This document shows positions 1-64,000 of a stretch of DNA of 64,000 nt, piece by piece. The stretch is from Syntrophorhabdaceae bacterium (GTDB taxonomy: Bacteria; Desulfobacterota; Syntrophorhabdia; Syntrophorhabdales; Syntrophorhabdaceae): contig OY762209.1 of the NCBI GenBank assembly GCA_963665295.1, forward strand, positions 2,368,001-2,432,000. Reading direction: 5' to 3'. The first letter of the stretch is position 1. Each line of letters starts with the position of its first letter. The notes beneath the pieces were generated by a model that worked only from the letters and a program-made list of their open reading frames with translations, was not told the DNA's origin and did no database searches. Position numbers and translations under genes: made by a program.

Positions 1-561
1 GGAGATGGAAAGGATGCCCTCCCGTCCCTTGGGGTCGAGGTCGGTTACGGGTTCGTCCATAACGAGGACCCCCGGTTCCAGGGCAAGGACCGAGCCTATG
101 GCGAGGCGCTGTTTCTGTCCGCCCGAAAGGGTGGCCGAGTCGCGGTGTCCCATATGTTCGAGGCCTACGAAGGCAAGGTAACGGTCTATCCGTTCCTTGA
201 TGACATTCTTCGGGAGTCCCTGGTTCTCAGGGCCGAAGGCGATCTCAAGCTCCACGTTGGTGGAGAAAAGCTGGGCCTCGAAATCCTGGAGGACAAGGCC
301 TACCATCTTCGAGAGGTCGACAATGCCGCATTTTGTCACGTCCTTTCCCGCCACCGTCAGGCGTCCTCGATAATCTCCCCGGAAAAACCTCGGGACGAGG
401 CCGTTCATGGCCATGGAGAGGGTGGATTTTCCCGCGCCTCCATGGCCCATGAGGGCCACGAAGGTCCCTTCCTCGATCTGCTCCCGGAGGTCTACGAGGG
501 CATGGGTATCGCAGTCGCGGTAGGTGAAGAAGAGAGACTCCAGGGAGACTGAAACGGTCAT
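1..561 (-). CDS. ECF transporter ATPase (EcfA/CbiO-like), truncated by window edge; not in ORF track
   Basis: Manual translation from ATG at 561: Walker A GHGGAGKST, Q-loop VLQD, signature LSGGQKQR, Walker B VLVMDEP. Directly downstream of an S-component gene. Confidence 0.9.
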   Translation of the reverse strand, partial: MTVSVSLESLFFTYRDCDTHALVDLREQIEEGTFVALMGHGGAGKSTLSMAMNGLVPRFFRGDYRGRLTVAGKDVTKCGIVDLSKMVGLVLQDFEAQLFSTNVELEIAFGPENQGLPKNVIKERIDRYLAFVGLEHMGHRDSATLSGGQKQRLAIGSVLALEPGVLVMDEPVTDLDPKGREGILSIS

Positions 562-567
562 GGGTGC

Positions 568-1314
568 CTAGAGGAGGAGGCCGCCGAGGATTATGAGCCC
601 CGCCGATATCCAACCGAGGACGTTTGCGGGGAGAGCGGTGACGAGACCCGCGAGGAGTCCGAGGGCTACGCCCGCCGATACGATCCATGCGCCTATGGGA
701 CCCACGAGTCGTCCCGAGGGCCGTTTGATATCCATCACGTCGGTCCAGAGGAGACCGAGCTGGCCCCTCGTGATGTCGTGAACGGCTATGAGGAGTACTA
801 CCCCCGTCATGCCGCCTATGCAGTTGTTGGCGGTGATGATCTTCGAGAGGACCGTGTAGGGGACGATGCCGAGGGCATCGACGCCCACGGATATGAAGAC
901 CGCGCATGCGCCGCTCGAAATGATCGTAATGAGGACGTACCGTATCCAGCTTATGGGGCTCTTGACCTTCCATTCGTAGGTAGCGCCGGCGGAAGGGAGG
1001 AGGGTCGTCCAGAGGGCATACACGAGGTATCCCTGGATGAAATTCCCCGCGAAGCCCGCGAGCGAGGCGGGGCCGAAGGTGCCGCCGAAGATGTCGCCGA
1101 TAAGGTTGCCGAAGGCGAGGCCCCAGGCGCCGGCGGGGCCGAAGAGAAAGCCGAAGACGACGAGGAAGATGCCCGCCACCCTCACCTCCGTGATGCCGGG
1201 TACGAGGGGTATGGCGGTCTTGAAGGCGATGAGGGCGGCCGCGTAGATGGCGGCGCAGACCGCCACGAGCACGATCATTCGCGTGTTCTTCCACATGGAA
1301 AAGGCGTAGCTCAT
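568..1314 (-). CDS. ECF transporter substrate-binding S component (QueT-like family)
   Basis: Highly hydrophobic 248 aa with FGPAGAWGLAFGNLIGD, typical of S components; SD AGGAG upstream; followed by an ECF ATPase. Confidence 0.75.
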   Translation of the reverse strand: MSYAFSMWKNTRMIVLVAVCAAIYAAALIAFKTAIPLVPGITEVRVAGIFLVVFGFLFGPAGAWGLAFGNLIGDIFGGTFGPASLAGFAGNFIQGYLVYALWTTLLPSAGATYEWKVKSPISWIRYVLITIISSGACAVFISVGVDALGIVPYTVLSKIITANNCIGGMTGVVLLIAVHDITRGQLGLLWTDVMDIKRPSGRLVGPIGAWIVSAGVALGLLAGLVTALPANVLGWISAGLIILGGLLL

Positions 1315-1358
1315 GGTGGTTGTCTCCTGTGCGGCTCGATCCGATGAACCGATGGTTG

Positions 1359-1388
1359 AATATATGATAGGAGCGGTTTATCTGTCAA
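1359..1388 (-). promoter_or_regulatory. sigma70-type promoter for the ECF operon
   Basis: Minus strand TTGACA-N18-TATATT, about 45 nt upstream of the start at 1314. Confidence 0.55.
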
Positions 1389-1410
1389 TGAGAAAGAACG
1401 GGGAGGAGGC

Positions 1411-1446
1411 GAGGAGAGAGAGGAGAGAGAGGAGAGAGAGGAGAGA
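1411..1446 (+). repeat. Perfect tandem repeat (GAGGAGAGA)x4
   Basis: Read directly from the sequence. Confidence 0.95.
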
Positions 1447-2244
1447 GGCGGGGAACGAAGGTTGGGAGGGTGAGTGTGTTCGTTGGTTCCGTATTGCAAG
1501 TCCTTAGGCGGCCGCACGAGGGGAATGCGCCATATAGACCACTCTGCAAAGGCAGGCGTGCTCTGGCGTATGAATATACGCCGACGCCCAGCCTCCCTTC
1601 ACAGCCTGGCCCATCTGACGCATCCCCCTCGTGCGGCCGCCTATTCCGCCCGGCTCCAGTTAATTTATAAGAAGATAATGGTCGCCGGGGGCACTACCGC
1701 ACGGTTAGGAGAGCACTGGCGTGCCCGATAATTCCTGCTTGATATTTGAGGCGGCATGGAACAGAATAGATTCTGTATGAGAAGCGTATGTCCCATTGGT
1801 GCAAAAGGAGGGCAAACGCTTTTGCCGACCCGTTGGAAAGTAAGGAATTTGATAAATCAATGAGCGTCCATGAGGTCTCCCCAGACTCTTTAAAGTGAAA
1901 AACTGAAGCAAGGAATCAACGGAAACGAGCGCAAGCAAGTAAATAACTCTCGGTGCTCATTGCAGGATTCGGGAAGGCGACCGGAACGTCGTTTAAAGTT
2001 CAATTGACAGCCTAGATTTCTTTCGGAACCGCTCCACGTATAGCTTCCTGAAAGAGATTCTTGCCCCTGCTGCCCAGCATGAAAGGTTACAAGTGGTGTT
2101 TATCGAGCAATTGCTGCATGCAACATAACATCGCTCTGTGGGTCGATGATATGTTGCAAATAGGCGAGGCCAGACTCCCGTCATAGCGGATTGCATCTCT
2201 TTGATTTCTTAAGGAATATTCTTCAAGTTCCGATCCTTTATCTG

Positions 2245-2273
2245 TTGACATTCTCTCCACCAAATACTAAGCT
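2245..2273 (+). promoter_or_regulatory. Pc-like cassette promoter
   Basis: TTGACA-N17-TAAGCT facing the GTTATGC core site at 2306 and the first cassette ORF. Confidence 0.7.
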
Positions 2274-2289
2274 TTTCACAAATTACATA

Positions 2290-2314
2290 CTGCGGTAGAT
2301 TAATTGTTATGCCT
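2290..2314 (+). mobile_element. attI-like integron recombination site (core GTTATGC at 2306-2312)
   Basis: GTTATGCCT is the exact reverse complement of AGGCATAAC at the cassette's attC (3145-3153). No attC hairpin lies upstream; there is an AT-rich stretch and a promoter instead. Confidence 0.55.
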
Positions 2315-2342
2315 CTTATGAAATAGGATAATTGCCAACAGC

Positions 2343-3131
2343 ATGGACGTGCGTATCGAGAACATAGTCACAGGCCTGAGCAAATCCGGGAGATACTCTC
2401 GTCTCCTCAGCTATATTACCGACCCCGTACGCCCCTCGTTTTTGTTCGAGCTTTTGTTTGCTAATGCCGTCGAGGATAGTGGAGTTCTTTTGAACTATGA
2501 AGTTAATGTTCGCTCAGACACGAATGCGACTGTTGATTTTGTTCATGACGACGGTGACGGCACCCGTCTTTGCTTCGAACTTGTTAGCCCAGAAATGAGC
2601 CAAGAACTTAAGCGCGAGTCTGCTCCCGTTAAGACTGACATCGAAGGCGTGTCTAGGTACTCCGTTCGGCTGGAAAGCAGACATGAAAACCAGTACTTGA
2701 GGCCAGAAGCTCTAACCATCAGGATGCAGGAAAAGCTTCTTGAGAAAGTAGGAAAATTTCCAGGGCCCAGAGACGATGTCTTTTCGACTATTGTGGTTGA
2801 TTGTTCTGCTTTTCATTTTGGCCATTTTGATGGCGAGGATTGCAGAATGGTGATTTTTGGAAGGACGCAAGAACCCCACTTCCAGGAGTTCTGGGATAAC
2901 AAGCCGATCCAAGGCATACTAAATCCCGCTAACCAGAGGCGTAGCGCGAAGGAATTCCAGGAACGTATCACGGCGGTAATATTCGTCATAGAGAAAGACG
3001 TTGCCATACTTGACAAAGCTTTTCTCGTGTTGAATGTGTCTCGGTCGATGCCGCACTTGGAAGCGTTTTGGTCAAAGTTGAGAGCTAGGCCTATTTTTGG
3101 CAAGCTAAAATATGTGGCACCAGCTCAATGA
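2343..3131 (+). CDS. Integron gene-cassette protein of unknown function
   Basis: 262 aa ORF with AT-richer codon usage, fills the space between the core site (2306) and attC (3147). Confidence 0.8.
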   Translation: MDVRIENIVTGLSKSGRYSRLLSYITDPVRPSFLFELLFANAVEDSGVLLNYEVNVRSDTNATVDFVHDDGDGTRLCFELVSPEMSQELKRESAPVKTDIEGVSRYSVRLESRHENQYLRPEALTIRMQEKLLEKVGKFPGPRDDVFSTIVVDCSAFHFGHFDGEDCRMVIFGRTQEPHFQEFWDNKPIQGILNPANQRRSAKEFQERITAVIFVIEKDVAILDKAFLVLNVSRSMPHLEAFWSKLRARPIFGKLKYVAPAQ

Positions 3132-3146
3132 ACTGTGTAAAGAAAG

Positions 3147-3237
3147 GCATAACTGCCGCGCGGACCGGACGCGGTGAAATATCGAACTTTGTTTCTGAAA
3201 GGTGGTCACGCCCGCGCCGGTTACGCTGGTGTTATGC
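3147..3237 (+). mobile_element. Integron attC site (complete)
   Basis: GCATAAC...GTTATGC ends; inner arms GCGCGGACCGGACGCGG / CCGCGCCGGTTACGC pair with extrahelical bases; 91 bp; starts 15 nt after the ORF stop. Confidence 0.85.
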
Positions 3238-3260
3238 CTTTCATTTCAAAGTAGGTAGTA

Positions 3261-3344
3261 ATGAGCTTTATAAAACAAATACTGTGCCGACTTTTGACAA
3301 CTAGATCTCATTCTTTAAAGAATAAGTCGTATAAATGGTGCTAA
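3261..3344 (+). CDS. 27-aa ORF in second (mini) cassette, MSFIKQILCRLLTTRSHSLKNKSYKWC; possibly an internally deleted gene
   Basis: ATG preceded by AGGT; stop lies 3 nt before the next attC-like half site. Confidence 0.35.
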   Translation: MSFIKQILCRLLTTRSHSLKNKSYKWC

Positions 3345-3347
3345 AGG

Positions 3348-3380
3348 CCATAACAAGACTAATTCAGCCGACGCAAAAAG
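3348..3380 (+). mobile_element. Left half of a second attC, truncated
   Basis: CCATAAC-AAGACTAATTCAGCCGACGCAAAAAG looks like an attC left arm plus loop. The complementary right arm is absent and the transposase 3' end follows. Confidence 0.6.
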
Positions 3381-3393
3381 AGTGGTCGAGGGG

Positions 3394-4179
3394 TCAGCCC
3401 TTGACACGGGACATAAGCGCCTCAACCCGGCCTAATTCCTTCTGTAAGGCCTTATCCCCAGCCATTTTCGCCATGAGTCGTGTGCCTGTTTTTGTCACTG
3501 CCGAGTAACTGATCCCTCCGAAGTAGTCGCCAATCTCCCGGTTCGTAAGGTCCGTATGCTTTCGCGTGAGGTATATGGCATACGTTCTATAGGGTGACGA
3601 GGTTCGCACGGTCTCTTCGGAGACTTTGAAATGGGAAGAAAGGAGACGGACGATATCCTCCACATTATGGGAGCCGAGCCTTCTACGGTGCGAAATCTCC
3701 CTGTTTTTGAACGTCCCCTCCGTAATACGTCGAAGAGTCTCTTTGATGAATTGTTTCTTTCCTATCATCATGCCGCCGTAAACCGGCGGGTCGGGGAGGT
3801 CCTTGCCGACGCCTGATTCAACGAACTCGCGATAGCGCAAAGGATCAATCATTCCCCAGATGAGGTTACGGGCAACCATGCTCTTTTGTTCGGGAAAGAT
3901 ATATGCGCGATAGCTGCTATAGGGATAGTGCTCCGCTCTTTCGACCAGTTTTGCCCGGACCGGATTGAGGTGGACGTACCGGGAAAGCTCCAGAAGACAA
4001 CTGTCTTTGTCGATAAGGATGGCCTTATACCGTCCCTGAAACAGATGGCCGGAGCGTTTCCTCTTGATGTTGAAGTAGGTGGTATATCCACTGCCCAATG
4101 CATGCATAAAGCTGTTGAGGTTGGCACGGGGTGTCTCAAGAATGAGGTGGTAGTGATTTCCCATGAGCGCGGGAGTCAA
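3394..4179 (-). pseudogene. 5'-truncated RAYT/IS200-like Y1 HUH transposase with C-terminal DnaA/TrpR-like HTH
   Basis: Motifs LMGNHYHL (HUH), GHLFQGRYKA, YVHLNPVRA, YPYSSY; C-terminal EIGDYFGGISYSAV; ends VKG* within GTCAAGGGCTGACCCC. The usual N-terminal segment before the HUH motif is missing. Confidence 0.85.
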
Positions 4180-4838
4180 AGGGGGACGACCGTAAACAAT
4201 TAAATAACTTTCGGCGTTCTTTGTAGAGTTTCATTGTCGAGCAGGCCCGGTCTCTGCATATGTTCCTGCTTTCTTGCGGCAATAGCGAATGCGCTGAAAA
4301 AGCCTCGGTGTAGAGTAGGTCAAGTTCGCACCAAAGCCCGGTTTCGGCCTCTTACCGCCTTCTATGTGTAACCAGCGGCTGCATGCGGGGGACAAAGGAC
4401 ACTGCTTTGCACGTGTGGCAGTTCGTCTCCTAATATGGGTCATCTACGGGCAACAAATGGAACTTAAAGGCCGTGCCGTTTGGCCGCTTTATGCTTCTCC
4501 TGACCCACTACAGGACGGTCCGAGGTAGCATTTCCGGTCAATTTCGTGCATCCATTCATGATACAACGGCCGGAATGCGGACCATATGCAACCGTCAACG
4601 CTGTCATTTCTTATTATCGCACATGCAGGACAGTAGCTCCTGCATGTCGGGGCGCTATTCTGTTTCCTCTGAAGGCCTGGTGGAGCTACGAAACATGGCC
4701 CTTACCTCTTCACATTGACTCTGAAATCAGGCTCCCTCACAATTTCTATCGGATCACCCATTGTAAATCGCTTTATCAGGTGCACGTAAAACTTATACGT
4801 GGCTTCCACATCCGTGTTATCCGGTAAAAATACTGCGA

Positions 4839-4866
4839 TTGACATTGTTCCTGGGGGGCTTATATT
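4839..4866 (+). promoter_or_regulatory. sigma70-type promoter of sixA (possibly leaderless)
   Basis: TTGACA-N16-TATATT ending 6 nt before ATG 4873; no clear SD. Confidence 0.5.
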
Positions 4867-4872
4867 TATATC

Positions 4873-5337
4873 ATGTTTTTGTATCTGGCTCAGCATGGGG
4901 AGGCGAAAAGGGAACAGGACGATCCGGCGCGGGGGCTTACGGATAAGGGTTTGCTGGACGTGGGCAAGGTGGCCGGACATCTGGCCGAGGTGGTTGATAT
5001 GCCTCTGCGGATTTACCATAGCGGCAAGACGAGGGCCATGCAGACTGCTTCCCTGTTTTACTACTCCCTGAAACCCACTGAGGAGATTATCGGGGTGGAA
5101 GGACTGTCGCCCATGGATGACCCCGGGATTTGGGGAAACCGCCTGTGGGGGATTGAACAGAACGTGATGCTCGTGGGCCATCTTCCCCACCTTGCGAGGC
5201 TCTCGGGCCAACTCCTTGTGGGAGACCCGCGAAAAACGGTGATAAACTTCAAGATGGGCGGCGTGGTGTGCCTGAAGCGCGATGAACCGGGCCGGTGGCT
5301 TCTCGAATGGATGGTGACCCCCGACGTGATCCGTTAG
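4873..5337 (+). CDS. sixA: Phosphohistidine phosphatase SixA
   Basis: LYLAQHGEA, HSGKTRAMQTA and MLVGHLPHL histidine-phosphatase motifs. Confidence 0.9.
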   Translation: MFLYLAQHGEAKREQDDPARGLTDKGLLDVGKVAGHLAEVVDMPLRIYHSGKTRAMQTASLFYYSLKPTEEIIGVEGLSPMDDPGIWGNRLWGIEQNVMLVGHLPHLARLSGQLLVGDPRKTVINFKMGGVVCLKRDEPGRWLLEWMVTPDVIR

Positions 5338-5428
5338 CGCGGGAGGTTTACGGACGGGAATGTGCGGCGCGCCATCGGAAATTGATCGTAACTTTCATAA
5401 AAGGCAAGACAAAGGAAGGAGACAATCC

Positions 5429-6565
5429 GTGCAGAGAGATTCCGTACTTTTCAGCCCTCTGGAAATAGGCGGCCTTACCCTCCGGAACCGTATCACCATG
5501 GCCCCTCTCTTTGTGGGATACGCGGGAGTGGAGGGAACGGTCAATCAACTGGTTCTCGACCATTACATGAGGATGGCGGACTCAGGCGCGGCCCTTATAG
5601 TGGTGGAAAATGCGGGAATCGATCCGGCCGGACTCGGCTCCCCCTTCATGATCAGGATCGACGACGATTCCTGTGTAACAGGACTCACCGCCCTGGCGAA
5701 GGTCATACACCAGGCAGGGGCTAAGGCGATCCAGCAGATTAACCACGCGGGGCGATACGCTTACGGAAGGGAACGAATTGCACCGTCTCCCGTCGCGATC
5801 GGTGAGGTGATACCCAGGGAGATGACCGCCCGTGACTTCCGGCATGTGATCGGCTCCTTTGCCGCCTCTTCAAAACGGGTGAAATCGGCCGGCTTTGACG
5901 GCGTGGAACTCCACGGCGGCACAGGTTACCTTCTTTCCCAGTTTCTTTCCCCCAGGCTCAACAGGAGAAGCGATGAGTACGGCGGGGCCCTGGAGAACCG
6001 CATGCGGTTCCCTCTCGAAGTTTTGGATGCCGTGAGGGATGCGGTGGGCGGAGGATTTCCCGTGGGCTACAGGTTTCTCGCGGACGAGCTCCTGCCCGGC
6101 GGTTTCTCCATGGATGAGGCCGTGGTCTTTGCCCGTGAGCTTGAAAAGAGAGGGATCGCGTACCTGTCGGTAATGGCGGGAACCCATGAATCTTTCAAGG
6201 TCCCGCCTTACGCGGATATGGAAAAAGAAGAGGGCTACATGGTCCCTTTCGCGGCCGGGATCAAGGAAACCACGCCCCATACGCCTGTTATCGCGGCGGG
6301 TCGGATCCAGACCCCTGCATATGCGGAAAAGATCATAGAAGAGGGCAAAACAGACCTTATCGGTCTCGCGCGGGTACTCTTTGCGGACCCTCTATGGCCT
6401 AAGAAGGCCCAGGGAGTGGTTTCGGAGCCCATCATCCCTTGTGGCGAATCATGCTCTCTCTGCACCAGGATGACCATGCTCGGCAAACCGCTGTACTGCT
6501 CCCGATGGACCAGGGAAGAAAGGACATCTTTTCTGGAAAAGACGGGCCAAAAGGAAGAGGAGTAG
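5429..6565 (+). CDS. NADH:flavin oxidoreductase (OYE family) with C-terminal Cys cluster
   Basis: RNRITMAP, GFDGVELHGGTGYLLSQFLSP, NRRSDEYGG; CGESCSLC...C. GTG start at 5429 after SD AAGGAG. Confidence 0.9.
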   Translation: MQRDSVLFSPLEIGGLTLRNRITMAPLFVGYAGVEGTVNQLVLDHYMRMADSGAALIVVENAGIDPAGLGSPFMIRIDDDSCVTGLTALAKVIHQAGAKAIQQINHAGRYAYGRERIAPSPVAIGEVIPREMTARDFRHVIGSFAASSKRVKSAGFDGVELHGGTGYLLSQFLSPRLNRRSDEYGGALENRMRFPLEVLDAVRDAVGGGFPVGYRFLADELLPGGFSMDEAVVFARELEKRGIAYLSVMAGTHESFKVPPYADMEKEEGYMVPFAAGIKETTPHTPVIAAGRIQTPAYAEKIIEEGKTDLIGLARVLFADPLWPKKAQGVVSEPIIPCGESCSLCTRMTMLGKPLYCSRWTREERTSFLEKTGQKEEE

Positions 6566-6579
6566 GAGTCTTCACCTCT

Positions 6580-7326
6580 TTACCCCGCCCTCAGGTATCG
6601 CAGGGCCATCCATAATCCCACTGCTGCAAAGACCACCCGAAGCAGAAGTTCGGGCAGGGCGGTCGCCGCCGTCGCTCCGAGATAGCCGCCCGCGAGCGCC
6701 CCGGCCGCCAGGCCCCACGCCATGTCCGTCCTCACGTTGCCAAGCCTGTAATGGGTTATGGCTCCCGCCATGGCCACCGGGATCATGGCCAGGAGTGATG
6801 TACCTTGGGCAAGGTGCTGGCCCATACCGGCGATAATTACCATGGGCGGCACCATGACTACTCCTCCTCCCACGCCCATCATGCCCGAGAGAAAACCTGT
6901 GGCCGCGCCGATGAAAAGGTAAATGGCGATGCCCGGCCAGAACGGAATGCCGCCGGCAAACGAGGGGAGATAGTCTTTTGCAGGGAGCATCATCGCTGCG
7001 AAGAGCAGAAATATCCCGAAGGCCTTTTTCAGCTTTTTCTCGGACAAGGAGTGGGCGAAGTGAGCGCCGAGCCGGGCGGTAAAAATGGCGCTTGCCGCGA
7101 GGACGAGGGATACCTTCCAGTCGGCGTTTCCGTGAGCGAGGTAGGTTACGGCCCCTACCGAGGCGGTAAAGGCGATTGCCACGAGGCTGGTCCCGTGCGC
7201 CTGATGCTGGGTCAGTTTCCCGAGGCCCGTCATGAGAGGGATCATGATGACCCCGCCCCCCACGCCCAGGAGTCCTCCGAAGGTGCCGCCGAGAAAACCG
7301 CACAAAACGCCGACAAGTAGCCTCAT
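6580..7326 (-). CDS. TauE/SafE (TSUP) family membrane transporter
   Basis: Duplicated GLLGVGGG / GMMGVGGG and AxGTSL motifs; hydrophobic. Start could be 7356. Confidence 0.85.
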   Translation of the reverse strand: MRLLVGVLCGFLGGTFGGLLGVGGGVIMIPLMTGLGKLTQHQAHGTSLVAIAFTASVGAVTYLAHGNADWKVSLVLAASAIFTARLGAHFAHSLSEKKLKKAFGIFLLFAAMMLPAKDYLPSFAGGIPFWPGIAIYLFIGAATGFLSGMMGVGGGVVMVPPMVIIAGMGQHLAQGTSLLAMIPVAMAGAITHYRLGNVRTDMAWGLAAGALAGGYLGATAATALPELLLRVVFAAVGLWMALRYLRAG

Positions 7327-7431
7327 GTAATGAAAAGTCCCGCCCGAATATACCACGGCAGCCGGTATTAGTCTATTTCAATTGCGCCGGCCCGCCCTTG
7401 TCCCCGGTGTTGCGGGAAACCGGACCGGGAC

Positions 7432-9090
7432 TCATTTGATCGTAAAAGTGACCTTTGACGACTTCAACAACTTGCTTGCCTGTGTTTCAACGTGTACTTT
7501 GGCCTTACCGGCCGCGGTCAGCATGGCTCCTGTCACGGGGACCCGGAGTTCGGTGCCGGATATGCGGGTCACGGGAAGTTCCGTGACGGCATTGTTGAAG
7601 GTCCACCAGACCTTCGAAACAGGGACAAAGTTCTTGCCGGTAAGGGTCAGAATGAAAGGGGCGCCATTCACGGCAGCGCCGGTCGGGTTCAGTTTGCTCA
7701 ATGACGGGGCGGGGTAGGTATAAGCGAAGGTTTTGCCTGCCGATTCGCCACCGCCGTGAGGGTTGAAAACCGTAATGACCGCGCTTCCCTCGGTAGCGAT
7801 CCTGTCGGCGGTAATCACCGCGGTCAGTTTGCCGGCATTTACGTAGGTCGTGCCCAGGGCATCACCGTTCCAGCGCACGATTGCGTCGGCGGCAAAGTTC
7901 TTGCCCTTTGCCGTCAATGTCACACTCGTGCCCAGGCCTGCCGTCTGGCTCTTGGTGGGAGAAATGCCGCTCAATGTGGTGCGCGGCGCTGCCTTGCGCT
8001 GCGCCCGGATCGCGGCAACCATCTGGTCCGCGTAATCGTGCCGGGAGTATGCGTATTCGGCCTTGTTGCCCGAATCCTTCTGAAATCCCCAGGTGTGGAT
8101 AAAGTTGAAGGCTGCCTCTTTAAGGGTGGGAGCGCCGAACATATTGCTCAGCGGAGCGTTCCAGTCAATGGCGTAATATTTTCCTTCCCTGGCGTAGCTG
8201 CGCTCCACCAGTTCATCATAAACGGCTTTGGCCGCATCGTCGCTGCGGTCCGTTCCGGTCCCCGCGCCGAATTCCTGTCCATGTTCATCATCATTAGAGG
8301 GACTCTGCGGATTATAGAAACAGGACCTCGGTTCCCGTGTCTTGAGTATGGTGTGGGTGCCCCATATCCCCGGCAGGGCAGGGGTCATGGCGAACAGGTC
8401 TTCCATGCAGGCGCGGTGGGAGACTGAATCGGCCAGACAATGGATATATGTGGCAAAAGCCTCGAGGGAACCGGCGACAATGCCCGTCTCGATGGTGACA
8501 GGCATCTGATAGCGGCAGTCGGCATCGATCACCTGGTCGGTGGGGGAGCCCCAGGCGTAGGCCGCGTAACCCACCAGGGTCGGGTTTTCTCCCGAGGCCC
8601 ATTTGCGGAGGTTTTCCAATTCGCCGTTATCAGTGCGCGGAAAATGGAAAAAAGGAGAGAACACGCCGAAGCGGCTGGTCGTGCAGGCAAGACCATCGTA
8701 AGTATTGGCGCTTTTCGGCCAGACAACCGCCCCTGCCCCCTTTCCCGTGGGACAGACCGCGGGGTCGTCCGGATCGGGAGACCCGGGGAAAACCCCGAGA
8801 CAATTGTGATGGCTCACTTCCGCCCCTATGCCGAACATCTCGGAATCGACAAGCTGATCCCAGGTCAGGATCCGGGCCGCGTCATCATCGGAAAAACCCG
8901 CGGCGAGGGCCAGCGCGTAGGCCAGGTCGGTATGAATCGAACTGACCTCTTCATCCGTCACCTCACCTGTCCAGGGATCCCTGAAGTGGAGGGCTTCTTC
9001 GGCAAAGCCCCAGACCATGGGAACGTTTATCGGTACAAACAACGCAAGAACCGCAACCAGGGCGATACGACGGATAAGCATATTCTTCAT
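7432..9090 (-). CDS. Secreted protein with putative Zn-dependent PLC/DUF6765-like domain and two C-terminal IPT/TIG domains
   Basis: Signal peptide, SD GGAGG; IHTDLAYALALAAGF...QLVD, HFP, HCLADSVSH; two repeats of the type LSxISP...TLTxKGKNF. Confidence 0.65.
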   Translation of the reverse strand: MKNMLIRRIALVAVLALFVPINVPMVWGFAEEALHFRDPWTGEVTDEEVSSIHTDLAYALALAAGFSDDDAARILTWDQLVDSEMFGIGAEVSHHNCLGVFPGSPDPDDPAVCPTGKGAGAVVWPKSANTYDGLACTTSRFGVFSPFFHFPRTDNGELENLRKWASGENPTLVGYAAYAWGSPTDQVIDADCRYQMPVTIETGIVAGSLEAFATYIHCLADSVSHRACMEDLFAMTPALPGIWGTHTILKTREPRSCFYNPQSPSNDDEHGQEFGAGTGTDRSDDAAKAVYDELVERSYAREGKYYAIDWNAPLSNMFGAPTLKEAAFNFIHTWGFQKDSGNKAEYAYSRHDYADQMVAAIRAQRKAAPRTTLSGISPTKSQTAGLGTSVTLTAKGKNFAADAIVRWNGDALGTTYVNAGKLTAVITADRIATEGSAVITVFNPHGGGESAGKTFAYTYPAPSLSKLNPTGAAVNGAPFILTLTGKNFVPVSKVWWTFNNAVTELPVTRISGTELRVPVTGAMLTAAGKAKVHVETQASKLLKSSKVTFTIK

Positions 9091-9322
9091 GACGGCCTCC
9101 CCAATGACCCGAAGGAATTTGATTGAGATTATACCGAAAATTACCACAAGAATACCGGATTCTCAATAGGAACTTCCGACGGTTTTAGAACGGAACAGGT
9201 CTTTGCGGTACGGCAGGGAGCGGAAAATCAGGTTGCAATAGGCTGGATTTGTACTATTATTGATAGTAGACGGCAACGAGTCGTCAGGCTGCCCCTGTGC
9301 CATGGCCTGAAGAAGGATTGGA

Positions 9323-12196
9323 ATGAGACGAAAGAAGAAAGAAACCGTGGAGTTTGATGGCGAGGAACATCCATTGGGACTTGTGGCGATCGTCCTCGTA
9401 GCTCCCGACGGTTCCCTTACCTCCATCGATTCCCGTCTCAAGGAACTCCTTAAATGCAGTTTTGAGAATATCCTTAGCGAAAAGGACTGGGAAAAGACAA
9501 CCGGCGAGTCTCTCCCTCAAGAGACCCACGTGGCCACGTGGATAGAAGAGATGCAACGCGCCCTTCCGGGGCAGTGGCAGTCGGGGAGCACCACGGTTGT
9601 ATGCAGAGACGGCGGCCGCAAGCTGATCGATTTCGCGGCGGTGAAGATGCCGTCAGGTGAGACTCTCACGATTTTCGAAGACGTTGCGGGACACAAGAAG
9701 ATAGAACGGCTGATCCTGCGGAGCAGGGACATGCTCCGGTCGGTTTCGGACAACATGCCGGACTTGATCTGGGCGAAGGATATGGAAGGCCGTTTCCTTT
9801 TCGTAAATAAGGCCATGTGCGACGTGCTCCTGAAATGTGACACTCCTGCGGAGGCGGTAGGGAAGACGGACCTGTACTTTGCCAAGAGGATCAAGCGGGC
9901 AGGATATAGGCATGATTTCGGCGAAATGTGCGTGAACAGCGACCAGGCGGTCCATGCTTCGGTAACGGCGCAAAAATTCGAAGAATACGGCTATATTAAA
10001 GGGGAATTTGTCTATCTCGAGGTTTATAAAGCACCTCTTCTCGATGGCCGGGGGAGTATGATCGGCACCGTAGGCTGCGGCAGGGACATTACGGACCGGA
10101 AAAGGGCCGAAGAATACCTGAGGGAGTCAGAGGAGCGTTACAGGACCGCTATCGAGCACTCGAACGACGGTGTGGCGATCGTGAGCGGCTCCTCCCATCA
10201 TTACGTCAACAAGAGGTACCTCGAAATGTTCGGGTACGAAAGCATGGAGGACTTCAAGGGACTGCCTCCGTTCTTTACGGTCCATCCCGATGACCGGGAG
10301 TGGGTGACAAAGCTCAGTCTGGCGAGAAAACGGGGGAAGCCCGTCCCCTCGATATATGAGTTCAAAGGCATAAAGAAAGACGGTACCGTGACCTTTATTC
10401 AAGCCTCGGTGGCAACCATCAGTTACCGGGGAGAGCCGGCATCCCTTGCCTACCTGAGGGACATTACGGACAGGAAACGTTCGGAGGAAGCGGTCAGGGA
10501 AAGGGAAGAGACGATCCGGGCCCTCATCAACGCATCCACGGACGCCACTTTCTCCGCCCTCGTCAACGGGACAATCCTCGCGGCGAATGAGACTCTCGCG
10601 AGGAGACTCGGGAGCACCGTGGAGGAGGTTCTGGGAACCTGTATCTTCGATTATTGGCCGGAAGACCTTGCCCGCTCCAGGAAGGCCACGGTGGAGAAAA
10701 TGATCCGGTCGAAACATCCTGTCCAGTTTGAAGACCAACGGGACAACCTGTGGTTCGAGAACAGTCTTTACCCCATTCTGGATGCGGGGGGCGAGGTGAA
10801 AAAGATTGCGGTCTTCAGCAGGGATATTACGGAACGAAAGAGGGTCGCGGAAGCCCTGGCAGCGAGTGAGCGGCAATACAGGGACCTCGTGGATAACGCG
10901 CCGGTGGGTGTATTCAAGACGAACATCGCGGGTGATATCCTTTTCTGTAATGACGGCTGGGCAAGAATATACGGGTATAAGACGGCTGCGGAGATCATGT
11001 CCGCCAATGCGGTGACCCTGTATACGGATCCCGCGCAAAGAAACGAGTTTGTCCGAAGGCTGAAAGAAGAGACTATGATCTCGGATTATGAGAAGGAATA
11101 CGTCACGAAAGATGGAAAGTCCGTCCACGTGCTTGTAAGCGCCACCCTTGAGGGAGACGTCATATCCGGGGTGGCGGTCAATATTACGGACAGGAAGATT
11201 GCCGAAAGGGCGCTCCGGGAGTCGGAGGAGAAATATCGTAATATTTTCGACAACGCAGTAGAGGGCATTTTTCAGAGCGCCCCCGGGGGCCGCCTTCTCA
11301 AGGGTAATCGCGCCCTTGCCCAGATGCTCGGCTTTGACTCCCCTGACGCCATGATGGATACTTATACAGACCTGCCTAACCAAGTCTACGTGATCCCCGG
11401 GGAAAGTGCGCGGTTCAGGGCTACCCTGGAACGGGACGGTTCGATCCAGGGGTTCGAAACGAAGTTTTGCAGGAAGGACGGGAAAGAAATATGGGTTTCC
11501 ATTAATGCCCGGACCGTGCGGGACGGGGCTGGCGATATGCAGTACTTCGAGGGATTTGTCGAGAACATTACGGACCGGAAAAGGGCCGAGTCGGAACTCA
11601 GGGAAAGCGTGGTGAAGCTGAATAAACGGTTGACGGAGACGATCCACGCCATGTCCGTGACGGTGGAAACGAGAGACCCCTACACAGCGGGGCACCAGAA
11701 AAGGGTAGCCGGCCTTGCGGTGAAGATTGCGAGGGAGATGGGCCTGCCGGAAGACACCATCGAGTGCATCAGGATGGCGGGCATTATCCACGACATCGGG
11801 AAGATGTCCGTGCCCGCGGAAATCCTGAGCAAGCCCACACAACTGAAGGATGTGGAGATGAGCATCATGCAGGTCCATGCGGAAAAGGGGTATGATATTC
11901 TTAAAGAGATCGAGTTTCCGTGGCCCCTTGCCGATATCGTCCTCCAGCATCACGAAAGGCTCGATGGTTCGGGCTATCCCAGGGCGTTGACAGGCGACCG
12001 GATTCTCACGGAGGCGAAAATACTGGCCGTTGCCGACGTGGTGGAATCCATGGTGTCTCACAGGCCTTACAGGCCCGCCCACTCGATGGATGAGGCCGTC
12101 ACGGAGATCGTAAGTAACCGGGGAGTCCTTTATGATCCTCTTGTTGTCGATGCGTGTATGAGGGTCATAGGACGTGAAGGTTTCGACTTCGATTGA
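9323..12196 (+). CDS. Multi-PAS HD-GYP c-di-GMP phosphodiesterase
   Basis: Five PAS/PAC units ending DIT(D/E)RK or NITDRK plus a degenerate N-terminal one; RDPYTAGH, IIHDIGK, HHERLDGSGYP. Confidence 0.92.
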   Translation: MRRKKKETVEFDGEEHPLGLVAIVLVAPDGSLTSIDSRLKELLKCSFENILSEKDWEKTTGESLPQETHVATWIEEMQRALPGQWQSGSTTVVCRDGGRKLIDFAAVKMPSGETLTIFEDVAGHKKIERLILRSRDMLRSVSDNMPDLIWAKDMEGRFLFVNKAMCDVLLKCDTPAEAVGKTDLYFAKRIKRAGYRHDFGEMCVNSDQAVHASVTAQKFEEYGYIKGEFVYLEVYKAPLLDGRGSMIGTVGCGRDITDRKRAEEYLRESEERYRTAIEHSNDGVAIVSGSSHHYVNKRYLEMFGYESMEDFKGLPPFFTVHPDDREWVTKLSLARKRGKPVPSIYEFKGIKKDGTVTFIQASVATISYRGEPASLAYLRDITDRKRSEEAVREREETIRALINASTDATFSALVNGTILAANETLARRLGSTVEEVLGTCIFDYWPEDLARSRKATVEKMIRSKHPVQFEDQRDNLWFENSLYPILDAGGEVKKIAVFSRDITERKRVAEALAASERQYRDLVDNAPVGVFKTNIAGDILFCNDGWARIYGYKTAAEIMSANAVTLYTDPAQRNEFVRRLKEETMISDYEKEYVTKDGKSVHVLVSATLEGDVISGVAVNITDRKIAERALRESEEKYRNIFDNAVEGIFQSAPGGRLLKGNRALAQMLGFDSPDAMMDTYTDLPNQVYVIPGESARFRATLERDGSIQGFETKFCRKDGKEIWVSINARTVRDGAGDMQYFEGFVENITDRKRAESELRESVVKLNKRLTETIHAMSVTVETRDPYTAGHQKRVAGLAVKIAREMGLPEDTIECIRMAGIIHDIGKMSVPAEILSKPTQLKDVEMSIMQVHAEKGYDILKEIEFPWPLADIVLQHHERLDGSGYPRALTGDRILTEAKILAVADVVESMVSHRPYRPAHSMDEAVTEIVSNRGVLYDPLVVDACMRVIGREGFDFD

Positions 12197-12274
12197 CGGA
12201 CGGCCCCGCGCTCCCTTTAAATCTCTTTACATTACTGTCCGCTCTGTATTATTATGACCCTAAGGCTATCCCTC

Positions 12275-12562
12275 ATGGTACGCTCAAAATCTGCATGGCA
12301 CTTAATCTCAATCCTCCTACTCATCCTGTTCCTGATGGCTGTCAGGCCTCTGAAAACGCCGGTATGGCAGGAGTTGTCGCCCGTTGACCAGCGGTCGTCA
12401 TGGGGAGAAAACGGGACGGACTTTGTTTTCCTCAGCCGTTCAACGAGTACGGCCGAACCGCATTTTGAAGAGACGACTTCCGCCTTGCCCGCCCAGGCCT
12501 CCAGCGCTGTGTCTCCGATTTGCGCTCACCATATATCCAGGGCCCCTCCTGTTTTTGTGTAG
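12275..12562 (+). CDS. Small exported/membrane-anchored protein ending in RAPP (candidate arrest leader peptide)
   Basis: N-terminal hydrophobic segment LISILLLILFLMAV, polar linker, C-terminal CAHHISRAPPVFV. Start 12254 or 12275. Confidence 0.6.
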   Translation: MVRSKSAWHLISILLLILFLMAVRPLKTPVWQELSPVDQRSSWGENGTDFVFLSRSTSTAEPHFEETTSALPAQASSAVSPICAHHISRAPPVFV

Positions 12563-12654
12563 CGGGATCGTTCCGTATCGGAAGATCAATGTACGACCGG
12601 AAGTTGAGGAGTCCGGCCGGGCACTCCGCAGTTATTTGAAGGAGGTAAGGACCA

Positions 12655-13083
12655 ATGAAGAAATTGTTCATTTTTACCGTCTTAATGTTTACCGGAGTTT
12701 TATCCGGCATGAACCTTCACGCCCAGTCGGTTACGGCGGAGAAGGGCATCGACGGAGGCGGGACAGTGGCGAAAGCAGCAAGGACGATGCCGGAGACGAG
12801 ACGTTTCATCGGCACCGTGGTCTCCCTCGATATGCAGGGGCAGACCCTCATCGCAAGGACGCGGAAAGGAGAAACAGCCTTTGATACGTCCGTGGCCCGG
12901 TTTCCCGGGTCCATGACCCCGGGGGATTTGAAACCCGGTGAAAAGGTGCTTGTGAGGTATGTTGAAGAAGACGGCAGGAAGGTGGCGAAGGCCATTCTGA
13001 CCACCCGTGTGAAACCTGACCGGGAGAAAGCCGTATGGACGGGCCACGAGGCCGTGCAACCGTCCGGCACGCCCGACAATTGA
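12655..13083 (+). CDS. Secreted small beta-barrel (OB-fold/DUF5666-like) protein
   Basis: Strong SD AAGGAGG, signal peptide ending LHA; GTVVSLD...DLKPGEKVLVRY...VAKAI pattern. Confidence 0.7.
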   Translation: MKKLFIFTVLMFTGVLSGMNLHAQSVTAEKGIDGGGTVAKAARTMPETRRFIGTVVSLDMQGQTLIARTRKGETAFDTSVARFPGSMTPGDLKPGEKVLVRYVEEDGRKVAKAILTTRVKPDREKAVWTGHEAVQPSGTPDN

Positions 13084-13187
13084 TGAGACCGGCTGCCGGG
13101 GGAGAGGGAAGAAAAGCCGGTCAGGAGAATGGAAATAGCGAGGCAAACTTGAATCTTTACGAAAATACAAAAAAGAGGAGAATTACC

Positions 13188-13805
13188 GTGAAAAGAATGA
13201 TTGTAGTCCTTGTATCCCTGTTTCTTGTTTCATGCGCGGTGGGACCCGTGCATATGGCGAAAACCGAGGAAGAAAGCATAAAGAACTCCTATGACGAAGT
13301 GCAGTTGAAGAGCCTCTATGATAAGAACAAACCGTTGCTCCGCGACATCTACTCAAGGCTGAGGTCGTCCAATATCAATGTCTACCGGGAAGGGATCGGC
13401 TTTACCACTCTTCGCGACCCGTCCCAGAAAGGTCATTTTTATCTCATGGTCAATATCAGGCCGCCGGAGATAGTCTTTGACGAGAGCACCTCCAAGCCGG
13501 AAGAGAGATTCTCCAAGGTAATGGGGACATACTTCGAAAAGTACCTGACCTATGTGAAGAAGAGCGATCTCGATGCGAGCGGTACGGAGGGCCTGTCTCT
13601 CGGCGTGTACTGGCCGGTGAGAGACTATTCACAGTGCAGGGAGAATGGCGGATTCCTCGAATACGTTATCGTCTATTTCTCGAAGGATGATTTGAACAAC
13701 ATATATGAGCACCGAAAGAGCTTCAAAGACGTGGCCTCTCAGGCGGAAGTGATTGCGAGCCTTGACCTCAAGGCGCCCACGTACATGAAGCCTGTATACC
13801 GCTGA
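13188..13805 (+). CDS. Hypothetical lipoprotein
   Basis: GTG start after GAGGAG; lipobox LVSC. Confidence 0.75.
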   Translation: MKRMIVVLVSLFLVSCAVGPVHMAKTEEESIKNSYDEVQLKSLYDKNKPLLRDIYSRLRSSNINVYREGIGFTTLRDPSQKGHFYLMVNIRPPEIVFDESTSKPEERFSKVMGTYFEKYLTYVKKSDLDASGTEGLSLGVYWPVRDYSQCRENGGFLEYVIVYFSKDDLNNIYEHRKSFKDVASQAEVIASLDLKAPTYMKPVYR

Positions 13806-14003
13806 CGAAACTGCGTTTGTTTCCTCACCACGCACCCTTCCGGAAAGGCATATCGCCGCCGGACCGGGGCTGTGAGGACTCCTCAGGATGAGTGCCCGGG
13901 GTGGGGGCGGGGGTATCCCGTCCGCACCCCGCGGGCCGCACGATATTTTTGTGGAAAAAAACTTAACTTATCGGGCGGGGAATGCGATTACATATAACAT
14001 AAG

Positions 14004-14678
14004 ATGATAATCAAGCCGGGACTTAATATTAGGATCGTGACGGATATAGACCTGACGAAGGAAAGAATTCACGTCAGGAGTTCCATTATCTATGATACGA
14101 AAGGCTCCACCATAACCATTGCCCAGACGGACCCGCCCGTCCTGAAATCGACACTCCGCAAAGAAGTGGTGATAACCTACCTGGTACACGACAAGAAGGG
14201 GCCTGTTCGGTACGGCTTTCCCGCCTTGGTGACCGGATTTGTGGACAATTACAAATTGAGTTCCTCCAATGAGGTGAGGGCGGTAACCGTCTCACGGAGG
14301 ACCGAGGCCCAGCCGTACAGTATACGAATGTTTTATCGCGTGGAACCCACGGGCAAGAGCAAGCTTTCCATGACGATCTACGACAAGGAAGTCAATCTCC
14401 TCGACGTATCCCTGGGCGGCGCAAGGTTCAGTCACGACAAGCGTCTCAACCTGGAAGACAACGCCATGGTGGAGGCATACATCAATGTAGATGGAGCGAC
14501 CCATGTGCTCGAGGGCAGGATACTCAGGGTGTGGGACGGGGAGAACGAACGGTTCAGAGGGGAACTGGGATTTGCCGCCATCGAATTTGTGAACATGAAT
14601 AAAGCGCTGGAGCACGCCCTCTCCCGAAAGATAAGGGAAATAGAGCGGGAGAGCCGTTTCAATGAGGTCTTTCCGTAA
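14004..14678 (+). CDS. PilZ-domain (YcgR-like) c-di-GMP effector
   Basis: RMFYR (RxxxR) and DVSLGG (DxSxxG) motifs. Confidence 0.85.
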   Translation: MIIKPGLNIRIVTDIDLTKERIHVRSSIIYDTKGSTITIAQTDPPVLKSTLRKEVVITYLVHDKKGPVRYGFPALVTGFVDNYKLSSSNEVRAVTVSRRTEAQPYSIRMFYRVEPTGKSKLSMTIYDKEVNLLDVSLGGARFSHDKRLNLEDNAMVEAYINVDGATHVLEGRILRVWDGENERFRGELGFAAIEFVNMNKALEHALSRKIREIERESRFNEVFP

Positions 14679-14691
14679 GCGAGGAGGATAG

Positions 14692-15207
14692 ATGGGAGAT
14701 GTGCGGGAGATAGTACATATAGGCCACCCGGTGCTGAGGAAGAAAGCGCTGCCGGTGGAGTCCGTGGAGTCGCCCGAAATCCAGCGCCTGATAGAGGATT
14801 TGAACGCCACCCTTGCGGAGGCAGAGGGAGTGGGGATAGCCGCCCCTCAGACGGGCGTTTCCCTCCGCCTTTTTATCATCACTTCGAGACCCGACCCCGA
14901 GGGTCCCGATATGCCGGAAATGGAGTCTACGGCCATCATCAACCCTCGTATTATTACCCATTCGTCTGTAATCGTAAAGGATTGGGAAGGTTGCCTGAGC
15001 GTGCCGGGCATCAGGGGGCTGGTCCCCAGGTTCGAATCAATTACCGTCGAGTACCAGTTGAGAGACGGCAGGACGGAAGAGAGGGAATTCACCGGCTTTG
15101 TCGCGAGGGTATTTCAGCATGAGTACGATCACCTTGAAGGTCTTGTCTATCTTGACCGCCTGGAAAGCGTAAAAGACATCATTTCTGAAATATATTGTGG
15201 GGAATAA
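14692..15207 (+). CDS. def: Peptide deformylase
   Basis: GVGIAAPQ, EGCLS, HEYDHL motifs. Confidence 0.97.
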   Translation: MGDVREIVHIGHPVLRKKALPVESVESPEIQRLIEDLNATLAEAEGVGIAAPQTGVSLRLFIITSRPDPEGPDMPEMESTAIINPRIITHSSVIVKDWEGCLSVPGIRGLVPRFESITVEYQLRDGRTEEREFTGFVARVFQHEYDHLEGLVYLDRLESVKDIISEIYCGE

Positions 15208-15275
15208 TATCTCAAAACGAGACTTATCTTGTATAGAGAGGCGACTTCTGTTAAAATGCCTCCAGGAAAAACGCA

Positions 15276-15494
15276 ATGTTAGAGAAATTTTTCTCCGGAT
15301 TGTCGGAGCACGACAAATATGAGATTACAAGCTGGGCGTTCAGCTATTTCATGACGAGCAATCTCACGGTTTCGGACTGCGTGGCGAAAGCCATCCAGCA
15401 CATCAAGCCCAACAAGGTGAAAGAAGACGGTACGCTGAAGATACCGAGGTCCACCTTCATAGAATTACAACTACGGGTAAAGAACATGCTTTAA
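15276..15494 (+). CDS. Hypothetical 72-aa protein
   Basis: Fills the intergenic gap, AGGA upstream, protein-like composition. Confidence 0.65.
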   Translation: MLEKFFSGLSEHDKYEITSWAFSYFMTSNLTVSDCVAKAIQHIKPNKVKEDGTLKIPRSTFIELQLRVKNML

Positions 15495-15556
15495 TCCGGT
15501 TCACCGGTTTTTTCCCGGTGTGCCCCGAGTCCTCCCCTCCGTGAATCAGAACGGGA

Positions 15557-15955
15557 TCAAGCCCTTGGATTGGTCCTTTCAATCCAGAGCTTGATGTGCG
15601 CGCATTCCCACGGCACGGTATCGCAGCAACCCGACTCATCCTTTCTCTCGCTGCAGTTGGCGCAGATCCGCCAATGTCCGCAGGTAACGGTGGTGATCAG
15701 GTGGGTGTCGCATTCGAGGCACCAGACATAGCCGCAGGCGACGCAGAGACCCACGGTGGGGTCGGCGATCCCCGCTATTTCATGGCAATCCACGGTATCA
15801 TGCTCGCCGCACCTCGGACAGCGCCTGATTACCGCGCTTCCGCCCCGCCTCGCGTCGGTGATGAGGATATCCACGGCCTCCTTGAGAGCCGCCTGTATTT
15901 CGAAGGGCATCAACTCCCACATGTCGTGAAGATGCCCTCTGTCGATCTTCGCCAT
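15557..15955 (-). CDS. Cys-rich multi-zinc-finger-like hypothetical protein
   Basis: CPRC, CVAC, CLEC, CGH, CANC; SD GGAGG; downstream of cysteine synthase. Confidence 0.75.
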   Translation of the reverse strand: MAKIDRGHLHDMWELMPFEIQAALKEAVDILITDARRGGSAVIRRCPRCGEHDTVDCHEIAGIADPTVGLCVACGYVWCLECDTHLITTVTCGHWRICANCSERKDESGCCDTVPWECAHIKLWIERTNPRA

Positions 15956-15997
15956 GGCTTAATCCTCCACTCGTTCGTTAAGACGTCTTCCACGTTG

Positions 15998-16906
15998 TCA
16001 TGGAGGACACTTGGCACATATTGACCTGAACTGCATGGTGCTCAGGTAACGGTCACCGCGGTCGGGCAGGATGACCACGATTGTCCCGTGATCCATTGCC
16101 TTCGCTTTCCGCAAAGCCACCGCCACGGCGGCCCCTGCCGACGTACCCACGAAGAGCCCTTCCTTCAACGCAAGAAGCTTTGTGGTTTCAAAGGCCTCTC
16201 CATCCTCGACCATGGCCTTTTCGCTCAGTTCGTCCGGGTGGTAGATGTGGGGGACCATTGATTCCGTCATATTCTTGAGACCCTGTATCGTATGTCCCAT
16301 TACGGGCTCGACACCTACTACCTGTACCTCGGGTTTGACCGATTTCAGATACCGGCCGGTCCCCATGATGGTCCCGGTGGTGCCCATCCCCGCGATGAGC
16401 ATGTCCACTTCGCCGTTGGTCTGCCGGTAAATCTCGGGTCCCGTAGTCTCGAAGTGGGCAAGGACATTGTCGTTGTTGTCATACTGGTTGGGCATGAAAT
16501 ACTTGTCCGGCTCCGCGTCGACGAGGGTCAGGGCCTTCTTTATGGCCCCGTCTATGTTCTCTTTCGCAGGGGTAAGGAAAACAAGTGATCCGAGTCCTTC
16601 AAGGATCAACCTCCTCTCCGTGCTCACGCATTCCGGCATGCAGAGTTCGACCTTGTACCCCTTTGCCGCGCCTATCATGGCGATGGCAATACCCGTGTTG
16701 CCGGATGTAGGCTCAAGGATTATCTTGTCTTTCGTGAGTTCTCCCCGTTCCTCGGCCTTAGTTATCATGTAAAGGGCGGGACGGTCTTTTACGGATCCAC
16801 CGGGATTGCACCCTTCGAGCTTACAGAGGATCTTTACCCGAGGGTTCGGGCTGAGGTTCATAAGCTCAACCAGGGGTGTGTTCCCTATGGCTGATAAGAC
16901 GTTCAT
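15998..16906 (-). CDS. cysM: Cysteine synthase (O-acetylserine sulfhydrylase, CysM/CysK family)
   Basis: IGNTPLV, NPGGSVKDR (PLP Lys), EPTSGNTG, GMGTTGT, PDRGDRYLS; SD GGAGG before ATG 16906. cysM versus cysK is not certain. Confidence 0.9.
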   Translation of the reverse strand: MNVLSAIGNTPLVELMNLSPNPRVKILCKLEGCNPGGSVKDRPALYMITKAEERGELTKDKIILEPTSGNTGIAIAMIGAAKGYKVELCMPECVSTERRLILEGLGSLVFLTPAKENIDGAIKKALTLVDAEPDKYFMPNQYDNNDNVLAHFETTGPEIYRQTNGEVDMLIAGMGTTGTIMGTGRYLKSVKPEVQVVGVEPVMGHTIQGLKNMTESMVPHIYHPDELSEKAMVEDGEAFETTKLLALKEGLFVGTSAGAAVAVALRKAKAMDHGTIVVILPDRGDRYLSTMQFRSICAKCPP

Positions 16907-17057
16907 AAAATAGCCTCCAAAAACTATACTTGACGCATGGTTAGAAAAGATTATCAGAATAATGGGTGTGAAACAAGGGCTATTTGATGGGCGGCCAGTC
17001 TCCTTGACAACCCGGGACATGGCACGTATAGTTAGAACATCCAGAAAGGAGGCGGCC

Positions 17058-17372
17058 ATGAAGGATATCCATGAGATTTTTACGACAATGAAAGAAGAAT
17101 TCCCCATGGTGTACGACAGGTATGAGGCCCTGGGTGAGGAGATCCATGAAAAGTCGGGTCCCCTGCCGGAGAAAGTCCGATGGCTGATAAAGATTGCCGT
17201 GTCCGCCACCGGCGGCCACAGGCGGGCCCTTGAGACCCATATCGTCAAAGGGAGGGAAGCGGGTCTCACGGAAGCGGAGATCAAGCATGCCCTTCTCCTG
17301 CTGATCCCTACTGTGGGTTTTCCCGCTTTCATGGAGGCCTACGCCGTGCTGTGCGACACCCGCGCCGTCTGA
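17058..17372 (+). CDS. Carboxymuconolactone decarboxylase/AhpD-like family protein
   Basis: SD AAGGAGG; GPLPEKVRWLIKIAVS...H...AGLTEAEI...VGFP pattern. Confidence 0.85.
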   Translation: MKDIHEIFTTMKEEFPMVYDRYEALGEEIHEKSGPLPEKVRWLIKIAVSATGGHRRALETHIVKGREAGLTEAEIKHALLLLIPTVGFPAFMEAYAVLCDTRAV

Positions 17373-17426
17373 AAGCGGGAGAGTCCGGCCGGCGCCGTTT
17401 GGGCACGGCCTTGGAAGACGGATATC

Positions 17427-18353
17427 ATGGAACGTCGGGCCCTCATGAAGTCCGGGAGGTGGTCTGTGTCGAAAAGCGCTGAAAAGGCAATTGCCAAATT
17501 GCAGTGGATGCGAAAGCACCGGATATGGCCGAAGGGTCTCAGATACCTCTGGACCGACGCCTTCGGTGTTGTCGTCCTGTCATCCCTTTACGTGCACACA
17601 GGTGAAGCCCGCTACCTGGAAGAGGCGGAGTGGGTGGTGAAAGAGGTGTACCGGGTCCTCGGCAGGCGAAGGGGTATAAGGATCGGCGAGGAGCCGGACA
17701 GGGACGGCCAGTACTTTCACTATCTGGTTATGTGGATGTTCGCCCTCTCCGTCCTCGGAAAGATCAAGCCGGAATACCGCGAAATGGCGGTTGACCTTGC
17801 CCGTGAGATCCACCCCGCCTTTGTCATACCGGGAGCAGGCGTCATCTGGAAGATGCGCGAAGACCTGAGCGGCCCCTACGAGGGGTCGGGGTTCGGCGGG
17901 ATGGACCATTTTGACGGGTACGTGGTTTACCGTCTCCTCGACCCCGGCGCCCTGAACCGGGAGATCAAGGATATGGAAGGATTGGTGGAGCGCACGTACC
18001 GGGACCTCTCCATTACCCAGGACCTTGGACTCGGCATGATGGTCTGGATGACCCATTTCTTTCCCGACGAACCGTGGGCAAAGGTGCAGCGGGAACGGTC
18101 GCTCCGGACCCTGGAGAAGATGTGGATCGACCCTCCCGGGTATTTTTGCAGGGAACCCCATTTCAGGCACGTGAAATTTGCCTTCACCAATTACGGGATA
18201 TCAGTGGGCCTTCAATCGATAGGCGCCCAGCCTGAAAAGGTGGAAGGGCTGAACGGGTTTTTTGGGGATTACTACGCAGGTGACGAATACGATACAAACG
18301 CCATTACCCATGTGATGGCGTGCGCCTCATATTTCCCGGAGGGATTCTTCTAG
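17427..18353 (+). CDS. Conserved hypothetical protein, possible (alpha/alpha)-barrel glycosidase-like fold
   Basis: RYLWTDAFGV and DRDGQYFHYL..WMFAL motifs; coding-like codon usage. Confidence 0.7.
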   Translation: MERRALMKSGRWSVSKSAEKAIAKLQWMRKHRIWPKGLRYLWTDAFGVVVLSSLYVHTGEARYLEEAEWVVKEVYRVLGRRRGIRIGEEPDRDGQYFHYLVMWMFALSVLGKIKPEYREMAVDLAREIHPAFVIPGAGVIWKMREDLSGPYEGSGFGGMDHFDGYVVYRLLDPGALNREIKDMEGLVERTYRDLSITQDLGLGMMVWMTHFFPDEPWAKVQRERSLRTLEKMWIDPPGYFCREPHFRHVKFAFTNYGISVGLQSIGAQPEKVEGLNGFFGDYYAGDEYDTNAITHVMACASYFPEGFF

Positions 18354-18450
18354 GCGGACTTATTGCCTTCCTCACTTTTCTTAGCCCCCATGGACAGATA
18401 TTTGAAAAGAAGGGAGAAAAAAAGGTAAGGTATGGAAAAAGGACCGACCC

Positions 18451-19209
18451 TTGGACACCATATACCTGTGCGTCTTTGCCGCCCTTGCCGGTTTTATTGA
18501 TTCCGTGGCAGGGGGCGGTGGCCTGATCCAACTCCCGGCGCTTCTCATATTTCTACCCGGTGCGCCTGTGGCGAACCTTCTCGGTACGAACAAGCTCGCG
18601 TCCATCGCGGGCACCCTGTTCGCCGCGGGCCAGTATTCGAGGCATGTGCGGATAAGCGTGAAGACCACGCTGCCTGCCACCCTTGCGGCGCTCGTATTTT
18701 CGTTCCTCGGGGCCAGGGTGGCGAGTATCATGAACCCGTCGGTAATGCGGGTCATCATTCTGTTCCTTCTTGCGGCGATCGTTATCTATACTTCGGTGAG
18801 GAAGGATTTCGGCGCGAACCACGCCCCCATAGCCCATGATTGCCGCCATTACGTGCTGAGCACGGCAACGGGCACCGTCCTGGGGTTCTATGACGGTTTC
18901 TTCGGCCCGGGCACGGGAAGTTTCCTCATCTTCATCTTCATCGGCATATTCGGGTTCAACTTCCTTTCCGCGTCGGCGTCATCGAAGATCGTGAACCTGG
19001 CGACGAATCTCTCCGCAGTCCTCTATTTTGCCTTCACCGACAACATTATGTACGCGTTGGCCCTGCCTATGGCGGCAAGCAATATCATAGGCTCACTCAT
19101 CGGGACAAGGCTGGCGATCCTCAAAGGGAACCATTTCGTGAGGGCTTTGTTCCTCACGGTGGTATCTGCTATGATACTCAAGCTCGCCTACGACACCCTG
19201 CTCAAGTGA
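18451..19209 (+). CDS. TSUP/YfcA-like membrane transporter
   Basis: AGFIDSVAGGGGLI, LGTNK, GFYDGFFGPGTGSF motifs. Confidence 0.92.
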   Translation: MDTIYLCVFAALAGFIDSVAGGGGLIQLPALLIFLPGAPVANLLGTNKLASIAGTLFAAGQYSRHVRISVKTTLPATLAALVFSFLGARVASIMNPSVMRVIILFLLAAIVIYTSVRKDFGANHAPIAHDCRHYVLSTATGTVLGFYDGFFGPGTGSFLIFIFIGIFGFNFLSASASSKIVNLATNLSAVLYFAFTDNIMYALALPMAASNIIGSLIGTRLAILKGNHFVRALFLTVVSAMILKLAYDTLLK

Positions 19210-19339
19210 AAAGAACATAGGGTGCGGGTTGCTTCCGTAATGCAAGTCCTCAGACACCCCGCTCCAATAAACTCCGTTCTGCAAATGGAGGTTCACCCGG
19301 CCCGTTTCCTTTTAATATCCCCTGTGTTATATATTAAGT

Positions 19340-20548
19340 ATGGATAGACCGAAGATACGTTGGGTGGAAGCCCTCCCTATCGTTCATGAAGGCGCGGAGA
19401 TGATTCTCCTCAGAGACCCGGAGGGCGTTGTCGAACAGTCCCTCGTCGTATCGAGGTCTACCGCGTTTCTCCTCTCACTGATGGACGGGACCAGGACGAT
19501 CGAAGAGGTGCAGGGCGCGTACCTGTCGGGTGCGGGCGTTACGCTGGACCTTGCCCAAATCAGGGAAATCGTGGAGGCCATGGACACGAACCTGTTCCTC
19601 ATGAACGACAACTTCACCCGGCATTACAAAGAGTTGAGGGATGCCTACGAGAGCAGGCAGGTAAGAGAGTCCTTTCTCGCGGGAAAGAGCTATCCGCACC
19701 AAAGGCAGGAGCTTCTCGCGTTTCTCGACGAGATGCTTACCGTGGGGGACGGCGCCGCGCCCGAACGGGAGATCACGGGGATACTGGCCCCCCACATCGA
19801 CTACGGACGGGGCAAGGACGTGTACAGGGCCGTGTATCGGTACCTGAAAAGGGTGGAGACGCCCCTCCTCGTCATTTTCGGAACATCGCATACCTATTCG
19901 AACGGGCTCATGGACATTTCTTTGAAGGATTTTGCCACTCCCCTCGGCGTGGTCCCGGGTTGCGCCGGTCTGTGCGAATTGATCAGGGCAAATAAGACAC
20001 TGAATAAATATATCAATGAATGGCCCCACAGGAGCGAACATTCCATAGAGTTGCAGCTGCCCATTATCCAGTTCATGACCGCGGGCCGCAGGATCGAGAT
20101 CCTGCCTATTCTCACGGGCTCCATGCACCCCTGCATCACGGGTAATATGAGTCTTGAGGGGGAAGAAATCAGGGCGCCCCTTGAAGGGCTCCGGGAGACC
20201 CTCGCCGCGTATGGCAAACCCTATCTCGTTATTGCAGGGGCGGACCTTGCCCACATAGGCGCCCAATTCGGCGATTCCTACGCCCTTGACAGAGACGTCC
20301 TTGCCCGGTCGAGGGAAAAGGACGAAGCAGTGCTCGGGCATGTGAAGCGCGTTGACCCGGCCGGTTTTTTCGAAGAGATCAAGAGGGAAGGAGACAGCCG
20401 GAGGATATGCGGCCTTACTTCCATCTATCTGCAGTTGAGTCTGCTCAAGGGAAGCGCATGCGACATAGTCGATTACGGTCAGTGGACCGACGGACGGTCG
20501 TCGGTGAGTTTCGCGGGAGGCGTCTTCTATACCTCTCCCCGGCCATGA
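19340..20548 (+). CDS. amrB: AmmeMemoRadiSam system protein B (MEMO1 family) with N-terminal extension
   Basis: AGKSYP, APHIDY, GTSH, EHSIELQLP, ADLAHIG, ICG, VSFAG motifs. Confidence 0.85.
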   Translation: MDRPKIRWVEALPIVHEGAEMILLRDPEGVVEQSLVVSRSTAFLLSLMDGTRTIEEVQGAYLSGAGVTLDLAQIREIVEAMDTNLFLMNDNFTRHYKELRDAYESRQVRESFLAGKSYPHQRQELLAFLDEMLTVGDGAAPEREITGILAPHIDYGRGKDVYRAVYRYLKRVETPLLVIFGTSHTYSNGLMDISLKDFATPLGVVPGCAGLCELIRANKTLNKYINEWPHRSEHSIELQLPIIQFMTAGRRIEILPILTGSMHPCITGNMSLEGEEIRAPLEGLRETLAAYGKPYLVIAGADLAHIGAQFGDSYALDRDVLARSREKDEAVLGHVKRVDPAGFFEEIKREGDSRRICGLTSIYLQLSLLKGSACDIVDYGQWTDGRSSVSFAGGVFYTSPRP

Positions 20549-20605
20549 CGGCCGCCACGCACCAGGCCTTTCCGCTACGGGCATAAGATCAAGAAGGAGG
20601 CAAAT

Positions 20606-21256
20606 ATGAAGGGTTATCTTGAACGTGTTCTCTCGCTCATGGGCCTTGCGGCGGCGTTTTGTTTCATTGCCGCCACAAATCTCCTCGCAGGAAACATCGT
20701 GGACGAATGGGCCACGGTACGCCCGCCACCCGCGCCTGAGTTGAAAGCGGTGACTGTCGATCCCGCCGTCACGGCGCTCCTCCTCCTCGATTTCAACACA
20801 CAGACGTGCAACGCCGAGTTGCGTCCCCGCTGCATCGCCTCCATTCCCGGGGTCGCGGCGTTGCTCAAAGAAGCGCGGGCAAAAAAGGTCCGTGTGATCT
20901 ATAGTCTCTCTCCGGGGGCCGCCACCGGGGACATTGCGAAGGAGCTTACGCCTATTGCGGGAGAGGCGGTGGTTGCCTCGGGACCCGACAAGTTTCTTGG
21001 AACGGACCTTGAGAAGATACTTGCGGAGATGGGCATAAAGACCGTTATTGCCACGGGGACCGCGGCCCACGGGGCAGTCCTTTATACAGCGAGCGGCGCC
21101 GCGCTGAGAGGGTTTCAGGTGATTGTACCCTTGGACGCCATATCTGCGGAAAGCACCTATCCGGAGCAATACGTGGCATGGCACCTCGTGAACGCACCGA
21201 GAGTTTCCGCCCGGACCACCCTCACGAGGACCGGCCTCATAAAATTCGGGAGATAA
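20606..21256 (+). CDS. Exported isochorismatase/cysteine-hydrolase-fold protein lacking the catalytic Cys
   Basis: Signal peptide; TALLLLD, DKF, GTAAHGAVLYTA. Confidence 0.85.
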   Translation: MKGYLERVLSLMGLAAAFCFIAATNLLAGNIVDEWATVRPPPAPELKAVTVDPAVTALLLLDFNTQTCNAELRPRCIASIPGVAALLKEARAKKVRVIYSLSPGAATGDIAKELTPIAGEAVVASGPDKFLGTDLEKILAEMGIKTVIATGTAAHGAVLYTASGAALRGFQVIVPLDAISAESTYPEQYVAWHLVNAPRVSARTTLTRTGLIKFGR

Positions 21257-21281
21257 GGCGTTGCGGTAATACCGGAAAGGA

Positions 21282-21845
21282 GTGGAACAAGTGAAAACAG
21301 GATTGATCCTTATCGACATACAGAAGGACTATTTTCCCGGTGGGAAGATGGAAGTGGAAGGGGCCGTGGCCGCGGGGTCGGCGGCAGCGCGTCTGCTCGC
21401 GGTGTTCCGCGAGAGGGGAATGCCCGTCATCCATGTCAGACACATATCGGAACGGCCCGGGGCCACATTTTTTCTGCCCGGCACGGAGGGCACGGATTTT
21501 CACCGGAGCGTCGCGCCCCTGCCTCATGAAGAGGTGGTGGAAAAGCACTATCCGAACAGCTTCAGGGAAACGGGATTGAAGGCGTACCTTGACAGGCACG
21601 GGATCGGGCAACTCGTCGTGTGTGGCATGATGTCCCACATGTGCATCGATGCCACGGTGAGGGCCGCCTTTGACCTGGGGTACTCCCTCACGGTTGCCCA
21701 TGACGGGTGCGCGGCGAGGTCTCTTGGTTTCGGGGGCATCGATGTTGCCGCTGAAAGCGTGCACGCCGCCTTCATGGCCGCCCTGGGGGCCGTGTATAGC
21801 CGGATAACGAGTGTCGAAGAGGTCGTCTCCTCCCTCAAAACGTGA
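21282..21845 (+). CDS. Isochorismatase/cysteine hydrolase family protein
   Basis: LIDIQKDYF, EKHYPNSF, GMMSHMCIDATVR (Asp-Lys-Cys triad). Confidence 0.92.
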   Translation: MEQVKTGLILIDIQKDYFPGGKMEVEGAVAAGSAAARLLAVFRERGMPVIHVRHISERPGATFFLPGTEGTDFHRSVAPLPHEEVVEKHYPNSFRETGLKAYLDRHGIGQLVVCGMMSHMCIDATVRAAFDLGYSLTVAHDGCAARSLGFGGIDVAAESVHAAFMAALGAVYSRITSVEEVVSSLKT

Positions 21846-21899
21846 GGCCTTGTCCGAAGGCGGGGGTATGAGGAATATGACTTCTTCGGGAGAGATATT

Positions 21900-23000
21900 C
21901 TACTTATACTCTTCGAAGGGTTTTTTCAGAACGATCTCGTGCCCGTGATGGCCGTCAAAGAAATCCTCGCCTTTGAATCCGTAGAGCGCCGGGTCGAAAG
22001 AGCCGACCACGGTGACCCCGTATTTGGCGGCCAGGTCCCGGATATATGTCTCCACCTTCAGCGTAATCTCATATCGGGGGTTCGTGAGACAGGACCGGTA
22101 GGCGAAAGGGTGAAGGGCGGGAAGGAAAAAGACAACCCGTACCCCTCGTTTCTGGAGATAGACGACCAGGCCCTCCAACAGACCGGTGTTGGACAGGGAG
22201 TCGAAATCGTTGAAATATACATCGGGCATTGCGCTTGCGGGGCCGTCCTTCGTCATCTTCGCGTATCGCTGATGAAAAGGAAAATGGAGGCTCCCGTCCG
22301 GTTCCCTTACGAAGTCGTTCACGTTCACCGTGTCGGTTACGCGGAGTTTCTTCCCTGACCGGAGAAGCTCCCAATTCTGCACCGTATAATCGAGGTTTAT
22401 GAGCTGTGTGAAGCGGGAAAATCTATCGGTCTTCGCCGCATCGCCTGCTTCGCTCTTTCCCGCGGCCTCTCTTCCAGGTCCCGCGTTCTTTATCTCCGCC
22501 AGCATCTCCTTCTGCCCGCTTTCGAGGGCCCGCCACGGGCTCTTGAGGCCGTTGTTCCGGTTGAACATCCACGGGTCGATTCCCAGTATCACGGTCTTCG
22601 GGAAAACACCTTTTCCACGATAGAGATCGATGACGGCGATGAAGTCCTCCATGCCTCCTCCGCCCAGGGAGTGGTTGAAGAAGTCGGGGTTCCCGTTGAT
22701 GAACCTCTTTCTGAAGGCCATGGTCCTGGATGACCCGAGGATGATCGCATCCCTCTGTTTGGGGTACTGCTCCACCACGAGCCGCTGCAATTCCCACTCG
22801 CCGGACCTTTGAAAATGTCCGGCCACCATCTTCCCTTCCAGCAGATTTTGGGCCGCGTACTTGAGACCCTTGCTGAGGTGGAAAATGCCTACCCCGTCGA
22901 TAAGGACGTTAAAGAGGGCGACCAGGATCAAAAGACCCAGGAAGATGGCGAGAAAACCCTTTAACCAGCGTGTGTAGGAAGCCCGTTTCTTTCGCGCCAT
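21900..23000 (-). CDS. Membrane-anchored SGNH-like (DltD/AlgJ/PatB-like) acyltransferase partner
   Basis: N-terminal TM; IILGSSR, NHSLGG, FFDGHH (DxxH); 1 nt downstream of the MBOAT gene. Confidence 0.7.
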   Translation of the reverse strand: MARKKRASYTRWLKGFLAIFLGLLILVALFNVLIDGVGIFHLSKGLKYAAQNLLEGKMVAGHFQRSGEWELQRLVVEQYPKQRDAIILGSSRTMAFRKRFINGNPDFFNHSLGGGGMEDFIAVIDLYRGKGVFPKTVILGIDPWMFNRNNGLKSPWRALESGQKEMLAEIKNAGPGREAAGKSEAGDAAKTDRFSRFTQLINLDYTVQNWELLRSGKKLRVTDTVNVNDFVREPDGSLHFPFHQRYAKMTKDGPASAMPDVYFNDFDSLSNTGLLEGLVVYLQKRGVRVVFFLPALHPFAYRSCLTNPRYEITLKVETYIRDLAAKYGVTVVGSFDPALYGFKGEDFFDGHHGHEIVLKKPFEEYK

Positions 23001-23001
23001 G

Positions 23002-24465
23002 TCAGAACCTGAAGTAGAGAAACTCGGAATATGTGCCCAGGAACAGGATGGAAACCACTGCGGCGAGGGAGAAGGCGACCAGTTGGATCGCGTTGGGCTC
23101 AAAGCTCCTTGCTATTGCATCGGAATTCCTGAAAAGGAACGAGAGGGGAAGAAAGATAAGGAGCACGGGGACTATGACCTGTCCCCTGCCTATGCCCTCG
23201 AAGAGATCGTCCAACGCGGGCAGGAAGTCCGGGAGGGTGATCAGCCGGGTCTTGAGGCCCTCCGGCACGGCGGCCCCTCCAAAGCCCGCCATCGCCTTGA
23301 GCACCCTTCCCGCGTCCACAAAGTTCGTGGACCTGAAAAGGACAAAGGCTGCGTTGACAAAGTTGAAGGTGATGAGCCATGCGAGCCACCTCGGCATGGT
23401 GATATCCAGTTTTTGCCAAAGGCGATGGATTACGAGAGCCGCGCCATGGATGCACCCCCAGATGATGAAGGTCCAGCCCGCTCCGTGCCAGAACCCCACA
23501 ATGAAGAAGGTTATCATGATGTTGAGGAGCGCCCGCGCCTCGGTCACCCGATTTCCGCCAAGGAGGATGTAGACATAATCCCGGATGAACCTGCCGAGGG
23601 TGATATGCCATCTCCTCCAGAATTCCTGAATACTGAGCGACCTGTATGGGCTGTTGAAGTTTATGGGAAGCCTTATGTTGAACATCAGGGAGGAGCCGAG
23701 GGCCATGTCGGTGTAGCCTGAAAAGTCGTAGTAGAGCTGCATGGAGTACGCGAGGGACGTTACCCACGCAGTGACCATGGTGAGGTCGGCTGTATTGCTA
23801 TACCCGTTGTTCGCCCAGGTCGCGAAGCTGTCGGCGATGACCACCTTCTTGAACAGGCCGATAAAGAAGAGGCAGACCCCTTCCGCGAGGTTCCTGGAGT
23901 CGGCGACCTTGTTCTTCAGCCGGTCAAACTGGGGCATCATCTCGGAATGGTGGATAATCGGCCCCGCGAGGAGGTGGGGAAAGAAGGTGACGAAAAGGGA
24001 GTAATTCGTGGCGTTGTATTCATGGGCCTTGCCCCGTGCGGTATCGACGAGGTAGGCGATCTGGGTGAAGGTGAAGAAGCTTATGCCCAGGGGAAGGGCC
24101 ACATGGGTTAACGGTATCGAAAGGCGGCCTATGACATTAATGTTCGAAATGAAGAAATCCGTATACTTGAAATAGCCGAGGAGCGCCACGTTGCCCGCAA
24201 TGCCCGCCCAGAGAAGGTATTTCGGGTTGAAGATGCCCCCTTTCCCCTGCTGCCGCGCAACGAGCCTTCCCATGAGGTAGTTGAATGCGATGCTCCCCGC
24301 GATGAGCGGCGTATATATGGGGTTCCACCAGCCGTAGAAAACGAGGGAAGCGACGGCAAGCCATGCCTTGGAAGCGAAGGTGAGCTTCTTCCGGTTGAAA
24401 ATGAAATAGACCGCAAGGACCAGGGGGAGGAAGAAGAATATGTAGGCATAGGAATTAAAAAGCAT
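23002..24465 (-). CDS. MBOAT family O-acyltransferase (AlgI/PatA/DltB-like)
   Basis: MLFNS, LPLGISFFTF, FPHLLAGPI, DFSGYTDMA, EFWRRWHITL, GFWHGAGW. Confidence 0.95.
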   Translation of the reverse strand: MLFNSYAYIFFFLPLVLAVYFIFNRKKLTFASKAWLAVASLVFYGWWNPIYTPLIAGSIAFNYLMGRLVARQQGKGGIFNPKYLLWAGIAGNVALLGYFKYTDFFISNINVIGRLSIPLTHVALPLGISFFTFTQIAYLVDTARGKAHEYNATNYSLFVTFFPHLLAGPIIHHSEMMPQFDRLKNKVADSRNLAEGVCLFFIGLFKKVVIADSFATWANNGYSNTADLTMVTAWVTSLAYSMQLYYDFSGYTDMALGSSLMFNIRLPINFNSPYRSLSIQEFWRRWHITLGRFIRDYVYILLGGNRVTEARALLNIMITFFIVGFWHGAGWTFIIWGCIHGAALVIHRLWQKLDITMPRWLAWLITFNFVNAAFVLFRSTNFVDAGRVLKAMAGFGGAAVPEGLKTRLITLPDFLPALDDLFEGIGRGQVIVPVLLIFLPLSFLFRNSDAIARSFEPNAIQLVAFSLAAVVSILFLGTYSEFLYFRF

Positions 24466-24602
24466 AAGAGCGGTCCGTCACACAGGTGATGCTGAGTGGC
24501 CAGCGGTTTATTCTACTAAAAATCGGACCATGGTGTAAAGGCCTATGCAAACCGTGACCGGATGCAGGGGGGTGCCTGTGGCGGCAGTAGTCTGTGAGAG
24601 CT

Positions 24603-26585
24603 TTATTTGCTTTTGAGTCCCAGCATCTCCTCGTCCTGCTTGAGACAGGCCCTGTAGAACTCCCGAAATTCAGCATAATCTTTGACGGGTATCCGCTTTG
24701 CGGTAATCTGCACGTCTCTTCGGACGTGGAGCAAGCCGGGGGACTGTCTTATTTCGTAGGAGTAGCTTCCGAACTTGTCGCTTTTGACAGAGAAGGGTTT
24801 GGGAATGAATTCGACGGTCACCGAATCGGGTATCCTGACCGTGACGTCGGCGGTAAGCCTCTTCGGGGCGTCGATCTCAAGTTCGGTTGTTCTCGTCTGA
24901 AGTGAAATTGCGTCACTTTGGTTCAGTCTGTCGGCATCGAAAAGGGGGTTGAAGACGTACCAGTTTCCCATACGTTTTGTAAAATCCTTGATGGCATAAG
25001 TAATTTCATCCTTGAGGACCCCTTCGCTGTTCACCGGGTCGAAGCGCAGCGACTGTATCTCTACCTCTTTATATTTGTCGGACATACTCTGCTTTATTAC
25101 CCGGATAAGCTCTTCCCTGGGTATTTTGGGAGCAAGGTGAAACCACTCATTCGGACTGATTGTATCGCTTTTGTTCGTGATGACCGCCGCCTGGGCGTCC
25201 TGCAGTTTGATCTCGATGTTTTCGTTTACCCAGTTCTTGTCGGGGGCCTGTGGCGGGACCAGGAAGGGCTCTTCTTCCTTGTCCCCCAATATGAGGGCAT
25301 AGCGTAACTGATCATGCCGGGGAAGCAGGCCGTAAGGGGCGGAAGAACTCGTGGGGTCGAGAAAGGCGTAACTCCCGTCCTGACCTTTCACCGCCACGAT
25401 GGCGTGGTCGAAGCTCAGGGGGTAAGGGACATCCCTGTCGAGGAGGCGCGTCGTTCTTATGAGGGCTACAGTGCTGTCGATCCCGATGGACCGGAGCAGG
25501 GCAACGGTGAGTACCGATTTGTCCTTACAGTCGCCATATCCGTTCTTCATGGTCTCATCCGCCGAACGGGGGATGAAAGCCCCTTCGTTCAGGGAGATCG
25601 CGACATATCGGAAGGCCTTCACGTAATCGTACACCGCCTTGATCTTTCCTTCCCTGTCCGGCAGATTCGCAGTCAATCCCCTGGCTTTGTCCACTACGTC
25701 CTGCCCCGCGACCATTTTGGGCTCATAGATGCCGGTGCATAGCCGGGACACGTCGGCCCATGTCGCGGAACGAAAGAAGTGAATCGTGCTGTCGAATTCA
25801 CTCGCAGGGATGCTCTGCGCTTCCGCAAGGCGGGGTTTGATGCCCGTGATTCTGTAAATATAGTAATTGTCTCCCCCCAACTTTATCTCCTTCACGGTCA
25901 TGGCCGGCAGCGGCGGGTTCAATCGCTCTTTCCTGGTAATGTTCATTCCTTTCGCAAACCTGAGGATGGTCAGCTTTTCCTTTGTCGGCACGGAGTTGTC
26001 GAGATCGACTGCCGCTATGGCATATCCCTTATCGACAGTGGGCCGGTAGGTCCTTCTTGCAATCAGCCTCACCACAGACCCTTCCTCCAGTCCCTGTACG
26101 GTGAGGGTTTTCACCTTGAGGTCGGAGTATACGAGGCCCGTAAAGGGTTCCCTGATCCTGGTGGTGGTCACATCCGTGTCTATCCGCTTTCCGTTCTTGA
26201 GGTAGACGACGACGTTGAGGAAATCGAGGGTTTCCTTTTCACTGTTGAACCGGGCGGCCTGCTCCCCTATCCGTTGTTTCGCCTCGGGAGTGTCCACGCG
26301 GATCGCGTAATCATAATAAGAGACGTAGTCCCCGTCCTTGTTCAACGAGGTGAAGCTGTGCTGATAGACGGAAACCGCCGGGTATGAGACGCCGGGTACG
26401 TACTTTTCGTCCAGGCTTTCTTCGATGAGCTGTTCCTTATGGGTCTCCGACACAAGGGGGTGGAGTTCTCCGAGGACCTCTTTTGAAGGCCACGGCACCG
26501 GGGGAGTCTGAGCCGCATACGAATATGTCGACAGAAGAAATATAATGAACAATCCGTATACGCTTAAGGTGTGTCTGATCTTCAT
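24603..26585 (-). CDS. DUF3857/transglutaminase-domain exported protein
   Basis: Signal peptide; GYGDCKDKSVL, FDHAIV, FLDPT catalytic Cys-His-Asp motifs. Confidence 0.88.
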   Translation of the reverse strand: MKIRHTLSVYGLFIIFLLSTYSYAAQTPPVPWPSKEVLGELHPLVSETHKEQLIEESLDEKYVPGVSYPAVSVYQHSFTSLNKDGDYVSYYDYAIRVDTPEAKQRIGEQAARFNSEKETLDFLNVVVYLKNGKRIDTDVTTTRIREPFTGLVYSDLKVKTLTVQGLEEGSVVRLIARRTYRPTVDKGYAIAAVDLDNSVPTKEKLTILRFAKGMNITRKERLNPPLPAMTVKEIKLGGDNYYIYRITGIKPRLAEAQSIPASEFDSTIHFFRSATWADVSRLCTGIYEPKMVAGQDVVDKARGLTANLPDREGKIKAVYDYVKAFRYVAISLNEGAFIPRSADETMKNGYGDCKDKSVLTVALLRSIGIDSTVALIRTTRLLDRDVPYPLSFDHAIVAVKGQDGSYAFLDPTSSSAPYGLLPRHDQLRYALILGDKEEEPFLVPPQAPDKNWVNENIEIKLQDAQAAVITNKSDTISPNEWFHLAPKIPREELIRVIKQSMSDKYKEVEIQSLRFDPVNSEGVLKDEITYAIKDFTKRMGNWYVFNPLFDADRLNQSDAISLQTRTTELEIDAPKRLTADVTVRIPDSVTVEFIPKPFSVKSDKFGSYSYEIRQSPGLLHVRRDVQITAKRIPVKDYAEFREFYRACLKQDEEMLGLKSK

Positions 26586-26799
26586 GGTGCAACCTCCGTT
26601 CCGGGCGTGGGTACGCTATGGATTATTAACTTAGAATAGGGACGTTGGCAAGATAAATCAGATGGATTCGGAACAGGGAAGAGGGGCGCGGGACGGGCCC
26701 TTCGACCTCGATTTGCCGCCTCCTGTGGAAAGGCGCCTTCCGGGTCCGCGGATGGACCGCCGGCTTTCCTGCGGTATAATTGACACCGTGCCGCGGAAA

Positions 26800-26828
26800 T
26801 TGACAATAAAATCGATTGCGTGTACTAT
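26800..26828 (+). promoter_or_regulatory. sigma70 promoter for the acyltransferase gene
   Basis: TTGACA-N17-TACTAT. Confidence 0.6.
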
Positions 26829-26872
26829 TTGATCGCGCCAAAACGAATGGAGTTGCCGGTGAAACTGTAAAC

Positions 26873-28111
26873 ATGGATCCAGTCAGTCCCTATCCTGCCA
26901 TTGCCGCACTTTTTCTTGGATTGGCGTGTGCCTGGTGCATCGCAAGAAGGGCCGGAGGCCCTCCGGAACAGGGCCGTTTCGCGTCAATTGACGGGCTCAG
27001 AGGCTACCTTGCCTTCTTTGTATTCCTGCATCACTCCGCGATCTGGTATTTCTGCCTGAGGACAGGCCAGTGGAAGGTCCCGCCGTCGAACCTGTATACG
27101 CACTTCGGGCAGAGCAGTGTTGCCATGTTTTTCATGATTACAGGTTTTTTGTTCTCCTTGAAGCTGATCAACGGGCGGGAGAAACCGATAGACTGGGCCC
27201 GGCTCTTTATCTCGCGGGTATTTCGACTCGCACCCCTCTATTTCTTTGTCATGGTAATCCTGGCCGCTGTGGTTGCAGGGCTGTCGGGTTTTGTGCTTGT
27301 GGACCCTCCCGGAAAACTGATAAAGGAACTGGCGTACTGGGCAGGCTTCACCGCTCTCGGCGAACCCAACCTCAATGGCGTTCAGGACACATCGAGGATC
27401 CTGGCATATGTCATCTGGTCCCTGCCGTACGAATGGTTTTTCTACTTGTCCCTGCCTCTCATTGCGCTCGCCTTCAGGGTGCGCTCTTCCGCACCATATC
27501 TTGTGCTCAGCGCAGTGGGCATTGCCGGTGCGATTCATTGCGGAAAAACCCAACCGGACATTATTTCCTTCTTTGCCGGCGGAATTGTTGCGGCATTTCT
27601 TTCCCGATCCGCGTTTCTTCGCTCCATTGCCGTTTCCAGGGGCTCCGCACTGGTCGCGGTCGGTTGCGTGGTCACGGCCGTGCTCCACTACCCATCCGCG
27701 TACAATCTTGAAGTCCTGGTTTTGCTCTCAGTGGCCTTCGCCATCATCGCGTGCGGAAACTCCCTGTTCGGATTACTCACAAACGCCATGTCGCGGACCC
27801 TCGGCGAGATAAGTTACAGCATCTACCTCATTCACGGCATAGTGCTCTTCGTCGCCTTCAACCTCATTATGAGTCCCCTGCGTGCGGCCGCGCTCTCTGC
27901 GTTTGAGCACTGGTCCGTGGTGATAATCTGTTCCCCTCTGTTGGTATTGCTGGCTTTTACCACATTCAGACTGATCGAAAGACCTGCCATGGAGGCCACG
28001 CCCCGCGTGACCGCCTGGATCAAGCTGCGCTTGAGGCGCGGGAAAGAAAAGGGGGCGGAAAAGGGCCATGGTCAGGCAATAGCCGCATCTCCACAGACAA
28101 AAAGCCCTTAG
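26873..28111 (+). CDS. Acyltransferase-3 (OafA-like) membrane O-acyltransferase
   Basis: SIDGLRG, FFMITGF, RVFRLAPLY, WSLPYEWFFY, GEISYSIYLIH, IERP. Confidence 0.92.
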   Translation: MDPVSPYPAIAALFLGLACAWCIARRAGGPPEQGRFASIDGLRGYLAFFVFLHHSAIWYFCLRTGQWKVPPSNLYTHFGQSSVAMFFMITGFLFSLKLINGREKPIDWARLFISRVFRLAPLYFFVMVILAAVVAGLSGFVLVDPPGKLIKELAYWAGFTALGEPNLNGVQDTSRILAYVIWSLPYEWFFYLSLPLIALAFRVRSSAPYLVLSAVGIAGAIHCGKTQPDIISFFAGGIVAAFLSRSAFLRSIAVSRGSALVAVGCVVTAVLHYPSAYNLEVLVLLSVAFAIIACGNSLFGLLTNAMSRTLGEISYSIYLIHGIVLFVAFNLIMSPLRAAALSAFEHWSVVIICSPLLVLLAFTTFRLIERPAMEATPRVTAWIKLRLRRGKEKGAEKGHGQAIAASPQTKSP

Positions 28112-30882
28112 TACGGGTTGTCGCGGCCTGAATCCGCGATCATCTTCCGGAGTTGTGCATTGAACTCCTTTTCGTCCAGTAACCGGCCCGTGGTGATGTG
28201 GACCCGGTAATTCCATAGGTGGTTTGGTTCGGCAGGCACATTGATCTGTTCCACCACCGGGTTGCCCGGTCTTCGTAGCCCGGCACTCATGGCGAGGACA
28301 TCCTGGATGGGGAAAACAGCCCACATGGACGGCGAATCAAGGTGCTGCCTTATAATCTGCTGGGAGAGATGAGGCTCCAGAGTCAAGGGCGGTTCCCCCT
28401 CGCGACCGAGAACCACGTGGTAATACCGCGTAGTCCGGGCCCGGTCTTCTTCCCACCACCCACGCATGGTGGACATGTCATGGCTTGAGGTGGCCGCCAC
28501 GGTGAGGTATGAGTATTCCCAGGGATATCCGAACTCCCGGTCGGATTCCTTGGGCATCCTCTGTATACGGAGCCCGAGAATGCAGAGTTCCTCCATTACC
28601 CCGGGCACGCAGTCGGGGATCATACCCAGATCTTCGCCCGCGATGAGCATGTTGGATACCCGTTTGAGCACGGGCAGCCTTACCATGGCCTGCTCCCGCC
28701 AGAACCCCTCCTGGCGGTGATAGAAATAATCGTAGTAGAGACGCATCAGCTTCTCCTTCATCCAACCGTCCAGGCTCGCGAAGGAGGCCGTATCCATCAT
28801 ATTGATCCGGGGATGGAAACCGGAGTTCGCCGTATCTTCGAAAAGAATGATGTCCGAGATGAGGGAAAAAAGACCGTCCTCCACCCTTTCGAGATATGCC
28901 CTTCCGCTTTCCGCGCCCGCTCCTGATCCGGACAAGTGACGGGCTACCTGTCTTTGGGTCCCGAATTCCGGTTTCAGCGTGAAATGCCCGGGCTCATCCT
29001 CGGACAGGTATTGCGCGGTGACCCGCGACGCCTCCCTCCCGAATGCGATCTTTACGAGCCACCCGGGGATGTAGGGCTTCTTGAGGCGATCCAGGTCCCA
29101 GATACCCTCGCTCTCGAATTCCTCCTTCCGTAAGGTCAGGGCGGGATTGAAGTGGCCCATGAGGCCCGAATATGAATCGTCGGGGATCTCCCATATCCTG
29201 AAGAAGCCGAGGATATGGTCCAGGCGGATCATCTGGAAATAGTGCGCCATGTGACCCATGCGATTGCGCCACCACGAAAAGTTGTCCCTCGCCATTTCGC
29301 CCCAGTTGTAGGTGGGGAACCCCCAGTTCTGACCTGAATCGGAAAAGGGGTCGGGAGGCGCGCCCGCGGACTGGTCCATGTGGAAAAGGCCCGGGTTTAT
29401 CCAGCAGGAATCGCTCCGTTTCTGGATACCGATGGGGATATCGCCCTTGAGTACAACCCCGCGCTCCCTGGCGTAACGGGCGGCGTCGGAAAGCTGTACA
29501 TGGAGGTGATACTGGAGGAAGTAATAGAATGCCACTGTCTCATAATGTTCCGAACCCGGGGTGGTGAGGGTATCGATGTCTTCCTCCGTCACTTGAGCGT
29601 ACGGGCCCCATTCAAAGAAATCGCCTGTCCTGAAATAGTCCCTCAGGGCGGAGAACGCGGCATAGGACTTCAACCAGTGGCCGTGGTCCTGGAGAAAGGC
29701 GCGAAGCTCCGGAGACGCGAGGAAGGCGTCCTTCTTCGCTTCGAATATTTTCCGGAATAAGGCCCGCTTCACCGTCATGACCTGCTCGAATTCCAGAACG
29801 GGGGAGGCATTGAGGCGACTCCTGTGAGAGGCGATCTCGTCGGTCATCCCATCCGGCAACGGCCCCATGGCTTCAAGATTCAGATACAGGGGGTGAAGGG
29901 CAAAGACGGAGATGCAACTGTAGGGATAAGAGTCCATCCAATCCATGTACGCCGTGGTGTCGTTGATGGGCAGCATCTGGATAAGCTGAAACCCCGTTTC
30001 CCGGGCCCAGTCCGCAAGGCCTTTGAGGTCAAGGAACTCACCCACGCCGAGCCCTTCGTCGCTTCGGATGGAAAAAACGGGGACGGCTATACCCGCGCCC
30101 CGCCATTTCATCTTATGTCCGAATTTGTTATCTGTAACCATGATGAGAGGCGCTTCCTGCGGGTCCCGGACTTCATCTTCCCCTGCCTCGGACGCCCACG
30201 TGATCCCGGAGAATTCGAAGCTCCGCTCGGGTCCGTCCTCGTAGGCGACGATCTCACCGGAGCAATCCTTGATGACATATTTGTATTGAAACGGGATTTT
30301 CCGTACATTGAGGATGAGGTCAAGGGTCCAGTATGGGAAGCCTGACGGGTCCATGGGCGCGCCTTTCGCGCTGTCCCACCCGCCCAGGGGTTCGATGTTC
30401 CCCACTACGCAGACGGTGTCGCCGCTTCTTACGCGGGGGTTGACGAGTTTGAGCCGGACTGTCGCCAAAGGCCCGTCCCCCGGGGCGCTGCCCGATACGG
30501 GAACATGCGCTTCGACCGCGTCATGCCTGAAGATTGTCTCCACGAAGGGAGCGGTGCGAAAGAGGGAATCGGGATCGGACGGGTTGTCCCAGGTATCGGC
30601 AAATTCAAGCGAAACAGGCCGGAGCATCCCGGCATCGAAGGTACGGGTTCCGGTTTCTTCGCGGATAAGGGCCCCGGCTTCGTTCCTGATGAGGTACTTG
30701 TAATTGAAGGCCGTGAAGGGGTCCTCGTGGAGAGCTACTTCCGTCCTCCAGACATGGCCGGGGGAATAGGTCATCTTCCTGGCCCGGCTAAGGTCCCAGT
30801 TGCCTAATTCAGGGTTGGTTCCGAGGACATAGACCTCCTGACCCCATTCGGTATGACAGAAAACATTGAAACGGACTCTCAT
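28108..30882 (-). CDS. malQ: 4-alpha-glucanotransferase (GH77) with two N-terminal CBM20 domains (DPE2-type)
   Basis: Two CBM20 motifs (GTNPELGNWD; GNIEPLGGWD); GAGIAVPVFSIRS, GAPPDPF, GQNWGFPTYNW, RLDHILGFFRIW, GEDLG, SHD. Confidence 0.93.
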   Translation of the reverse strand: MRVRFNVFCHTEWGQEVYVLGTNPELGNWDLSRARKMTYSPGHVWRTEVALHEDPFTAFNYKYLIRNEAGALIREETGTRTFDAGMLRPVSLEFADTWDNPSDPDSLFRTAPFVETIFRHDAVEAHVPVSGSAPGDGPLATVRLKLVNPRVRSGDTVCVVGNIEPLGGWDSAKGAPMDPSGFPYWTLDLILNVRKIPFQYKYVIKDCSGEIVAYEDGPERSFEFSGITWASEAGEDEVRDPQEAPLIMVTDNKFGHKMKWRGAGIAVPVFSIRSDEGLGVGEFLDLKGLADWARETGFQLIQMLPINDTTAYMDWMDSYPYSCISVFALHPLYLNLEAMGPLPDGMTDEIASHRSRLNASPVLEFEQVMTVKRALFRKIFEAKKDAFLASPELRAFLQDHGHWLKSYAAFSALRDYFRTGDFFEWGPYAQVTEEDIDTLTTPGSEHYETVAFYYFLQYHLHVQLSDAARYARERGVVLKGDIPIGIQKRSDSCWINPGLFHMDQSAGAPPDPFSDSGQNWGFPTYNWGEMARDNFSWWRNRMGHMAHYFQMIRLDHILGFFRIWEIPDDSYSGLMGHFNPALTLRKEEFESEGIWDLDRLKKPYIPGWLVKIAFGREASRVTAQYLSEDEPGHFTLKPEFGTQRQVARHLSGSGAGAESGRAYLERVEDGLFSLISDIILFEDTANSGFHPRINMMDTASFASLDGWMKEKLMRLYYDYFYHRQEGFWREQAMVRLPVLKRVSNMLIAGEDLGMIPDCVPGVMEELCILGLRIQRMPKESDREFGYPWEYSYLTVAATSSHDMSTMRGWWEEDRARTTRYYHVVLGREGEPPLTLEPHLSQQIIRQHLDSPSMWAVFPIQDVLAMSAGLRRPGNPVVEQINVPAEPNHLWNYRVHITTGRLLDEKEFNAQLRKMIADSGRDNPY

Positions 30883-31304
30883 ATCACCTGCCTGAACGTG
30901 GATTTGCATGGCCCTACCGTATACACGGCATTGCCTTTTATACTAAACCCGGAGTGTCAAGTCAACACATTAGGACGCGCGTCCTTGTCCCGTCCTGCTC
31001 AATGGAATATATGCATGAACCGGGAGCGGGCCCGCTCTGGGATTGAGGGCAACGGGTTGAAAGGGAGATATGGAGAGGAGGTTCGTCCGGCAACGAATAT
31101 ATACCGGTTTCTCTTTTTTCAAATTCCAGGGAGCCCTTTACGGACAGATAACGAGGCCCATCCCGTTGACTCGCAGCCTCTGTCGCCGGGCGTTTGGCCT
31201 CGTTTATGCATCTTAAGAAAGCAGCGAAGTTGCCGATCATATTAGCAGGGATGGCGGACGTGATTTACATTGGAGGATGTCTTTGATGGACCAAAGGAGG
31301 CCCC

Positions 31305-31403
31305 ATGAAAGCGACGAGAGAGGCACTATTGGAACTGGCGGGTATGTGGATTTTCGGCGCATGCATTTTGCTCTGCGGATTCATACGCATGTGTTTGGAA
31401 TAG
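31305..31403 (+). CDS. Putative 32-aa small membrane protein (not in ORF track)
   Basis: SD AAAGGAGG 4 nt before ATG; MKATREALLELAGMWIFGACILLCGFIRMCLE has one hydrophobic helix. Confidence 0.5.
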   Translation: MKATREALLELAGMWIFGACILLCGFIRMCLE

Positions 31404-31480
31404 CGTCATTTCAATGACAGCGGTTGTCTGATTGGAGGACGCCCTCTCCGGGAAGCCCTTGGGAGGGAGGGTGCGGGTTG

Positions 31481-31852
31481 TTAATGCTCCCGCGGTTCTC
31501 CATAGGGATCTGCATCGGCGGCACTCTTGATTACTTCATCCTTGTATTTTAGCGCCCAGTTGATCATCTCCTTCATGAGGGGCTCAAGATCGTGCCCTTT
31601 TTCAGTGAGGGAATAGGTGTATCGGACCGGTTTCTTTTGATACGCTTCTCTTTTGACGATCCCTTCCGCTTCAAGCCTTTTTAGCCTCTCCGCCAGAATG
31701 TTGGTGGTGATGTTTTCAGGACTTGCGAGGAAATCGTTGTATTTTTTTGCTCCCAGCATAAGGTCGCGGACAATAATCATGGTCCAACGGTCGCCCAAAA
31801 TGTCGAGGAAACATGCCACCGGACAGGCAGAACGGGTTTTCTTACTTTTCAT
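31481..31852 (-). CDS. HxlR/DUF24 family transcriptional regulator
   Basis: CPVACFLDILGDRW, LAERLKRLE, YSLTEKG. Confidence 0.93.
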   Translation of the reverse strand: MKSKKTRSACPVACFLDILGDRWTMIIVRDLMLGAKKYNDFLASPENITTNILAERLKRLEAEGIVKREAYQKKPVRYTYSLTEKGHDLEPLMKEMINWALKYKDEVIKSAADADPYGEPREH

Positions 31853-31870
31853 GGCTAAAATATACCATAG

Positions 31871-31931
31871 TTACTTGCAAAATAAAAGTAAGTGAGGTAT
31901 GATCTTGTTGCTTGCATAATGCAAGTAACAA
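31871..31931. promoter_or_regulatory. Two palindromic operators TT(A/G)CTT-N9-AAGTAA between the divergent HxlR and cupin genes
   Basis: TTACTT-N9-AAGTAA at 31871-31891 and TTGCTT-N9-AAGTAA at 31908-31928, the second inside a longer near-perfect palindrome (31905-31931). Confidence 0.75.
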
Positions 31932-31946
31932 GACAAGGAGGAAGCC

Positions 31947-32339
31947 ATGGATACAAAAGGAAAGAACTACCAGTGCTTTGAATTGGGTCCGTTGAAGGAT
32001 TTGCGACGGACGATGCTGAAGGAGAACCTGGGTTTGACCGGCACGGAAGTATCTGTCAATCGTTTGCCGGCAGGCGAAAGCCTTCCCTTCGTACATGCCC
32101 ACAAAAGGAATGAGGAAGTATATCTTTTCATCAAGGGCAACGGTGTGTTCTGGATTGACGGTGAAACCTTTGACCTTCGCGAAGGGACGACCGTTAAGGT
32201 CGCCCCGGCAGGTGGCCGCAGCCTGAAGGCGGGTGAAAATGAAGATCTCTATTATATCTGCATTCAGGCACAGGAACGCTCATTGGTTCAGGCCACACGG
32301 GAGGACGGGATAATGGTCGATGCGAAGACCGGCTGGTAG
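31947..32339 (+). CDS. Cupin domain protein
   Basis: PFVHAHKRNEEVYLFIKG cupin motif; SD AAGGAGG. Confidence 0.9.
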   Translation: MDTKGKNYQCFELGPLKDLRRTMLKENLGLTGTEVSVNRLPAGESLPFVHAHKRNEEVYLFIKGNGVFWIDGETFDLREGTTVKVAPAGGRSLKAGENEDLYYICIQAQERSLVQATREDGIMVDAKTGW

Positions 32340-32342
32340 GGA

Positions 32343-32597
32343 TTGGAAAAGGAAGACATGGGTCAAACCCGTACCGGTTGTTGTGCTACTTTTTGTACCA
32401 CCGAAATGTACCCCGGGGGTCTCCAGGATTCCGACGGGAAATACTTCGTAAAAGAACAGATCGCGACGGCAAAGAAAGGGGGCGGTTGGGTGGATTACAA
32501 GTTCACCAATCCCGCGACCGGGAAGATCCAGCAGAAGACGAGCTATGTGCAGAAACTGGACGATAACTATTACGCAGGTTGCGGTGCCTTCAAGTAA
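32343..32597 (+). pseudogene. 3' fragment of a single-Cache-domain protein
   Basis: LQDSDGKYFV...GGGWVDYKFTNPATGKIQQKTSYV...GCG is the sCache C-terminal half; the N-terminal half and signal peptide are absent. Confidence 0.7.
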
Positions 32598-33043
32598 GGT
32601 GGCAGGCAACCGGCTTTTTCCGGCAGGTCCGGGGTGTCGGCTCCGGGCCTGCCACTCTTACAAAGGGCCCCGGCCTATCCGAGCCGGGATCCCTGAAGAG
32701 TAAGTACTCTCTCTGAGCCGTAAAACCGGTCCACCATGGTGATATGCTTCCTTAAACAAGGATATCCCGATCCGGCCTGAATGACCTCAAACAAACCGGA
32801 AGCAGCACATGATATAGTATGGGGTTGAATCCATACGGTCCGGGGAGTTGAAATCCCGCGGGCAGTCCCTTGGGTTCGCCTCGACCCATGGGTCAGCTTC
32901 GTGTTGCTAAATCGGCCTTCTTCTGCTAATCTTTGACGGTCTCCACAATATTGCCCGGTTTGCCCTGCCGTACAGGAAAAGGGACAATCTCAGGCGCAGG
33001 ACAAGGGCAGGTTGAGAGACAAATTCGTAGAGAGAGGATTTTT

Positions 33044-33787
33044 ATGAAGACAATCATGTTGGCTTTGTGTGTTCTATCCCTGGTCTTTTGTTCCTGCGGG
33101 AAAAAGGAGGAGTCCAAAACCATCAGTGTCGCGGTCTGCCCTACGTCGCCCCCGAACATGTTTGAGGAAGACGGACAATTCAAGGGGCTTGATCTGGAAA
33201 TATTCAAGGGGTTCTGCGAGTCCCGGGGCTATAAGTACAAGATCACTGCCTATGACTGGCAGGGCATGCTTGGGGCCATCATATCGGGACAGGCCGATAC
33301 GGCATTTTCCGCCATATCGATCACGGACCAGCGCAAAGAAAAGATGGACTTCTCTCAGCCTTACATGGATAACACGTGGAACCTCGTGAGTCTTAAAAGC
33401 CGGAACATCGTCGTGAAGGACGTGGGCGAATTGAAGAAGTACTCCATCGGGTATCCGAGGGGTATGGCGTACAGCACATTCATCAAGGAAAATCTCGAAC
33501 CCAAAGGGGTGTACCGGTTGAGTGACGTGAAGATGTATCCTACCTACAACGAGGTGATAGCCGATCTGCAGAACGGCAACCTCGATCTCGCCTTCCTTGA
33601 CGGGTCCGTTGCTTCGGTGTACAAGAAGAAGATCCCTGTTCAGGATAGTTACGTCTTCTCGGGATTTGATGTATTCGGCTTTGCCTTTCCCAAGGGCTCG
33701 GCATTGCGATCCGACTTCGACCAATATTTGAAGAAGGACCTGGGACCGGAGAAGCTCAAGGCACTGATAAAGAAGTATATGGAATAG
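33044..33787 (+). CDS. Polar amino-acid ABC transporter substrate-binding lipoprotein
   Basis: Lipobox FCSC; GLDLEI, ISITDQRKEKMDFSQPY. Confidence 0.92.
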   Translation: MKTIMLALCVLSLVFCSCGKKEESKTISVAVCPTSPPNMFEEDGQFKGLDLEIFKGFCESRGYKYKITAYDWQGMLGAIISGQADTAFSAISITDQRKEKMDFSQPYMDNTWNLVSLKSRNIVVKDVGELKKYSIGYPRGMAYSTFIKENLEPKGVYRLSDVKMYPTYNEVIADLQNGNLDLAFLDGSVASVYKKKIPVQDSYVFSGFDVFGFAFPKGSALRSDFDQYLKKDLGPEKLKALIKKYME

Positions 33788-33803
33788 GTCCCCCTTCGAA
33801 CGG

Positions 33804-34457
33804 ATGACATTCGCACGCATATTCCAGGCCCTGGCCATGGGCATAGGTTACACGGTCCTCGTAACCCTCGTCTGCTTCTCCACGGGACTGATAATCGGCC
33901 TTGCTACCGCGCTCATGAGCAGGTTGCGCCGAAGGCCGCTCGATCTCGCGATCCTGACGTTTACCTATGTTTTTCGCGGAGTGCCGGTGCTCGTGCTCCT
34001 TTTCATCGTGTTCTTCGGTCTGCCCATGGTGGGCATCAGGGTATCGTCCATCGTGTCGATGATTCTCAGCCTGGGTTTCATTTCCGGGGCGTACCTGTCG
34101 GAAATTTTCAGAGGCGCAATGAATGCCATAGGCGAGGACGAGATTACCGCGGCCCGGGCCATGGGGATGACCACGGTGCAGATCTTCTTCTATATCGAAT
34201 TCCCCCAGATGTTCAGGTTTTCCATCCCCGGCATGGTTAACGAGTTTACTTCCGTGTTGAAGTATTCACCCTTCGCCTATACGGTGGGGATTCCCGAGAT
34301 CATGAAGGAGGCTATGAGCCTCACTGCGGTGACTTTACGGGGTCTGGAGATTTACGTGGCGGTAGGGATCATGTATTTTGCCATCTACAGGGCCTTCCGC
34401 ACGCTTTTTACAATCGTTGCAAGAAAATATGAGGTTCCCGGGCTCTCCGCGGACTAG
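33804..34457 (+). CDS. Amino-acid ABC transporter permease
   Basis: FRGVPVLV, SGAYLSEIFRG, AARAMG. Confidence 0.92.
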   Translation: MTFARIFQALAMGIGYTVLVTLVCFSTGLIIGLATALMSRLRRRPLDLAILTFTYVFRGVPVLVLLFIVFFGLPMVGIRVSSIVSMILSLGFISGAYLSEIFRGAMNAIGEDEITAARAMGMTTVQIFFYIEFPQMFRFSIPGMVNEFTSVLKYSPFAYTVGIPEIMKEAMSLTAVTLRGLEIYVAVGIMYFAIYRAFRTLFTIVARKYEVPGLSAD

Positions 34458-34475
34458 ATTGGGATAGATGGTGAA

Positions 34476-35213
34476 ATGGCGCTTATCGAAGTAAAGAATC
34501 TCGTGAAAAAGTTCGGCGCCAATGCGGTGCTGAACGGAGTGAATTTTGAGTTGAACGAGGGTCAGGTGAAGGTGATCATGGGGCCTTCCGGATGCGGAAA
34601 ATCAACCTTGCTCCGGTGTATGAACCTCCTTGAAACACCCACCTCGGGAGAAATTATCTTCAGGGGTGAGGATATTACCAGGCCGGGTGTGGATATTCGC
34701 AGGCTCCGCCAGAGCATCGGGTTTGTGTTTCAACACTTTGCCCTTTACAGGCACCTCACGGTCTTGGAGAACGCGACGCTCGGGCTCCGCAAGATCAAGA
34801 AGATGAGCGTTAAAGAGGCCACTGCAAAGGCATTTCATGAACTCGAACGGGTCGGCATGATGGAACATCGGGATAAATACCCGGCACAGCTTTCCGGTGG
34901 GCAGAAGCAGAGGGCAGCCATCGTGAGGGCCCTGGCAATGGACCCTGTGGTGATGTTCTTCGACGAACCGACATCAGCCCTCGACCCTCAGATGTCGAAG
35001 GAAGTTGTGACGGTGATCAATAAGCTCTTTCTGGATAACGTGACCATGCTCTGCGTCACCCATGACGCCTTTTTGGCAAGATATATCTCGGATCGCGTCC
35101 TCTTTATGGACAAAGGGGTCATTGTTGAGGAAGATATCGCGGAAAGGCTGTTCTATGACCACTCGAATGCCGCCGTCCGGGAGTTCTACCAAACCGTCAT
35201 CGACCTGAAGTGA
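34476..35213 (+). CDS. Amino-acid ABC transporter ATPase (GlnQ-like)
   Basis: GPSGCGKST, LSGGQKQR, FDEPTSALDP, VTH. Confidence 0.95.
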   Translation: MALIEVKNLVKKFGANAVLNGVNFELNEGQVKVIMGPSGCGKSTLLRCMNLLETPTSGEIIFRGEDITRPGVDIRRLRQSIGFVFQHFALYRHLTVLENATLGLRKIKKMSVKEATAKAFHELERVGMMEHRDKYPAQLSGGQKQRAAIVRALAMDPVVMFFDEPTSALDPQMSKEVVTVINKLFLDNVTMLCVTHDAFLARYISDRVLFMDKGVIVEEDIAERLFYDHSNAAVREFYQTVIDLK

Positions 35214-35217
35214 CAAT

Positions 35218-35883
35218 ATGAACTCCTTTATCCATGATCTCATCGGTTTCCTGCCGCACATGCTTACGGGTCTGAAACATACGGTCCTTCTCATGGCCAT
35301 CATCTCCGTTACGGGCTTTTTTGGCGGTCTCGTCGTGTTTTTCCTGAAAGTGAACGGCAATCGCCTGTGCCGTGCAGTGATGGACCGTTACATCTCGTTT
35401 TTTATAGGCACTCCCTTACTGGTCCACCTGTTTCTTATGTATTATGGACTCCCTGAGATGGGTATTCGCATGTCCCCGCTGGTCATATCGGTTATCGGCT
35501 TCACTTTGAATGTCTCCGCTTACAACGCCCACTATCTCATGTCCGCGTACCAGGGCCTCGACCGCATGGAATTCGAGGCGGCGAGAGCGCAGGGGTTCAC
35601 GTCATCGGAGATATTCCGCTCCATCGTCCTTCCTCAGACGATCCGGTTTTCCATACCCTCGTTGACCAACCAGGTCATACAAAACCTGAAGGACACATCG
35701 GTAGCCTTTCTTATTCAGTACCAGGATTTTTTTGTGACAGTCCAGGAATTTGCAGCCACCAATTTTGAATTCTTCAAGGCCTATGTGATGGCCGGTCTCG
35801 TCTATCTTGTGATGGTTTCGTGTGTCGTCTTCATCGCCCGGATCGTGGAACGACGGATATTTCTTCCGGGGTTCGGCCGGTGA
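35218..35883 (+). CDS. Amino-acid ABC transporter permease
   Basis: GTPLLV, EAARAQG, LPQ, LKDTS. Confidence 0.92.
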   Translation: MNSFIHDLIGFLPHMLTGLKHTVLLMAIISVTGFFGGLVVFFLKVNGNRLCRAVMDRYISFFIGTPLLVHLFLMYYGLPEMGIRMSPLVISVIGFTLNVSAYNAHYLMSAYQGLDRMEFEAARAQGFTSSEIFRSIVLPQTIRFSIPSLTNQVIQNLKDTSVAFLIQYQDFFVTVQEFAATNFEFFKAYVMAGLVYLVMVSCVVFIARIVERRIFLPGFGR

Positions 35884-35920
35884 GGCCGTAGTTAAGGTCC
35901 GTATGTGCTCCCCGCAGCCT

Positions 35921-36412
35921 TCACTCATCTTTGTGTTCAATCACATACTTGAGCAGGATATCGTCCGTCATTTTGAGTCTGCGGGCAATATCCCGGGCTA
36001 TGTTCATCATCAGGAGGGCGAACAATTCAATATCCTCTTCGTGCAGCGCGAGAAGGGCCTGCCTTGAGAGAACCATGATCTCGCTGTCCTCGGCTGCCAC
36101 CGCGGTCACCATGTGGGTCTGCATGGCCATCAATGCAGCGATGCCGAAAGACCCGCCGGTTCTTACCGTCTCCTTGCGAAAGGTGACGTCCCCCTCTGAG
36201 GCCAGAAGATCGATTGCCCCGCTCTTTACAATGTAAACGTGTGTAGGCTGGTCCCCCTTGCGGAAGACATATTCACCCTTCCTGAAGGTGCCGACCTCCA
36301 ACTGCCTGTAAATCTTCTCCTGTTGTTCGTTCGTCAGGCCTCCCCAGACCGAAATCCGGGACAGGACCGCGATTACGGAGTCAACATCTTTCAGAGGAGC
36401 GTATGCGGTCAT
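35921..36412 (-). CDS. Cyclic-nucleotide-binding domain protein
   Basis: GEYVFRKGD, YIVKSG, SFGIAAL; no HTH. Confidence 0.85.
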   Translation of the reverse strand: MTAYAPLKDVDSVIAVLSRISVWGGLTNEQQEKIYRQLEVGTFRKGEYVFRKGDQPTHVYIVKSGAIDLLASEGDVTFRKETVRTGGSFGIAALMAMQTHMVTAVAAEDSEIMVLSRQALLALHEEDIELFALLMMNIARDIARRLKMTDDILLKYVIEHKDE

Positions 36413-36738
36413 AATCCTTCTCCATCACGATCCTTCGATTGGGTCTCATGGCCGGTCCATGGTGAATCCGGCTTCAAGGCGCACCACATAAAGATGTCGG
36501 CGCCGCCCGGATAAGGAGCCGATCGTGTCCTATCATCATTTTAGCACGTAGGAACGATAAGTGAACAGTCATGTGGCATTGTCCCGTTTTTTTTCGGGGA
36601 AATTGCCGGTTTGAGAAGCAATGAAAGTTGAGATGCGGCAGTCGGTCATGTCCACCCGGGGCCGTGACGAGGAACCATTGACAACCCATGTCCTGACCCT
36701 GTAAATTGCTGAGAACACATTGAGTCTGCGAAGAGGTT

Positions 36739-37908
36739 ATGCTGATGATGAAAGGGAAGGAATTGTCTTACGAGATCGGGCCTATCAGGCCGCCCAGCGA
36801 AGCCTATAGCCTCCTGGTGCGATTTACCCGGAACTGCCCGTGGAACAGGTGTGCATTCTGCAATCTTTACAAGAGGACAAGGTTTCAGAAGAGAACAATT
36901 GAAGAAATCAAGCAGGATATTGACACAATAAAGGGCATCCATGACCACATCAGGGACATGTCGCTCGCAAGGGGCTGGGGCGGCCGCACTACCCGATCCC
37001 TGGCGCAGGAAATATGTTCAAACAGCGCCATGAATGAATGTTACAGGAGCGTTGCCGTCTGGATGTATTTCGGCGGCAAAAATGTTTTTATTCAGGACGC
37101 CCATTCCCTTGCCATGAACCCCGGCAGCTTTCTGGAATGCCTCATGTACCTGAAAGAGACATTTCCCCGCATCGACCGGATAACCTCGTATGCCCGGGCG
37201 CGGACCATATCGGAGAGGCTGTCCGTTGAGGATCTGGTAAAAATGAGGAGGGCGGGGCTTACAAGACTGCACATCGGTTTTGAATCAGGAAGCGACAAAG
37301 TGCTCGCGTTCATGAAGAAGGGCGTCACAAAGGCCCAGCAGATCGAATGCGGGCAGAAGGTGAAGGCGTCAGGGATTGAACTGTCCGAGTATGTCATCCT
37401 CGGCCTGGGCGGAAAGACATGGCGGGAGGAACACGCGTGGGAGAGTGCCTATGCGATCAACCGCATCGATCCCGATTATATTCGGATGAGGACCCTGGAA
37501 GTGAGCAAACATATGCCCCTCTATGAAAAGATCCGAAGCGGTGAATTTCTCATCCCCGACCCGGAGGGCCTGCTCCATGAGGAACGTCTCTTCATAGAGA
37601 GCCTGATGGATATTTCGAGCATCGTAAAGAGCGACCACATAGGGAACCTTCTTGAGGAAGTAGATGGCCGGCTGCCCGGGGATAAGGGGAAGATCCTTTC
37701 CGTGATCGACCGTTACTTTGAGTTGAATGAGGAAGAGAGGGGGGTTTTCCGGTTCGGCCGGAGACTGGGGGCGTTGAGGAGCACTGATGATCTTTGCGAT
37801 ATGTCCCTCTACGACCGCATAAAGAAGACCATGGAAGAGATGGAATCAAAGGCGCCGGGGAGCGTCGAGAAGGCTGTCTCCCCCTTTCCTGGAGATGATA
37901 TGAACTGA
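36739..37908 (+). CDS. Radical SAM protein
   Basis: IRPPSEAYS, CPWNRCAFC (CxxxCxxC), GFESGSD, SDH. Confidence 0.92.
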   Translation: MLMMKGKELSYEIGPIRPPSEAYSLLVRFTRNCPWNRCAFCNLYKRTRFQKRTIEEIKQDIDTIKGIHDHIRDMSLARGWGGRTTRSLAQEICSNSAMNECYRSVAVWMYFGGKNVFIQDAHSLAMNPGSFLECLMYLKETFPRIDRITSYARARTISERLSVEDLVKMRRAGLTRLHIGFESGSDKVLAFMKKGVTKAQQIECGQKVKASGIELSEYVILGLGGKTWREEHAWESAYAINRIDPDYIRMRTLEVSKHMPLYEKIRSGEFLIPDPEGLLHEERLFIESLMDISSIVKSDHIGNLLEEVDGRLPGDKGKILSVIDRYFELNEEERGVFRFGRRLGALRSTDDLCDMSLYDRIKKTMEEMESKAPGSVEKAVSPFPGDDMN

Positions 37909-38102
37909 GCAGGAAGGTGCGGGGAATCAACCGGATACGGGGGGAATTACGATTTTGCTTGCAAGTTTTCCTTTCGTGATGAGACTATGTATGCAGGTAA
38001 TGCGGCGCCCGCGGGCGCCGGAACGGGCTATGGGGCCCGTATTTCAGACTGTTCTCGGTGGTGAGGCGTTCTCGCTGCCATGCACGAGCGGGGGGATATG
38101 AT

Positions 38103-38879
38103 ATGAATGATCTGTTGGACTATCCGTTAATTGTTTTCGTGATCTTTTTCTTCGTACTATGGTTTTCGGCTTTGATCGGGGCGTTTCTTTTCAGGGGACG
38201 GGGGAAGAAGGAAGAAAAAAGTGAGGATATCGGCATTGTCCTGGCTGCCACACTGACCCTCCTTGGCCTCATCATCGGATTCAGCTTTTCCATGGCCACA
38301 AACCGATACGATCAGCGGAAGAACTACGAGGAGGCCGAGGCCAACGCAATCGGCACGGAATATGTGCGGGCGGACCTCCTGCCTGCCGCGGACGGCGAAA
38401 AGGTGCGGACCCTCCTTGGGAAGTACCTCGACCAGCGGATCTCGTTTTATTCTACCCGCAATAAGAAGCGCCTTGCCGAGATCAATGCCGATACCCTTCG
38501 GTTGCAGGCCGAATTATGGTCCGCGGTCAAGGGCCCTGCCGCGGCGCAGCCGACGCCCATTGTCGCCCTGGTTGTTTCGGGCATGAACGACGTGCTCAAT
38601 TCGCAAGGATATACCCAGGCCTCCTGGTGGAACCGGATACCCCTCGAGGCATGGGTCCTGATGACGGCCATCGCGATCTGCTGCAACCTGTTAATCGGCT
38701 ATAGCGAGCGGGGCGTCAGAGGCGGGCCCATCCTGCTCCTCATCCTGCCGATCGTTGTGTCCATCTCGTTTTCTCTTATCGCGGACATAGACAGCCCGCG
38801 GGGAGGCGTCATTCGCGTGAGCCCGCAAAACATCATAAGCCTCTCCGACTCCCTCCTTGCCCACCAGGCCCCGCGGTAA
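38103..38879 (+). CDS. DUF4239/bestrophin-like membrane protein
   Basis: LLGLIIGFSFSMA..RY..R, EANAIGT, DIDSPRGGVIRV; four TM segments. Confidence 0.75.
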   Translation: MNDLLDYPLIVFVIFFFVLWFSALIGAFLFRGRGKKEEKSEDIGIVLAATLTLLGLIIGFSFSMATNRYDQRKNYEEAEANAIGTEYVRADLLPAADGEKVRTLLGKYLDQRISFYSTRNKKRLAEINADTLRLQAELWSAVKGPAAAQPTPIVALVVSGMNDVLNSQGYTQASWWNRIPLEAWVLMTAIAICCNLLIGYSERGVRGGPILLLILPIVVSISFSLIADIDSPRGGVIRVSPQNIISLSDSLLAHQAPR

Positions 38880-38997
38880 CGCGCCGCCCGCAGGACTGTT
38901 TCTTGATATACTTTGGAAAGCATATTACAGTATTATCAGGCCACCGGGCTGCGTGTGCCCGTTTATATGATCGTTCTCTTCATGGGAGGATGGGCGG

Positions 38998-40341
38998 ATG
39001 GGGCGTAACAAGATAAGGGAATTGCCGTTGAGGGCAATCATCATCCCAATCCTCGTGGTTCTCGTTCTCTTGCTCGGAGTGAGCTTCTTCTACATCAAAC
39101 CGTTTCCGCCCGGATCCCTGGTCATGGCCACGGGCATGAAAGGCGGGGCCTTTGCCGTTTTTGGCGAGCGTTACAGACAGATACTGGCCCGCGACAAGAT
39201 CAGCGTCGAATTGCGCCCGTCGTCGGGGGCAGTGGAGAACCTGCGGTTCCTGAAAGATAAAGCCCGGGGCGTTGACGCGGGTTTCGTCCAGGGAGGCATA
39301 GCGAAGGTCGAGGAAACGGCGGACCTCGTTTCTCTCGGCAACCTGACCTACACGCCCCTCTGGGTGTTTTACCGGGGAAATGCGACCCTTGACGATCTGT
39401 CCGATCTCCACGGAAAGAGGATCGCCATCGGCCCCGAGGGGAGCGGCATACGACAGTTCGCCCTTGACCTCTTGAAGACCGCGAACGTAACCGGGCCGCC
39501 CACGGTCTTTCATGAGCTTTCTTACGAGGCTGCCGATAAGGCGATAAAGGAAGGGAGCCTCGATGTGGTCATGGCTTTCGGCGCGGCGGATAACCGGTTT
39601 GTGGTGAGCCTGTTGAACGCGAAGGACCTCAAACTGATGAACTTTGTCCAGGCCGAGGCGTACACAAGGAGGTTTCCGGACCTTGCCCACGTGATCTTGC
39701 CCATGGGCGTCCTTAATCCCTCGAAAAGAGTCCCTTCTTCGGATACCCACCTTCTGTCTCCGAGGGTGGACCTCATTGTGCGCAAGAACCTGCATCCGGC
39801 TCTGGCCTATCTCCTTCTCAAGGCCTCGGTGGAGATTCACGGCGGCGCCGGATGGGTCCATAAGGCGGGGGAGTTCCCGTCCCTCACCAAGCAGGATTTT
39901 GTGATCAGCGACCAGGCCCGGCGGTTTTACAAATCGGGCGGGTCCTTCCTCTATGATTATCTGCCCTTCTGGGCCGCCACATTCGTCGACCGTATGACAC
40001 TGGTGCTGGTCCCCCTTGGCGTGGTCCTCATACCGTTGATCGGGATCATGCCATGGATATATACGTGGCGGAACCGGTCGAAATATTACCGCTGGTACAA
40101 GAAGTTGAGGAGCATCGAGAGGGAGGCGACCCTTTGCACGGAACAGGAAAAGGTGAGGCGCTTGCAGGCCGAGCTCGACGGGATCGAGGAAGCCGTGGGC
40201 AGGATTCGCGTATCCATTGTCTTCTTCGATGAACTTTTCATTTTGAAGGAGCACATACATATGGTCCGCCGTCATCTTTCCCATGCCTTCCGTGCGGCGC
40301 CGGAGGGGTCCGACGACAAGGGCGGCAAAAAGCAGGCATGA
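38998..40341 (+). CDS. TAXI-family solute-binding protein with membrane anchors
   Basis: MATG..GG, SSGAVENL, GFVQGG, GKRIAIGPEGSG; C-terminal TM and coiled tail. Confidence 0.85.
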   Translation: MGRNKIRELPLRAIIIPILVVLVLLLGVSFFYIKPFPPGSLVMATGMKGGAFAVFGERYRQILARDKISVELRPSSGAVENLRFLKDKARGVDAGFVQGGIAKVEETADLVSLGNLTYTPLWVFYRGNATLDDLSDLHGKRIAIGPEGSGIRQFALDLLKTANVTGPPTVFHELSYEAADKAIKEGSLDVVMAFGAADNRFVVSLLNAKDLKLMNFVQAEAYTRRFPDLAHVILPMGVLNPSKRVPSSDTHLLSPRVDLIVRKNLHPALAYLLLKASVEIHGGAGWVHKAGEFPSLTKQDFVISDQARRFYKSGGSFLYDYLPFWAATFVDRMTLVLVPLGVVLIPLIGIMPWIYTWRNRSKYYRWYKKLRSIEREATLCTEQEKVRRLQAELDGIEEAVGRIRVSIVFFDELFILKEHIHMVRRHLSHAFRAAPEGSDDKGGKKQA

Positions 40342-40480
40342 GGAAGGACAGGCAGCTTTCGCGTCGTCCCCTGGGGCGTCACGTGAAAAGTGGTAACCTC
40401 GGAGAGCCGGACAGCCCCGCGTGGGATATCCTGGTCCGGTAAACCCATTGCAGGGATATTCCTCCCCGACAGGATTGCGC

Positions 40481-41428
40481 GTGGACGAAGGTTTATCAAG
40501 GAAAGGACTGTTTCATTTGTGCATGGTCTATAGTGTCTGGAGCACCACCTACCTGGCCATGCGTGTGGGAGTAGGTTTCTCCAGCGGGTTCCCTCCGTTT
40601 ATGTTCGGTATGTTCCGTATGCCCGTGGCCGCCCTCATCCTCCTCTTGATCGCGCGCATGCAGGGGCTCAAGATGAGACCCACGTCCGCCGAATGGTGGT
40701 CCCTCTGTGTGGCGGGTAACCTCATGTGGGTGGGCGGCCACGGACTGATACTCTGGGCATCCCAGTACGCCGATTCGGGATTCACATGCCTCATGGCCTC
40801 GTCGGCGCCCATCTGGGCCGCCGCTATCGAATTGTTTATATACAAGAAACGTATATCGGTTTCGCTGGTCCTGTCCCTCCTTGTCGGGTTCGGAGGGATG
40901 GCCATTCTCAGTTCAACCTTCCCGGCGAGGAACGGGTCCACCGGCTTCTTCGTGGTCGCGGCCCTCGCACTGGGTCCTCTCGGGTGGGCCCTCGGTTCCA
41001 CATGGCAGGCGCGCCGCGCCGTGAACCTTGCGCCCCAGGTAATGTCCGCGTACCATCACCTGGGGGCCTGCGCGGGTTTCTTCATCGTGGCCATGGCGCT
41101 CAGGGAACCGGTTCCCCATCCCACACTCACCGCGTGGGCCGCCTGGGGATATCTGGTGGTCTTCGGCTCGGTCTTCGCCTTCACCTCCTACGTGATCACC
41201 TTGAAGTTGCTGCCCATCAGCATCGTCATGACCTATGCCTACGTCAACCCGGTGTTGGCCCTGTCCCTTGGCTGGGTGTTTCTCGGGGAGCCCATCACGG
41301 CGAGGACCCTCCTCGGCGCGGGACTGGTCCTAACCAGCGTCTTTGCCATTTTCAACGTGAGGCAGGCCGCGGTTGGGGGAGGCGCCGGGAACCCTCGGCC
41401 CCCGTCCGTACCCACAGGCGGCAGGTGA
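40481..41428 (+). CDS. EamA/DMT family transporter
   Basis: VWSTTYLAM, YLVVFGSVFAF, TYAYVNPV, LGEP. Start uncertain. Confidence 0.9.
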   Translation: MDEGLSRKGLFHLCMVYSVWSTTYLAMRVGVGFSSGFPPFMFGMFRMPVAALILLLIARMQGLKMRPTSAEWWSLCVAGNLMWVGGHGLILWASQYADSGFTCLMASSAPIWAAAIELFIYKKRISVSLVLSLLVGFGGMAILSSTFPARNGSTGFFVVAALALGPLGWALGSTWQARRAVNLAPQVMSAYHHLGACAGFFIVAMALREPVPHPTLTAWAAWGYLVVFGSVFAFTSYVITLKLLPISIVMTYAYVNPVLALSLGWVFLGEPITARTLLGAGLVLTSVFAIFNVRQAAVGGGAGNPRPPSVPTGGR

Positions 41429-41527
41429 GGGAGGACCCCGTGACGAGGGCAAGGAGGCGACGGCTTTTCGGGCCGGGGCGGTTTAGTGTTGTAACGGGCT
41501 GGTGATTAAGGTTAGTATATAACCCTT

Positions 41528-42700
41528 ATGATCTCTCTTATCGTGAAACAGAACCGTATCGGTCCCATTGTGGGCGGCCATCCTTGGGTATTCTCACAGG
41601 CCCTTGCCTCTTTCCCCGACAACATCCCTGCAGGGGAGCCCGTGACGCTTATGACAGGGAACGGTGACTTCCTCGCCCTCGGATATTTCAGTTCCTATTC
41701 ACAGATTACGGTCCGCATATGGGGCCACGACAAGAATGAACAGGTAGATGACCGCTTCTTCGTGAAGAGGGTTGAACGGGCCTACCGGCTGAGACGGAAG
41801 TACGTGGAGGGGCCGCATACGGACGCCTTCCGTCTGATCAATGCCGAGAACGACCTTCTGCCCGGCCTTATCGTCGATAAGTACGGGGATTACCTGGTGG
41901 TCCAGTTTCACACGAAAGGGATAGAACGCTGGAAAATGCAGATTGTGACGGCCCTCGAAGAAGTCCTGAAGCCAAAGGGCATTTATGAGCGTTCGGACAT
42001 GAGCGCCCGTAAGGTTGAGCAGATGGAGAGCAATACGGGACTCCTCTCAGGGTCGGTGCCGGACCTCATCACCATAAAGGAAAACGGGCTCACGTTCCTC
42101 GTGGACGTAAAGAAAGGACAGAAGACAGGATTCTTCCTCGACCAAAGGGACAAGAGGAACGCCTTTTCCCGTTACACGAAGGGCGCATCGGTGCTCAACT
42201 GTTTTTCCTACACGGGCGGTTTTTCCGTCTACGCCTTGAGAGGAGGGGCTTCGCGAGTGGTGCATGTCGATACCTCCGCACCCGCCCTCGAACTTGCGAA
42301 GGAGAATATCGCCCTCAACGGTTTCAACCTGGAATCCTGCGAGTTTGTGTGCGCCGACGTCAAAGGATATCTGAAAAACCCTCACGAGCAGTTCGACACG
42401 GTGGTGCTCGATCCCCCCGCCTTTGTCAAAGACAGGAAAAAGAAAAAGGAAGGGGTAATAGGGTACAGGGGCATTAATGAATCCGCCCTGAGACTCGTCC
42501 GGGAAGAAGGCATCCTCCTCACCTGTTCGTGTTCGGCCCACCTTACTCCGGAGGAATTCAGGTTCGTCCTTTCCGAGGCAGGGGGAAGGACCAGAAGGAC
42601 CCTTACGCTCCTCGAATCGTATACCCATGGCATCGACCATCCTCTTCTCGTTCCCTTCACTGAAGGTCAATATCTCAAGTGTCTTATTCTCAGCACGTAA
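41528..42700 (+). CDS. rlmI: RlmI-like 23S rRNA m5C methyltransferase
   Basis: GHPWVF PUA domain, GQKTGFFLDQR, FSYTGGF, LDPPAF, TCSCS. Confidence 0.88.
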   Translation: MISLIVKQNRIGPIVGGHPWVFSQALASFPDNIPAGEPVTLMTGNGDFLALGYFSSYSQITVRIWGHDKNEQVDDRFFVKRVERAYRLRRKYVEGPHTDAFRLINAENDLLPGLIVDKYGDYLVVQFHTKGIERWKMQIVTALEEVLKPKGIYERSDMSARKVEQMESNTGLLSGSVPDLITIKENGLTFLVDVKKGQKTGFFLDQRDKRNAFSRYTKGASVLNCFSYTGGFSVYALRGGASRVVHVDTSAPALELAKENIALNGFNLESCEFVCADVKGYLKNPHEQFDTVVLDPPAFVKDRKKKKEGVIGYRGINESALRLVREEGILLTCSCSAHLTPEEFRFVLSEAGGRTRRTLTLLESYTHGIDHPLLVPFTEGQYLKCLILST

Positions 42701-42811
42701 GCCTTTAAAAAATAAAGGGATGCGGTGAACCATTGCAAGAAATGGTTTTTTCCCCGTTGTCCCGGTCCGTATTCGTGTATATTATAATTAAATAAACTGC
42801 AGGAGGGGTCT

Positions 42812-44467
42812 ATGGCTTTGCACAGTCTGGCAGGTAAACCGGTTCCCGGAGAGATGCTCGTCAATATTCCGCGCCTCGTGAGCGCATACTATACGGAGGG
42901 GCCGGACGTCTCGGTAAAGTCCCAGATGATCGAATTCGGCACCTCGGGGCACAGGGGAAGCTCTTTCGCGAAAAGCTTCAACGAAGCCCATATTCTTGCC
43001 GTGTCCCAGGCGGTCTGTGATTACCGGTCCATGAGGAAGATAACAGGTCCCCTTTTTCTCGGCATGGACACCCATGCCCTCTCGGAACCGAGCCACATCA
43101 CCACTGTGGAGGTCCTTGCGGCGAACGGAGTTGTCACCATGGTCGCCAAAGACCTGAATTATACCCCCACGCCGGTCATCTCCCATGCGATCCTCGTCCA
43201 TAACAGGGGGAAGGTGTCCGGTCTGGCGGACGGTATTGTAATTACGCCGTCCCATAACCCGCCGGAGGACGGCGGATTCAAGTACAACCCGCCCCACGGC
43301 GGGCCTGCCGACGTGGACGTCACCGGTTGGATAGAGGCCAGGGCAAACGAGCTCCTTTCCCACGGGAACAAGGGGGTGAGAAGGCTGTATCTCAGGGACG
43401 CCCTTTCGTCGGGGATGGTCCGTGAGTACGACTACATGGGGCCTTACGTGGACGACCTCAAAAATATTGTCGATATGGAAGCCATAAAGGCTTCAGGGGT
43501 TAGGATCGGGGTAGACCCCATGGGCGGGGCATCGCTCCCCTACTGGGAGCCCATTTTGGAGAAGTACGGTATCGACCTCAACGTGGTAAACCACGAGGTG
43601 GACCCCGCCTTCCGTTTCATGACCGTGGATAAGGACGGGAAGGTGAGGATGGACTGCTCGTCGCCCTGCGCAATGGCCCGCCTCGTGACCCTGAAGGATG
43701 ATTACGATATCGCCTTCGGCAACGACCCGGACTCCGACCGGCACGGAATAGTCGCGAAGAGCACGGGCCTCCTGAACCCCAACCACTACCTCTCCGTGGC
43801 AATCTGGTACCTCTTCCAGCACAGGCCGGGCTGGAAAGCGAGCGCCGCGGTAGGCAAGACGCTGGTGAGCAGCAGCATGATCGACAGGATCGCAGCCGGC
43901 CTGAAGAGAAGACTCTCGGAGGTGCCCGTAGGGTTCAAGTGGTTCGTGGACGGCCTGATCGACGGGAGCTACGGGTTCGGAGGTGAAGAAAGCGCGGGGG
44001 CGTCCTTCCTCCGGAATGACGGAACAGTATGGACCACGGACAAGGACGGGATCATTATGGACCTCCTGGCTGCGGAAATCACCGCAAAGACGGGAGAAGA
44101 CCCGGGTATCCACTACGAGGCCCTTGCCGAGGTATTCGGAAACCCCGTATATGAACGTATCGATGCCCCTGCAACGCCGGAGCAGAAGGCGGTCCTCAAG
44201 AAACTTTCTCCCGACAGGGTGAAGACTTCCACTCTCGGAGGGGAAGAGATAAAGGCGAAACTCACCGAGGCGCCGGGAAACGGGGCACCTATTGGCGGCC
44301 TCAAGGTGGTGACTCAGAACGGATGGTTCGCCGCCCGTCCTTCCGGGACCGAAAATATCTATAAGGTTTATAGCGAGAGTTTTTTAGGCAAGGTCCATCT
44401 CCTCCGTCTGCAGGAAGAGGCGATGGAGATGATAAACAGGGTCTTCGAAGAGGCGGGGGTCCGTTAA
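42812..44467 (+). CDS. pgm: Phosphoglucomutase (alpha-D-glucose-1,6-bisphosphate-dependent)
   Basis: [33 protein letters not shown]. Confidence 0.97.
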
Positions 44468-44567
44468 GGCATGTGGGCAGGTATTGCCTGCACGGTTAAA
44501 CACACACATAAAGAGTGCGGGTCCGGCTTTGACCGCACGGGAAATCTACTTTTAAAGAGGAGGGTAT

Positions 44568-45041
44568 ATGCTGAAGATAGACGCGCGTGATGTTTTGCAG
44601 TTCGCCATCCGCATAGAGGAAGACGGGGAAATGTTTTATTCCAGGGCAGCCTTTACAGCGGACGACAAGAACGTGGCCGACCTGTTCAATGAGCTTGCCG
44701 CTGAAGAGGTACGGCACAAACTGGCGTTTGAGGACCTCCTTTCCCGGGCAAAGGAGATTGCGCCTCCCGAGAGTTATCCGGGTGAGTATATCGGTTACCT
44801 GAGGGACTACATAGACGGCAAGATCGTTTTTTCCAGGTCGAAGAAGACGGAATTGGAGAATGTACACGACGTGGCCGCGGCCCTTGATTTCGCTATCGGG
44901 AGGGAAGCTGATTCCATTACGTATTATCAGGAACTCAGGGCCTATGTGTCGCCCGGTGAACGGCCACCCATAGAGAAGATCATCAATGAAGAACGGACGC
45001 ACCTTGAAAAGCTCTCCGGGCTGAGAAAGAATTACCCCTAG
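44568..45041 (+). CDS. Rubrerythrin/ferritin-like di-iron protein
   Basis: AIRIEEDG..FY, EEVRH, AIGRE, EERTH. Confidence 0.9.
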   Translation: MLKIDARDVLQFAIRIEEDGEMFYSRAAFTADDKNVADLFNELAAEEVRHKLAFEDLLSRAKEIAPPESYPGEYIGYLRDYIDGKIVFSRSKKTELENVHDVAAALDFAIGREADSITYYQELRAYVSPGERPPIEKIINEERTHLEKLSGLRKNYP

Positions 45042-45052
45042 CCTTTGCCGGT

Positions 45053-46210
45053 TCAGTTGGAGATGCGGCTTCTTTTCCCGAGCGCGATGTACTCGGGCTC
45101 CATGTTGGTATTGAGGCCGTAGCGGGCCGTCAGGGCCTCCCATTCCGGTCTTTCCATAATCGCGGTAAGGGCGAGGTTCAGGGGCCGCCTCAGGGGACTT
45201 CCCTTGGGAAAGGCGAAGGCGCACCGTTGCGGCTTGAATTCCGTGGTATGGACATGGAACGGTTTTTCCGTCTCCTTGGCCGCGTAGTAGTGGAGGGGAA
45301 GCTCGTCGATGAAAAAACCGTCGATCTTGTTCGCTTTCAAGGCCCGAAGCGCGTCTATCTCGGAGTTGAAGACCGTATATTTGCCTCCCATCTTCCGGAC
45401 CAGCGAGTACTGAAGGGTGCCCGCCAGAACTCCGAGGTGAAGGCTCCGGAGCTTGTTTGTATCATAGACCTGAATCTGCTGTCGCTCGGTAAGGAGGGTG
45501 GACGCGAGGGAGGCGGTGAAGGCGCTGAAGGCGAGGGCGGACAAGAGTATCCAGACAAGGCCGATAATCCTTGCCGGCAAGGATTTGAGGGCCACGTCGA
45601 AACACGCGCCCGCGGCGAGGGTGGAGCCTACCCAGTATGCCCCGGTGCCTATGCCCTTAAAGGGGCGGCCGTCAAAATGGTCGGGGTTCAGGTCCCGCTC
45701 GATGCGCCACAAGATAAACCCGAGGGCAAAGAGCAAGGCGACAAAGGCGAGGATCGTCTTGATTATATCCCAGGAGAAGAATATCTTCACCACCCTGAGC
45801 CAGGGGTAAGGGTCCCGTCCCTCCGGGACCGCCACGGCCAGTCGCGTGGAGCCGATGGCGGTAGAGAAATCGAAGAGACGGAGCCGGTCCGCCGTCTCAA
45901 AGAGGGCCGCAATGGAAAGGTCGATCGTCCCCGCCTGAAGGGCGTTCTGGAGCCCCTTGAACGTCATTTCCTTCAGTTCGTAGTCCAGCTGCAAATCGGC
46001 TGCGAGATAACGCCACAGGTCAACGGCGAACCCGGTCCACTGGCCCCTTTCGTTCTTCATGGTGATGGGCGGGTCGTTGACGACCCCTACTATGAGCTTC
46101 CGATGGGGCAGGGGACCCTGCGGTTCCGCCATGGCGGGCGTGGACGTGAAAAAGGCCGGGAACGATATGAGAAAGACGATAATCAGCAGTCCGGAGATTC
46201 TTGTTCGCAT
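45053..46210 (-). CDS. Prokaryotic glutamate-receptor-like ligand-gated channel (paralog 2)
   Basis: Signal - S1 (DPPITMK, GFAVDLW) - M1 - WRIER..N..HF - pore loop - M3 (FTASLASTL) - S2 (FAFPKGSPLR). Confidence 0.8.
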   Translation of the reverse strand: MRTRISGLLIIVFLISFPAFFTSTPAMAEPQGPLPHRKLIVGVVNDPPITMKNERGQWTGFAVDLWRYLAADLQLDYELKEMTFKGLQNALQAGTIDLSIAALFETADRLRLFDFSTAIGSTRLAVAVPEGRDPYPWLRVVKIFFSWDIIKTILAFVALLFALGFILWRIERDLNPDHFDGRPFKGIGTGAYWVGSTLAAGACFDVALKSLPARIIGLVWILLSALAFSAFTASLASTLLTERQQIQVYDTNKLRSLHLGVLAGTLQYSLVRKMGGKYTVFNSEIDALRALKANKIDGFFIDELPLHYYAAKETEKPFHVHTTEFKPQRCAFAFPKGSPLRRPLNLALTAIMERPEWEALTARYGLNTNMEPEYIALGKRSRISN

Positions 46211-46212
46211 GT

Positions 46213-47385
46213 CTATATCCCCTTCTTCCTGATGGGCTTTAAATCAGGGGTAAGACCGTAACGGGCGGCAAGGGTTTCCCAGGCGGGGCTTTCCATGAAC
46301 GCCATGAGAGACGTATTCACGTATTCCCTCAGGGGGCTGTTCGCGGGGAAGGCGAAGCCGAATCGCATCTTCTTGAGGGCAGTAAGGCGGACGGATATCT
46401 TCTTCCGGTATCTCAGTTCCTCATAATGCAAGAGCCGGTCGCTGCTCAAAAAACCGTCGATCTTGTTTGCGAGCAACGCCTGGATGCCGTCATCCGTCTT
46501 TTCGAAGAGGGTGTAGTTGCCCCCCAGTTTTTCCAGGATGGATGCCTGGGTGGTGCCCGTGACGGCCCCCGCGTGAATTCTCCTCAGGGTGCTCGTATCA
46601 AAGGCATAGGTCGTCGCCTGACGGCGCGCGATAAGGGTGGATGCAATGGAGGCGGTGAGGGCCCCGAAAGCGACCGCTCCCACGAGGATCCACAAGAGGC
46701 CCATAATCCTCCCTGGAGTGGTCTTGAGGCTGACCCCGGTGCAGATGCCGGAGACGAGGGTGGAGCCTACCCAGTATACGCCCGTGGCGATGCCCTTCAG
46801 GGGGTGTCCGCCGAAATGGTCCGGGTTCTGCTTCCTTTCGCTCATCCAGAAGATGAACCCCGCGAAAATGAGGATGAAAAGGACAACGACCGCGATTTCG
46901 ACAAGGCTCCAGGAGAAGAAGACCTTTATGGCCGCGAGGAAGGGGTGGACATCCTTTTCCGCAGGCACCGCCACCGCGAGGTGCGAGACGCCGATGAAGC
47001 TGGAAAAGTCGAGAAACCGTTGCCGGTCTATCGTTTCGTAAAGAGGGGCAACCGTAAGGTCCGCCGCGCCTGTGCGGAGGGCGTTCTCGACTTCGCTGAA
47101 ACGCATCTCCCTGAGTTCATATTCTACGCCCAGGTCCTTCGCGATGTGACGCCATAAGTCTACACTGAAGCCGCTCCATTCGCCGTTTGCGGCCTTAATT
47201 ACCATGGGAGGGTCGTCAACAACAACGGCGATGAGTTTTTTGTGAACCGGGAAGGGGGACGTGACCGCGTCGAGGCGTGAAACGAGACCCTGGAAAAGGG
47301 TAAAAAGGGCAAACATGACTATGGCAAGAAGCACTCTGCCCGGAAAAGCGTGTTTTTCATTTCCGTCCATCATCTTTCCTGTCAT
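46213..47385 (-). CDS. Prokaryotic glutamate-receptor-like ligand-gated channel (paralog 1)
   Basis: Same architecture: DPPMVIK, GFSVDLW, WMSERKQNPDHF, LTASIASTL, FAFPANSPLR. Confidence 0.8.
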   Translation of the reverse strand: MTGKMMDGNEKHAFPGRVLLAIVMFALFTLFQGLVSRLDAVTSPFPVHKKLIAVVVDDPPMVIKAANGEWSGFSVDLWRHIAKDLGVEYELREMRFSEVENALRTGAADLTVAPLYETIDRQRFLDFSSFIGVSHLAVAVPAEKDVHPFLAAIKVFFSWSLVEIAVVVLFILIFAGFIFWMSERKQNPDHFGGHPLKGIATGVYWVGSTLVSGICTGVSLKTTPGRIMGLLWILVGAVAFGALTASIASTLIARRQATTYAFDTSTLRRIHAGAVTGTTQASILEKLGGNYTLFEKTDDGIQALLANKIDGFLSSDRLLHYEELRYRKKISVRLTALKKMRFGFAFPANSPLREYVNTSLMAFMESPAWETLAARYGLTPDLKPIRKKGI

Positions 47386-47482
47386 TGTCTTACACTATGG
47401 CGTAATTTGCAAGGGGAATCAGCCGGTGCGCCGGGGCCCTTTGACAGGAGCGTCCCCGGTGCGCGGCGAAGGGCGCGCGATC

Positions 47483-47941
47483 TCAGCAGACCTCGAGGGT
47501 GCATCGCCGGACGTTGGCCACGATCCGCCTCAACACCTTGAGGGTTGTCGCTTCATCGCGATCAGGGACGCCGTCAAGCAACTCGTCGAGATGCCTTATG
47601 ACGACCGGCGTGAGTGCCTCCCTGACTTTGTGCCCCCTTTCCGTAAGAAAGATACGAAAGATCCTTTTATCCGAACTATCGGCCCGCCGTTCAATGTGGC
47701 CGTGTTTTTCGAGAAGGTTGAGGATCCTCGTCATGTTGTGACGGTCTTTCAGCATCCGCTCGCCAAGCTGGGTCTGATTCATCCCTTCCTCCAGGCCCAG
47801 ACGGGCCAGGACGCCGAACTGCTCCGGCGTGACGTCATAACCGGCTTGTTTGAACCTCCTTAAGAGCAGTGTCGTTCCCTCGGTCTGAACCCGGTAGGCC
47901 CAGTGAAGGAGAAGCTCCTCAATCGGATAGAGTTCCGCCAT
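47483..47941 (-). CDS. MarR family transcriptional regulator
   Basis: VTPEQFGVL, TRILNLLEKHG, DKRIFRIFLTERG; SD AGGAGG before ATG 47941. Confidence 0.93.
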   Translation of the reverse strand: MAELYPIEELLLHWAYRVQTEGTTLLLRRFKQAGYDVTPEQFGVLARLGLEEGMNQTQLGERMLKDRHNMTRILNLLEKHGHIERRADSSDKRIFRIFLTERGHKVREALTPVVIRHLDELLDGVPDRDEATTLKVLRRIVANVRRCTLEVC

Positions 47942-49373
47942 TCTTTCCTCCTTCTGTGAGTCCATCCGCTTTTGCCACCCAGCCCCCGCCCATGGACTTA
48001 TAAAGGTTTACGAGGGAGCGGAAAAGGGTATCCTGCGTCTGCGTATAGGCAAGCTCGGCATTGAAGAGACTCCTCTCCGCGTCGAGGACCTCGAGGTAAC
48101 TGGTGTAGCCGTTCTCGTAGCGTAGGCTTGCGAGACTCGCATAGCTGGTGAGGGCTTCCACCCGCTGTTTCTGGATGACGAGTTGCTCCCGCGATTTGCG
48201 CTGGTCGATGAGAGCGTCATCCACCTCCCGGAATGCCTGCTGGATTACCTGCTGGTACCTGACAAGGTTCTGGTCCGTCACCGCTTCCGCTGCTTGCACC
48301 TGTCCCGCGATGGCCCCTGCGGTAAATACGGGCATCGTGGCAGGCACCACGTAATTCCACATTTTGGCGGGTCCCAGGAAGAGGTTCGAAAGGTCCGTAC
48401 TCTCCACGCCGAAGGAACCGGTGAGGGTGACAGAGGGGAAATAGAGGGCCTTCGCCACACCGATTCGTGCGTTGGCCGCTATGAGGTTCTGCTCGGCCTG
48501 TCGCAAATCGGGCCGCCTGTCGAGGAGTCCGGAGGGCAAACCTGACGGCACCGTGGGAAGAGTGAGGTCATCAAGACGCTTGCCCCGCGGTATGGGGCCG
48601 GGATTACGGCCGAGGAGTACACTCAAGACGTTTTCCTGCTGGGTGATAAGCTTCTGGACCAAGGGAATCGTGGCAAGGGCGAGTTGGTATTCGGATTCCA
48701 CCTGGCGTAGCTCCAACTCTGAGATCAGGCCCCGGTCGAAGCGGAGCTTGAAGAGTTCAAAGGAATACTCACGGCTCTTCGCGGTCCGTTCGGCGATCTC
48801 CAACTGCTTGTCCAAGTGGCACAGGTCCACATAAGACGTCGCCACCGCCGCCACCACCGTGAGGACCACGGCCCTTCGTCCTTCCTCGGTGCTGAGAAGG
48901 TCGGCCCTAGCAGCCTCCGTGGAACGGCGAATACGCCCCCATATGTCGATCTCCCAGCTCGCGGCGAGGAAACCCTGAAAGTCATTATAGGGGTTATCCG
49001 CCGCATAGGACCAGGGAGGGTTGACATAACGGCTTACCGCCTTCCTCTGTGCGACGCCTGCCGCCGCCACCTGGGGAAAGAGGGCGGCCCTCGTTGTGCC
49101 GTATCGTCCCATGAATTCATCGACCCTTGCCGCGGCGATGCGGAGATCCTTGTTTTCCTTAAGTGCCGAGGCGATAAGTTCGTTAAGGACGGGGTCGCCG
49201 AACTGTTCCCACCAGGCCGTGTCCGCAAGGTCCTTCGCCTCGGGCTCCGTGAGACGCCATGTATCCGGTGCGTCGATGGAAGGCCGCCGGTAATCGGGTC
49301 CGATAGCACAGCCGCAAAAGGAGAGGACGAGAAGCAGGGCGATAATCGCCCTCTGCGGGTTCATCCTATGCAT
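47919..49373 (-). CDS. RND efflux outer-membrane lipoprotein (OprM/NodT family)
   Basis: Lipobox FCGC, WWEQFGDP, WEIDIWGR, RRPDL, SYLEVLDAER, LYKSMGGGW. Confidence 0.95.
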   Translation of the reverse strand: MHRMNPQRAIIALLLVLSFCGCAIGPDYRRPSIDAPDTWRLTEPEAKDLADTAWWEQFGDPVLNELIASALKENKDLRIAAARVDEFMGRYGTTRAALFPQVAAAGVAQRKAVSRYVNPPWSYAADNPYNDFQGFLAASWEIDIWGRIRRSTEAARADLLSTEEGRRAVVLTVVAAVATSYVDLCHLDKQLEIAERTAKSREYSFELFKLRFDRGLISELELRQVESEYQLALATIPLVQKLITQQENVLSVLLGRNPGPIPRGKRLDDLTLPTVPSGLPSGLLDRRPDLRQAEQNLIAANARIGVAKALYFPSVTLTGSFGVESTDLSNLFLGPAKMWNYVVPATMPVFTAGAIAGQVQAAEAVTDQNLVRYQQVIQQAFREVDDALIDQRKSREQLVIQKQRVEALTSYASLASLRYENGYTSYLEVLDAERSLFNAELAYTQTQDTLFRSLVNLYKSMGGGWVAKADGLTEGGKNGGTLSD

Positions 49374-52300
49374 GGTCGTCCTCCTTCCTCGCAACAGGGG
49401 GCGCCTTCTTTTTCTTTCGCCGACCCGCAACCTTCTCTACTGCATAGAAAGTGACGGGGATGAGGAAGATCGCAATTACCGACGCCGCCGCGGTCCCTCC
49501 CATTACCGCAGTCCCCATGGTCTGATGGGCGTTTGCTCCCGCCCCGGTCGAAATCGCAAGGGGGAGCACCCCGAGGAGAAAGGCAAAGGACGTCATGAGG
49601 ATGGGTCTCAGACGAAGCTGGGCCCCTTCGAGGGCGGCATCGATGAGCCCCTTCCCCTGCTGGTGCCTTGTTTTTGCAAACTCCACGATGAGGATAGCGT
49701 TCTTTGCCGCCAACCCGATGAGGACGATGAGGGCGATCTGGGCATACACGTTGTTTTCCATGCCCCGCAACCACATGGCGGCGAAGGCGCCGAAAACGGC
49801 AACAGGCGTGCCGAGAAGCACGCTGAGGGGCAGGGACCAGCTCTCATAGAGAGCCGCAAGGATAAGAAAGACGCAGAACAAGGAAAAGGCGAAGATGGCC
49901 GATGCGGGGAGACCTTCCCGGGCCTTTTTTTCCTGGAAGCTCATGCCGATATAATCGAGGCCAATGTCGGAGGGCATGGTCTGTTTGTACACCTCTTCCA
50001 GGGCGTTCATCACCTGTCCCGAACTGTACCCCCGCTTGCCGGTGGCGTTGATCTGGGCGGAACGATAGAGGTTGTAACGCATGGTGAATTCGGGACCGGG
50101 CCGTGACTCCACGGTGGTGAGCGCCGAAAGCGGCACCGGGTCGCCCCTGTCGTTATTCACATAGAACCGTCGTATATTCTCGGCCTTTGCCCGGTAGGTC
50201 CCTTCCGCCTGCACATAGACCTGCCACTGGCGGCCGAACCGGTTGAAGTAATTTACGAAGTAGCCTCCCATGAAGGTTTGCAGGGTCTGGTAGACCTCCC
50301 TGAGATCGATGCCCTGCTTGATAACCTTGTCGCGGTCGACGTTCACGAAGAGTTGAGGCACGGCAGGAAGAAACGTGGTGATTACGTTCTCGAGCTCCGG
50401 CCTCTTGCGCGCGGCCTCGATGAATTTGTTCACGTTCTCCGCGAGAAAACTGATGTCTTTGCCTGCCCGGTCCTGGAGGACGACCTGGGCGCCTCCGGCC
50501 AGTCCTATGCCCTGGATCGGGGGCGGGGGAAAGACAAAGGAAACGCCTTCGGGAAATTTCCGCAACTCCCGTCGCAGGTGGTCCATAATCGCCTGATACT
50601 TTTCCTCGGGCCTCTTTCGGTCCTGCCAGCCTTTCAGGGTCACAAAAGCGAAGCCGCTGTAAGTGTTCTGGGCAATGCTCATGAGGCTCAGACCTGAAAT
50701 GGTCTGGTAGTGCTCGATCCCCGGCGTTTTGCTCAAGACTTTCTCAACGTTCTTCATGACCTCCGTGGTGCGCTGGAGCGACGCGGCATTGGGAAGGGCC
50801 ATGTTTATGTAAAAATATCCGACGTCCTCGTTAGGAAGGAAACTCGCGGGGAGTCCCTTGCCGAGAATGCCGGAAAGGAGCGCGATAAAGCCCAGGAAGA
50901 GAAGGCTGAGAACGCTCCTCCGGATCAACGACCGGCACACGCTGACGTAGCCCTTGGAAGCCCTGTTGAATACCCGGTTGAACCAGGTAAAGAACGCTCC
51001 AAGGGGTCCGTGTGTTTTTCCCGGTCTGAGGAGAAGGGCGCAGAGGGCCGGGCTTAGGGTCAGGGCGTTAAAGGCTGAAATGATGACCGAGATCGCGATG
51101 GTCACCGCAAACTGCTGATAGAGCCTGCCGGTAATGCCCGGGATGAAGATGGTGGGGATAAAGACGGCAGCGAGAATAAGGGCGATCGCCATAACAGGGC
51201 CGGAAACCTCCTTCATGGCCTTGAGTGACGCCTCCTTTGGCGACAGTCCTTCCTCGATGTGGCGCTCCACCGCTTCAACCACGATGATGGCGTCGTCCAC
51301 CACGAGGCCGATGGCAAGGACCAGGCCGAAAAGGGAAAGGGTGTTGATGGAAAAGCCCAGAAGCGGAAAGACGGCGAAGGTACCTATGAGCGAAATGGGG
51401 ACGGCCAACGCGGGAATGAGGGTTGCCCTCCAGCCCTGAAGGAAGAGAAAGACCACGAGGATTACGAGGGCCAGGGCCTCCAGGAGGGTCTTCATGATCT
51501 CGTGGATACCTTCATTGATGGACCGGGTCGTGTCGAGGGTGATGGTATATTCCAGATCGGCGGGAAACCGTTTGCTTGCCTCTTCGAGCACCTTCTTTAC
51601 CCCTGCCACGGTGGCGAGGGCATTGGACCCGGGCAACTGGTAAACGCCCAGCATGGCGGCGGGCCTTCCATCAACACGGGCATTCACATTGTACGTTTGG
51701 GCTCCGAGTTCGATACGGGCCACGTCTTTCAGCCGGACAATCGATCCATCGGGGCTTGCCCGGACCACGATGGACTCGAAATCTTCGAGTGTCGAAAGGC
51801 GGCCCTTTGCCCGGACCGTATAGGTGAATTCCTGCTTCGGAGGCGCGGGTTCCGCCCCGATCTGTCCCGCGGGGTTGACCGTGTTCTGTTTCTCGACAGC
51901 CTTCACAAGGTCCGGGACGGTGAGTCCCAGTTTGCCCAGCGTATCCGGGTTCACCCATATCCGCATCGCGTAGTCTCCCGCGCCGAACAGGTTGACCTGG
52001 GCGACACCCGGCGTTCGGAGCAACTGGTCGATGAGGTTGATATTCGCATAGTTTCCCAGGAATGTAGAGTCGTGGGTGCCTTTCGGCGAGGAAAGTCCCA
52101 GGATCATGAGAGGCGACGACCTCGATTTCTGGATGTTCACCCCGTAATTGCGAACATCGATGGGGAGTTGGGATTGTGAAAGGGCCTGACGTATCTGGGT
52201 GAAGATGAGGTCGGTATTGGGATCGGTCTTGACGTCGAAATTGACGAAGACGCGCATGCTCCCGTTGCTCGCATTGACCGAGTACATGTAGTTCATGTTG

Positions 52301-52518
52301 TCTACGCCGCTCAGCTTCTGCTCCATGGGCGTGGCGACCGACTGCTCCACGGTTTCCGCGTCCGCGCCCGTGTAGGTTGTCCAGATCTGGACCTCAGGGG
52401 GGACGATCTCGGGGAATTGCGCCACCGGTAACTGAAACATCGCCACCAGTCCGAGGACAATGAACATGATGGAGATAACCATCGCAACGATGGGGCGGTT
52501 TATGAAGAACCTTGACAT
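49366..52518 (-). CDS. RND efflux permease (AcrB/HAE1 family)
   Basis: MSRFFINRP, GLVVDDAIIVVE, AKNAILIVEFA, RLRPILMTS. Confidence 0.97.
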   Translation of the reverse strand: MSRFFINRPIVAMVISIMFIVLGLVAMFQLPVAQFPEIVPPEVQIWTTYTGADAETVEQSVATPMEQKLSGVDNMNYMYSVNASNGSMRVFVNFDVKTDPNTDLIFTQIRQALSQSQLPIDVRNYGVNIQKSRSSPLMILGLSSPKGTHDSTFLGNYANINLIDQLLRTPGVAQVNLFGAGDYAMRIWVNPDTLGKLGLTVPDLVKAVEKQNTVNPAGQIGAEPAPPKQEFTYTVRAKGRLSTLEDFESIVVRASPDGSIVRLKDVARIELGAQTYNVNARVDGRPAAMLGVYQLPGSNALATVAGVKKVLEEASKRFPADLEYTITLDTTRSINEGIHEIMKTLLEALALVILVVFLFLQGWRATLIPALAVPISLIGTFAVFPLLGFSINTLSLFGLVLAIGLVVDDAIIVVEAVERHIEEGLSPKEASLKAMKEVSGPVMAIALILAAVFIPTIFIPGITGRLYQQFAVTIAISVIISAFNALTLSPALCALLLRPGKTHGPLGAFFTWFNRVFNRASKGYVSVCRSLIRRSVLSLLFLGFIALLSGILGKGLPASFLPNEDVGYFYINMALPNAASLQRTTEVMKNVEKVLSKTPGIEHYQTISGLSLMSIAQNTYSGFAFVTLKGWQDRKRPEEKYQAIMDHLRRELRKFPEGVSFVFPPPPIQGIGLAGGAQVVLQDRAGKDISFLAENVNKFIEAARKRPELENVITTFLPAVPQLFVNVDRDKVIKQGIDLREVYQTLQTFMGGYFVNYFNRFGRQWQVYVQAEGTYRAKAENIRRFYVNNDRGDPVPLSALTTVESRPGPEFTMRYNLYRSAQINATGKRGYSSGQVMNALEEVYKQTMPSDIGLDYIGMSFQEKKAREGLPASAIFAFSLFCVFLILAALYESWSLPLSVLLGTPVAVFGAFAAMWLRGMENNVYAQIALIVLIGLAAKNAILIVEFAKTRHQQGKGLIDAALEGAQLRLRPILMTSFAFLLGVLPLAISTGAGANAHQTMGTAVMGGTAAASVIAIFLIPVTFYAVEKVAGRRKKKKAPPVARKEDDHA

Positions 52519-52533
52519 GCGGCGAGCCCTCCC

Positions 52534-53757
52534 CTATCCCTTCTGGGGTTTGGTCCGAGACCCTGCTCCCGGCACGGGGCCGCCTCCGCCGGGCGTCCGG
52601 GGAGTCTTCTGTTGTCCGTCAGCCTGCTTGGCAACAAAGGGTTTTACGGTTACCACGGTCCCTTCCTTCACCTTCTGGACTCCCTCGGCAATGACCCGTT
52701 CGCCCCGTTTGAGGCCGCTCTCTATGACCCAAAAGTCATCGACCCGCTCCGCAACCTCGACAGGCCGGATATTGACCTTGTTATCCGGCGCTACGACAGC
52801 TACCTGGAACCCTCCCTGAAGCTCCGTCACCGCCCGCTGCGGCACGAGGAAGGCACCTTTCTTGATCGCTGTCTCTGCAATGACCCGGGCGAATTGACCC
52901 GGCCGGACTACGTTTCCGGGATTGGGGAAGAGGGCGGCGACTTTGATGGTTCCTGTCCTCACGTCCACCTGCCGGTCCGCAAAGGCGAAGCTTCCCTTGT
53001 GGGGATGAAGGCGGCCGTCGGCAAGGATCAACTGAAGGGGCAATCTCTGACCCCGTTCACCGCCGGACTGAACATACCGCAGATATTCCGGTTCACTCAT
53101 GGATATATAGACCTTGATGGGGTTCACAGTCGACACGGTGGTCAGTTCCTCTACGGAGCCGGTACCTACCAGGTTGCCGATCTGGGCTTTGGCGATGCCC
53201 GCGATACCGGCTATGGGTGAAGTGATCTTCGTGAATTCCACGTCAACCTTGGCCTTGTCGACTACCGCCTGCGCTTCTACCACGGCGGCCTTGGCCGCCT
53301 GCTCGGTGCCGACCGCGTCATCATAGTCTTTGAGGCTGATGGCCCTCCGCTGCACCAGGGGTTTGATGCGCTCCAGGTTCGCCTTGGCAATTTCCCAGCG
53401 GGCCTGCTGCTGGCCGAGCTGTCCGTTGGCCTTTTCCAGGGCGGCCACGAAGGTTCGGGGGTCGATCTTGAAGAGGACCTGACCCTTCTTGACGAAATCG
53501 CCCTCCTTATAATCCTGCTCAGTCAGATAACCCTGGACCTGGGCGCGGATGACGGCATTCACCAGGCCGTCGGTGGAAGCTGTCCATTCCGAATAAACAG
53601 GAACATCCTTTATCACGATGTCCGTCACGGCGACAATGGGCGGCTGCGCGATTTCCTTGGTCCGGCCGTTCTTGCAGCCGGGCAGGCACAGGGCTGCCGC
53701 ACATGTCATGATCATGCCTATACAAAAGATACCGGTTGCCTTTTGTTTCCAGGCCAT
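52534..53757 (-). CDS. RND efflux periplasmic adaptor (MFP) lipoprotein
   Basis: Lipobox LPGC, IRAQVQG, ITSPIAG, VPQRAV. Confidence 0.95.
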   Translation of the reverse strand: MAWKQKATGIFCIGMIMTCAAALCLPGCKNGRTKEIAQPPIVAVTDIVIKDVPVYSEWTASTDGLVNAVIRAQVQGYLTEQDYKEGDFVKKGQVLFKIDPRTFVAALEKANGQLGQQQARWEIAKANLERIKPLVQRRAISLKDYDDAVGTEQAAKAAVVEAQAVVDKAKVDVEFTKITSPIAGIAGIAKAQIGNLVGTGSVEELTTVSTVNPIKVYISMSEPEYLRYVQSGGERGQRLPLQLILADGRLHPHKGSFAFADRQVDVRTGTIKVAALFPNPGNVVRPGQFARVIAETAIKKGAFLVPQRAVTELQGGFQVAVVAPDNKVNIRPVEVAERVDDFWVIESGLKRGERVIAEGVQKVKEGTVVTVKPFVAKQADGQQKTPRTPGGGGPVPGAGSRTKPQKG

Positions 53758-53826
53758 TCAACACCCTCCTCGCCTATGCTCGGGTCCCCCGTCCCTTGGT
53801 TTTTACGCTTTAGCAGCTATATTACC

Positions 53827-53856
53827 ATAACAACATTGCCATGACAATGACGTTAT
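53827..53856. promoter_or_regulatory. Imperfect palindrome upstream of the RND operon, probable MarR operator
   Basis: ATAACAACATTGCCATGACAATGACGTTAT is near self-complementary and lies about 70 nt upstream of the MFP start. Confidence 0.6.
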
Positions 53857-54002
53857 AATAGGGGGCGGCAATATGACGGCACGATTTCTATCCTTTTGAA
53901 AAAGTTGGTTTTCTTAGGTTTTCAACGAGGCTCCTGCCGGCCCCTTCGCTCTTCCGGCCCTTCGTTTCCGCTGGACTTGGGCCGGCCCTATGACCTACAA
54001 TA

Positions 54003-54425
54003 ATGGGCATGGGCAAGGACAGACCACAGTGCGGGCTCCTCATAGAGAACAGGGAAGGGAAGGTGTTGCTTCAACTGAGGGACAACATACCGGATATCCC
54101 GTGGCCCGGCATGTGGGGGACCTTCGGCGGACAAGTTGAAAAGGGAGAGAGTTCCCTGGAAGCGATCGTAAGGGAGCTCAGGGAGGAACTTGCCTACGAC
54201 CTCCACGATCCCGAGTACTTCGGCAATTTCCCCTATGACGGCTACGACATATTCATGTACAGGAAGATAGTTCCCGACATTACCCTCGACGACGTGACCG
54301 TCTGCGAGGGAGAGAGGGCTGCCTTTTTCTCTCTGGAGGAGATAAAGGGGACGGAATGCGCGGCGAACTGCAAAGAAATCATACTTGCATACTACGAGAT
54401 GTTCCACGGAGGCCGGGGGCGTTAA
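54003..54425 (+). CDS. NUDIX hydrolase
   Basis: Nudix box GGQVEKGESSLEAIVRELREEL. Confidence 0.92.
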   Translation: MGMGKDRPQCGLLIENREGKVLLQLRDNIPDIPWPGMWGTFGGQVEKGESSLEAIVRELREELAYDLHDPEYFGNFPYDGYDIFMYRKIVPDITLDDVTVCEGERAAFFSLEEIKGTECAANCKEIILAYYEMFHGGRGR

Positions 54426-54429
54426 CCCG

Positions 54430-55302
54430 TTACGGTTTTTGATTCCCCTGGGCCCGCCCGGGCAGCGATGCGAGGCAGCGGGAGATGATCTCCTCCACCG
54501 ACCCCACATCGAGAGCGTTTTCCCCCTGCTTGAGGACGTGGCCTGTACCTCTCGGCCGCCACACAGAGGGATCGAAATCGGTAAACAGGGTAATCGTGGT
54601 GAGTCCGAGCATCCCCGCAAAGTGGGCCATGCCGGAATCATTTGAAACAAATATGCCGCCCCCTTCCAGAAATTCTTTCACATCGGCCAATTCGGGCAGG
54701 GACAGGCTGTCCGGAAGCCCGAGGGCAAGGTCGAAGGGTTCGATGATGCGGACCTCCGTACCTTTTGACTTCAGGACATGGTAGAGGTCGATGAAGTTCC
54801 GGTAATGCCACTTCTCCTTCTTGAACCCTTTTTCAGGGTAGAGGATTACCCTGGAGGACGGCTTCAAGGGCGGCTCTATCTTTAGCGCCTCGACGCCGTA
54901 TCGGGGAAGCTGGGCCAATTGGTAGTCCTCGACGTGCACTCCCGCCGGTCCGGGCCGGGGGGCGCCGAAGGCGTTCTCGGGATACATGTCGATAAAGAGA
55001 AGGGGGTTTCGGGAGAAGCGCTGCCACCTTTCTCTCAGGCTGCCCTCGCGATCCTTGCCGAGGAATATGATCCGTTCCCACGTGATGTCTGTGGGGCGGC
55101 TGGAAAAGAGGTAGAGCCATCGTGCGGACTCTATGCCGTGAACCTCGGTGAAATAGTCTTTGAAGAGGTTGAGGAACCTCCTGGTGCCCAGGGCTGCCAC
55201 GGGTTGCCTGAAGTGGCGGGAGACGGAATGGAAGACGGATTCGGAAAGACAACAGTCCCCGAGCCCTCCCATGTGGATAAGAAGGATATCTTTAAATTCC
55301 AT
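54430..55302 (-). CDS. Glycosyltransferase family 9 (heptosyltransferase-like)
   Basis: ILLIHMGGLGD, KEKW, FVSNDSGMAHFA, WRP. Confidence 0.85.
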   Translation of the reverse strand: MEFKDILLIHMGGLGDCCLSESVFHSVSRHFRQPVAALGTRRFLNLFKDYFTEVHGIESARWLYLFSSRPTDITWERIIFLGKDREGSLRERWQRFSRNPLLFIDMYPENAFGAPRPGPAGVHVEDYQLAQLPRYGVEALKIEPPLKPSSRVILYPEKGFKKEKWHYRNFIDLYHVLKSKGTEVRIIEPFDLALGLPDSLSLPELADVKEFLEGGGIFVSNDSGMAHFAGMLGLTTITLFTDFDPSVWRPRGTGHVLKQGENALDVGSVEEIISRCLASLPGRAQGNQKP

Positions 55303-55401
55303 ATCCGACGAAGCTCGTTTTATGGGGGTCACGCCGACGGGATGATGAAGACGGAGTCGGCGGCAGGGGGTACTTGGGCCGGAAAGACAGCCGAAGATAT
55401 C

Positions 55402-55989
55402 TCACTTGAGACTGGTGAGGGCCTTGATGATGTCTGCTCCCCCTTTATATACTTCCTTCTTATCTCCGTTGATTATGACACAGGAAGGGGTCTCCATGAT
55501 CTTGTCTTCCTTGATATACCCTTCCAGCATGACGAACACGGGTTTCACATCGAAGAGCTTGAACCTCAGGAAATGTTTGTTGAGGTAATCCTCCAGTTGA
55601 CCCTGCTCCGTGATCCCTGATTTCGACGCCTCGAAAAGCAGGCTCCTTGCCCGGAGGATATAGTCGATATCCGCTCTCTCTTTTGCAATAAAGAGGAAAT
55701 ATTTCGTGTAGAGGGACGAATTTTTGTGGAATGGCGCGTCGATAAGGGTGAGGGTGATGACGTTCCTCTTTACGAGGTCGGCGAGGACAGGCTCGATCTT
55801 GGGCTCCAGGGCCCGGCACGGGGTGCAGTAGTAGTCTGCGTAAAGCCGTACCTTGATCTTTCCGGTCCCGAAAACGGGGGCAAAATCCCTCACGGAGAGG
55901 GCCCCCCGGTCCTGACCGGCAGCGGGAATTGAGAGGAAGAGCGACAGGCAGAGAATCGCCATTATGAACCGGAGAGAAGACTTTTGCAT
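55402..55989 (-). CDS. Exported thioredoxin-fold (DsbA-like) protein
   Basis: Signal peptide, DYYCTPC, ETPS cis-Pro loop. Confidence 0.85.
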   Translation of the reverse strand: MQKSSLRFIMAILCLSLFLSIPAAGQDRGALSVRDFAPVFGTGKIKVRLYADYYCTPCRALEPKIEPVLADLVKRNVITLTLIDAPFHKNSSLYTKYFLFIAKERADIDYILRARSLLFEASKSGITEQGQLEDYLNKHFLRFKLFDVKPVFVMLEGYIKEDKIMETPSCVIINGDKKEVYKGGADIIKALTSLK

Positions 55990-56170
55990 GCAATATTCTA
56001 CTCACCCGCACCCCCTTTTGTAAAGTGATATATCCTCCCTCGTGGGGCGGGGTATCGGGGGCGACGGGGACGGGAGGCGTTGCTCCGTGTTTTGTGTGCC
56101 GTCGCTTCCGCTATGGGTTGACAGGGCCGGGGGTGGATTGATAGCATTAGGGAGAGTCTAAGGAGGACTG

Positions 56171-56509
56171 ATGGCGGAAACGGATAATTGGGGCGCCGAC
56201 CCCCAGGTGAGGTACTTGAGGCGGATATTTTCGAGGATAGAAGAAATGCAGGCTGCATTGCTCACGCGGCTCGGCGTCGGGTCATCCGATTACCGGCTGC
56301 GGCGCGTGCGCGAGTCAACGCTCAAGCTTTTCGAACAGGGCTGGATGCTCGCCCAAAGGAACGGGGTGGTCGGCTCCGACGAGGAAATCGCCGTCCTTTA
56401 CCTCTATTGTTTTGCCCGGATGCTCGGCGCGAACCGCATACCCGTGGCTCCGGAAGAACTGCCCGCCCATGATGGAATAGCTGCCTTTGTAAAGGAGGTG
56501 CTCAAGTGA
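56171..56509 (+). CDS. Hypothetical protein
   Basis: SD AAGGAGG; TTGACA-N18-TAGCAT upstream; stop overlaps the next start (GTGA). Confidence 0.75.
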   Translation: MAETDNWGADPQVRYLRRIFSRIEEMQAALLTRLGVGSSDYRLRRVRESTLKLFEQGWMLAQRNGVVGSDEEIAVLYLYCFARMLGANRIPVAPEELPAHDGIAAFVKEVLK

Positions 56510-56841
56510 TCCGCCTGCGTCTCTTCGGCCGGTGCCGCATCTACCATGACCCTGTGAGCCCGGTGGCCAAGGCCCCTGCCCAGGTCGGCTGGACTGCCTG
56601 GTACCGTACTATCGACCTCGTGACGCCCCAGCAATTGAAAGGCGAAGAGCTGCTCCGGAGGACCCGGGGATGGTGGACCGTTGACCCCGCCGATGTCGCC
56701 CTGGTGGTGAAGGAGTACGGACGGCTCGTGGTGGGAGACGGAGGGGAGTTGATGGTGGAGTTCGAGGACGGAGAGAAAGCTGAAGCCCTTTCCGGGGCGC
56801 TGAAGGAGAGGTTTCAGGACCAGGTGCAGCTCGCCCCGTAA
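56506..56841 (+). CDS. Hypothetical protein
   Basis: SD AAGGAGG, translationally coupled to the previous ORF. Confidence 0.75.
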   Translation: MIRLRLFGRCRIYHDPVSPVAKAPAQVGWTAWYRTIDLVTPQQLKGEELLRRTRGWWTVDPADVALVVKEYGRLVVGDGGELMVEFEDGEKAEALSGALKERFQDQVQLAP

Positions 56842-56872
56842 TGCCGGTTTTACGGCGGGCGCTTCGAGGCCG

Positions 56873-58900
56873 TCACGATCTTTCGTCCAGTGTAAGGCGT
56901 ATTACCTTCGCAAGTTCATGCTTTGCCATGGGCTTCATGATGAAACCCCGGATGCCCGACAGCCTTGCGGTCTCGGCTGAAACCTCGTGACTGTAGCCGG
57001 TACAAAGGATAACAGGCAGGTCCGGCCTGATTTTCAGGAAGTCGCCGGCGAGATCGAGACCCGTGACCTCGGGCATGGTGTGGTCCGTGAATACGAGGTC
57101 GAACCTTGCGGGATCACTGGAAAAGGATTCCAGCGCTTCCATGCCGTCGGTCATGGCCGTCACCTGATACCCCAGTCTTTCCAGCACCTCCTTGCCCCAC
57201 CGCGCGAGGACCTCTTCGTCGTCGATAAAGAGGATATGCTCTGTGCCGCCCGGGGTCTCGTCCATGGTGACGGGTATAGGGGTATGGTTCTCCATCAACC
57301 TGGGAATATAGACGTGGAATGAGGAGCCTGCGCCCGGGACGCTCTCCACGGTTATTTCCCCGTTAAGGTTTTGTATGATCCCATAGACTACCGCAAGGCC
57401 CATGCCGGTGCCTTCACCCAGCGCTTTCGTGGTAAAGAAGGGCTCGAATATCCTTTCCATGACCCCCGCGTCGATGCCTGTCCCCGTGTCCTGCACGGTG
57501 AGGCGCACGTATTGGCCGGGTAAAATCCGCCGGGCCATTCCCTTGCCGGGTACGCCCTCCGTCCTGGTGAGGGATATGACCAGCCTGCCGCCCTTTAGCC
57601 GCATGGCATGGGCCGCATTGGTGCAGAGGTTCATGAGTACCTCCTGGACTTCCGTAGGGTTGGCGAGGACCACGAGGGGCTGGGGGGCCACCTTCGCCGT
57701 AATGCGCACGGTGGCGGGCAATGACGCGCGAAGCATCTTTACCGTCTCTTTCACGAGGGGCGCGAGTAAGAGAGGCTGTCTCTCGTAGTTGGTCTTTCTG
57801 CAGAACGTAAGGATCTGCTTCACAAGCTCCCGGCCCCTGAACCCGCTCTTGAGCACCAGTTCCAGCCGTTGGCGCTCGGGGCTGTCAAGGGGCATATCTT
57901 CGATCACCATCTCCGTGAAACCGATGATGGCCGCGAGGACATTGTTGAAATCGTGGGCTATGCCGCCCGCCAGGGTGCCCACGGCCTCCATTTTCTGGGC
58001 CTGCCGGAGTTGTTCTTCGAGCCTGCGGTGTTCCGTGACGTCGGTGAGCATGGCAAAGGCGCCATAGGTGTGTCCCTGATCGTCGGTCATGGGACACGCG
58101 GAAACCCGGCAGAGGATAACCTTGCCGTCTTTCTTCCTGAGACGGGCGTAATACTGGTCCCGTATCCCGCTCAGCCTTTCCTCCATGTTCCGCCGTTCCC
58201 CCAGCGTGTCTTCCTCGATGAAAAACCTTGTATAATCCTGCCCCATAAGCTCGTCTGCCGTGTACCCGAGCATTTGGGCCATCTTCCGGTTTACGAAGGT
58301 GATGATCGAGTCGAGGCCAACGGCCCAGATGCCTTCCTCGGCAGTCTCGACAAGACGCCGGTGACGCATTTCGCTGTCCCGCAGGGCCTGTTCCACGCGC
58401 TTCTGCCCGGTGAGGTCGGTGACCGTGAGACAGAGAGCACTTGTACCGCCTTCCAGGGGCATCATGGAGAGGTAGGTCGCTATCTCCTTGTTGTCCGGGG
58501 TCTTCAAGGTGAACTCGCCCCTCGATCCTCCGAGACCGCATCTTTCGGCCATGAGATGAAGAGGCTCCGACTCGACGGGCAGAATAAAGTCATGAAGGGA
58601 CGTGCCTATTATTGTGTTGAGAGGCATGTTGACCATGTCCGCGAAGCGCCGGTTGGCGTAAAGCACCACGCCGTCCCGTGTCATGGTTATGGCGCCTTCG
58701 TTCATGGTCTCAACGAAAGCCCGATACGGCTGTTCGGCGCCGTCAAGGGTGAACACCCGGTGTCCTTCGGGGCCGTCGATGACGAGGGCGTCCACCTCAT
58801 GTACCGAGATAGCCCTCAGTGCATCTTCCGCGTCTTCGAGACGCGTCCTGAGCTGCGTTATTTCCGCTTCCAGGGCTTCGCAGGTCTTTACAGGTTTCAT
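56873..58900 (-). CDS. Hybrid PAS-PAS histidine kinase/receiver
   Basis: AGGIAHDFNN (H box), NLCTNA, DTGTGI, EPFFTTK, GTGMGL; receiver FIDDE, TDHTMP, KP. Confidence 0.95.
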   Translation of the reverse strand: MKPVKTCEALEAEITQLRTRLEDAEDALRAISVHEVDALVIDGPEGHRVFTLDGAEQPYRAFVETMNEGAITMTRDGVVLYANRRFADMVNMPLNTIIGTSLHDFILPVESEPLHLMAERCGLGGSRGEFTLKTPDNKEIATYLSMMPLEGGTSALCLTVTDLTGQKRVEQALRDSEMRHRRLVETAEEGIWAVGLDSIITFVNRKMAQMLGYTADELMGQDYTRFFIEEDTLGERRNMEERLSGIRDQYYARLRKKDGKVILCRVSACPMTDDQGHTYGAFAMLTDVTEHRRLEEQLRQAQKMEAVGTLAGGIAHDFNNVLAAIIGFTEMVIEDMPLDSPERQRLELVLKSGFRGRELVKQILTFCRKTNYERQPLLLAPLVKETVKMLRASLPATVRITAKVAPQPLVVLANPTEVQEVLMNLCTNAAHAMRLKGGRLVISLTRTEGVPGKGMARRILPGQYVRLTVQDTGTGIDAGVMERIFEPFFTTKALGEGTGMGLAVVYGIIQNLNGEITVESVPGAGSSFHVYIPRLMENHTPIPVTMDETPGGTEHILFIDDEEVLARWGKEVLERLGYQVTAMTDGMEALESFSSDPARFDLVFTDHTMPEVTGLDLAGDFLKIRPDLPVILCTGYSHEVSAETARLSGIRGFIMKPMAKHELAKVIRLTLDERS

Positions 58901-59288
58901 GACCGCTCCCGGTGATGGGGCATCAAGCCGTGAACCTCCCGGACGCACGCAGGGATTATGGTTTCAGAACAGGGGTGAGTGAAAGGGGGCGGTCCTCCCT
59001 TTGCGGCCTCGTCGAGTCCTTCAGTTTTTGCTTTGCATCTTTGCAGCCGGATCGACAGGTGCAGCGGGATATTCTTCTGTTTCACGATTTACTCCCCCCT
59101 CAGGCATTGCTGCGTACGAACACAACAAACAATAGAATGCTTAGCCGTTTGGCAGAACAGCCCAAAATAAACCGTATTCAACAAGTCTACACCCCAAAAA
59201 TAGCATTTGTAAAGGGTAAAACGACCTAATTTTACAGGATAAAAGGAAAATAGGCGTCATAGGGTGAGGCGAAGCCCGTAAAAACAAA

Positions 59289-59317
59289 CAAGGGGCAGGA
59301 TGTCATCCTGCCCCTTG
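59289..59317 (-). terminator. Rho-independent terminator of dnaK-lon
   Basis: 13-bp perfect stem CAAGGGGCAGGAT/ATCCTGCCCCTTG followed by TTTGTTTTT on the minus strand. Confidence 0.85.
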
Positions 59318-59383
59318 ATGTGTGTCAAAGTGTCCTTGCCGCCGTTAGTCGATCGACCGGCGGTCTCATGCTCTACAAATGCG

Positions 59384-61738
59384 TCATACCTCGGTGAGGC
59401 AGAACTTTACCGCCTCCTCCATCTTTTCCATGAACTTGAATTCCATGTTCTCTTTGATGCTCTCCGGCACCTCTTCCAGGTCCTTTTCGTTCATCTTGGG
59501 AAGGGCTACGATGTTGATGCCCGCCCGCTTTGCAGCGAGGACCTTCTCTTTTATGCCGCCCACGGGCAGGACGAGGCCTCTCAGGGTTATCTCACCCGTC
59601 ATGGCTACATCGTTCCTTACGTGTTTGTCCGTGAGAAGGGACACGAGAGAGACGAGCATGGTAACGCCCGCCGACGGTCCGTCCTTGGGAATGGCCCCTG
59701 CGGGCACATGAATATGGATGTCGTTCTTCTCGAAGGTCTCCTCGTCGATATTGAAATCACGGGCTTTGCTCCGTATATAGCTCAATGCCGCCTGGGCCGA
59801 TTCTTTCATTACGTCGCCAAGCTGGCCTGTGAGGGTGAGGTTCCCCTTACCCCTCATCTTGGTGGATTCGATAAACAGGATATCGCCGCCTGTAGGCGTC
59901 CATGCGAGTCCCGTGGCCACTCCCGAATACTTCGTCCTTGCCGCGACTTCAGAGAAGAACTTTATGGGACCGAGGTATCCGTGGATGCTCTCCGCGGTGA
60001 TTATCTTCTTCGTGGTTTCGCCTTCCGCCACGTCCCTTGCCACTGCCCTGCAGATAGCGGCGAGTTCCCTTTCCAGGTTCCTCACTCCGGACTCCTTGGT
60101 GTGGGAGCGGATGACCACCTTTATTCCTTCATCGTCAAACTCTATGTGTTCTTCGTTCAGCCCGTGCTCGCCCCTCTCCTTGGGGATGAGAAACTGCTTT
60201 GCGATCATAAGCTTCTCTTCCTCCGTATAACCGGGGAGTTCGAGCACTTCCATCCTGTCCTTGAGGGCAGGCGGAATCGGGTCGAGCATATTCGCCGTGG
60301 CGATGAACATGACCTTCGAGAGGTCGAAGGGCACTTCAAGATAGTGGTCGCTGAAGGAGAAATTCTGCTCAGGGTCCAGTACCTCGAGGAGCGCGCTTGA
60401 CGGGTCCCCACGAAAATCCATACCGATCTTATCCACTTCATCGAGCATGAAGATGGGGTTATTCGACCCCGACTTCTTTATGCCCTGTACTATTCTTCCG
60501 GGCAAGGCCCCCACGTAGGTCCTGCGGTGCCCCCTGATCTCGGCCTCGTCACGTATGCCTCCGAGAGACATGCGCATGAACTTCCTTCCGAGGGCCCTGG
60601 CAATGGACTTGCCGAGGGATGTCTTTCCCACGCCGGGAGGCCCGACGAAGCAGAGGATGGGCCCCTTCATGTCCGCCTTGAGCTTCCTTACCGCAAGGTA
60701 TTCGAGGATCCTTTTCTTGACCTTGGCAAGGTCATAATGGTCCTCGTCAAGTATCCTGCTCGCATCCTTTATGTCCAGGTTGTCGTCCGTGGAGAGCGAC
60801 CACGGCAGTTCCGTGAGCCAGTCGAGGTAGGTCCTCGACACGGTGTACTCAGCGGACATGGTGCTCATCTTCGAGAGCCTGTCAAGCTCCTTTTCCGCGA
60901 CTTTCTGGACGTCGGGCGGCATCTTCGCTTCCGTGATCTTCTTCCTTATCTCATCCATTTCCTGGAGCCGGTCGTCCGTCTCCCCGAGTTCTTTCTGGAT
61001 GGCCTTGAGTTGTTCCCTGAGATAATACTCCCTCTGGGTCTTGTCTATGCCTTCCTTCACGTGGGACTGGATCCGGCTGCTCAGTTCAAGGGTCTCCACT
61101 TCCCTGTTCAGGAGGACGGTGACCTTTTTAAGTCTCTCTCTCAGGTCGATCTTTTCGAGTATCTCCTGCTTCTCGGTCACACCGATGTTGATGGTGGACG
61201 CGATGAGGTCGGCGAGATTCCCCGGGTTCTCTATCTTCGTGGCTATCTGCGTGAGCTCCGAAGAGAGGTAAGGCGCCATCTCGATGGCCTTCTTGTAAAG
61301 GTTCTTGAGATTGATGTACATGGCGTCTATCTCGATATCCTTCTGATACTCCTCGAAGATAGGCAGTACTCTCGCGGTCAGGTGGGGTTCCTTTCCGGTG
61401 AACTCGATGAGTTTGAACCTGCAGAGGCCCTGCACCACCACCCTCTGACTCCCGTCCACCATCTTTACCATCTTCATTATGGTAGCTATGGTTCCGATGG
61501 TATAGAGGTCGTCAATGCCGGGATCCTCTATGTCCGGGTTCTTCTGGGTGATGATACCGATCATCTTGTCTTTGTTCATCGCCTCGTCAACGAGACGTAT
61601 GGACCTTTCCCTTCCTACTATGAGAGGCATTACAAGATCAGGGTATGCCACGGTCCCGCGCAAAGGCAGTATGGGGACCTCCGCGGGGATAAACAGCCTG
61701 TCTTTTGCAGCCTTATCGTTCTTAAATCCTATTACCAT
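59384..61738 (-). CDS. lon: ATP-dependent protease La
   Basis: GPPGVGKTS, GHRRTYVGA, PKDGPSAG (catalytic Ser), GGIKEK (catalytic Lys). Confidence 0.98.
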   Translation of the reverse strand: MVIGFKNDKAAKDRLFIPAEVPILPLRGTVAYPDLVMPLIVGRERSIRLVDEAMNKDKMIGIITQKNPDIEDPGIDDLYTIGTIATIMKMVKMVDGSQRVVVQGLCRFKLIEFTGKEPHLTARVLPIFEEYQKDIEIDAMYINLKNLYKKAIEMAPYLSSELTQIATKIENPGNLADLIASTINIGVTEKQEILEKIDLRERLKKVTVLLNREVETLELSSRIQSHVKEGIDKTQREYYLREQLKAIQKELGETDDRLQEMDEIRKKITEAKMPPDVQKVAEKELDRLSKMSTMSAEYTVSRTYLDWLTELPWSLSTDDNLDIKDASRILDEDHYDLAKVKKRILEYLAVRKLKADMKGPILCFVGPPGVGKTSLGKSIARALGRKFMRMSLGGIRDEAEIRGHRRTYVGALPGRIVQGIKKSGSNNPIFMLDEVDKIGMDFRGDPSSALLEVLDPEQNFSFSDHYLEVPFDLSKVMFIATANMLDPIPPALKDRMEVLELPGYTEEEKLMIAKQFLIPKERGEHGLNEEHIEFDDEGIKVVIRSHTKESGVRNLERELAAICRAVARDVAEGETTKKIITAESIHGYLGPIKFFSEVAARTKYSGVATGLAWTPTGGDILFIESTKMRGKGNLTLTGQLGDVMKESAQAALSYIRSKARDFNIDEETFEKNDIHIHVPAGAIPKDGPSAGVTMLVSLVSLLTDKHVRNDVAMTGEITLRGLVLPVGGIKEKVLAAKRAGINIVALPKMNEKDLEEVPESIKENMEFKFMEKMEEAVKFCLTEV

Positions 61739-61747
61739 TCAAACCCC

Positions 61748-63667
61748 CTATTTTTTCACGTCCTCAAACTCGGCATCAACTACGTCATCGTCGCCTCTTG
61801 AGCCTCCCTGGGGTCCGCCTTGTCCGGGACCCTGAGGTCCTCCTTCACCCGGCCCTGAAGTCGTTGAAGTCTTCTTGTAAAGGGTCTCCGCGAGTTTGTG
61901 GGACGCCTTGGTGAGGTCGTCCGACGCCCTCTGGATCCTGTCGGTGTCGCCGCTCTTTATCGCTTCCTTCGCTGCTGTCACGGCATCTTCCACAGGTCTG
62001 ATATCGTCGGCGGTCAGTTTGTCCTTGCTTTCGTTCAGCGTCTTCTCTGTGGTGTATACCAGGTTATCAAGCTGATTTCTCATCTCGATCTCCTGCTTCC
62101 TCTTCTTGTCCTCTTCCGAATGGACTGCCGCGTCATCCACCATCTTCTTGATTTCCTGCTCATTGAGGCCGGTGGATGCCGTTATGGTTATGTTCTGCTC
62201 CTTGCCTGTGGCGATGTCCTTGGCCGCCACATGGAGTATGCCGTTCGCATCTATGTCGAAGGTGACTTCGATCTGAGGTATCCCTCTCGGCGCGGGCGGC
62301 AGGCCTATAAGATGGAACCTGCCCAATGTCCTGTTGTCCCTCGCGAATTCTCTTTCGCCCTGAAGTACGTGTATCTCAACACTGGTCTGACTGTCTTCGG
62401 CAGTGGTGAAAATCTGGCTCTTCTTCGTAGGAATGGTGGTGTTCCTCTCGATGATCTTTGTCATGACCCCGCCCAGGGTTTCAATCCCGAGGGAAAGAGG
62501 GGTAACGTCGAGGAGGAGCACATCCTTTACCTCGCCTGCCAGGACGCCGGCCTGTACTGCCGCGCCGAGGGCAACCACCTCATCCGGGTTAACGCCCCTG
62601 TGAGGTTCCTTGCCGAAGAATTCCTTTACCAGGTCCTGGACCTTCGGGATTCTCGTCGAGCCGCCTACGAGGACGACTTCGTCGATCTGTGAGGCGTTCA
62701 GTTTGGCGTCATCGAGGGCCCTCTTGCACGGTCCCATGGACCTCTGGATAATGTCGTCCGCCAACTGTTCGAGCTCCGACCTTCTCATCCTCATGTTGAG
62801 GTGTTTCGGGCCGGACTGGTCGGCAGTCACGAAGGGCAGGTTTATTTCCGTCTCCATGGTAGTGGAGAGTTCGATCTTCGCCCTTTCCGCGGCCTCTTTC
62901 AGTCTCTGGAGGGCCATCCTGTCCTTGGAGAGGTCTATGCCCTGTTCTTTCATGAACTCGGCCACGATCCAGTCGATGATCTTCTGGTCTATGTCGTCGC
63001 CGCCGAGATGGGTGTCGCCGTTTGTGGACTTCACTTCCACCACGTTGTCTCCCACTTCGAGTATGGAGATATCGAATGTGCCGCCGCCGAAGTCATAGAC
63101 GGCGATTGTCTCGTTTTTCTTCTTGTCGAGACCGTATGCAAGGGCCGATGCAGTCGGTTCGTTGATGATCCTGAGCACGTTCAGAGCGGCGATTCTTCCC
63201 GCATCCTTGGTCGCCTGCCTCTGGGAGTCGTTGAAATAAGCGGGAACGGTCACTACCGCGTCTTCAATGGTCTGGCCCAGATATGCTTCGGCCGATTTTC
63301 TCAATTTCTGGAGGATAAAGGCTGAAATCTCCTGCGGCGTATACTGCTTACCTCTTACGTCAACACGGGCATTGCCTTCCTGGTCTGCTACGACCCTGTA
63401 AGGCACTGTCTTGATCTCCGACTGAACCTCGCTATACCTTCTGCCCATAAATCTTTTGATTGAGAATATGGTGTTCTCCGGGTTGGTAATAGCCTGCCTT
63501 TTTGCGGTCTGGCCTACGAGTATCTGTCCATCCTTCGTAAAGGCGACTACGCTGGGCGTGAGTCGGCTGCCTTCTTCATTGATGATTACTTTCGGATCTC
63601 CGCCTTCCATGACGGCTACTACTGAGTTCGTGGTTCCTAAATCGATTCCGATTACTTTTTTTGCCAT
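61748..63667 (-). CDS. dnaK: Molecular chaperone DnaK
   Basis: [34 protein letters not shown]-terminal DAEFE. Confidence 0.99.
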
Positions 63668-63697
63668 ATACAGCCCCCTCGTTGCTGGATTGAATTT

Positions 63698-64000
63698 TCA
63701 ACTAAATATAATGATTGAAACTCCCATTGTCAATATGATTAGCTTATAAACCATGGAAACCTTTACATTTTTGTAAATAAAGAGCGTCAGGAAAACGATG
63801 AAATTCAGGATAACGATAGTCGCCCCCGTGGGGAGGTCCGCGAGAAAGGAGACAAATATTCCGAGGACCACGGAGACTACCCCTATGAGACCGGCGATAA
63901 TCATGGTGGCCCTGAACCCCTTGGCCAACTGGAGCGCGGTGACCGCAGGAAGCACCAGAAGGGCGGAAATGAGCATGACCCCCACCACGCGCATGGCCAG
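63698..64000 (-). CDS. Metal ABC transporter permease (ZnuB/MntB family), C-terminal part
   Basis: MRVVGVMLISALLVLPAVTA...DLPTGATIV; open to the window edge. Confidence 0.88.
   Translation of the reverse strand: MAMRVVGVMLISALLVLPAVTALQLAKGFRATMIIAGLIGVVSVVLGIFVSFLADLPTGATIVILNFIVFLTLFIYKNVKVSMVYKLIILTMGVSIIIFS
63705..63733 (-). promoter_or_regulatory. sigma70 promoter for dnaK-lon, inside the 3' end of the upstream ORF
   Basis: Minus strand TTGACA-N17-TATATT about 38 nt upstream of the dnaK start. Confidence 0.65.

Follow-up and report, generated by a model that had tools for sequence, protein, structure and literature searches.

The window, a 64,000-nucleotide stretch of DNA from an uncultured, anaerobic Syntrophorhabdaceae bacterium, holds two adjacent paralogous genes, here called A and B, with 2 nt between the stop codon of A and the ATG of B. 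This is the arrangement described by an earlier reading made without database searches (the sequence-only reading), and both open reading frames proved to be intact on the minus strand. The features of the locus are as follows.

46213-47385, minus strand: gene A (P0001), GluR0-type subunit of 390 aa (open reading frame, Pfam, AF2 model)
47266-47385, minus strand: putative signal peptide of A, residues 1-40, with a model helix at 16-36 (inspection, AF2 model)
46957-47238, minus strand: S1 lobe of A, about residues 50-143, with D58, F96, Y116 and R121 (alignments)
46837-46911, minus strand: M1 helix of A, residues 159-183 (AF2 model)
46735-46803, minus strand: pore helix of A, residues 195-212, and filter S212-G213-I214-C215-T216-G217 (sequence, AF2 model)
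46741-46743, minus strand: Cys codon of A, C215 (sequence)
46612-46719, minus strand: M3 gate helix of A, residues 223-258, including LTASIASTL, which aligns with AMPA SYTANLAAF (AF2 model, alignment)
46252-46602, minus strand: S2 lobe of A (alignments)
46441-46443, minus strand: S315 codon of A, in place of the amino-anchoring Asp (alignments)
46435-46437, minus strand: R317 codon, an A-specific Arg (alignments)
46211-46226, minus strand: A/B junction, with the 2-nt gap and a purine-rich Shine-Dalgarno-like stretch for B inside the last codons of A (sequence)
45053-46210, minus strand: gene B (P0002), subunit of 385 aa paralogous to A (open reading frame, Pfam)
45596-45613, minus strand: filter of B, A200-G201-A202-C203-F204-D205 (sequence)
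45602-45604, minus strand: Cys codon of B, C203 (sequence)
45305-45307, minus strand: D302 of B, the retained S2 amino-anchoring Asp, with S1 counterparts R109 and F104 (alignments)

A and B were 48% identical over 367 aa. The 5.5-Mb genome, a single contig, contains no further full-length copy; it encodes five other Ion_trans_2 genes, A and B not being among them. In each of the runs X1 and X3, from two studies, one contig spanned the stretch with zero differing letters, although one of the two runs may itself be the source of the DNA; an assembly artefact was ruled out by these identical contigs. Translation of A probably starts at Met6 (47370), not at 47385; an AGGA Shine-Dalgarno-like word lies 6 nt upstream of Met6, and the database call for A is 385 aa. 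Judged from the junction, translational coupling of A and B is probable. A scan for promoters and terminators found 3 and 6 sites where 1.2 and 4.6 were expected, and nothing usable. No conserved neighbour gene family, such as a permease or an ATPase, was found across 31 loci and the window. In genome G001 the phosphoglucomutase and ferritin-like genes were syntenic with the window, and a MarR-RND efflux operon, considered as a partner, was rejected on finding it absent from this position.

Pfam searches with A and B gave a split SBP_bac_3 domain plus Lig_chan, and no match to Ion_trans_2 (PF07885) on either protein. Modelling of A with AF2 (pLDDT 92.0) gave the order S1-preM1-M1-pore helix-M3-S2, in which two TM helices and a re-entrant pore loop lie between the S1 lobe and the S2 lobe; AMPA-receptor LBD-TMD chains were the best matches by structure (E 1.4e-18). 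Structural matching of the helical domain gave a modest Z of about 10. Together, Pfam and the model confirmed the S1-M1-P-M3-S2 part of the proposed layout; the signal peptide is putative, judged by eye from a hydrophobic helix with an AxA-like end at the N-terminus of both proteins. The gate segments were also as originally read, LTASIASTL in A and FTASLASTL in B, a motif common to GluR0-type proteins, K-filter ones included. The ATD and M4 of eukaryotic iGluRs and plant GLRs were absent, both proteins (385-390 aa) ending after S2, and no cytoplasmic output domain was present in the AF2 model of A. The current database label, ABC-transporter solute-binding protein, was rejected: the SBP domain is split by M1-P-M3, permease or ATPase genes are not conserved neighbours, and all NCBIfam SBP scores of A and B were far under cut-off.

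The layout, lacking ATD and M4, is shared with GluR0 of Synechocystis (slr1257; LBD PDB 1IIT/1II5) and with the prokaryotic iGluRs of Ger Group 1, as are the S1 Arg and the pore-loop length. In contrast to Group 1, A and B lack TVGYGD, have W67, D80 and P83 remodelled, and are tandem paralogs; the clade to which they belong has an aromatic residue for Thr/Ser at position 116, and A has no S2 Asp. The pore loops, YWVGSTLVSGICTGVSLK and YWVGSTLAAGACFDVALK, were those previously reported, and their filter letters, SGICTG (A) and AGACFD (B), both depart from TxGYGD, the K+ filter of Group 1 and of GluR0 proper. Clade-wide, the filter is [SA]-G-x-C-x-[GD] in place of TVGYGD, with the uncharged, hydrophobic SGVCFG in most single-gene members. 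The Cys was kept in 39/39 strong matches, and the pore Asp (D205 in B) occurred in 14/14 B-type proteins. Group-wise motif counts would be circular for the Cys, which partly defined the groups, so its conservation was taken from other comparisons. For 50 clade proteins, mean identity was 69.4% in the pore helix and filter versus 46.8% in S1 and 40.1% in S2; as the same pore measure in 50 K-filter relatives was 70.0%, we concluded that the GxC pore is under purifying selection and is not decaying.

These searches, the pore conservation and the trees upheld the proposal that proteins with the non-TVGYGD pore make up a strongly conserved subfamily, apparently not described before. The main hosts of the clade are Syntrophorhabdales and related anaerobes of the Desulfobacterota. 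The nearest relatives of the clade by profile score were TVGYGD proteins, and trees of prokaryotic sequences placed it among bacterial K-filter proteins; the pore columns were included in a first quick tree and removed from two later ones. Metagenomes scanned with the A-type alignment gave 306 pattern matches but only 1 locus; none of 70 matches in a viral scan was a relative; in a plasmid collection, none of the 5 records listed per query was close (identity 24-35%); and an ESM Atlas search returned generic SBP_bac_3/Lig_chan clusters only.

Filter-less prokaryotic iGluRs as such have been known in silico since 2010. Ger et al. (2010) defined them as Group 2 (PMC2950845), ten iGluR-like proteins that include the Nostoc punctiforme GluR0 homologue (LBD PDB 2PYY), which was the best single-sequence PDB match (E 7e-15). 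A and B fit the operational definition of Group 2, in which the topology is that of an iGluR and the P region cannot be recognized as a K+ filter (PMC2950845). As for common descent, six stand-ins from the listed host groups (cyanobacteria, Alphaproteobacteria and Vibrionaceae; PMC2950845), drawn from related taxa and distinct from the ten listed proteins, had pore loops unrelated to those of the GxC clade and fell in four tree places, and a joint clade of stand-ins and GxC proteins was rejected (p-AU 8e-77). AMPA, kainate and NMDA receptors, which give the best structural matches for the LBD-TMD of A, also have a non-K filter, and a Cys of AMPA receptors aligns to within one residue of C215; in contrast, A and B have no ATD, M4 or cytoplasmic tail, identity is about 19%, and the clade filter loop is as long as in K channels and exceeds that of AMPA receptors by one residue, as given in the available part of PMC2217257. 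Given the position of the clade among bacterial K-filter proteins in trees of prokaryotic sequences, we take its likeness to these receptors to be convergent.

Gene pairing did not turn out to be a family trait: 18 of the 26 positive genomes in the order hold a single gene, which suggests that homomers are the usual form of the GxC pore. Tandem pairs have three independent origins. The pair in the window is old; A and B form sister clades (support 100/100, pore columns removed), and the two genes go together in 9 of 10 lineages, as seen directly in the DNA of G000, G001 and L051 and as deduced, in six more cases, from contigs of the same size (4,586; 10,401; 12,596; 103,978; 474,928; and 5,627,377 bp). 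None of the 8 contigs with room for both genes had B alone; for one A-type protein (P0010), on a 192-kb contig, no B was found by searches that reached down to fragments of 210 aa. Distances among A and among B in 7 pairs gave a Pearson correlation of 0.96 (6/5040 permutations) and a rank correlation of only 0.53, and tandem position alone would also produce co-inheritance. Frameshifts affected the pair in G094 and G095, and in L051 and on a 104-kb contig it was broken; these cases may reflect assembly errors or decay.

The ligand pockets of the two partners differ. The S1 Arg (R121), which binds the alpha-carboxylate in Ger Groups 1 and 2, was present in 13/13 A and 14/14 B proteins, whereas the S2 Asp that anchors the alpha-amino group, "totally conserved" in Ger 2010 (PMC2950845), was found in 64/66 other clade proteins, 11/14 B and 0/13 A. 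In the independent g22 pair it was present in 5/5 of one partner and 0/5 of the other, so that in both old pairs exactly one partner is without it. These counts and the co-inheritance substantiate the suggestion of a conserved pair with unlike pockets. Position 116 was F/Y in 11/13 A, 14/14 B and 55/66 other clade proteins, and T/S in 106/137 K-filter relatives; three basal clade members had no aromatic residue there. Position 61 of A is Met, not aromatic, and the PP motif of the clade has gained a preceding acidic residue.

A similar pocket occurs in the ectoine-binding protein EhuB, PDB 2Q88, an entry titled "putative ABC transporter amino acid-binding protein". Its ANEPPF and AGLFMKPER align with NDPPI and AALFETADR, and, as in the clade, there is an Acid-Pro-Pro-aromatic motif, an aromatic residue five residues before the Arg and another at the F96 position. 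The resemblance is confined to the pocket: EhuB is a soluble ABC-transporter protein, unlike A and B, which scored 15.1 and 26.3 bits with TIGR02995 (EhuB) against a cut-off of 190.9. Ectoine is bound via cation-pi interaction, according to the available part of PMC2871039. Since the change in S1 from Thr, the residue that binds the amino group, to Phe/Tyr is as in the ectoine-binding protein, glutamate is doubtful and probably not the ligand; the pocket residues suggest an N-substituted or cyclic amine carboxylate instead. No EhuB- or OpuAC-family importers were found in the genome, which weakens the osmolyte idea.

We tentatively favour, at slightly less than even confidence, the interpretation that A and B form a cation channel gated by ligand and lacking K+ selectivity, probably as a 2+2 heteromer. 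This pore-loop channel, built from the two as subunits, would stand alone, have the GluR0 layout and be gated from the periplasm: the S1S2 clamshell would shut on a small carboxylate-bearing solute and pull the M3 bundle open, and ions would cross a degenerate filter; because the TVGYG carbonyl cage is lost, a non-selective or low-conductance cation channel, rather than a K+ channel, appears most likely. The ancestor would have been a single gene forming homotetramers, and tandem duplication would have yielded two co-translated copies that specialized, B keeping the Arg and Asp anchors and having the pore Asp, A losing the S2 Asp and gaining an Arg. The heteromer would most likely carry two unlike sites, for two ligands or for one sensing and one structural subunit.

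It is somewhat unlikely, by comparison, that A and B are two independent homotetramers with the same kind of non-K filter and different ligands, the operon serving to widen the solute range. Each could be a homomer, given that single-gene members are the majority, so that the pore would work without a partner; in addition, G031 and G094 contain the pair plus a separate single gene, P0010 is an A found without B, and pocket divergence is expected after any duplication. Against this stand the joint occurrence of A and B and the absence of solitary B genes, the loss by one partner in each of two old pairs of an Asp kept by nearly all other members, and the expectation that co-translated tetramer subunits at 48% identity would tend to mix.

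The register of the filter bears on selectivity. The Cys had been placed at about the filter Tyr, and in a gapless register it does fall at Y78, but an equally good or better register puts C215 at KcsA G77 and F/Y216 at Y78, so that from alignment the Cys may occupy G77 rather than Y78. This shifted register (G-V-C-F-G for T-V-G-Y-G) keeps V76, an aromatic residue at 78 and G79, had a profile score of 31.1 versus 13.7 before gap costs, and was chosen by hhalign for 43 ancestral-type members; Gly occurs at the T75 position in 8/96 K-filter relatives. It raises the alternative, in our view quite unlikely, that the loop is a K+ filter, shifted and degenerate but still K+-selective at low conductance, the "non-K+" label then being wrong. 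In support, the available part of bioRxiv 10.1101/2023.04.17.537168 reports that KcsA G77A is K+-selective in liposome flux assays with about 32-fold lower conductance, and the top Foldseek matches of the TMD model were KcsA position-77 variants, at E of only about 0.01. However, the same source reports, in that part, that G77-equivalent mutants of BK, GIRK2 and Shaker lose selectivity; in either register the K signature is lost and G77 replaced; D80, P83 and W67 are lost or changed as well; the shifted register puts Thr at the aromatic position in A and Asp at the G79 position in B; and the genome holds the five other Ion_trans_2 genes. The suggested redox or metal sensitivity of the Cys gained no support, as the filter loop lies toward the cytoplasmic side in the GluR0 topology (PMC13099474) and the only other family-conserved Cys (M3, position 236) is gone in 13/13 A and 11/14 B while C215 is retained. 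A C215-C236 disulfide was rejected on the same loss.

We consider it very unlikely that A and B bind ligand without conducting ions, as membrane-anchored sensors or solute gates with a structural loop or one passing a small neutral or anionic solute. The uncharged, hydrophobic character of the typical filter would suit such a role, and the literature found gives no conduction data for any non-K prokaryotic iGluR; nevertheless, there is neither a cytoplasmic output domain in the model nor a conserved partner gene at the loci compared, and the M3 gate residues are kept. That these are drifting pseudo-channels, which unconserved pore loops would have indicated, or a sequence artefact is scarcely credible, for although some related loci are frameshifted, the Cys is invariant, the pore is 69% identical while the ligand lobes are only 40-47%, and the frames are intact and confirmed in two assemblies; for the family as a whole, the identity comparison disproves it.

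An extension of the favoured heteromer, which we regard as unlikely, is that this lineage independently repeated two steps of animal receptors, acquiring a new fixed non-K+ filter and giving rise, through repeated duplication, to obligate 2+2 heteromers in which each kind of subunit requires its own non-glutamate ligand, as in an NMDA-like coincidence detector; NMDA receptors are heteromers with unlike ligand sites, as described in the available part of PMC3149435. If so, syntrophic anaerobes would depolarize on a chemical pair, for example of N-substituted amine carboxylates. The clade also hints that solutes may trigger ion flux in syntrophs that are limited in energy. In the literature found, K+-selective GluR0 is the only prokaryotic iGluR with a measured function, and the passages from a K+ filter to a non-selective iGluR pore and from a homomer to a split-duty heteromer are usually argued from distant eukaryotic comparisons. 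The clade offers K-filter relatives, single-gene GxC members that would be homomers and three independent tandem pairs in a minimal 380-residue system, with a natural test of a non-Gly residue at a conserved filter glycine, and both the filter and the heteromer questions are testable by expression in E. coli. The analysis also flagged about 100 proteins as mislabelled ABC solute-binding proteins.

The sequence-only reading had described A and B as adjoining GluR0-type channel genes, and their coordinates, spacing and layout were borne out. They lie in the window among the following features:

38058-40341, plus strand: bestrophin-like-domain gene (PF14023), then NMT1_3 solute-binding protein
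42812-45041, plus strand: phosphoglucomutase and rubrerythrin/ferritin-like gene, convergent with gene B
45053-46210, minus strand: gene B, 385 aa
46213-47385, minus strand: gene A, 390 aa
47483-53757, minus strand: four genes (membrane-fusion protein, RND-type pump, outer-membrane efflux protein, MarR regulator)

A and B are 48% identical, are separated by a 2-nt spacer, and are the only full-length copies in the 5.5-Mb single-contig genome; the stretch is covered without any difference by contigs from two runs in two studies, one of which may be its source. With Pfam, both showed SBP_bac_3 split around Lig_chan, and neither matched a K+-channel family. An AlphaFold2 model of A built from a 100-sequence alignment (pLDDT 92.0, pTM 0.80) has the order S1, pre-M1, M1 (159-183), pore helix (195-212), M3 (223-258), S2, where S1 and S2 are the two ligand-binding lobes; its top Foldseek ranks were AMPA-receptor LBD-TMD chains. 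The efflux run shares the strand of gene A and lies 97 nt upstream of it, with its outer-membrane protein and MarR regulator assigned by Pfam and the MarR ORF overlapping the end of the efflux gene by 47 nt; it is absent from the corresponding position in genome G001 and thus looks like an insertion in the window's lineage. The phosphoglucomutase/ferritin-like pair, 11 nt from gene B, is arranged in the same way in G001 and not in the other loci compared. Across the window and 31 loci, any one neighbour gene family recurred in at most 4 of them, so the channel stands alone. The NMT1_3 protein has a C-terminal hydrophobic helix and tail, making it a second membrane-anchored sensor-like protein near A and B.

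A and B belong to a tightly conserved, apparently undescribed GluR0-type clade with its own filter ([SA]-G-x-C-x-[GD] instead of TVGYGD); its pocket is altered too, and asymmetric gene pairs arose in it repeatedly. The Cys was present in 39/39 matches of B at E <= 2e-68, 38 of which had G-x-C, and absent from all six weaker matches. A profile was run against 1.84 billion representatives, and the best 150 of its 22,620 matches were examined. GxC occurred in 11/11 channel matches of at least 340 bits; among those same 150, matches below 285 bits had it in three fragments only and most others had TVGYGD. A scan of species-representative genomes, using a pattern that ends short of the GxC motif, gave 30 loci with GxC read in 29; the thirtieth, ended by a contig edge, appears to be locus L075, which has GxC. 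Members come mostly from Syntrophorhabdales, Syntrophaceae, Syntrophobacteraceae and other deltaproteobacteria, with one each from Nitrospirota and Spirochaetota, and the clade was supported without pore columns at 100/97 (65-row tree) and 99/97 (46-row tree). Its distribution is patchy (26/96 genomes of the order); a phylum sample had it in 4/401 genomes, with weaker matches in 18 others whose distinct readable pores were GYGD-type (16/16).

Gene pairing is not conserved family-wide, since 18 of the 26 positive genomes carry a single gene; the eight with a tandem pair are G000, G001 and all six of genus g22. The A/B pair, in contrast, is co-inherited, occurring together in 9/10 lineages, a count restricted to contigs long enough to carry both genes. 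A and B are adjacent in the DNA itself in G000, G001 and L051; six further cases we infer from A-type and B-type proteins whose contigs have identical lengths, one of them a 104-kb case in which both proteins are truncated. A search for a B partner of one A on a 192-kb contig found none. Distances within A and within B correlated over seven pairs (Pearson 0.96, 6 of 5040 permutations; Spearman 0.53), demonstrating that the two are inherited together but not that they assemble together. In a tree without pore columns pairs had three origins: A+B (100/100), the g22 pair (98/93) and L032 (100/97). The g22 pair (L011, L012, L013, L081), a second tandem pair independent of A/B, is frameshifted in two of the six g22 genomes (G094, G095), and in its first gene the clade S1 signature is gone (Asp at 61, Arg at 342).

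Ger et al. describe the S1 Arg and the S2 Asp as invariant throughout their Groups 1 and 2 (PMC2950845). The GxC clade keeps the S1 Arg. The S2 Asp is present in 64/66 other clade proteins (mostly single genes), 11/14 B and 0/13 A, A-type proteins having Asn or Ser there and an invariant Arg317. The g22 first genes have it (5/5), it is gone from the second genes (0/5), and the younger L032 pair has it in both. Residue 116 is Phe/Tyr across the clade versus Thr/Ser in 106/137 relatives keeping a TVGYGD-type filter (Ser in 2PYY), and residue 58 is Asp in 59/66 other clade proteins versus mostly Ala/Ser in those relatives. Both features recur in PDB 2Q88, the best PDB match of an EhuB-like protein, which we take to be EhuB with EhuB residue roles. 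This likeness suggests that the clade ligand may be not glutamate but an amine carboxylate, either N-substituted or cyclic; EhuB binds ectoine via cation-pi interactions, according to PMC2871039. Counting against such a ligand are the lack of any EhuB- or OpuAC-family match in the genome, Met at 61 in A, and g22 first genes without the pocket signature.

We propose that a periplasmic ligand would close the clamshell and open M3, whereupon cations would cross the degenerate filter. That A and B, duplicated and co-translated, assemble 2+2 into a channel whose sites differ is our tentative preference, a little short of an even chance; an obligate two-ligand heteromer is unlikely. Two separate homomers are a less likely reading, with the single-gene state of most genomes for it and the co-inherited pair with its asymmetric pockets against it.

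For the filter, two registers on KcsA fit. The gapless one (S212=T75, G213=V76, C215=Y78) was chosen by hhalign with all 99 members and, counting from M3, brings the Cys to within one residue of that of AMPA receptors; kainate-receptor G592 maps to G77 and E594 to D80 in PMC2217257. The shifted one (V214=V76, C215=G77, F216=Y78, G217=G79) needs one insertion at 211-213 and loses P83, scores 31.1 versus 13.7 before gap costs, and was chosen by hhalign for 43 ancestral-type members and by phmmer against KcsA G77C. We slightly prefer the shifted register; the earlier placement of the Cys at about the filter Tyr holds only in the gapless one. Under both, the G77 position is non-Gly. A preprint (10.1101/2023.04.17.537168) reports that selectivity is lost when this glycine is mutated in BK, GIRK2 and Shaker, whereas KcsA G77A stays selective in flux assays but conducts about 32-fold less; GxC channels have therefore likely, though not certainly, lost K+ selectivity. 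A low-conductance K+ channel is distinctly unlikely. Residue 212 is Ser in most single-gene members; in GluA2 and in a placozoan receptor, Ser at the Q/R/N site reduces both the permeation of Ca2+ and the block by polyamines (PMC12226733). B-type proteins have Ala at 212 and Asp at 217 (14/14), and A-type proteins Thr-Gly at 216-217 (13/13). The suggested redox sensitivity of the filter Cys found no support: with both GluR0 termini outside the cell (PMC13099474) the filter exits on the cytoplasmic side, and the M3 Cys, present in 63/66 other members, is lost in A-type and most B-type proteins. A simpler inference is that the Cys packs behind the filter.

Databases call these proteins ABC solute-binding proteins. 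A non-conducting sensor is improbable. Pore helix plus filter average 69.4% identity in 50 clade proteins (S1, 46.8%; S2, 40.1%). The same region averages 70.0% in 50 K-filter relatives, so the pores are not those of drifting pseudo-channels, and decay is scarcely credible.

Group 2 of Ger et al. (2010) comprises ten filter-less proteins, with cyanobacteria, Alphaproteobacteria and Vibrionaceae as hosts (PMC2950845). Filter-less prokaryotic iGluRs were already known; A and B fit the operational definition of Group 2, but A lacks its conserved S2 Asp. Six stand-ins from the Group 2 taxa, used in place of the ten originals, had pores unrelated to GxC and took four separate tree positions; one clade of stand-ins and GxC proteins was rejected (p-AU 8e-77). 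Together with 16 further non-K, non-GxC sequences among the bacterial iGluRs compared, this scatter indicates recurrent filter loss. Literature on prokaryotic iGluRs, including few subscription journals, yielded nothing on the GxC clade or Syntrophorhabdus iGluRs, and no heteromeric prokaryotic iGluR. P0034, P0050 and P0133 form a small separate iGluR-like bacterial clade (100/100) whose pore loop is shorter by two residues (e.g. MSGCCDK, MSGVGDQ), another independent filter loss. K-filter proteins with Gly at the T75 position (8/96; P0030, P0036, P0037, P0098 and others) are natural counterparts of the KcsA T75G mutant. Three K-filter GluR0-type proteins, P0061 (586 aa), P0130 (507 aa) and L093 (602-aa frame), have long N-terminal extensions, possibly extra domains.
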